DNA from: Pseudoalteromonas translucida KMM 520
GTDB taxonomy: Bacteria > Pseudomonadota > Gammaproteobacteria > Enterobacterales > Alteromonadaceae
DNA: 32,000 nt
NCBI RefSeq assembly: GCF_001465295.1
Contig: NZ_CP011034.1
Coordinates: 3,210,001 to 3,242,000 of the forward strand
Direction: 5' to 3'
Part shown: in pieces, positions 1-32,000 of the stretch
Numbering within the stretch: position 1 is the first letter of the stretch
How the letters are laid out: each line of letters begins with the position of its first letter
The notes under the pieces: generated by a model
The model's input: only the letters and a program-made list of their open reading frames with translations
Told to the model about the DNA's origin: nothing
The model's database searches: none
Translations under genes and position numbers: made by a program

Positions 1-1790
1 GAAGCTACATTAGTCAAAATGGGGTTATTGAAAGCAGCTTAATTAAAGGCCAAGAACAAGCTGGCGCTAAATATCGTGACTACTTTGAGCATCAAGAAGC
101 TCTTAAAAAAGTACCTTCGCACCGTGCGCTTGCCATGCTTAGAGCCCGTAATGAAGGCATTTTACAGCTTAATATTAATCCTGAGCCAAGCTCAGAAAAT
201 TCAGCGCAACTTTGTGCTCAAATGATAGCTGACCATTATCGCTTAGATATTAAAAACCAAGCAGCTAGCAGTTGGCTATTAACTGTGGTGCAGTGGGCGT
301 GGAAAATTAAACTAGGCTTACACTTAGAAAATGAATTTTTAGCGGCTATGCGCGAAAAAGCCGAAACCGGTGCAATTGATGTATTTGCTAAAAACTTAAA
401 AGATCTACTCATGGCCGCACCGGCTGGCCCGCGTACTACTCTAGGACTCGATCCTGGTTTACGTACCGGTTGTAAAATTGCGATTGTAGATAGCACTGGC
501 AAACTTTTAACCACACAAACTATTTTCCCACATGCGCCACAAAATCACTGGGAAAAGTCTGTACGCACCTTAGAGCTACTTTGTCGTCAACATAAGGTTG
601 AGCTTATTGCGATTGGTAATGGCACTGCGTCTCGCGAGTCTGATAAGTTAATTGCTGAACTAATGAAAGCTAATCCCGAGCTTAAACTAAATAAAATTAT
701 GGTTAGCGAAGCGGGTGCATCGGTCTATTCTGCCTCTGAACTTGCTGCTAATGAATTTCCTAATTTAGACGTTTCTCTAAGAGGCGCGGTTTCTATTGCC
801 CGTCGTTTACAAGACCCTCTAGCTGAGCTGGTTAAAATTGAGCCTAAAGCCATAGGTGTAGGTCAATACCAGCACGATGTATCGCAAAGCCAATTAGGGC
901 AAAGCCTGATCTCAGTAGTAGAAGACTGTGTAAACTCTGTAGGCGTAGATTTAAATATGGCCTCGGTGCCATTACTAACCCGCGTTTCTGGTTTAAACAA
1001 AACTTTAGCGCAAAATATTGTTAACTACCGCGACGCTAATGGTTCGTTTGCAAAACGCAGTGAGCTTAAAAAAGTAGAACGTTTAGGGCCAAAAGCATTT
1101 GAACAAGCCGCTGGGTTTTTACGTATTAACAACGGCAGCGATCCGCTAGATAACTCATCTGTTCACCCAGAGGCTTACCCTGTTGTTAAACGCATTTGTG
1201 AGCACAATAGCATTGATGTAAATAGCTTAATGGGTAACAGCGACTTTTTAAATAAGTTAGCCGCTAACGACTACATTGACGATAAATTTGGTTTACCTAC
1301 GGTTACCGATATTATTAGCGAGCTTGATAAGCCCGGACGCGATCCTCGCCCTGAGTTTAAAACTGCTGAATTTAAAGCCGGCGTAGAAAAAATAAGCGAT
1401 CTAAAACCAGGGATGATTTTAGAAGGTGTTGTATCTAACGTCGCTAATTTTGGTGCTTTTGTTGATGTAGGTGTACATCAAGATGGTTTAGTACATATTT
1501 CATCAATTACTAATAAGTTTATCTCTGATCCGCGTGAAGTTGTTAAAGCCGGTGATATTGTAAAAGTTAAAGTAGTTGAAGTTGATGCAGCACGTAAACG
1601 CATTAGCTTTACCATGCGTCTAGATGACGACATTGATACCAGTAATAAGCCTGCAGCTCCTGCTGCGCAAAAGCCACGTGCTAACAACAGCTCACAGCCA
1701 AGAGCTGCTAAGCCAAAGCGTGATAATGGTAATGCGCTAATGGGTAATGCGTTTGCCGATGCATTTGCTAACGCTAAACTGAAAAAATAA
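1..1790 (+). CDS. tex: Tex/YhgF transcription accessory protein (5' partial, enters from upstream)
   Basis: The frame is open from nt 3 (..[30 protein letters not shown]..), so the M at 135 is internal. It has a YqgF/RNase H-like [12 protein letters not shown] motif, a helix-hairpin-helix region, and a C-terminal S1 domain ([31 protein letters not shown]). Confidence 0.95.
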
Positions 1791-1825
1791 TACTTATATA
1801 GCTCAGAATAAATCTAGCTAAAAAT

Positions 1826-1851
1826 AAAAAAACCGCGTTAGCGGTTTTTTT
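1826..1851 (+). terminator. Rho-independent terminator after tex
   Basis: Stem aaccgc / gcggtt with loop gtta. It is preceded by an A-run and followed by a T-run (1845-1851), 36 nt after the tex stop. Confidence 0.8.
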
Positions 1852-1891
1852 ATTTTGATATTTTGATATTTTGATATTTTGATATTTTGAT
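1852..1891. repeat. Perfect tandem repeat (ATTTTGAT)x5
   Basis: Five uninterrupted 8-bp units read directly from the sequence. They start immediately after the terminator T-run. Confidence 0.95.
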
Positions 1892-1928
1892 AAGAGCTTT
1901 AAGCTCAGTATTGCTTAAGCTACATAAC

Positions 1929-2125
1929 TAACCTGATCTCTGGATAATAAACCTATCTCAAGCAGCTATTTTCAGCGCTAACTGCGTTGAATTTACTTGC
2001 AATAGGCCAGCTATTGACGCGTAAACTCGCCTTATTTTCACTGAAAATCTCTGGCTAGAGAAAATAAAGTTAAATATAACTATAATTCAATACGTTAGTA
2101 AATCTCTTAACCAGAGTTCAGGTTA
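1929..2125 (+). mobile_element. MITE-like TIR element, copy A (197 bp)
   Basis: Runs TAACCTGATCTCTGG ... CCAGAGTTCAGGTTA. It differs from copy B (10819-11015) at only 2 positions. It has no ORF and is intergenic. Confidence 0.8.
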
Positions 2126-2126
2126 A

Positions 2127-2993
2127 CTATATTTGCGCTGAAAAACCGCTGTTGCTTGCGGGCGATGTCGCCATTTGATAAAAGTTAGCAATGCGCCCAG
2201 CGCGTGCCTCAACTTGTGTATCGCGAGCTTGCTCTGCACTTTTTGCTGTTTTTTCTTCACTGCTATCATTACTTGAAAGTGAAGCGGGTGCTTTACTTGT
2301 TGTTTTTTCGTCTTCATTACTTTTTGGGCTTGCAAGTTCAGCCTGTGCGGTGGCTATTTTTTGCGTAGCATCGGCAGCAATTGCTCTATCTGCGCCCGAT
2401 GGTTGAGCTGGGGCAAGTGCTGCTGCACGTACTGTTTGCATTTTTTCTATGGTTGCTTGTGGATCGCCACTTATAGCCCCCACATCTATTTGCACTTCGC
2501 CACCCACAGCGTAATTAGTACCATCTGGGCCACGCTGATACTCATAACTAGGCGAGCCCGCATGTTGCCCACCCACTGCTGCATGTGCTTGTTCGTGCAC
2601 ACGTACTTCGGTATCACGCGCTTTAAGCTCTTTAATTTGTAGTTCTTGTTGCGCTAACTGCTGCTCTTCTTTTGCTGCTTCTTGTTCTGTCGCTTGGTTT
2701 TTTTCTTGCTCGTTTTCTTGCTCAGCATTGTCTGAATTACCTGAACTTTCGTCACGTGCCTCAACAGACTTTTCACCGGCCAGTTTTCCTTTCGCGTCGT
2801 AAGTAGCTGGGTCACTGTTACCCGGTAATTTAGCTTTTTCGGCATCACTTTGGGCTTTATTTTCGGTGCTGCTAGCCGTACTTGATGCTGGCGGGGGAAT
2901 AACTTCTCGAAGCTGATTATCACGCCGTGCAGTTTCGGTATAAACATTTGCGGTGTTTATATTAATAGACGGGAATGGCGTGACAATATTCAT
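2127..2993 (-). CDS. SprA-related / putative HExxH metalloprotease family protein
   Basis: Contains the HEQAH motif in ..RDTEVRVHEQAHAAVGGQHAGSPSYEYQRGPDGTNYAVGGEV.., which is typical of the SprA-related (PF12118-type) family as I recall it. The central region is acidic, Q/E-rich and low-complexity. Confidence 0.8.
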   Translation of the reverse strand: MNIVTPFPSININTANVYTETARRDNQLREVIPPPASSTASSTENKAQSDAEKAKLPGNSDPATYDAKGKLAGEKSVEARDESSGNSDNAEQENEQEKNQATEQEAAKEEQQLAQQELQIKELKARDTEVRVHEQAHAAVGGQHAGSPSYEYQRGPDGTNYAVGGEVQIDVGAISGDPQATIEKMQTVRAAALAPAQPSGADRAIAADATQKIATAQAELASPKSNEDEKTTSKAPASLSSNDSSEEKTAKSAEQARDTQVEARAGRIANFYQMATSPASNSGFSAQI

Positions 2994-2998
2994 AATAT

Positions 2999-3307
2999 TT
3001 AAACGTTTATATCAATTAAGGTACCGAGCACATCATCGGCAGTTTGAATCGATTGCGTATTCGCTTTAGCGTTAAACTCTTCAACTTTTAAGTTTACCAA
3101 AGCTTCATCAATACGGGCAGGTTTTGCTACTGGCGCAGTAACCGCTTCTTCTGAGCGAGCAGCCGTAAGTTGGCGCTGCTGTGCTAGTTGCGCATCGTCT
3201 TGTTGTTCAATACTGGCACGGTTAATTTCTGCGCTGGCTCTTTCAATTCCTTGGCTAGCTCGGTTAAACCCTTCTAGGCCACTATTAAATGCAGATCCTA
3301 TTGGCAT
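2999..3307 (-). CDS. Small protein with flagellar axial-protein N- and C-terminal (D0-like) segments only
   Basis: A strong GGAGG lies 7 nt upstream of the ATG. The C-terminus EALVNLKVEEFNAKANTQSIQTADDVLGTLIDI parallels the FlgE/FlgG C-terminal motif ELVNMIxAQRxYxxNxxxIxTxDxxLxTLxxL. The N-terminus SGLEGFNRASQGIERASAEIN resembles the rod N-terminal motif. Confidence 0.75.
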   Translation of the reverse strand: MPIGSAFNSGLEGFNRASQGIERASAEINRASIEQQDDAQLAQQRQLTAARSEEAVTAPVAKPARIDEALVNLKVEEFNAKANTQSIQTADDVLGTLIDINV

Positions 3308-3397
3308 ATTAAACCTCCATTAAAATAAATATTGTTTAATTATCGCTCAACTAATGCACAAAATAAAGCTTTAACCTGCGCTATTCGTCGCTCTATT

Positions 3398-4135
3398 TTA
3401 AAGCATTGATTTAACGGCAGATATAAATTCATTTTTATGAGAAATAAAAGGAGCATGCGACGCTTTATCTAATACTTCATACTCAAACTCAGTATTAAGT
3501 GCTGCCATTTGGGCAATTGCTCTATAAGGAACAAGTGCATCTAAACGGCCAAATATAGCGCTTATTGGCACAGGACAATGAGTAAATAGCGCTCGTAAAT
3601 CTTCATTTTGTAAAATATCTAAACCCGCAGCCAAAGCCTCTTTTTTAGGAGCTTTATATTGATTTAGTAGTTGTTTAAGTTGCTTTACATCATCACGAGC
3701 CGATTCGCTGCCCATTGCCTGAATAGCTAAAAATCGCTCTATGGTTTTTTCACCATGATTAACAAGCTGCTCTTTAAATTGCGTTAAAACCTGTGCTTTT
3801 ATACCCGGCCACGGCGCTTGCTCTGCAAAAAACGGACTAGCGGCAACAAGTATCACTTTAGCTACTTTTTCGGGCCAATGTTTCGCAATATATAGTGCAA
3901 ATAACCCACCTAAAGACCAACCCATTAAAATAGAGTGTGGTTTTAATTGCTCACTTAAAAGTGCTGCAGCGCTGTGTAAGGTATAAGGGTTTGGGCATAT
4001 TTTACTATTACCGTAACCAGGTAAATCAATACTGCGTACGTTGTTATTATGAATAAATGCTAGCTCTGGCTGTACTAATTGCCATACACCTTTGTTCATA
4101 CCCCAACCATGTAGTAACACTAATTCATTTTGCAT
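3398..4135 (-). CDS. bioH: Pimeloyl-ACP methyl ester carboxylesterase BioH
   Basis: LVLLHGWGMN, the GWSLGG nucleophile elbow and the SHAPFISH C-terminus are collinear with E. coli BioH. The ATG at 4135 is preferred over the upstream TTG at 4144. The bioH-gntX-nfuA neighbourhood is conserved. Confidence 0.9.
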   Translation of the reverse strand: MQNELVLLHGWGMNKGVWQLVQPELAFIHNNNVRSIDLPGYGNSKICPNPYTLHSAAALLSEQLKPHSILMGWSLGGLFALYIAKHWPEKVAKVILVAASPFFAEQAPWPGIKAQVLTQFKEQLVNHGEKTIERFLAIQAMGSESARDDVKQLKQLLNQYKAPKKEALAAGLDILQNEDLRALFTHCPVPISAIFGRLDALVPYRAIAQMAALNTEFEYEVLDKASHAPFISHKNEFISAVKSML

Positions 4136-4209
4136 ATTTGCCAAACCTTAACCAAACTGAAGTTTATAATAGCGTTTAACTAGGCGATTGTAATGAGTAT
4201 ATTTACCCG

Positions 4210-4887
4210 ATGAAGCACGCATTTATTAATTGGCTGTTTGAGTCGCATTGCGTACTTTGCCAAAGCCCTGTCCCAGCCGCGCTGGGCTTGTGTGAGTATT
4301 GCTTAGAAGACTTACCATTATTTGATTTAAGCGAGCAAAAAAACTTGCTATATCGCCCTGATATTATTGAAATGTTTCCTAACTGCGAATTTGATAAGTT
4401 ATTTGCCTGTGCGTTTTACCAGCCCCCTTTTGAGCAATGGCTAAAGCAACTTAAGTTTAATAACCAAATACATTATAAAAATGCATTACAACAAGTTATT
4501 ACTAAACAATTGAGTACTTTTTTTACTCCTGATTACCCGCTACCCGATACCTTTATTATATTACCGCTGCATAAAAGTCGATTTTTTCAGCGCGGTTTTA
4601 ATCAAGTAACACAAGTATGGCAACCGTGTTTATCATCTTTTAATTTACTTAGTGATTCGCTACTACGTAATAAAAAAACGCACGCGCAATCTAAGCTAAC
4701 TAAAGCTAAGCGGGTTAAAAATTTAAAAGACGCATTTATATGTACTGCAGATATGAGCGGTAAAACGGTGGCAATTGTTGATGACATTATGACCACAGGC
4801 GCTACTCTTAATGCAGCCACCCAGGCTTTAAAACAAGCAGGCGCTAAACAAGTGTGGGCTTTTACTACTTGCTTAACGCCTATTTAA
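4210..4887 (+). CDS. comF: ComF/GntX family DNA utilisation protein (phosphoribosyltransferase fold)
   Basis: N-terminal Cys pairs (CVLCQS..CEYC) and a C-terminal PRTase motif VAIVDDIMTTGATL, collinear with E. coli GntX/YhgH. It is divergent from bioH, as in E. coli. Confidence 0.88.
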   Translation: MKHAFINWLFESHCVLCQSPVPAALGLCEYCLEDLPLFDLSEQKNLLYRPDIIEMFPNCEFDKLFACAFYQPPFEQWLKQLKFNNQIHYKNALQQVITKQLSTFFTPDYPLPDTFIILPLHKSRFFQRGFNQVTQVWQPCLSSFNLLSDSLLRNKKTHAQSKLTKAKRVKNLKDAFICTADMSGKTVAIVDDIMTTGATLNAATQALKQAGAKQVWAFTTCLTPI

Positions 4888-4898
4888 AATTTTAATAG

Positions 4899-7463
4899 TT
4901 AGTCGCCACTTACCCGAAACGTATGGCCAAAAAACAATGCGTTACTAAGTAATCTACTCGTACCGTACCAATAACCTCTAAACACCGGATCGTCGGTCAT
5001 ACCAATTACTGCTCCACGCCCGTAAGAGTGCGCAATTAAGCCTGCTGCGCCTGCAACTTGAGTAACATTTACAGCATCGGTAAAGCCCGCAAGTAATGGC
5101 TGCTCAGTATAGGTAAGCACATTAACAAACGGTGCCTCAGAGCTCTCCAGCAACCAAGTGCTATTTTTAAATACAGGTAGCGTATTACGTGGTAGTGAAA
5201 AGGTAAGTGGATGAGTTAAATCTACATGGGTATTAAAAATAGCGCCTGCAATACGCTGACGCCCAGCTAAGTGCTCTTTATCGGCATAGTTTAAACCGTC
5301 GGTTTTAAACGCACTGGCTACTTCTTTGCGAGACAAGTAGCTGGCTTTTAATAGCTGCTGATCTGCCAAAAATTTAGCACCGCCTTTGTGACCCCAAATA
5401 ACGCCGCCTTTTCTAACCCAACCTTTTATGGCCACTTTATCAGCGTCAGATAAACCACTGTAGTTACCATGAGCCAACACAATATGGCTGTAATTACTTA
5501 GCTCAATTGAACCCAAACGCTCTAGCTCAACAATGGTTGGAGCAACACCCACAAAGCGGTCTAGGTAGTACCACACTTCTCCAGCTTCATATTGGTTTAC
5601 CCCTTTACCGCCTAACAGCAGCACTTTGGGAGCGCTAAGCACCGCCATTGAGCGTGACCCTAAATCGGCACCTTTACTGGTTAATCCTGACGTTATTGGC
5701 TTAATGGCAATGCCAAACTCATTTTGCGCCTGATTAAGCTGTGCTATCCAATCACTATTTGTTTGTAACCCTGCAGGAATAATAATACTCCCCGCAGCAA
5801 AATTTACTTCTTCGCTGTTTACTGACTTAGCCGTTAATGAATTTAATGCAACACGGGCTTTTACTCCTTGCTGCAGTAAACTATTGAGCATTTTTGGCGC
5901 TAAGGTATCATCCCACGAAAAGCCAAATGCATACCCTTTATTAAGTTGTGCAAAGCGCGGTGTAGCAGCTTGTTGCCATGCGTTATCAGCAACTTTTAAT
6001 CCCCAACTACTGGTTACTTTAGCAAAGGGTAAATTAAACGCATGCGCTAGTGTCCAGCCAGATACATCGTAAAAAGTGTTATCGGCAAAGTTTTTTTGTT
6101 CGCTAAAAATAGCTTTAACTAAACGGTATTGTGGTTGTGCTAAAGGCACAAAATAGCTATTGGTAGAATAAGTTTCACCACCTGCTTTTAGCTCTTTTGT
6201 TAAAGGGTAAGCGTTAATTTGGTGCTGCTGCAGTAAGCTTAAAAAGTCATTAACTCGGGTGTTATCGGCTGCACCTGCAACTACATAACCTTGAAAGCTT
6301 TCGTCGGCTGCTAAATCAATCGCCTGGTTATAAAACTTAGCTTGGTAATCGAGTAAGGCTTGGCGGTTGTCTATCGCGGCTTTAAATGTTGATAAACTAG
6401 TAAGCAGCTGGTTTTTAATAGTAAAAGCAAAGCTGAGAGGCCCATTTACGGTTTCTTGAATATGCCCGCGCGAACTGGCTTGCTCAAATAAAATGCCTAC
6501 GCCACCATTTACGTCTGGGTAAGTTGAGCCTTTACCGTAATAAAAGTCATCAAAGCTTTCTTCGGTGAAGTATAACGCATTATTTTCGTCTAATGTTTTG
6601 GCATGATAATTTGCAATTGCTTTGGTTAAGCTGACATTTTCATCAGGCGTAATCGGGTGTTTGCGCGATGGAATACCGGGCTGAAAAAAGTAACTACTAT
6701 TTGGCCCCATTTCATGAAAGTCGGTTAAAATATTTGGTTTCCACTGATGAAACTTTGCAATACGCGCACGCGATTCTGGGTGCTGTAGTAATAACCAGTC
6801 GCGGTTTAAGTCAAACCAGTAGTGATTAGTACGGCTACTTGGCCAGCTTTCCACATGCTCTCGGGTAACGGGGTCTGACGATAAGTTCATACCACGATTA
6901 CTATTAGCCCAATTAGCAAAACGAGCTAGACCATCGGGATTAAGTGAAGGGTCGAGCAAAATAACGGTATTATTTAATAACTCATTTATTTCATTACCTT
7001 GCGCTGCGGCTAAGTAATACGCCACCAGCAATGCAGAGTTACTGCCCGACGACTCATTGCCATGTACGCTGTAACCCATCCATACAACACCAGGCTGCGC
7101 TGATGATTGCGTGTTGCTAGGCGTTAAACGCGCTAAATGGGCTTGGCGAATTTGCTCTATATTTTTTAATTTATTGGCGGCGGTAATAGTCAGCATCACT
7201 AATGGGCGTTGTTCGTGCGTGCGCCCTATTACTTCAAAATTAATTCGATCACTTTTTTGCGCTAGTATTTCCATATAACGCACCAACTGATCGTGCCTTA
7301 CATGCCACTCACCTACTTGATAACCAAGCACTTGCTCTGGAGTGGGTATACTTGGATCAAACTCAACATCCTCTGCAAAATAGTAAGACAATGGTTTAGC
7401 TTGAGTTGAAAAACTCAGTATTGCCACCATTATCATTAATGTTATTTTTATTATTATACGCAT
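4899..7463 (-). CDS. M14 family zinc carboxypeptidase, secreted (854 aa)
   Basis: N-terminal signal peptide (..ILSFSTQA/KP). It has the M14 zinc-ligand context YSVHGNESSG and a later DFHEMG motif, followed by a long C-terminal extension. Confidence 0.85.
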   Translation of the reverse strand: MRIIIKITLMIMVAILSFSTQAKPLSYYFAEDVEFDPSIPTPEQVLGYQVGEWHVRHDQLVRYMEILAQKSDRINFEVIGRTHEQRPLVMLTITAANKLKNIEQIRQAHLARLTPSNTQSSAQPGVVWMGYSVHGNESSGSNSALLVAYYLAAAQGNEINELLNNTVILLDPSLNPDGLARFANWANSNRGMNLSSDPVTREHVESWPSSRTNHYWFDLNRDWLLLQHPESRARIAKFHQWKPNILTDFHEMGPNSSYFFQPGIPSRKHPITPDENVSLTKAIANYHAKTLDENNALYFTEESFDDFYYGKGSTYPDVNGGVGILFEQASSRGHIQETVNGPLSFAFTIKNQLLTSLSTFKAAIDNRQALLDYQAKFYNQAIDLAADESFQGYVVAGAADNTRVNDFLSLLQQHQINAYPLTKELKAGGETYSTNSYFVPLAQPQYRLVKAIFSEQKNFADNTFYDVSGWTLAHAFNLPFAKVTSSWGLKVADNAWQQAATPRFAQLNKGYAFGFSWDDTLAPKMLNSLLQQGVKARVALNSLTAKSVNSEEVNFAAGSIIIPAGLQTNSDWIAQLNQAQNEFGIAIKPITSGLTSKGADLGSRSMAVLSAPKVLLLGGKGVNQYEAGEVWYYLDRFVGVAPTIVELERLGSIELSNYSHIVLAHGNYSGLSDADKVAIKGWVRKGGVIWGHKGGAKFLADQQLLKASYLSRKEVASAFKTDGLNYADKEHLAGRQRIAGAIFNTHVDLTHPLTFSLPRNTLPVFKNSTWLLESSEAPFVNVLTYTEQPLLAGFTDAVNVTQVAGAAGLIAHSYGRGAVIGMTDDPVFRGYWYGTSRLLSNALFFGHTFRVSGD

Positions 7464-7609
7464 ATAATTTACTCATAAAATGTTTGTTGTTTGCACGCTA
7501 GCATTGCTTAAAATAGATGCCAACTTTTTACGCTCAACACTAGCCGCAACACGATGAGCGGGGTATGATATGCAGTATCCGAGTAATTTAGTCAAGTATA
7601 GACGGTCTT

Positions 7610-8185
7610 ATGATTTCAATTTCCGAAACAGCACAAGCGCATTTTGCTAAACTATTAGCAGATCAAGCACAACAAACCAACATTCGTGTTTTTGTTGTAA
7701 ACCCTGGTACATCACAAGCGGAATGTGGTGTTTCTTATTGTCCAGAAGACGCTGTAGAAGACAGCGATATTCGCCTAAACTTTAATGGTTTTGACGGCGT
7801 TGTAGATGCAGAAAGTGCACCCTTTTTAGAAGACGCTGAAATTGATTTTGTTACCGACAAAATGGGTACTCAGTTAACACTAAAAGCACCAAATGCTAAA
7901 GCGCGTAAAATTAGCGGTGATGCATCGTTAAACGAACGCGTACAACACATGCTAGAAACCGAAGTAAATCCACAACTTGCTAACCACGGTGGCCAAGTAA
8001 GCTTAGTGGAAATTACCGCTGCAGGTATTGCTGTATTACAGTTTGGCGGTGGTTGTAATGGTTGTTCTATGATCGATGTCACGTTAAAAGAAGGCATTGA
8101 AAAAGAGATGATCGAAAAGTTTGAAGAGATCACCGGTGTTGCCGATATTACTGAGCACCAAGCGGGCGATCATTCTTACTATTAA
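7610..8185 (+). CDS. nfuA: Fe/S biogenesis protein NfuA
   Basis: Nearly collinear with E. coli NfuA: [33 protein letters not shown]-terminal HSYY. Confidence 0.96.
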
Positions 8186-8197
8186 TAAGCATTTTTA

Positions 8198-8467
8198 ATG
8201 CTAAAGTCGCTTATATATAGCTTAGGGAGCAACCCTAAGCTTAGCTTAAAGCGCTTTTTTCGCGGCGTAGCACTGTTTGTGCTAGCCGTGATATTTATTT
8301 TTTTAGGCTATTACAGTCACTACAGCTTGCAAATTATTGGCGTTGTTATTTTAGTGCCAGCTTTGTTTTTTGCTGCTTGGGGCTACAGCGGTATTTTTGC
8401 TAATCGCTTTTCACAAGTACTTAAAAATATTGAGCCTAAAAACCACGATCCCGACCTATGGAAATAA
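8198..8467 (+). CDS. Hypothetical small membrane protein (2 predicted TM helices)
   Basis: An 89-aa ORF with two hydrophobic spans. It has no obvious SD and I recognise no homology. It fills the gap between nfuA and the convergent dinF. Confidence 0.45.
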   Translation: MLKSLIYSLGSNPKLSLKRFFRGVALFVLAVIFIFLGYYSHYSLQIIGVVILVPALFFAAWGYSGIFANRFSQVLKNIEPKNHDPDLWK

Positions 8468-8481
8468 GCCACCAAACTTCC

Positions 8482-9816
8482 TTAATCTAATAACTGATTA
8501 CTTGCCTTTAACCTTTGGTACTTCACTATTAATGTTACTCCTCGCATTAGCATAAAGCAGCTCATTGCTAACCATAAACCATTATTCTCCCACTGATGAA
8601 ACACAGCAAACACACCAAAAAAACCAACACTTGCTGAGAGCAGCATACTATTGCGCATAGCTTTTGCCCGGGTAAGCCCAACAAATACACCGTCAAATAA
8701 AAAGCAACTCATTGCCAATAATGGCAAGGCTATAACCCAAGGCAAGTACAGCGTAGCCGTGGTGATCACTTCTGGTACATTAGTTAATAGCGTAATAATA
8801 TAGCGGCCAAATATAGCAAAAAATAAACTGTATGCTAAGGCAAACAGCGCGCCCCAAAACACACTTATTTTTACCCAAAGCTCAATATTTTTTACACTTT
8901 GCTGGCCTTTAGCATGCCCTACTTTTGCCTCACTGGCATAAGCAATGCCGTCGAGTGCAAAGCTTACCAACATTAAAAAGTTAAGTAATACTGCATTTGC
9001 TGCTAGCGTGGTTTCGCCAATTCGTGCGCCGTAAAAGGTCATAAAGCTAAAGCAGAGCTGTAAAATAAATGAGCGAATAAAAATATCACCGTTTAAGCTT
9101 AGTAGGTTTGCCATTTTTGTAATGCTAAACCAACCTGGTACGCTTAGTTTTATGCCGCGTTTTTTAGCTAATTTAATAACTAACACCACGGCAAAAACTA
9201 ACGCGGTGTAATCGGCAATAAGTGACGCCCATGCAGCGCCTGCTACCGCCCAATCTAGGTATACAACAAAATAAATGTCGAGCACTATATTGGTAATATT
9301 AGTCACTAATAATAAATAAAACGGCCCACGGCCATAATGCATACCCAGCATCCAACCTAATAGTACTAAATTACATAAGGCTGCGGGCGCACTAAAAATA
9401 CGAATACTAAAATACTGGTACGCTTGCGTAAGCACGTCGCTATTGGCCGCCGATAAAAATGCAATAGCGTGTTTTATTAAAGGCGATAAGGCGATAAGCA
9501 ATACGGCAACTAAGCAAGAAAGCACTAAGCTGCGTTTTAATAACGCCGCTAATTGGGTTAAATCGTTTTGCCCATAAGCTTGTGCCACTAACCCTGTGGT
9601 GCTCATTCTTAAAAAGCCTGCGAGCCAAAATAATATTGATATAACCGCAGAGCCCAGCGCAATACCGGCTAAATAATGAGCGCTCCCTAAGTGGCCAATT
9701 ACTGCAGTATCAACAATTCCTAACAGTGGGACGGTAATATTTGATAATATCATCGGACCCGCTAACAACAACAAGCTTTTATGGTGTGCTTTATTATGTA
9801 TAAGAAATTGTTTCAT
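8482..9816 (-). CDS. dinF: MATE family efflux transporter, DinF-like
   Basis: PMILSNITVPLLGIVDTAVIGHL and FLRMSTTGLVAQAYG closely match E. coli DinF (PMIFSNITVPLLGLVDTAVIGHL, FLRMSTTGLTAQAYG). It has about 12 TM segments. Confidence 0.9.
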   Translation of the reverse strand: MKQFLIHNKAHHKSLLLLAGPMILSNITVPLLGIVDTAVIGHLGSAHYLAGIALGSAVISILFWLAGFLRMSTTGLVAQAYGQNDLTQLAALLKRSLVLSCLVAVLLIALSPLIKHAIAFLSAANSDVLTQAYQYFSIRIFSAPAALCNLVLLGWMLGMHYGRGPFYLLLVTNITNIVLDIYFVVYLDWAVAGAAWASLIADYTALVFAVVLVIKLAKKRGIKLSVPGWFSITKMANLLSLNGDIFIRSFILQLCFSFMTFYGARIGETTLAANAVLLNFLMLVSFALDGIAYASEAKVGHAKGQQSVKNIELWVKISVFWGALFALAYSLFFAIFGRYIITLLTNVPEVITTATLYLPWVIALPLLAMSCFLFDGVFVGLTRAKAMRNSMLLSASVGFFGVFAVFHQWENNGLWLAMSCFMLMRGVTLIVKYQRLKASNQLLD

Positions 9817-10821
9817 TTAGTATTATTTATCCTTATTAGTATTTCACTGCGCGCTCAAGCAGCCGTTATTTTACAGTATCATCACGTCAGTGAAACCCTT
9901 CCGGCGGTAACCAGTGTTAGCGCGAGTACTTTTACTGAGCACTTAAGTTATTTAAAAGAGCATAACTTTAATGTTGTTCCTTTAGATGAATTAATAACTG
10001 CATTGCAGCAAAAACACACTTTACCAGATAAAACCGTCGCTATTACTTTCGATGATGGTTACAACAATAATTACGACCAAGCAGCGCCCATTTTAGAAAA
10101 ATTTGGCTATCCGTACACAATTTTTGTCAATCCTAAGCTTATAGACGAAGGTAAAGGCTATGTAATGGGGTGGGATAAACTCAAAGAATTAGCAAAAAAA
10201 GGCGCGCTTATTGCCAACCATAGTGGCCAACACGATTATTTACACCATATGCTTGCAAACGAAAGCGAAGCGCAATGGCAAGCCCGCATTAAACAAGACA
10301 TCCTACATTCACAACAGCGTATAAAAACAGAAATTGGCCACGATTATAAATATTTAGCTTATCCGTATGGTGAGTTTAACAATAAATTACAAGCCCTAGT
10401 AACCGAGCTTGGCTTTATTGGTATAGGTCAGCATTCTGGCGCTGTAAATAAAGACTCTAACTTTAGTCGCTTACCGCGTTTTCCGGCTTCGGGCTTTTAT
10501 AGTAAATTAGATACGCTGATCACTAAATTAAATTCTCGCGCATTTAATATAACCGCGCTCACTTATGAAGACAGTGTAACGGCGAAAAACCCACCCAAAC
10601 TCACTATTGAGTTTACTATGGGGGATTTTCATAAAAGTCAGTTTGCTTGTTATGTATCGAGTGTTGGCCAGGCTAATTTAACCTGGATAAATAAAAACAC
10701 AGTAGAAGTCACCTCACCTAAAGCGCTCAATAAAGGCCGTTCGCGCTTTAATTGTACCGCCCCTGCAATTAACAATGCTGGTAGCTATTTTTGGTTTTCG
10801 CAGCCTTGGGTTATTAAATAA
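9796..10821 (+). CDS. Polysaccharide deacetylase (NodB homology) family protein, secreted
   Basis: Signal peptide MYKKLFHLVLFILISISLRAQA and the NodB motif VAITFDDGY. An alternative ATG lies at 9781. The stop TAA (10819-10821) is also the first 3 nt of MITE-like copy B. Confidence 0.85.
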   Translation: MYKKLFHLVLFILISISLRAQAAVILQYHHVSETLPAVTSVSASTFTEHLSYLKEHNFNVVPLDELITALQQKHTLPDKTVAITFDDGYNNNYDQAAPILEKFGYPYTIFVNPKLIDEGKGYVMGWDKLKELAKKGALIANHSGQHDYLHHMLANESEAQWQARIKQDILHSQQRIKTEIGHDYKYLAYPYGEFNNKLQALVTELGFIGIGQHSGAVNKDSNFSRLPRFPASGFYSKLDTLITKLNSRAFNITALTYEDSVTAKNPPKLTIEFTMGDFHKSQFACYVSSVGQANLTWINKNTVEVTSPKALNKGRSRFNCTAPAINNAGSYFWFSQPWVIK

Positions 10822-11015
10822 CCTGAGCTCCGGATAATAAACCTATCTCAAGCAGCTATTTTCAGCGCTAACTGCGTTGAATTTACTTGCAATAGGCCAG
10901 CTATTGACGCGTAAACTCGCCTTATTTTCACTGAAAATCTCTGGCTAGAGAAAATAAAGTTAAATATAACTATAATTCAATACGTTAGTAAATCTCTTAA
11001 CCAGAGTTCAGGTTA
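10819..11015 (+). mobile_element. MITE-like TIR element, copy B (197 bp)
   Basis: Runs TAACCTGAGCTCCGG ... CCAGAGTTCAGGTTA. It matches copy A at 195 of 197 positions. Confidence 0.8.
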
Positions 11016-11036
11016 AATAGCTTAAATTACGGCAGT

Positions 11037-11061
11037 AAAAAAGGAGCCTAGGGCTCCTTTT
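11037..11061. terminator. Bidirectional intrinsic terminator
   Basis: aaaaaaGGAGCC-tag-GGCTCCtttt lies between the convergent deacetylase and SCO genes. An A-run and a T-run flank a GC-rich stem. Confidence 0.7.
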
Positions 11062-11080
11062 AAATTTACTGTTTAAATAA

Positions 11081-11698
11081 CTAGTTTTTATAATAATCAG
11101 CTATTTGTTTAAATTCTTGAGTTAACTCTTTGGAATTTATTAACGGCACGCTACCTTGTTTAAATTCAGGTTTAAATATAGCTCTTACCGCCCCATTGCC
11201 ATCAACCATAGCCACTGAAGCACTATGATCAACTGCATACTCTGACTCGCTACTATCACTAATAGCATAAATTAAGCCTAACCCTCTCACCATAGGAAAA
11301 AGCTGTTTGTGCTCCCCCGAAACCGCTAAAAAATCGGGATTAAAGTAATCAATATAGTCTTTGCGTTTTGCTGGGGTATCTCGCTTGGGATCTACCGATA
11401 CGAACCAAATTTGCACGGGGTAATCACTACGCAAATTTTTATACACTGCATTTAGTTTAGCCAGTGTTAACGGGCAAATATCGGGGCAGCTGGTGTAACC
11501 TAAAAACACTAAATTCCATTGCCCTAAAAACTGCTGCTTAGTAACCAATTCGCCATGTTGATCATCTAAACTAAAGTCGGCTAAAGGTTTAGCATTTTCG
11601 TACACTAATGCATTAACGTCTGGCGGTGCATTTCCATCTAAGCACGCCGATAAAAGCAGTGTTAAAACAACAACTAACCCTAGCCATAATTGCTTCAT
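11081..11698 (-). CDS. SCO family copper chaperone (SenC/PrrC-like), lipoprotein
   Basis: CPDICP (CxxxC) motif plus a downstream VDHS His, and lipobox LLSAC. The ATG at 11698 overlaps the cyoE stop as ATGA. The track start at 11710 is an alternative. Confidence 0.9.
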   Translation of the reverse strand: MKQLWLGLVVVLTLLLSACLDGNAPPDVNALVYENAKPLADFSLDDQHGELVTKQQFLGQWNLVFLGYTSCPDICPLTLAKLNAVYKNLRSDYPVQIWFVSVDPKRDTPAKRKDYIDYFNPDFLAVSGEHKQLFPMVRGLGLIYAISDSSESEYAVDHSASVAMVDGNGAVRAIFKPEFKQGSVPLINSKELTQEFKQIADYYKN

Positions 11699-12624
11699 AA
11701 AAGTAGCCATTTATCTATAAATAATATGATGAAGAGTACCATTAAATGAATAATTGAAAAGCGAAATAAATCCATAGCAGTGTCGTCGTTAGCGGCTAGT
11801 TTTAATTTAATCGCTTTATAAATAAAAACCGCATTTAATCCAGATGCGCCAATTAAATAAATTAACCCCGACATTCCTATCAAATAAGGAAATATACACA
11901 CAATTGCCAGCAGCACAGAGTAAGCAACCACACAGGTTTTAGAAAAATCGATACCATGCGTAACCGGTAACATAGGAATTTTAGCCCGAGCGTAATCGCT
12001 TTTACGGGCTATAGCTAATGCCCAAAAGTGCGGAGGGGTCCACGTAAAAATAATCATTACTAATAGCCAAGGTGCAGCCGCCATTTGCCCTGTTTCAGAC
12101 ACCCAACCCAATAAGGGTGGCATAGCGCCAGCAAGGCCACCAATAACAATATTTTGTGGCGTAGCGCGCTTTAAAAAAGAGGTATACACAAAGGCATAAC
12201 CTACTAGCGCAAATAAGGTTAATATGGCGGTAAGGGTATTTGCCCATAGCATTAGCATAATAAAACCTGCCACACCTATTATTGCTGCAAAACTCAGTGC
12301 ATGCGCCTTACTTAAGCGGCCTTTAGCCACTGGGCGATGACGAGTACGCGCCATTTTGCTGTCTATTTCACTATCAACAACATGGTTAATTACCGCTGCT
12401 GCTGCTGAAAGGAATCCTATGCCAAGTAAGCTTATAAACTGCACACCCATGCCTCTGCCTACATCGGGTGCTAGTGCCAAACCAACCCACGCGGTCAGTA
12501 CCAACATAGCAACTACTTTAAATTTACTAATGGCTAAATAATCTTGTAGTAAATTATAACTACGTGTAATTAGCGGTAGTGTATTGATTGGTTGTATTGC
12601 TTTTTTGTCTATTGTAAGTGCCAT
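11695..12624 (-). CDS. cyoE: Protoheme IX farnesyltransferase (heme O synthase)
   Basis: UbiA-family polytopic protein (..NHVVDSEIDSKMARTRHRP..) located in the cox cluster. Confidence 0.93.
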   Translation of the reverse strand: MALTIDKKAIQPINTLPLITRSYNLLQDYLAISKFKVVAMLVLTAWVGLALAPDVGRGMGVQFISLLGIGFLSAAAAVINHVVDSEIDSKMARTRHRPVAKGRLSKAHALSFAAIIGVAGFIMLMLWANTLTAILTLFALVGYAFVYTSFLKRATPQNIVIGGLAGAMPPLLGWVSETGQMAAAPWLLVMIIFTWTPPHFWALAIARKSDYARAKIPMLPVTHGIDFSKTCVVAYSVLLAIVCIFPYLIGMSGLIYLIGASGLNAVFIYKAIKLKLAANDDTAMDLFRFSIIHLMVLFIILFIDKWLLL

Positions 12625-12664
12625 AACAACGCTCCTTTCTATTTGTAATTTTAGGTTCGTGCTT

Positions 12665-13654
12665 TTAAGTTCGTGCTTTTAGGTAATAGCATAATCTAAT
12701 TAAAGTTAATAACAGTATGGCAGCCATTAGGTTATGTGCCAGTGCCATACCTAACGGAATGTGCCAATGCACCACTGCAAGGCCTAAAGCAATTTGGCAA
12801 AATAAGACAACTAACACGCTAACGGCGCAGCTTTTTATTTTTTGCGAGTAGGCACGGCTGTATATTCGCCACATAATTAATGCCAATACGATGCAAGTAA
12901 CTAATGCCCAAATACGGTGTAATAAATGAATCGACATACGTGCTTGCTGCGACAGAACACCAAACTCGTAGTTACCATGCTCAAGCGGAAGCTGAAACAC
13001 ACTACTAAGCGAAAATGGCTGGGCATTACTACATAAAGGCAAGCCATTACAATGCGGAGCAGCGTAATTTGCAGCCAACCAACCTCCTAACGCTATTTGT
13101 ATAATGAGCACACTAAGCGCCACTAGGCTTAAACCAAAGCAGCGTCTTGCACCTGCATCTCCCCCCATTATTGGCTTGGCGTTTAATCGTAAATACAATA
13201 AAGTGATCAGCGCTAAAATACTAAAGCCACCAAGTAAGTGGCCCATCACTATTAACGGCTGTAAATTCATCGTAACCGTCCACATACCTAATGCAGCCTG
13301 AAATATCACTAACAATAACAGTAGTAATGGTAATTTAACTGGCGTTGTTGGCGATTGACGTTTTAAAAAAGCATATACAAATAACGCTAATATGAGCAAA
13401 CCTAGCGTACCGGCAAAGTAGCGATGAATCATTTCTTTCCATGCTTTAGCTGTTTCAAACATCATATCGGGATAACTTTGTGCTGCTTGCGCTATATCGG
13501 CTTCATGTTTAGGTACAGTTAAAAAGCCATAACACCCTGGCCAATCTGGGCAGCCCAACCCGGCATCACTTAAGCGCGTATAAGCACCCAACGCCACTAC
13601 TATCAAAGCCAATAAGCCCGTCACTAATACCCAGTTTTTATAATTTTTATACAT
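12665..13654 (-). CDS. ctaA: Heme A synthase COX15/CtaA
   Basis: An 8-TM protein with GLGCPDWPGCYG near the N-terminus and conserved His residues. It sits next to cyoE. Confidence 0.9.
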   Translation of the reverse strand: MYKNYKNWVLVTGLLALIVVALGAYTRLSDAGLGCPDWPGCYGFLTVPKHEADIAQAAQSYPDMMFETAKAWKEMIHRYFAGTLGLLILALFVYAFLKRQSPTTPVKLPLLLLLLVIFQAALGMWTVTMNLQPLIVMGHLLGGFSILALITLLYLRLNAKPIMGGDAGARRCFGLSLVALSVLIIQIALGGWLAANYAAPHCNGLPLCSNAQPFSLSSVFQLPLEHGNYEFGVLSQQARMSIHLLHRIWALVTCIVLALIMWRIYSRAYSQKIKSCAVSVLVVLFCQIALGLAVVHWHIPLGMALAHNLMAAILLLTLIRLCYYLKART

Positions 13655-13667
13655 GGCATCTTCCTAC

Positions 13668-14162
13668 TTAGCTCGAACGAGAATAACTCAGTAATTTTTT
13701 TAGATCTTTTAATAGCCCTTTTTGTACTAATCTATTTTCCTGTGGCTGTGTTTTAAATGGATACTCAAGCACTACAAGTCCCATATGGTCGATTAAATAC
13801 AAACTAGCCGGTTGTAAGTTTGGTTGCGCATCTATACTTTTCCAAGGTGAGTTTGCAGCTTTTACTTCGCCTATCACGGCTACATCTACTTTATTCTGGT
13901 TTTTACCTAGCGCTATGTATAAATTATTTAGTGCGGCTAATTGCTCACTACAAGGCGTAGTACATCCACTGGAGTAATTTAGGGCAATAGTCCATTGCTT
14001 ATGATTGTCCTGCGGCCAATTTTCATATTTAACCTGTTGCTGTAAAAACTCACCATTGTTAGTAATGGCGGTAGGTAACCAATCTAATTTAAGCGCGCTG
14101 TACGCTAAAATCAGCGGAATAGCGCAGCAAATAACAAACAGTAAAAGGGGGTTATTTTTCAT
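13668..14162 (-). CDS. Membrane-anchored thioredoxin-fold, Sco-like protein (usually annotated hypothetical)
   Basis: The ATG at 14162 has AAAGGA 8 nt upstream and follows an N-terminal TM anchor. GCTTPC (CxxxC) in ALNYSSGCTTPCSEQLAALNNLY parallels SCO FLGYTSCPDICPLTLAKLNAVY, and LIDHMG parallels SCO VDHSA. Confidence 0.7.
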   Translation of the reverse strand: MKNNPLLLFVICCAIPLILAYSALKLDWLPTAITNNGEFLQQQVKYENWPQDNHKQWTIALNYSSGCTTPCSEQLAALNNLYIALGKNQNKVDVAVIGEVKAANSPWKSIDAQPNLQPASLYLIDHMGLVVLEYPFKTQPQENRLVQKGLLKDLKKLLSYSRSS

Positions 14163-14892
14163 TATGTGTCCTTTTTTTACTTGCAAAAATAGCCACTAAA
14201 ACGCACGCCAGCGCAATTAAAAACCATTGCACCGCATAAGCGTGGTGTTTTTGTGGGCTCATAACAACAGCGGTGTAGTGAGGTATACCTATTGCATCGC
14301 CGCTACCTTGGCGATACGCCATAAAATTAACTAATAACTGCTGGCTTTGTTCGCTCAGCTTATTTAATTCAATTGTTTGCACTCGCTTTGGTAAATCAAG
14401 GTTATTGGTTTTACTCTCGAGACTAAAAGCAGTGAGGTTATTTTCTTTTATTTGAGCAGTAAGCGTAAAAGGGTGTTTAGGTAGGGTTACTTTAGGTAGT
14501 GTATCGCGCGATGGGGGGGCTTTTATCCAGCCTAAATTAACCAAAATAGCATGTGTTTCGTTATTTGGCTTTAACAGTGCCAGTAAGTCATAGCCCACCT
14601 GCCCGTTATAAACTTGGTTGTCTAAAAGCCAATATTCATCGTTAATAAAATGCCCTGTTAACTCAACTAACAACCCTGTTTTATTCCAGTTACTAGGTAG
14701 TTTAAGCATTTGTTGCCAGCTCATTACACCGTGCGTTTGCAGCGTTGCAATAGAAGCTAACTGCTGTTGTTTGTGTGTCGCACGTTCTAATTGCCAAAAC
14801 CCTAAGCGCACACACACCAAAACTACAATCACTACCATACAAATGGTGATTATTGAGCTAAACTTTTGTTCACGCCATCTAATTAACTGCAT
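14152..14892 (-). CDS. SURF1 family cytochrome oxidase assembly protein
   Basis: N- and C-terminal TM helices, and GFWQL..R near the N-terminus. Its position between coxC and ctaA is typical. Confidence 0.88.
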   Translation of the reverse strand: MQLIRWREQKFSSIITICMVVIVVLVCVRLGFWQLERATHKQQQLASIATLQTHGVMSWQQMLKLPSNWNKTGLLVELTGHFINDEYWLLDNQVYNGQVGYDLLALLKPNNETHAILVNLGWIKAPPSRDTLPKVTLPKHPFTLTAQIKENNLTAFSLESKTNNLDLPKRVQTIELNKLSEQSQQLLVNFMAYRQGSGDAIGIPHYTAVVMSPQKHHAYAVQWFLIALACVLVAIFASKKRTHNEK

Positions 14893-14909
14893 AAAGGGTC
14901 AACCTAGTG

Positions 14910-15140
14910 ATGATTAAAATTATTATTGTATTGTTGTTATTATTTATACTTTTTAACTTGTTTCGCGCTTTATTTATTATGGTCTCTGGAAAAACCCAAG
15001 GACGGCCTATGTCTCACTTTTTAGGTCGTCGTGTATTATTTTCTGTGGTGGTATTAATAGTTGTTATTGCCGCACTAAAACTTGGCTTTATTAGCGGCAA
15101 TAACGCCCCTTTAATATTTACAGCACATACACAAATATAA
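14910..15140 (+). CDS. Twin transmembrane helix small protein (DUF2909-like)
   Basis: Two TM helices. The ATG at 14910 is used because 14907 in the track is a GTG. It lies on the opposite strand inside the cox cluster, as I recall for Pseudomonas PA0109. Its 3' end overlaps the coxC 3' end by 23 nt. Confidence 0.65.
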   Translation: MIKIIIVLLLLFILFNLFRALFIMVSGKTQGRPMSHFLGRRVLFSVVVLIVVIAALKLGFISGNNAPLIFTAHTQI

Positions 15141-15993
15141 ATAAGCATAACCAAACTACATCAACAAAATGCCAGTACCAAGCCGCTGCTTGAAAAGCAA
15201 AGTGCTTATCTTTAGTAAAGTGTCCTTTTACAATTCGTAAAAATACTACCAATAAAATAATGGTGCCTAAGGTCACATGCATGCCATGAAAACCCGTAAG
15301 TAAAAAGAACGTGCTGCCATAAATACCGGCATCTAATGTTAAGTTTAAATCGTTATAAGCATGAATATATTCTTCTACTTGTAGGCCTAAAAAAACGGCC
15401 CCCAGTAAAATAGTCAGCCCTAAAAACACTTTTAACTGGCCGCGTTTATCACTTTCTATTGCCACATGGGCAAAATGCAAAGTAACTGATGAGGTCAGTA
15501 AAATTAAGGTGTTAATCAACGGTAGGCCTTGCCATCCCATTGCTTGGGTAGTATCGCCCCCTGGCGTGATAATTAATGGCCACACAGCTTCAAATGTAGG
15601 CCAAAGCACTTCGTTAGTCATGGCATTGTTATCGGCACCCCCAAGCCAAGGCACAGAAAGCATACGGGCGTAAAAAAGTGCGCCAAAAAATGCCATAAAA
15701 AACATTACTTCAGAAAAAATAAACCAGCTCATGCCTTGTCGAAAAGAGCGATCCATTTGCGCCGAATATAAGCCTTTTCCGGCCTCATCAATCACGTTTT
15801 TAAACCAGCTAAACAACATATACAGCAGTACTGCTATCCCTGCGTACAAAATATAAATGCCACTGCCACCTTCTTTACCGGCACTCATTACGGTTAGAGC
15901 TGCACCTACTGCAATAAAAAATAATGCTACTGCGCCAACAATCGGCCATGGGCTTTGATCTGGTACATAATAATGCTCATATTCTTGCTTCAT
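15118..15993 (-). CDS. coxC: Cytochrome c oxidase subunit III
   Basis: A 7-TM protein with the typical C-terminal ..WYWHFVDVVWL motif. Confidence 0.95.
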   Translation of the reverse strand: MKQEYEHYYVPDQSPWPIVGAVALFFIAVGAALTVMSAGKEGGSGIYILYAGIAVLLYMLFSWFKNVIDEAGKGLYSAQMDRSFRQGMSWFIFSEVMFFMAFFGALFYARMLSVPWLGGADNNAMTNEVLWPTFEAVWPLIITPGGDTTQAMGWQGLPLINTLILLTSSVTLHFAHVAIESDKRGQLKVFLGLTILLGAVFLGLQVEEYIHAYNDLNLTLDAGIYGSTFFLLTGFHGMHVTLGTIILLVVFLRIVKGHFTKDKHFAFQAAAWYWHFVDVVWLCLFIFVYVL

Positions 15994-16023
15994 TTTATTT
16001 GCTCCTGGTTGTCACTAGTTAGG

Positions 16024-16554
16024 CTAGTTGTTATTGGCTGCTAGCCGCTCACTAATATCAAATACCGTATAAGATAAAGTTAACTCTTCAATGTCGCTTG
16101 GTAGTGCGGTATCAACATAAAAAAGCAGCGTAAACTCTAGTTCTTCACCTGCTTTTAATGGCTGTTGATCAAAACAAAAACACGCTATTTTATGTAAGTA
16201 TTTTGCTGCTCTACCGGGTGATACCGAAGGCACTGCCTGCATTACTTTATCTTGGTCACTATTATTTTTGGCGCTAAACATTACCTCACGCATAGCACCT
16301 GGCTTTACCGCAACACTGTACTCTTTAGACTTCACAGCAAAGGGTGCACCGCTTTGTGCGTGCGTGGTAAAGCTCACACTTATTTCGCGATTTTGTACTA
16401 CTTGCGTGCTTTGCTTTGCTTGCTCTAATGATGGCTTACCGTTAATGCCGGTAATATCACAAAACACGTCATACAAAGGCACTAACGCAAATGCAAATGC
16501 AAACATGGCTAAGCAAATAACAACTAAGCGCTTAAGTAGCGGTGCATGTATCAT
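16024..16554 (-). CDS. ctaG: Cytochrome c oxidase assembly protein CtaG/Cox11
   Basis: N-terminal TM helix and the CFCF copper motif (KIACFCFDQQ). The start overlaps the coxA stop as TAATG. Confidence 0.93.
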   Translation of the reverse strand: MIHAPLLKRLVVICLAMFAFAFALVPLYDVFCDITGINGKPSLEQAKQSTQVVQNREISVSFTTHAQSGAPFAVKSKEYSVAVKPGAMREVMFSAKNNSDQDKVMQAVPSVSPGRAAKYLHKIACFCFDQQPLKAGEELEFTLLFYVDTALPSDIEELTLSYTVFDISERLAANNN

Positions 16555-18146
16555 TATTTAATTTCCGGTGGTGTTGAAAATGTATGGTACGGAGCAGGTG
16601 AATCTACCTCCCACTCCAGCCCTTCTGCGCCTTCCCACACTTTTGCAGGAACCTTGTCGCCGCCACGTGCGCATTTAATCACTACAGCTACAAACAACAA
16701 CTGCGATAATCCAAAGGCAAAGCCGCCAATACTAATAATGGCGTTAAAGTCGGCAAACTGTAGCGCATAGTCGGGAATACGGCGTGGCATGCCTGCAAGC
16801 CCTACAAAGTGCATAGGAAAAAACAATACATTTACGCTTACCAGCGATAACCAAAAATGCCATTTAGCCAGCGCTATGTTATACATATTGCCAGTCCACT
16901 TAGGCAGCCAATAATACGCGCCTGCCATAATCGAAAATACCGCCCCCGTTACCAGTACATAATGAAAATGTGCCACTACAAAGTAGGTATCATGGTACTG
17001 AAAATCAGCCGGTGTAATGGCCAGCATCAAGCCCGAAAAACCACCTAAGGTAAACAACACAATAAAGGCAATACTAAACAGCATGGGTACTTCAAACGTA
17101 ATTGATCCGCGCCACATAGTGGCTACCCAATTAAATATTTTTACTCCAGTGGGCACCGATATCAGCATAGTCGCGTACATAAAAAACAGCTCGCCAGCCA
17201 CTGGCATTCCGGTAGTAAACATATGATGCGCCCACACCGTAAAACTCAACAGCGCAATTGACGACGTGGCATATACCATGGAGGAATAACCAAAGAGTTT
17301 TTTACGCGAAAAGGTCGGAACTATAGTAGAAATAATGCCAAAAGCAGGCAAAATCATTATGTATACTTCGGGGTGGCCAAAAAACCAAAATATGTGCTGA
17401 AACATCACCGGATCACCGCCACCCGCTGCATCAAAAAAGCTGGTTGCAAAGTATTTATCGGTGAGCACCATAGTCACCGCACCTGCGAGCACGGGCATAA
17501 CCGCAATCAATAAAAATGCCGTTATCAGCCAAGTCCATACAAACATAGGGACCTTCATCCAGGTCATGCCTGGGGCACGTAAGTTAACTATGGTTACAAT
17601 TACATTAATTGCCCCCATAATGGAGCTAATACCCATAATATGCACAGCAAATACAAACATGGCGGTATTGTCATTACTGTAGGTTGTGGACAGCGGCGCA
17701 TAAAAAGTCCAACCAAACGCAGGACCACCACCGGGCATTAATAGCGATGATAATAAAATTAAAAACGCGAATGGTAAAATCCAAAAACTCCAGTTATTCA
17801 TTCGCGGTAAGGCCATATCAGGCGCGCCAATCATTAATGGCACCATCCAGTTAGCCAAGCCAGTAAATGCCGGCATAACAGCACCAAATACCATAATCAA
17901 CCCATGCACTGTGGTCATTTGATTAAAAAAGTGAGGATCGACTAATTGTAATCCTGGCTGAAATAACTCAGCGCGGATCACCATAGCCATAGCTCCACCA
18001 ATAAAAAACATAGTCAGCGAGAAAATTAAGTACAAGCTGCCTATATCTTTATGATTAGTGGTATATAACCAACGCTTAAAGCCTTTAGCAGGATGATGAG
18101 CGTGGTGAGCTTCATTAATGTCAGGTTGTTCTACTATGCTACTCAT
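16554..18146 (-). CDS. coxA: Cytochrome c oxidase subunit I
   Basis: Heme-copper oxidase signatures (..WFFGHPEVYI.., ..HHMF.., ..VAHFHYV..), 530 aa. Confidence 0.98.
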   Translation of the reverse strand: MSSIVEQPDINEAHHAHHPAKGFKRWLYTTNHKDIGSLYLIFSLTMFFIGGAMAMVIRAELFQPGLQLVDPHFFNQMTTVHGLIMVFGAVMPAFTGLANWMVPLMIGAPDMALPRMNNWSFWILPFAFLILLSSLLMPGGGPAFGWTFYAPLSTTYSNDNTAMFVFAVHIMGISSIMGAINVIVTIVNLRAPGMTWMKVPMFVWTWLITAFLLIAVMPVLAGAVTMVLTDKYFATSFFDAAGGGDPVMFQHIFWFFGHPEVYIMILPAFGIISTIVPTFSRKKLFGYSSMVYATSSIALLSFTVWAHHMFTTGMPVAGELFFMYATMLISVPTGVKIFNWVATMWRGSITFEVPMLFSIAFIVLFTLGGFSGLMLAITPADFQYHDTYFVVAHFHYVLVTGAVFSIMAGAYYWLPKWTGNMYNIALAKWHFWLSLVSVNVLFFPMHFVGLAGMPRRIPDYALQFADFNAIISIGGFAFGLSQLLFVAVVIKCARGGDKVPAKVWEGAEGLEWEVDSPAPYHTFSTPPEIK

Positions 18147-19288
18147 TAGTTCGCCTCCCCGTCGGCATCAAGTGCTGCCTGTATTTCACTTGGTTGAATT
18201 ACATCACCGGTATCATTACCCCATGCATTACGCTTATAAGTAATTACCGCTGCTAATTGCTTTATAGAGAGCTGTTTAGCAAAGGCTTGCATGGCTGTGC
18301 CGGGGCGTCCGTGAATAACAATGTCAATGTGATCTTTTATGTCGCCAAGCACTATCGGGCTGCCTTTAAGCGCAGGAAAAACACCTGGTAAACCTAGTCC
18401 TGTGGGCTGATGACATGCAGCACAATTGGCCATATACACTTGCTCACCCAAAGTCATTAACTCTTCTTTAGGGAGTGTTTGATCAAGTAATGCGGCATCT
18501 GCTGCTGCAGCTTTTTGCTTTGCTTGTTTAGCATCTGCTAGCCAAACTTTAAAATCGGCCTCTGACTTAGCCTCTACTACCACAGGCATAAAGCCATGAT
18601 CTTTACCGCATAGCTCAGCACACTGACCGCGATAAATACCGACTTCGTTTATGTTGGTCCACGTTTCGTTAATAAACCCCGGGTTTGCATCTTTTTTAAT
18701 AGCAAAATCGGGCACCCACCAAGAATGAATAACATCGTCGGAGGTCATTAAAAAGCGTACTTTTTTATTAATCGGTAATACCAGAGGCTTATCTACCTCA
18801 AGTAAATAGTTGGGGTTTTTATCGGCTAGGTTGGCAATTTCATTTTGCGGTGTGGCAAGTATTGAGTAAAACTCAACATCTTCCCCCATATATTCGTAAT
18901 GCCATTTCCACTGTGAACCAGTTACTTTAATAGTGATATCCGCTTTACTGGCATCTTCCATCGCTATTAATGTTTTAGTTGCGGGGACTGCCATTGCTAT
19001 TAAAATAACAAATGGAATTGCTGTCCAGAGTATTTCTACTTTGGTACTTTCGTGAAATTGAGCAGCAACTGCTCCTTTAGATTTACGATGATGAATAAGT
19101 GCCCAAAACATAACGGCAAATACAATCACGCCTATTACACAGCATATTAAAAATATGGTCATGTGTAGTTGATAAACATTATTACTTATATCGGTTACGC
19201 CTTTGCGCATATTATATTGGCTATTTGCCAATGCTAGCTGCGGAAAAACAAACAATATAAGCCACAAGGTAGAGCTCAATTTACCCAT
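18146..19288 (-). CDS. coxB: Cytochrome c oxidase subunit II with fused C-terminal cytochrome c domain
   Basis: CuA motif HSWWVP..CAELCG..H and a C-terminal CAACH heme c site. It has a signal peptide, and AAGGAG lies 8 nt upstream. Confidence 0.96.
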   Translation of the reverse strand: MGKLSSTLWLILFVFPQLALANSQYNMRKGVTDISNNVYQLHMTIFLICCVIGVIVFAVMFWALIHHRKSKGAVAAQFHESTKVEILWTAIPFVILIAMAVPATKTLIAMEDASKADITIKVTGSQWKWHYEYMGEDVEFYSILATPQNEIANLADKNPNYLLEVDKPLVLPINKKVRFLMTSDDVIHSWWVPDFAIKKDANPGFINETWTNINEVGIYRGQCAELCGKDHGFMPVVVEAKSEADFKVWLADAKQAKQKAAAADAALLDQTLPKEELMTLGEQVYMANCAACHQPTGLGLPGVFPALKGSPIVLGDIKDHIDIVIHGRPGTAMQAFAKQLSIKQLAAVITYKRNAWGNDTGDVIQPSEIQAALDADGEAN

Positions 19289-19676
19289 GTGACAGCTCCT
19301 TTAATACTGTTGCGAGTGCAAAACAAAAAGACATAAGCTTTAAATGCCAATTTGTTATTTTTTATTTTTGTATTGCTGCCGGATATATAAATATGTGTTC
19401 TCAAAACTAAAAGCTGTGAGTTATTGTTAGTCCAGCCCATTAACAATTAGTTAATAATTGAACAACTAGCAAGTTTTAGTTTGAAAAATAATCAAATAAT
19501 ATTAGAGGATTAGCGTAAATATGAGGGTTATTTAATTTTTTTCTAAGCAGGAAGTGAGCAACAGCAAGGGTTACAAATAAAAAGACAGCAAAAACGAGTA
19601 TTAAATACTTAAATGATAAAAAACATAAACTTAATATAATTTTGTCATTGCAGCGGAGTTTTCACAAAAAAATGGC

Positions 19677-19702
19677 AAAAAAAAGCGCACTAAAAAGTGC
19701 GC
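19677..19702 (-). terminator. Rho-independent terminator downstream of lexA
   Basis: On the minus strand, GCGCAC-ttttta-GTGCGC is followed by a T8 run, about 60 nt after the lexA stop. Confidence 0.75.
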
Positions 19703-19762
19703 GTTAATCATCTGAGCTATTAAATTATACCGCTATTTTGCATAGCTATAACAACTTAATTG

Positions 19763-20380
19763 TTACATCCAGTCAGCGTTGCGAATAACCCCAACGGCTA
19801 AGCCTTCAATATTAAAAGATTCGTTTTCAAGATCCACTTCTATCGACGAAAATTCTTTATTTTCAGCATGCAGTAATACTTTTCGACCTGCTTTTTCTAA
19901 GCGCTTTACCGTTACATCGTCATCAACGCGGGCAACAATAACTTGGCCATTTTCGGCAACTTGAGTGCGATGAACAGCCAGTAAATCACCATCCATAATA
20001 CCAATATCTCGCATGCTCATACCATTTACACGCAATAAAAAATCGGCAGGCGGTTTAAACATTAGCGGGTCAATTTTACAATGGCTCTCAACATGTTGTT
20101 GCGCCAAAATAGGTTCACCGGCAGCTACGCGGCCAATTAATGGTAAACCAAGTTGTTCTGGTTCATCTTCTTCAATAAGTTGAATACCACGGCTAGCGCC
20201 TGGCTTCATTTTAATAGCGCCTTTTTTAGCCAGCGCTTTTAAATGCTCTTCTGCGGCATTAGCACTTTTAAAGCCTAATGTTTGTGCAATTTCTGCGCGT
20301 GTAGGAGGCATACCAGTGTCTTTAATAAACACTTTAATAAGTTCGAGTATTTGCGCTTGGCGGTTAGTTAATGGTCGCAT
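19763..20380 (-). CDS. lexA: LexA repressor
   Basis: [16 protein letters not shown].., Ala-Gly cleavage site (VAAGEP), and the Ser/Lys peptidase domain (GMSM..VKRL). Confidence 0.97.
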
Positions 20381-20382
20381 AC

Positions 20383-20402
20383 AACTGGTTTTCCATACAG
20401 TA
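20383..20402 (-). promoter_or_regulatory. SOS box 2 (LexA operator), proximal
   Basis: On the gene strand it reads TACTGTATGGAAAACCAGTT (CTG-N10-CAG, with a TACTGTAT half matching the consensus). It lies 5 nt from box 1, as in E. coli lexA. Confidence 0.75.
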
Positions 20403-20407
20403 CATTT

Positions 20408-20427
20408 AACTGTGAGTATATACAGTT
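20408..20427 (-). promoter_or_regulatory. SOS box 1 (LexA operator), distal
   Basis: On the gene strand it reads AACTGTATATACTCACAGTT. The core CTGTATATACTCACAG is identical to the E. coli lexA operator as I recall it. Confidence 0.9.
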
Positions 20428-20666
20428 ATCTGAAAATCGCAAATTTAAATTACTCCCCGCCTTTGCTGCCAAAGGTGGCATTGGTCTAAGCTTAAAATAA
20501 CCAAGTAAATTACAGATAAAATTAAGCAGATCTCGGCAGTGTTAGTTTTACGTTACATTAATTGTAATTACATGATTACTAGGTTATTGCTGTTATTAAA
20601 AAATTAGTTAACTATCGTTTTTATAACGGGCGTTAGCCTCATCAATGTGAATCAACGGAGAGTGTT

Positions 20667-21119
20667 ATGAATATCACTGTAGCGGTAATTATCAACGGCC
20701 CTAAACGTAAAGTATGGGCAGCAATAACTGACATCGAAAACAGTACCAATATGCTGTCTGGCATTATTGATTTGAAAATAATCGAAAAGCCTCCACAGGG
20801 GTTAGTGGGCCTAAAATGGTTAGAAACGCGAAAAATGTTTGGTAAAGCGGCCTCAGAAACCATGTGGATCACAGAAGCTGTTACTAATGAATATTATTGC
20901 ACTCGCGCAGAAAATTGCGGGGCAGTTTATACCACTAAGCTGTCACTTACCGCCGCCGAACCTGGCACCTGTTTAACCATGACTTTTTCTGATAGCTCTG
21001 AGTCTATTTGGGTAAAAATGATGTCTGCAGTGATGGGGGTTTTTCTTAAAAATTCGATGCGTAAAATGCTAAAAAAAGATCTCGATGAAATTAAGCACTA
21101 TGTAGAAAGCAAAAAGTAG
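20667..21119 (+). CDS. SRPBCC (START/AHSA1-like) domain protein
   Basis: The N-terminus (I.INGP..KVW..ITDIEN) and the 150-aa size fit the SRPBCC superfamily. GGAG lies 7 nt upstream. Confidence 0.7.
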   Translation: MNITVAVIINGPKRKVWAAITDIENSTNMLSGIIDLKIIEKPPQGLVGLKWLETRKMFGKAASETMWITEAVTNEYYCTRAENCGAVYTTKLSLTAAEPGTCLTMTFSDSSESIWVKMMSAVMGVFLKNSMRKMLKKDLDEIKHYVESKK

Positions 21120-21217
21120 CGCTGCATTACAATGTAGTAGCTGCACTAACTTGGCTATCATATCGCCATGAAAAATCGTATTATTGGTTATCGTTTTCAA
21201 TCTTTAAAGGAGTAACA

Positions 21218-21661
21218 ATGAGTATTTGGCATCAACCTATTACTTTAGCGTTTTGTAAGCAGTTAGACCAAGGCATAAATGGCCAAGGTACACTGATGAA
21301 AACCATGGGGATTGAAATAACTGAAATTGGTGATGATTACTTAGTTGCCACTATGCCGGCAATTCCTGCGCATCATAACCCCATAGGCATGGTGCATGGC
21401 GGAGCAAACGTGGTTTTAGCCGAAAGTGTTGCCAGCTACGCGGCTAACTTTGTGGTCGACTTCACTAAATTTTATTGTGTAGGGCAAGAGATCAGTGCTA
21501 GCCATTTAAAAGCCTCGCGTAATGGCACCTTAACCGCCACCGCAAAAGCGTTTCATATTGGCAAGCGTAGCTCAGTATGGGAAATAAAAATAACGAATAG
21601 TCGCGGCGAGCTTTGCTGCGTATCAAAAATGACCGCAGCTGTAGTAGAGCGCAAAGGCTAA
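21218..21661 (+). CDS. PaaI/YdiI-type hotdog-fold thioesterase
   Basis: GMVHGGANVVLAESVAS motif, with ..SVWEIKI.. near the C-terminus. AAGGAG RBS. Confidence 0.85.
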   Translation: MSIWHQPITLAFCKQLDQGINGQGTLMKTMGIEITEIGDDYLVATMPAIPAHHNPIGMVHGGANVVLAESVASYAANFVVDFTKFYCVGQEISASHLKASRNGTLTATAKAFHIGKRSSVWEIKITNSRGELCCVSKMTAAVVERKG

Positions 21662-21663
21662 CG

Positions 21664-22044
21664 CTATTTTTCTAGCGGGTAAATAGTAATTTCCATGCCT
21701 GCACCAATTGCCGATATACGTAATAAAGTATCGGCGTGCAGCGCTTGGTTAAAACATTTTGGCGAAGTGCCCGACTCAAAACCAATATCAAAGGTACGGC
21801 GCGAACAACTCAACCATTGCTTAAGTGCAGCGCGCGAGCATGACTCTACTAGCTCACATAAGTGGTTAATTGCTTTATCCGGTGAGGATATTTCGCCTGT
21901 TACTTCTATACGCGCTAACTGACGGTATTCGTCTTTATCATAATGTAAAATAGTGGCGATTTTTTTTAGGTCAGCTACAAGCACGCTAATATCTTGCTTT
22001 GACTCAAGCTCTAGGTCTACATTTAAAAATTGAATTTCCGACAT
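21664..22044 (-). CDS. Hypothetical protein (126 aa), possibly DUF4279-like
   Basis: ATG with GAGGA about 12 nt upstream. I recognise no confident family. The C-terminal pattern (..LLRISAIGAGMEITIYP) loosely recalls DUF4279. Confidence 0.55.
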   Translation of the reverse strand: MSEIQFLNVDLELESKQDISVLVADLKKIATILHYDKDEYRQLARIEVTGEISSPDKAINHLCELVESCSRAALKQWLSCSRRTFDIGFESGTSPKCFNQALHADTLLRISAIGAGMEITIYPLEK

Positions 22045-22296
22045 TGTCTGCTGTTTATCCTCTAATTAGTTCGCTGTAAACTTTAACGCAGTTTTACGGT
22101 TATACCAAATCAACTCTGCAATATTCACCTTTTTATATAAATAGCCGGCTATTTTTACGCATTTATTGACGCTTTACTTACTCTTATTTCACGAATCAAA
22201 AAATATTTAAGCACCAAAAGCTCACTATTATAAAAGTGCTGAGCTAGCTCCATAAAAATAGCTAGCTACTCACCTTTAAAGTTTAACCACTACTTT

Positions 22297-22617
22297 TTAT
22301 TCTAAATGTTTAAACCGACTTAAGTGCTGCTTTAACATTTGGTTTTCAGCAATCAACTCATCCCGTTCATCCAATAATTGTAAAACCAAAGCAATAGCAG
22401 ACCAATCTAACGACAAGTCATGCTGAATACGTGCAGCCTTTTTAACTAAGGTCACTGTTGATACCGTAAATTGCCATTCTGTAACGCGCTCGCCCTCAAT
22501 AGGAATAGCAATGCTGTGCTCAACTAGCTCATACAATATGGCTTCGCTAATATCACTACTCACACACAGCTCTTGGCTAGTAAGTAAATTGTCTTGTGGT
22601 GCCACGATAATTTTCAT
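22297..22617 (-). CDS. cbpM: Chaperone modulatory protein CbpM (MerR-like)
   Basis: Collinear with E. coli CbpM (..HDLSLDWSAIALVLQLLDE..LSRF). The ATG at 22617 overlaps the cbpA stop as TAATG. The track start at 22632 is a TTG. Confidence 0.88.
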   Translation of the reverse strand: MKIIVAPQDNLLTSQELCVSSDISEAILYELVEHSIAIPIEGERVTEWQFTVSTVTLVKKAARIQHDLSLDWSAIALVLQLLDERDELIAENQMLKQHLSRFKHLE

Positions 22618-23582
22618 TATGACTTGCTCCAATTGCTACGCGGGTCAAAATGGGCTTTTTCGGCCAGCTCTTGCCACAGCTTTTTGCTAACATCATCACT
22701 CGATGCTGGATTAACAATTTTAATCACTGCAAATAAGTCACCCTTGGCTTTTTTACTCATTAACCCTTTACCTTTAATGCGTAAACGTTGACCCGATTGA
22801 CTATTAGCTGGAATGGTTAGTTGGATTTTTCCGGCTAATGTAGGTAAATTTATTTTAGTGCCCAAAGCAGCTTCCCATGGTGCAAGAGGCACCACTATAT
22901 TTAGGTTATGCCCATCAACATCAAATAATGGATGAGGCACTAAGCGAATTTGTAGATACAAATCGCCGTTCGGGCCATTTGCCGAACCTAATCCACCTTG
23001 CCCTTTTAAGCGAATACGTTCGCCATTAACCGAGCCTGCAGGAATTTTAACTTTAAGCGATTTTTTAACTTCAGATACACGGCCACTACTGTCTCGCTGC
23101 GGCAGCATAAACTCAATAGGTTTAACGGTATCGACTAACGTTTCTTCAAGAAATACTGGGAATTCTATTTCCACATCTTGTCCTTTTTGCGCACGAGCGC
23201 CACCAGCTCTACTCTGACCGCCATGATTAAACCCACCTGCGCCGCCAAACATTGAATTTACAAAATCAGAAAACTCCTGATCGGTTTGGGGATCACCTTG
23301 CTGATAATGGTTTTGTGACGATCCATAGTTACTGCCATAATTTGCTTGCTGCTGAGCACGGTTTTGTTGATTACGACGTAATACATCGTATTTAGCGCGT
23401 TCTTCTTTGTTGTGAATGACTTCGTAAGCTTCACCTATCTCTTTAAATCTGTCCTCTGCTTGAGGTTCTTTACTTACATCTGGATGATATTTTCTAGCTA
23501 GCTTTTTATAAGCTACCTTAACCGCTTTATCGTCTGCATCGGGCGATATTCCGAGCACGGCATAATAATCTACAAACTTCAT
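22617..23582 (-). CDS. cbpA: Curved DNA-binding protein CbpA (DnaJ-like co-chaperone)
   Basis: J domain (DYYAVLGI..YHPDVSKEP) and C-terminal GPNGDLYL, PWEAALG and DLFAVIKIV, collinear with E. coli CbpA. The ATG at 23582 is used because the track start at 23588 is a TTG. Confidence 0.95.
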   Translation of the reverse strand: MKFVDYYAVLGISPDADDKAVKVAYKKLARKYHPDVSKEPQAEDRFKEIGEAYEVIHNKEERAKYDVLRRNQQNRAQQQANYGSNYGSSQNHYQQGDPQTDQEFSDFVNSMFGGAGGFNHGGQSRAGGARAQKGQDVEIEFPVFLEETLVDTVKPIEFMLPQRDSSGRVSEVKKSLKVKIPAGSVNGERIRLKGQGGLGSANGPNGDLYLQIRLVPHPLFDVDGHNLNIVVPLAPWEAALGTKINLPTLAGKIQLTIPANSQSGQRLRIKGKGLMSKKAKGDLFAVIKIVNPASSDDVSKKLWQELAEKAHFDPRSNWSKS

Positions 23583-23668
23583 TCGCAATCCAAATCACAA
23601 ACTTATGAGCTTTCATCATACTCTTTAAGCAACCGTTTTTGTTTATTTAAACAACAATTTAAAGTAGA

Positions 23669-23867
23669 TAACCTGAGCTCCGGTTTAATAAACTTATCTC
23701 AAGCAGCTTATTTTCAGCGCTAACTGCGTTGAATTTTCTTGCAATAGGCCAGCTATTGACGCGTAAATTCGCCTTGGTTTCACTGAAAATCTCTGGCTAG
23801 AGAAAATAAAACTAAATATAACTATGATTCAATACGTTAGTAAATCTCTTATCCTGAGCTCAGGTTA
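23669..23867 (+). mobile_element. MITE-like TIR element, copy C (199 bp, most diverged)
   Basis: Runs TAACCTGAGCTCCGG ... CCTGAGCTCAGGTTA, with the first 12 nt of the TIR perfect. It has roughly a dozen substitutions and two 1-nt indels relative to copy B. Confidence 0.8.
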
Positions 23868-23958
23868 AATACTAAAGAATGGTAAATATGGCTTTAAGTA
23901 AACTTTATCTTTTAGCTTCAAGTCATTAAACTAGCCGCTCCTGTAGTTCACGTATGTG

Positions 23959-24618
23959 ATGGATATGACTCGATTTATTTTAGCCTTGTTGGCTTTTTTT
24001 GTATGTTTTTCGCTGTCGGCTGAAGAATTCACTCGGTTTTCAACCGCTAAAAGACACCTAATTAAAACCCTGCCTAATAACGCAAAAAGTATTTACTGTG
24101 GCTGCGATATAAAAAAACAGGGTAAAAAACTAGTTCCCGATCCCACTAACTGTGGTTATGTGCCACGCAATACACATACCCGCTCAGGTAACGTAAATGC
24201 ACGCGCTTTGCGCATAGAATGGGAGCATATTGTGCCTGCCTGGGAATTTGGCCACCAATTACAATGCTGGCAAGATGGCGGGCGTAAAAACTGCCGTAAA
24301 GTAAGTGCTAAGTTTAGAAAGATGGAAGCCGATATAAACAACTTAGCCCCTGCTATTGGTGAAATTAACGCCGATCGTTCTAATTACCGCTTTGGAATGC
24401 TTAGTGAAAGCGCCACCCAATATGGCCGCTGTGAAGTTAAAGTTAACTTTAAACAACGAGTAATAGAGCCTCCCTTTTATGCCCGTAAACAAATAGCCGA
24501 CGCCTACGCCTATATGCAAAAAACTTACGGCCTAAAAATATCAAATAAACAACAGCAGTTATTTAATGCTTGGCAACAACAAGCGTATGCCGCGCAAACC
24601 AATACCAAAAAGCTTTAA
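23959..24618 (+). CDS. endA: Endonuclease I (periplasmic/extracellular DNase, EndA/Vvn family)
   Basis: Signal peptide, then YCGC, EWEHIVPAWEFGHQLQCWQDGGRKNC, and N..P..GE.N.DR, collinear with E. coli EndA. The start is ambiguous (GTG 23956, ATG 23959, ATG 23965). Confidence 0.93.
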   Translation: MDMTRFILALLAFFVCFSLSAEEFTRFSTAKRHLIKTLPNNAKSIYCGCDIKKQGKKLVPDPTNCGYVPRNTHTRSGNVNARALRIEWEHIVPAWEFGHQLQCWQDGGRKNCRKVSAKFRKMEADINNLAPAIGEINADRSNYRFGMLSESATQYGRCEVKVNFKQRVIEPPFYARKQIADAYAYMQKTYGLKISNKQQQLFNAWQQQAYAAQTNTKKL

Positions 24619-24657
24619 TTTAAAGGTATTAGGAGCCAGTTAAATATTTAACGGCAC

Positions 24658-24701
24658 AAAAAAGCGCGCTATTGCCGTAATGCCCAATAGCGCGCTTTTT
24701 T
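24658..24701. terminator. Bidirectional intrinsic terminator between endA and hmp
   Basis: An 11-bp perfect stem GCGCGCTATTG / CAATAGCGCGC with a 10-nt loop, flanked by an A6 run and a T6 run. Confidence 0.85.
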
Positions 24702-24724
24702 AATTGAGTTTTATGCTATAAACA

Positions 24725-25906
24725 TTATAGGTCTTGATGCGGGCCGAAAATTTCGTAATGAATATTCTCGTTATTAACGCCTAATTCTAGCAGTTGTTTT
24801 TTCACAAAAGCCATAAAATTAACCGGTCCACACAAGTAAAAGTCGCCGTTGCTCAGTGGCAATTGCGTTTGTACTGCGTGTAAATCCATAAAACCGGTAA
24901 AATCTGCTCCTGCATCGCCTTGGTTAAACCAAGTCATGGTTTGTAAGCGCGGGTAAACAGTGCTTAGTTCATTTAAATAATTAGCAAATGAGTGCTGCTG
25001 AGCATTTTCGCAAGCATGCAAGTACATAATATTTTGATTACCTGTATCGCTTAATAGCGTCTCTAACATTGCCATCATTGGCGTTTGCCCAACACCCGCT
25101 GAAATAAGCACTGCAGGATGGGTGTTATTACGTAAAAAGAAATCCCCTGCTGGCGGATATAGCTCTACTATTGCGCCTTGCTCTAGTGAGTGTAAATGGT
25201 TAGACACCATGCCAGGGTTTGGTAATAACTCTTTTTTAACGCTAATACGGTAGTTTTTACCATTACTTTTTTGCGAAATAGAATACTGGCGGATCTCTTC
25301 ATATTCACTAGCCTCTGGCTTAACTTTAATACCTAAATATTGACCCGGTTTATGGGCAATTACTGCCTCGCCATCAATTGGTGTAAGCGTAAAGCTAGTT
25401 ACCAGCTCTGACTCAGCCTGCTTATTAGTTATTGCAAACTGACGTGTGCCTGCCCAACCGCCTAAGTTATTTTTGCTGTGCTCGTATAAAGCAGCTTCCT
25501 CAGTTATACAAATATCAGCAAGTACGCCATACGCTTCACGCCAAGCATATTCAACATCTGGCGTGAACTGCTCAGGAATAAGCTCTTTCAGCGTGCCAAT
25601 TAAATGTGCACCAACAATTGGGTAGTGCTCCGGCAAAATATTTAAACTAGTATGTTTATGGTTAATACGCCCAAGTGCCGCTTTTAACACCTCTAAATTA
25701 TCAATGTTTTGTGCATAAGCAGCCAATGCGTTAAATAATGCAAATTGTTGACGGCCGGTATCTTGGTTGCTCATATTAAAAATATTTTTAAGCTCAGGGT
25801 TATGGCTAAATAAACGCTTGTAAAAATGATCAGTAACAACCGTACCTGCCTCAGCTAATAAAGGAACAGTACTTTTAACAATTTCAATAGTTTTATCAGA
25901 TAACAT
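24725..25906 (-). CDS. hmp: Flavohemoprotein (NO dioxygenase) Hmp
   Basis: N-terminus MLSDKTIEIVKSTVPLL (E. coli has MLDAQTIATVKATIPLL), a globin domain, an FAD site (RQYS) and an NAD-binding domain (GVGQTPM). Confidence 0.96.
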   Translation of the reverse strand: MLSDKTIEIVKSTVPLLAEAGTVVTDHFYKRLFSHNPELKNIFNMSNQDTGRQQFALFNALAAYAQNIDNLEVLKAALGRINHKHTSLNILPEHYPIVGAHLIGTLKELIPEQFTPDVEYAWREAYGVLADICITEEAALYEHSKNNLGGWAGTRQFAITNKQAESELVTSFTLTPIDGEAVIAHKPGQYLGIKVKPEASEYEEIRQYSISQKSNGKNYRISVKKELLPNPGMVSNHLHSLEQGAIVELYPPAGDFFLRNNTHPAVLISAGVGQTPMMAMLETLLSDTGNQNIMYLHACENAQQHSFANYLNELSTVYPRLQTMTWFNQGDAGADFTGFMDLHAVQTQLPLSNGDFYLCGPVNFMAFVKKQLLELGVNNENIHYEIFGPHQDL

Positions 25907-25956
25907 CTAGGTTTTCCTACGTGTGAATAATACCCAATTAATAAAATAGGTATAGG

Positions 25957-27189
25957 TTAACCACGACGCCCATCAACACGACGCTGTGTTAAAATAGGTG
26001 TGCAGTGAATTAAAAATAATAAAAAGGCGATTAGCCACAGCCCAGCACTTAGCTGCCAAGCTAGGTGTGGCCCAATAACAAAAGGCAGTAAAGAGCGAGT
26101 AATCCCAGCCACTAACACTAAAGCAAAAGCAACCGCCATATAATGTGGAATAGTCAAAGAGCGCCCGGTATGACCATGAGATACGCGTGTCATCATGGCT
26201 AAAATCATCATCCCAATGGTACTAATGGTAATGAGGTGCAATGCATCTTTAAATAAAATAACACTGCTGTAAAAGCTCACGGCTACCAGCATTAAACCAA
26301 CACCGAGTGCCAAGTACGAAAAATGCAAAGACCATAACAAAGGAACTTTAAGTACGTTTTTATCCCACCAATAAAAACTGCGGATTAAATGCAGCACAGC
26401 AACAACAGCAAGTGCCCAACCTGGGTTTAGCTGGTTAAAAAACAACTGACTAAGAAAAAATACCGCAATACTAAAAACGCTCATATACAGTAATACTGAG
26501 TCAACGTTAGCTGTACGTACCTGCGCTGTTAAACCAAGGCCTTTACTGGTAAAAAATGGCAATACACGCCCTGCTACTATGCCAATTAATAAGGTCATCA
26601 GTAATACTGCTGTATCAACAATGGCGAGCGAAAACTGCATTTTTTGTTCAATCAGCATGGCCAAGTAAACAATATTTAACGTACACAGCGCCGCTAACAG
26701 CACTAAAAATTGATAGTTATTTTTGCTTTTAGCGGTTAATAACATATTAGCTAATGCTGCAATAACACCTAGCCACCATGCGAGCTGTAACACTAACACC
26801 GCATATAAATTAAACTGTGCAAAAGCAGGCAAATACACAAAAAATGCACCTCGCGCCCCAAGCCATAGCAGCGTTAATAGCATTAATTTTTTGCCACTAA
26901 TGCTAGGTACTCCAGTCCAAGTTTGCGCGGCGGTAAGTAAAAAACCCACCGCAACAACACCTGCAAAACCAAATAACATTTCGTGGGCATGCCATAATGT
27001 AGCGGGAATTGTTAACTGCCAAGTTGCACTACCCGTTAAAATTAGTAACCAGTAGCCTATTGAACTAAAGGCCAACAAGCCTGCGGCTAAAAAATAGGGT
27101 CTAAATGGCAGCATCCATACTGGCCACTGCGTTATTTGGTAAAAGCGAATATTAGCCGGTACCGGCTGAGATAAATTAATAGGTCGCAT
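25957..27189 (-). CDS. nnrS: NnrS family heme-copper membrane protein
   Basis: A polytopic protein with FRPYFL near the N-terminus and conserved His residues. The ATG at 27189 has GGGGAAGGAAG upstream and overlaps the upstream ORF's stop as TAATG. The track start at 27228 is probably too long. Confidence 0.88.
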   Translation of the reverse strand: MRPINLSQPVPANIRFYQITQWPVWMLPFRPYFLAAGLLAFSSIGYWLLILTGSATWQLTIPATLWHAHEMLFGFAGVVAVGFLLTAAQTWTGVPSISGKKLMLLTLLWLGARGAFFVYLPAFAQFNLYAVLVLQLAWWLGVIAALANMLLTAKSKNNYQFLVLLAALCTLNIVYLAMLIEQKMQFSLAIVDTAVLLMTLLIGIVAGRVLPFFTSKGLGLTAQVRTANVDSVLLYMSVFSIAVFFLSQLFFNQLNPGWALAVVAVLHLIRSFYWWDKNVLKVPLLWSLHFSYLALGVGLMLVAVSFYSSVILFKDALHLITISTIGMMILAMMTRVSHGHTGRSLTIPHYMAVAFALVLVAGITRSLLPFVIGPHLAWQLSAGLWLIAFLLFLIHCTPILTQRRVDGRRG

Positions 27190-27458
27190 TAACGAACTTC
27201 CTTCCCCATGCCATGCAGTGCTATACAACGCAGCACATAGCTAATTTTTAAAATAGCAGCAATAACAATAGTGCTAATATGTGCCGAAATTTGCACCGGT
27301 ATAGAAAAGTAATCGGCAAAAGGGTAGCTAATTAAAATACTGGTTATTAGTAATGCACAACTAGCTGCTAATAATGAGTTTGCCACTCGCAATAGTTTTT
27401 TCAGTAAACAAGCTGTCTCAATTTTGTAGCTTGGATTATGTATAACCAATGTGTCCAT
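27189..27458 (-). CDS. Small membrane protein (89 aa, 2 TM), first gene of the nnrS-hmp operon
   Basis: ATG with GAGG 6 nt upstream. It has two hydrophobic helices. Its stop is coupled (TAATG) to the best nnrS start. It lies directly downstream of the sigma54-like element and the NorR boxes. Confidence 0.55.
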   Translation of the reverse strand: MDTLVIHNPSYKIETACLLKKLLRVANSLLAASCALLITSILISYPFADYFSIPVQISAHISTIVIAAILKISYVLRCIALHGMGKEVR

Positions 27459-27493
27459 AACGGCCTCAACAACTAATGCGCTTAACTATCTAT

Positions 27494-27510
27494 TACACAT
27501 ATCGTGCCAA
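27494..27510 (-). promoter_or_regulatory. Candidate sigma54 (-24/-12) promoter
   Basis: The minus strand reads TTGGCACGATATGTGTA. The -24 element TGGCACG is perfect and the spacing is correct, but the -12 element is GTGTA rather than TTGCA (GT in place of the conserved GC). Confidence 0.4.
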
Positions 27511-27563
27511 TAAAATAAACATATACATTTCAATAAACTAACTTATTCACCTTTGCTTTTTGT

Positions 27564-27574
27564 GTCTTTATGAC
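27564..27574. promoter_or_regulatory. NorR-type box GT-N7-AC (GTCTTTATGAC)
   Basis: An inverted repeat GTC-N5-GAC about 60 nt upstream of the -24 element. It fits the GT-(N7)-AC NorR core. Confidence 0.5.
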
Positions 27575-27606
27575 CTACCATAAATCAAATTTAAAAACAC
27601 ACATGA

Positions 27607-27617
27607 GTCATTTTGAC
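27607..27617. promoter_or_regulatory. NorR-type box GT-N7-AC (GTCATTTTGAC)
   Basis: A second GTC-N5-GAC dyad whose centre is 43 bp from the first. It abuts the ATG at 27618. Confidence 0.5.
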
Positions 27618-29204
27618 ATGAGTAGCGCAATTAACCTCACTGCTGTAGCGGTAAAGCTGGCTCAAAGCACATTAGATAAAAACTGTTTTGAGCAATTATT
27701 GACTGTCCTTGAAACAGTGATTACCAGTGATGCCAGCGCACTGCTTGAGCTACAAGGTGAGCAGCTCAAGCCACTTGCTATTAAAGGCTTAATGCCAGAT
27801 AGCCTGGGGCGGCGTTTTAAGCTTAATGAGCACCCGCGCTTAGAAGCTATTTGTAATACTCAGCAACCACTGCAATTTGCCCATGACTGCCCATTGCCCG
27901 ATCCGTACGACGGCTTGCTGCTAGCAAAAACTGGCGACATTCCGGTACACGCCTGCTTAGGCTTACCCTTATTCGATCAACAACAGTTATTAGGTGTGAT
28001 TACGTTTGACAGCCTAAATGCCAATGCCTTTAACGCTATTAGTGCGCAAACGCTTAGCACCTTACAGACGCTATGCAGCGCACATTTTAAAACGGCATTA
28101 CAGCTGGCTCATTACAAATTACATGCCCAGCATTCCAGCGCCTTAGTGCAAGAGCTTAACCGCGAAGCACTCACCCGTGATGGCGGCGAAATTATTGGTC
28201 AAAGCTCAGCAATACAAGCACTTAAAAATGATATAAAACTTGTCGCCGCCTCTAATTTTAGTGTGTTAATTTTAGGCGAAACCGGCGTAGGCAAAGAGCT
28301 GGTTGCACGTAATATTCATTTACACTCTAAACGCAGTGAGCAGCCACTTATTCATTTAAACTGTGCTTCGCTTGCTGAAAACCTCGCCGAAAGTGAGTTT
28401 TTTGGCCATGCTAAAGGCGCTTTTACTGGGGCAGATCATGCGCGCCAAGGTAAGTTTCAGCTAGCGCACGGTGGTACTTTATTTTTAGACGAAATAGGCG
28501 AGCTACCACTGGTACTACAAAGTAAATTGCTACGGGTATTACAAAGTGGCGAAATACAAACAGTAGGCGAAGACGAAGTGAAATATGTTGATGTGCGGGT
28601 TATTGCTGCTACTAATCGTAATTTAAAAAAAGAAGTAGCCGAAGGACGCTTTAGAGCCGATTTATATCATAGATTAAGTGTTTACCCGCTAACGGTAGCG
28701 CCGTTACGCCAGCGTGAAAACGATGTGGTTTTATTAGCTGGTTTTTTTGTTGAGCAAACCGCCCGAAAATTAGCAATAAAACAACTTAAGTTAAGTGTCG
28801 ATGCACAATTATTGTTAACCCAATATCAGTGGCCGGGTAACGTACGAGAGCTTGAGCATGTAATTAGCCGCGCAGCACTAAAGGCCAAACAAAGCCAATG
28901 GCAACAAGCCATTATTACCATAAAGCCCGAGCACTGTGAGCTAAACCTTAGCGCTGGTAATACAACACAGTTACCATTACCTGCTAATACCACAAACACC
29001 ACCACTGGCAGTAGCACCAACATAGCAGAGCAAAATTTATCACTTAAGCAAGCAACCGATACCTTTACCCATCATTTAATTAGTCAGCAGCTTGAGCTAC
29101 ATAATTATAACTGGGCAAGTGCAGCACGCACCTTAAAAGTAGATCGTGCAAACTTAGTTCGCTTGGCTAAGCGCTTAGGTATTTCAGTCAAAAAGTCGCT
29201 ATAA
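27618..29204 (+). CDS. norR: Anaerobic nitric oxide reductase-type transcription regulator NorR (sigma54 enhancer-binding protein)
   Basis: GAF domain (DASALL.., GHPRLEAI-like HPRLEAI, LPDPYDGL, HACLGLPL), AAA+ domain (GETGVGKE, GAFTGA, ELEH) and a C-terminal HTH, collinear with E. coli NorR. The ATG at 27618 aligns best with the E. coli N-terminus. Alternatives are ATGs at 27570 and 27603. Confidence 0.95.
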   Translation: MSSAINLTAVAVKLAQSTLDKNCFEQLLTVLETVITSDASALLELQGEQLKPLAIKGLMPDSLGRRFKLNEHPRLEAICNTQQPLQFAHDCPLPDPYDGLLLAKTGDIPVHACLGLPLFDQQQLLGVITFDSLNANAFNAISAQTLSTLQTLCSAHFKTALQLAHYKLHAQHSSALVQELNREALTRDGGEIIGQSSAIQALKNDIKLVAASNFSVLILGETGVGKELVARNIHLHSKRSEQPLIHLNCASLAENLAESEFFGHAKGAFTGADHARQGKFQLAHGGTLFLDEIGELPLVLQSKLLRVLQSGEIQTVGEDEVKYVDVRVIAATNRNLKKEVAEGRFRADLYHRLSVYPLTVAPLRQRENDVVLLAGFFVEQTARKLAIKQLKLSVDAQLLLTQYQWPGNVRELEHVISRAALKAKQSQWQQAIITIKPEHCELNLSAGNTTQLPLPANTTNTTTGSSTNIAEQNLSLKQATDTFTHHLISQQLELHNYNWASAARTLKVDRANLVRLAKRLGISVKKSL

Positions 29205-29209
29205 AATAG

Positions 29210-29440
29210 CTATAAAATCGTCAGTTCGTCTAAATTAGGGGCTTTGCAACAAGTAGCCCCCAGCAGGTTAGCAAGCGATTGATAGTACGGCGAAAAATAC
29301 AGCAACACTTCACAATGCAGCCCACTTTTTGCGTAATATTTAACGTAAAGTGGTGCGTTGGTAGCCATTGCTAGCTGTTTTATTTTAGCCAGCTCTGCAT
29401 CTGCAAACATAGCATCACCTAAGTTTTTATAATGCCACAT
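29210..29440 (-). CDS. Hypothetical 76-aa protein translationally coupled to the LysR gene
   Basis: Its ATG overlaps the LysR stop as TAATG. I recognise no family and it contains a CC pair. Coding status is uncertain. Confidence 0.4.
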   Translation of the reverse strand: MWHYKNLGDAMFADAELAKIKQLAMATNAPLYVKYYAKSGLHCEVLLYFSPYYQSLANLLGATCCKAPNLDELTIL

Positions 29441-30336
29441 TAGCTTACTTTATATGTTTGAAAATAGGTTTTTAACAGCTGGCTAAATGCCTGCACTTTT
29501 GCGGTACGATGCACTAAATGATGCGTTACTAGCCATATATCAGTACACCAGATTAATTCATTAGATAAAATGGGTACTAAATTAGCGTATTGAGCCGCAA
29601 CATTGTGCTGTAACCCACCAATTCCTAAGCCTTTTATTACAGCGCGAGTAGCTTCTGAGGTTTCTGACACACGTAGTTTTATTTGCGGCGCTGCAATATG
29701 CTGATCTACCCATTCAAAATACGGCACCCGCGCATTAAAGCCCGCCACGCCAGAAATAAAGTTATGCTGCTGTAAATCACTCAGTGATTTAGGCATACCG
29801 TATTTATTAATATATCGCTGATTAGCATATAAACCCGAGTTAAGCTGAGCCAAATGCTGTGCAATATAGTCGCCTTCATCGGGCCTTGGCCCTACACGTA
29901 CGGCAATGTGCGCCTGACCGTGATCGAGCCGTAAACGCTTTTGTTCTAAAATCATCTCAAGTTGCACTTGTGGATGTAGCGCCTGAAATTGCTCGCACAC
30001 ATCGCCAAGCACATCCATAAAGCCACTAACCGTAGTTAACAGTAAACTGCCGCGCAGTGTGCTATCGGCGGCCGCAATATCATTATGTAACTGCTCAAGC
30101 GAATTATCGATCACTTGTGCGGTATTAAACAACTTTGCGCCTGTTTCTGTTGCTTTATAGCCACGAGCATGGCGATGAAACAAACGTGTGTTTAAGTTTT
30201 TTTCAAGATTATTAATTCGCCTAAGCACTGTACTATGGTGCACATTAAGTGCCTCTGCCGCCGCAGTTAAGGTACCTAAACGTGCAACCTCAAAAGCCAC
30301 TTTAACATCTTGCCAATCTTCAAACTTAACCGCCAT
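29440..30336 (-). CDS. LysR family transcriptional regulator
   Basis: N-terminal wHTH (FEVARLGTLTAAAEALNVHHSTVLRRINNLE) followed by a substrate-binding domain. The ATG at 30336 has GAGGTGG upstream. The track start at 30363 is probably too long. Confidence 0.9.
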   Translation of the reverse strand: MAVKFEDWQDVKVAFEVARLGTLTAAAEALNVHHSTVLRRINNLEKNLNTRLFHRHARGYKATETGAKLFNTAQVIDNSLEQLHNDIAAADSTLRGSLLLTTVSGFMDVLGDVCEQFQALHPQVQLEMILEQKRLRLDHGQAHIAVRVGPRPDEGDYIAQHLAQLNSGLYANQRYINKYGMPKSLSDLQQHNFISGVAGFNARVPYFEWVDQHIAAPQIKLRVSETSEATRAVIKGLGIGGLQHNVAAQYANLVPILSNELIWCTDIWLVTHHLVHRTAKVQAFSQLLKTYFQTYKVS

Positions 30337-30365
30337 ACTGTGCCACCTCAAACTTATGTGCATAT

Positions 30366-30384
30366 ACGCACATAAATGTTGCGT
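30366..30384. promoter_or_regulatory. Dyad ACGCA-N9-TGCGT upstream of the LysR gene (candidate operator)
   Basis: A perfect 5-bp inverted repeat 30-48 nt upstream of the preferred LysR start. It could occur by chance. Confidence 0.25.
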
Positions 30385-30440
30385 TTATTCGGGTTTTCTT
30401 CAAGTCATTTTTTGTTAAAGTAGCCCCATATTATCTACAT

Positions 30441-30637
30441 TAACCTGAACTCTGGTTAAGAGATTTACTAACGTATTGAATCATAGTTATATTTAATTTT
30501 ATTTTCTCTAGCCAGAGGTTTTCAGTGAAAACAAGGCGAGTTTACGCGTCAATAGCTGGCCTATTGCAAGTAAATTCAACGCAGTTAGCGCTGAAAATAG
30601 CTGCTTGAGATAAGTTTATTATCCGGAGCTCAGGTTA
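30441..30637 (-). mobile_element. MITE-like TIR element, copy D (197 bp, inverted orientation)
   Basis: It is the reverse complement of copies A-C and has 5 substitutions relative to copy B. Confidence 0.8.
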
Positions 30638-30640
30638 CAT

Positions 30641-30672
30641 TAGCCCGAACTTTGGTTAAGAGATTTACTAAC
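30641..30672 (-). mobile_element. Solo terminus (remnant) of the same element
   Basis: tagcccgaactttggttaagagatttactaac matches 30441-30472 at 29 of 32 positions. It lies 3 nt after copy D and 18 nt before the FMN reductase ATG. Confidence 0.7.
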
Positions 30673-30690
30673 ACATTAGCAGGATAAACC

Positions 30691-31257
30691 ATGACAGCAC
30701 CAAAAATTATTGCTTTAGCAGGTAGTTTACGTAAAGACAGCTTTAATCAACAACTGATCAATGAAGCAGCACGCTTTGCATTAGAAAGTGGTGCAGAAGT
30801 AGAAATAATTAAACTTGCCGATTTAAATATCCCACTTTTTAATCAAGATATTGAAGCGCAAGGTACACCTGCCGATGTGCAGTTGTTAAAAGAGAAATTA
30901 CGTGCTGCAGATGGTATTTTATTAGCCAGCCCTGAGTACAATGGCTCTATTACTGCCGCGCTTAAAAATGCAATCGACTGGGCTTCTCGCACAGAGCAAG
31001 GTGCGGTACCTGCTTTTCGTAATAAAGTTGTGGCGTTATTTGCTGCATCGCCTGGTGGATTAGGTGGTCTACGTGGCTTAAACCACGTACGTGATATTTT
31101 AAGTGGTATTGGCTCATTAGTACTTGCCGATCAGCTAGCGGTACCGGCTGTGCATACTGTACTCGATGAAAACGGCCTAATTAATAACCCAAATACAGCA
31201 GAACAAGTGTCGGCATTAGCGCAACAATTAGTAACCGTTGCCAGCAAGCTTAGCTAA
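30691..31257 (+). CDS. NAD(P)H-dependent FMN reductase family oxidoreductase
   Basis: Flavodoxin-like N-terminus KIIALAGSLRKDSFN, SPEYNGS motif, AGGA RBS. It is divergent from the LysR gene. Confidence 0.88.
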   Translation: MTAPKIIALAGSLRKDSFNQQLINEAARFALESGAEVEIIKLADLNIPLFNQDIEAQGTPADVQLLKEKLRAADGILLASPEYNGSITAALKNAIDWASRTEQGAVPAFRNKVVALFAASPGGLGGLRGLNHVRDILSGIGSLVLADQLAVPAVHTVLDENGLINNPNTAEQVSALAQQLVTVASKLS

Positions 31258-31269
31258 CTAGCTAACACT

Positions 31270-31710
31270 CTATTTTGTCGCCGCAATTTTTGCGGCGATA
31301 AAATCTACATGAGTTACATATAACAAGCCTGCCACTTTACGTATTACGTACTCTTCTTGCGGATCAATCTCACCATCGGCATAGGCCAAGCGCCATAACA
31401 ACTCTATTATTTCAATGCGCTGCGCCGCACTACAATGTTGGTTAATTTGTTTTGAAAACTGAAAATAATCTGTCGCGCTATCCACGCTACTGTTTGCATT
31501 ATTTAGCAGCTCGTTTACGTCTGCATCGTTTAATGCAAAATAGCGTTTTAAGGTAGTTGTTAGAGTATGTTGTTCATTATCATCTAACTTAGCATCTGCG
31601 CGCATTACCTCAATTAATAATGCAGCAACCGCTGTTTTTAAATCATGCTCTTGCATACTTGGCTGTTGCTCATCGAATACAGAAAAAAGTTGTTTTATTT
31701 GTTTGAACAT
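31270..31710 (-). CDS. TerB family (tellurite resistance-like) protein
   Basis: 146 aa with the pattern ..AALLIEVMRADAKLDDNE.. and ..LLWRLAYADGEIDPQEE.., a duplicated TerB-type motif. The ATG at 31710 has AAGGGAAAG upstream. 31713 in the track is a GTG. Confidence 0.8.
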   Translation of the reverse strand: MFKQIKQLFSVFDEQQPSMQEHDLKTAVAALLIEVMRADAKLDDNEQHTLTTTLKRYFALNDADVNELLNNANSSVDSATDYFQFSKQINQHCSAAQRIEIIELLWRLAYADGEIDPQEEYVIRKVAGLLYVTHVDFIAAKIAATK

Positions 31711-31810
31711 CACACTTTCCCTTATTGGGTGTTAAACTTAATATAAATAAATAGCGCTTAATACTGATAGTATTAATGGGTATAAAGTTCGCAAATTAAA
31801 GGAATTATTT

Positions 31811-32000
31811 ATGCAAGGATTAAACATTAGCTTAGTTATTGGCGGTGCTTTGCTAGTTTGTGCAAGCGTAGGCACAGCTTTTGCCAAACAAGCAAAAACA
31901 GAAAAACTCTACGACTTTGATAATAAAGTACATTATTACCAAACAAAACTCGACGATAATAACTATAAAATAGAGATCCAGTCAGACGATTACAAACACT
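31811..32000 (+). CDS. Hypothetical secreted protein (3' partial, runs out of the window)
   Basis: ATG preceded by AAGGA. The N-terminus MQGLNISLVIGGALLVCASVGTAFA/KQ is signal-peptide-like. The frame is open to the end of the window. Confidence 0.5.
   Translation, partial: MQGLNISLVIGGALLVCASVGTAFAKQAKTEKLYDFDNKVHYYQTKLDDNNYKIEIQSDDYKH

Follow-up and report, generated by a model that had tools for sequence, protein, structure and literature searches.

Insertion sequences (IS) of the IS982 family have ends beginning with AC and produce target-site duplications of variable length (3–9 bp). The Correia/NEMIS elements of Neisseria are abundant MITEs with terminal inverted repeats (TIRs), which form a rod in RNA and influence neighbouring genes; they duplicate TA, carry IHF sites and promoters, and are confined to Neisseria. 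ERIC is reportedly an imperfect-palindrome intergenic repeat of 127 bp that is found in several genera, at TA-containing sites and usually in transcribed intergenic regions. It is said to duplicate TA and to have no partner transposase nearby, its transposase family not having been identified, and its orthologous copies are reportedly far more conserved than neutral sites. MITEs derived from the IS982 family are represented by MITECca01/02 of the Cardinium endosymbiont of Oedothorax gibbosus, which are strain-specific, lie beside many intact copies of the parental ISCca4 and have kept parental subterminal sequence (PMC9769881).

The repeat described here was analysed in a 32,000-nt stretch of Pseudoalteromonas translucida KMM 520 (the window), and is very probably a non-autonomous DNA transposon, i.e., a MITE, built on the ends of an IS982-family IS. 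It resembles MITECca01/02 in being short (theirs approx. 240 bp), in having IS982-family inverted repeats and no transposase, and in being multi-copy and presumably moved in trans (PMC9769881). Unlike MITECca, the window element is spread over at least six genera, lacks a neighbouring parent, shows conservation and covariation, and has an interior that is not related to the sampled IS982 elements. Autonomous IS982 elements of Vibrio navarrensis, Shewanella decolorationis, Acinetobacter lwoffii and S. psychrophila agree with it in the ACCTGA... termini (identity up to 20/21), the GGATAA versus GGTTAAG asymmetry and the 6–7 bp TA..TA duplication. However, they are approx. 1 kb long and encode a DDE transposase of 287–300 aa, whereas the window element has 193 nt and no ORF, and the common sequence is confined to approx. 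20–24 nt per end. The likeness to ERIC (intergenic imperfect palindrome, several genera, slow evolution of orthologues) is a functional analogy rather than homology, as there is no sequence similarity and the window element has assignable IS982 ends and a 6–8 bp duplication. With Correia/NEMIS it has in common the MITE structure with TIRs and a predicted rod, whereas the TA duplication and the confinement to Neisseria are Correia features. Literature searches for the sequence, for MITEs of Pseudoalteromonas or Colwellia and for multicopy sRNAs in general returned no description of the family, which appears to be undescribed so far, although IS982-derived MITEs as such are already known.

A preliminary description of the window had delimited four units at 1929–2125 (+), 10819–11015 (+), 23669–23867 (+) and 30441–30637 (−), here called copies A to D, and our analysis confirmed their positions and orientations. 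The copy comparison also reproduced the reported divergence: the two differences between A and B are both in the left terminus, D has five substitutions relative to B, and C, with two 1-nt indels, has diverged furthest. The transposon proper, however, comprises 193–195 nt (e.g., 10821–11013), the terminal TA on each side being part of the target duplication, and the window copies are flanked by direct repeats of 6–7 nt. Beyond the four full copies, the window contains a 37-nt remnant of a fifth. The features are as follows.

1925–1930, + strand: left target-site duplication of copy A, TAACTA (identical 6-mer at 2124–2129)
1931–2123, + strand: copy A, transposon proper, ACCTGATC...GTTCAGGT, in the 3′ region of the SprA-related gene
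2124–2129, + strand: right target-site duplication of copy A, TAACTA
10815–10820, + strand: left target-site duplication of copy B, TAAATA (from the empty-site alignment)
10821–11013, + strand: copy B, transposon proper, absent in 10 contigs of close relatives
11014–11019, + strand: right target-site duplication of copy B, TAAATA (from the empty-site alignment)
23665–23670, + strand: left target-site duplication of copy C, TAGATA (one mismatch to the right duplication)
23671–23865, + strand: copy C, transposon proper, the oldest and most diverged copy, between divergent cbpA-like and endA-like genes
23866–23871, + strand: right target-site duplication of copy C, TAAATA
30436–30442, + strand: first 7-bp target-site duplication of copy D, TACATTA (P. 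distincta, from which copy D is absent, carries TACATTAGC once)
30443–30635, − strand: copy D, transposon proper, inverted relative to A–C
30636–30642, + strand: second 7-bp target-site duplication of copy D, TACATTA
30641–30677, − strand: remnant of a fifth copy, right end only, TAGCCCGAACTTTGGTTAAGAGATTTACTAACACATT, approx. 37 nt, in tandem with D

Copy A lies between a Tex-like S1-domain gene and the SprA-related gene, and copy B between a polysaccharide deacetylase gene and a SCO1/SenC gene; both are inside 3′ UTRs. The right duplication of copy A contains the stop codon TAG (− strand, 2127–2129) of the SprA-related ORF 2127–2993, and from this gene copy A would be transcribed in the “minus” sense. 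Copy B sits between the deacetylase stop codon and a bidirectional terminator (approx. 11040–11063), with the stop codon TAA of ORF 9781–10821 straddling the end of its left duplication. Copy D is located between divergent genes for a LysR-type regulator and an FMN reductase, and the last TA of its second duplication doubles as the terminal TA of the remnant. The latter is directly upstream of the FMN-reductase start codon, is older than D, and is 88–91% identical to the right end of D and of the consensus of subfamily P1. A repeat search found a 42-nt direct repeat adjoining D, which consists mostly of the truncated right end of the fifth copy. P. distincta holds a still more degraded version of the stretch 30641–30677.

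Two further sequence features were seen at these sites. The 8-mer array reported next to copy A is present (TATTTTGA, 5.2 units, 1851–1892); it is perfect and sits between the terminator of the Tex gene and copy A, and its length varies between strains, as locus L155 of a relative has essentially one unit. In copy B, TAAATCT occurs at 10839–10845 and 10991–10997, just inside both terminal repeats, in direct rather than inverted orientation. This motif is conserved across subfamilies and could be an asymmetric protein-binding site.

The left repeat of the element reads ACCTGA(A/G)CTC(T/G)GGATAA, and the right repeat, as reverse complement, ACCTGAACTC(T/G)GGTTAAG. In the family consensus, the TIRs are complementary at 15/15 positions and extend to approx. 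20 nt. The terminus of Lactococcus IS982 is ACCCGAATTGC. When full-length ISs with element-type ends were sought, as had been proposed earlier, they were found in Vibrio, Shewanella and Acinetobacter, but none in the loci that bear copies. An IS982-family element on A. lwoffii pALWVS1.2 has ACCTGAGTTCGA at both ends and TAACTA twice; the copy on S. decolorationis pNi1-3 is 995 bp long with the duplication TAATTTA, and that on V. navarrensis pVN20-VB00237 is 1015 bp long with TAATATT. The left repeat of the V. navarrensis element (ACCTGAACTCTGGATAAGAAA) is identical to the window element at 20/21 positions, and its right repeat has GGTTAAG where the left has GGATAA, which is the asymmetry also seen in the window element. 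The compared transposases score 260–278 bits against NCBIfam NF033520 (IS982; cut-off 130) and carry the RefSeq annotation “IS982 family transposase”; one of them falls into a 90% cluster with proteins of S. psychrophila and S. surugensis. Both ends are present in 32 of 80 metagenomic relatives and begin with ACCTGAGTTCGGGATAAG... or ACGTGAG.... The left flank is TA in 30 of these 32 elements, and the readable right flanks start with TA or TG, with one exception; elements with exact repeats have TAAGTA, TAGAATA or TATTTTA. Thus, the matching ends, the GGATAA/GGTTAAG asymmetry and the TA..TA duplication point to an IS982-family MITE, and the IS630/Tc1-mariner type originally suggested has to be replaced by this family. 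A further IS982-family copy with an element-like left end was found in S. psychrophila CP014782.1 (L255 1245–1631), cut by another IS that carries a DDE_3 (IS630-type) transposase.

The element would accordingly depend on a transposase supplied from elsewhere, and mobilisation in trans by an IS982-family enzyme is what we infer. That no transposase is present in the 32-kb window was confirmed, and an IS982 transposase is absent both from the window and from 1.13 Mb of copy-bearing loci. None was among the best matches listed for Pseudoalteromonas chromids with 12–19 copies, and a P. carrageenovora plasmid with one copy has no transposase in the surrounding 49 kb. Clustering of repeated ORFs in the copy-bearing loci yielded no transposase either, and pairs of termini 0.3–5 kb apart in 926 kb of such loci were few and all located in ordinary genes. 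Partial BLAST matches considered as IS ends were accounted for by truncated copies or by complete copies from diverged subfamilies. An rve-type IS in a close relative (L133 1–745; ERZ15271651 contig_510), which interrupts the MatE gene next to the deacetylase gene, was rejected as a partner since its ends are unrelated. The interior of the element showed no similarity beyond the first 24 nt to any of 86 IS982-bearing loci. As far as sequence comparison can tell, the element is not a simple deletion derivative of IS982, its interior matching no sampled member; perhaps the IS982 parent is missing from the sample, or the interior is of foreign origin.

The coding capacity of the element was assessed, and at 193–197 nt it contains no ORF. 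In copy B there is no ATG on either strand, and its sole GTG ORF is not conserved between subfamilies, which rules out a small peptide or type I toxin. Promoter and terminator scans of the element gave only weak, non-conserved matches. The outward-facing TATAAT pointed out in the preliminary description does exist, but the family varies most in just this part, and the motif is not conserved. A search of the whole window against Rfam 15 gave no match at gathering score, and on the element itself only chance-level hits (E 2.9 and 6.1). An integron attC site was rejected as well, as the copies exceed its length, are dispersed and have no fitting R′/R″ motifs.

Conservation was measured at ten sites where different species have the same insertion. 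Orthologous copies of the element diverge at 46/1971 positions (2.3%), compared with 9.2% in 900 nt of flank. Nearby codon positions diverge by 3.0% (first and second) and 22.3% (third), i.e., the element evolves approx. ten times more slowly than third positions.

Folding of single copies against shuffled sequences gave z-scores of −4.6 and −5.0. For the strand complementary to the orientation used so far (“minus”), RNAalifold predicted a 52-pair rod (−30.8 kcal/mol) in which an outer stem formed by the TIRs leads, via a variable and AT-rich bulge, to an inner hairpin of 117 nt, whose tip CAATAG-GCCAG-CTATTG is invariant; the other strand yielded 25 pairs (−8.1 kcal/mol). The inner inverted repeat and the tip hairpin, both noted before, are indeed present in the units. 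In the minus-strand consensus, 96% of cells are paired and 21 pairs show double changes, values reached by 0/300 shuffles; slid controls gave 32–46%. The consensuses of the three subfamilies fold alike, and the Pseudoalteromonas type differs from the Colwellia type by 8–9 compensatory double changes that preserve the predicted rod. The minus strand is the more stable one in 75/87 copies, and its G·U cells outnumber A·C cells by 311 to 27, although this excess is partly due to the structure having been predicted on the minus strand and to the G+T richness of that strand.

These features can be read in two ways. In the first, the unit would be primarily a structured ncRNA (or single-strand DNA) module, for which the IS982 ends are merely a vehicle, and the 117-nt hairpin would be what is selected; possible roles are a 3′-UTR stabiliser, a target of RNase III or RNase E, an sRNA or a protein-binding site. 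The compensatory changes, the strand difference in folding, the G·U surplus, the slow evolution, the interior unrelated to IS982 and the position of copies A and B inside 3′ UTRs all speak for it. However, Rfam offers no match beyond chance level (search to E ≤ 10), there is no conserved promoter or terminator, the orientation relative to flanking genes is random, the G·U surplus is partly built in, and with only three well-separated subfamilies the covariation represents few independent events. Only tentatively might the interior be regarded as a functional RNA or strand-specific ssDNA/protein-binding module carried on IS982 ends and under purifying selection at individual loci in at least six marine gammaproteobacterial genera, and we consider this doubtful. 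If true, the element would be a mobile, self-spreading regulatory cassette rather than junk.

In the second way of reading, which adds a host-level layer to the IS982-family MITE, inserted copies would be kept under constraint because the unit, especially its minus strand, folds into a long rod. This rod may work in RNA, where transcripts read through the element, or serve as a DNA/protein-binding structure, as proposed for ERIC, REP and Correia elements. The earlier suggestion of selection for a structured element does receive real support from the slow divergence together with the covarying predicted rod. Nevertheless, conserved promoters or terminators are lacking, co-directional copies show no orientation bias (18 versus 21), recent substitutions between orthologues are as frequent in paired as in unpaired columns, with no depletion in the former, and a flank divergence rising with distance also fits recombinational spread. 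By analogy with these systems, a host-level role of the structured interior that keeps fixed copies conserved is conceivable, although we lean somewhat against it. If conservation and covariation do reflect function, the family would be a marine equivalent of ERIC, in which the recruitment of a selfish element for host use (exaptation) can readily be studied.

The low divergence of orthologues could also be explained without selection, either by recent spread between species through homologous recombination or by concerted evolution. In favour of recombination, flank divergence climbs steadily from 5.6% beside the element to approx. 11% at 0.5–1 kb. On the other hand, there is a step from 2.3% within the element to 5.6–6.3% in the adjoining 100 nt (6.3% in the nearest 100 nt of flank; Fisher p = 4e-10 versus the element), and the pattern recurs at ten independent sites. 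Gene conversion, which had been proposed as a cause of the identity between copies, can be dismissed: orthologous copies share private, i.e., copy-specific, variants, and paralogues within one genome are only 91–96% alike. Altogether, we judge this explanation to be rather unlikely as a substitute for selection, but recombinational spread of element-bearing segments may contribute to the low divergence.

Since every copy starts and ends with TA, the preliminary description had considered a duplicated TA dinucleotide, typical of IS630/Tc1-mariner elements, or a TA belonging to the TIR. The empty sites which it proposed to look for were found for copy B. In 10 contigs of relatives, the intergenic region measures 60 nt compared with 259 in the window, and the neighbouring deacetylase of the strains without the copy is 98% identical. 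This agrees with the initial view of the units as a non-coding, TIR-bounded, non-autonomous MITE that moved recently. The empty sequence GGGTTAT-TGAATA-GCTT corresponds to GGGTTAT-TAAATA-[193 nt]-TAAATA-GCTT in the window, so that 6 bp (TA-NN-TA) and not 2 bp are duplicated; the gain is 199 nt, whereas duplication of TA alone would predict 195. Among 91 full-length copies, the junctions have the form U-TA-NN-TA-ACCTGA...TCAGGT-TA-NN-TA-D, and the reconstructed target logo is Y-TA-A-W-TA-R. The 6-nt direct repeat TA-NN-TA is exact in 58/91 and has at most one mismatch in 77/91 copies, in which two to four bases outside each TA are thus duplicated as well; longer duplications are found in five copies (7 nt in three, 8 nt in two). 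Copies with a mutated “first T” carry the mutated base in the right flank as well (L005 with TAATAA at left and right; L001 and L022 are alike). The same variant in both flanks means that TA is part of the duplication and not of the TIR, and that the element ends are ACCTGA...TCAGGT. For the same reason, an IS30-like 2-bp duplication (element including TA, target TA/NN/TA) is less likely. As the termini moreover match IS982-family elements, which themselves have 6–7 bp duplications, a MITE of the IS630/Tc1-mariner type duplicating TA alone is highly improbable, and this reading is refuted by the empty site. Larger segmental duplications, or a palindromic element of the REP/REPIN or IS200/IS605 type, as the multi-copy palindromic intergenic nature of the repeat might suggest, are practically negligible, as junction analysis showed unrelated flanks with similarity stopping exactly at the duplicated 6-mers, and REP and IS200/IS605 elements lack the clear TIRs and variable-sequence target duplications found here.

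For the IS982-family MITE, we propose that a DDE transposase of this family, supplied in trans, would recognise the approx. 20-nt TIRs and insert the 193-nt unit at AT-rich Y-TA-N2-4-TA-R sites, where a staggered cut would duplicate 6 bp, sometimes 7–8 bp. Insertion adjoining an existing copy would recreate the target and give rise to tandem copies, which would explain the tandem junctions seen in L048, L120 and L077 and, in the window, the remnant adjoining D. These data document, for a clade in the little-studied IS982 family, both the target (TA-N2-4-TA, 6–8 bp duplication) and the asymmetry of the ends. Head-to-tail dimers of a diverged subfamily were observed in P. piscicida (L063 6360–6760, L102 7570–7900), in which the second unit is without its first five bases and the junction reads ...CAGGTTAA-TGAACTCGGG....

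Almost all copies (90/91) are intergenic. Where genes were present on both sides (n = 80), 33 copies lie between convergent, 39 between co-directional and 8 between divergent genes; 18 of the co-directional copies are in sense and 21 in antisense orientation. Thus, the family avoids promoters and favours the 3′ ends of genes with no strand preference. Many copies have a stop codon directly adjoining one or the other of their ends, and their position exactly on stop codons or in 3′ untranslated regions would follow from the target containing TAA- or TAG-like words. The insertion of copy B changed ...GAA TAG to ...AAA TAA (...E-stop to ...K-stop). Insertions lengthen 3′ UTRs and rewrite stop codons, and copy D splits the LysR-type regulator gene from its divergent target promoter.

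More than 120 further copies were found in other genomes, which, together with the unrelated flanks, excludes chance as the origin of the repeat. By its protein neighbours, the window belongs to Pseudoalteromonas and is close to strain HL-AS2 and to GCA_040309045.1. A scan with an exact 22-mer from the element centre, which biases the sample towards copies with an intact core, gave at least 120 loci, and together with BLAST against PLSDB the hosts comprise six genera. The 22-mer matched many Pseudoalteromonas species, Colwellia, Thalassotalea, Pseudocolwellia and a Shewanella MAG, with at least 22 matches in C. asteriadis; by BLAST against PLSDB, several Pseudoalteromonas chromids were seen to carry 12–19 copies each, and Catenovulum was added to the hosts. 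The family is widespread in marine Alteromonadales. A scan of viral contigs found no copy. Three subfamilies with a common architecture and 197–209 nt in length can be distinguished, namely P1 (including the window copies), P2 and the Colwellia-type C. A sub-lineage of 209-nt copies in C. asteriadis (e.g., L013 6927–7135) has a 12-nt insertion, CTTATCATATGA, in the inner hairpin. A 528-bp contig assigned to “Psychrobacter” sp. NZS113 (L061) contains one copy, the left flank of which equals L091 and the right flank L095, both from Pseudoalteromonas TB64; contamination or a chimeric assembly caused by the repeat is the probable explanation, and the contig is not evidence for the element in Moraxellales.

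Individual sites illustrate the dynamics of the family. Copy B, absent in close relatives and 99% identical to A, is a recent insertion, and copy A is older. At the orthologous site of copy A in L155 (2359–2413, same flanks), a 49-nt derivative was found in which the termini are joined at a CTG microhomology, revealing how a copy is reduced to a solo-end scar. What looked like an indel between L122 and the window turned out to be a scaffold gap only. P. atlantica HQB-187 (L078 7728–7924) carries an independent insertion in opposite orientation, approx. 60 nt further downstream of the deacetylase gene; the intergenic region behind this gene has been invaded repeatedly. By our result, a repeat that disrupts short-read assemblies of Pseudoalteromonas and Colwellia receives a name and a proposed mechanism. 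Among the metagenome and Logan contigs of the window region 30583–32000 (L123–L129), several end inside copy D.
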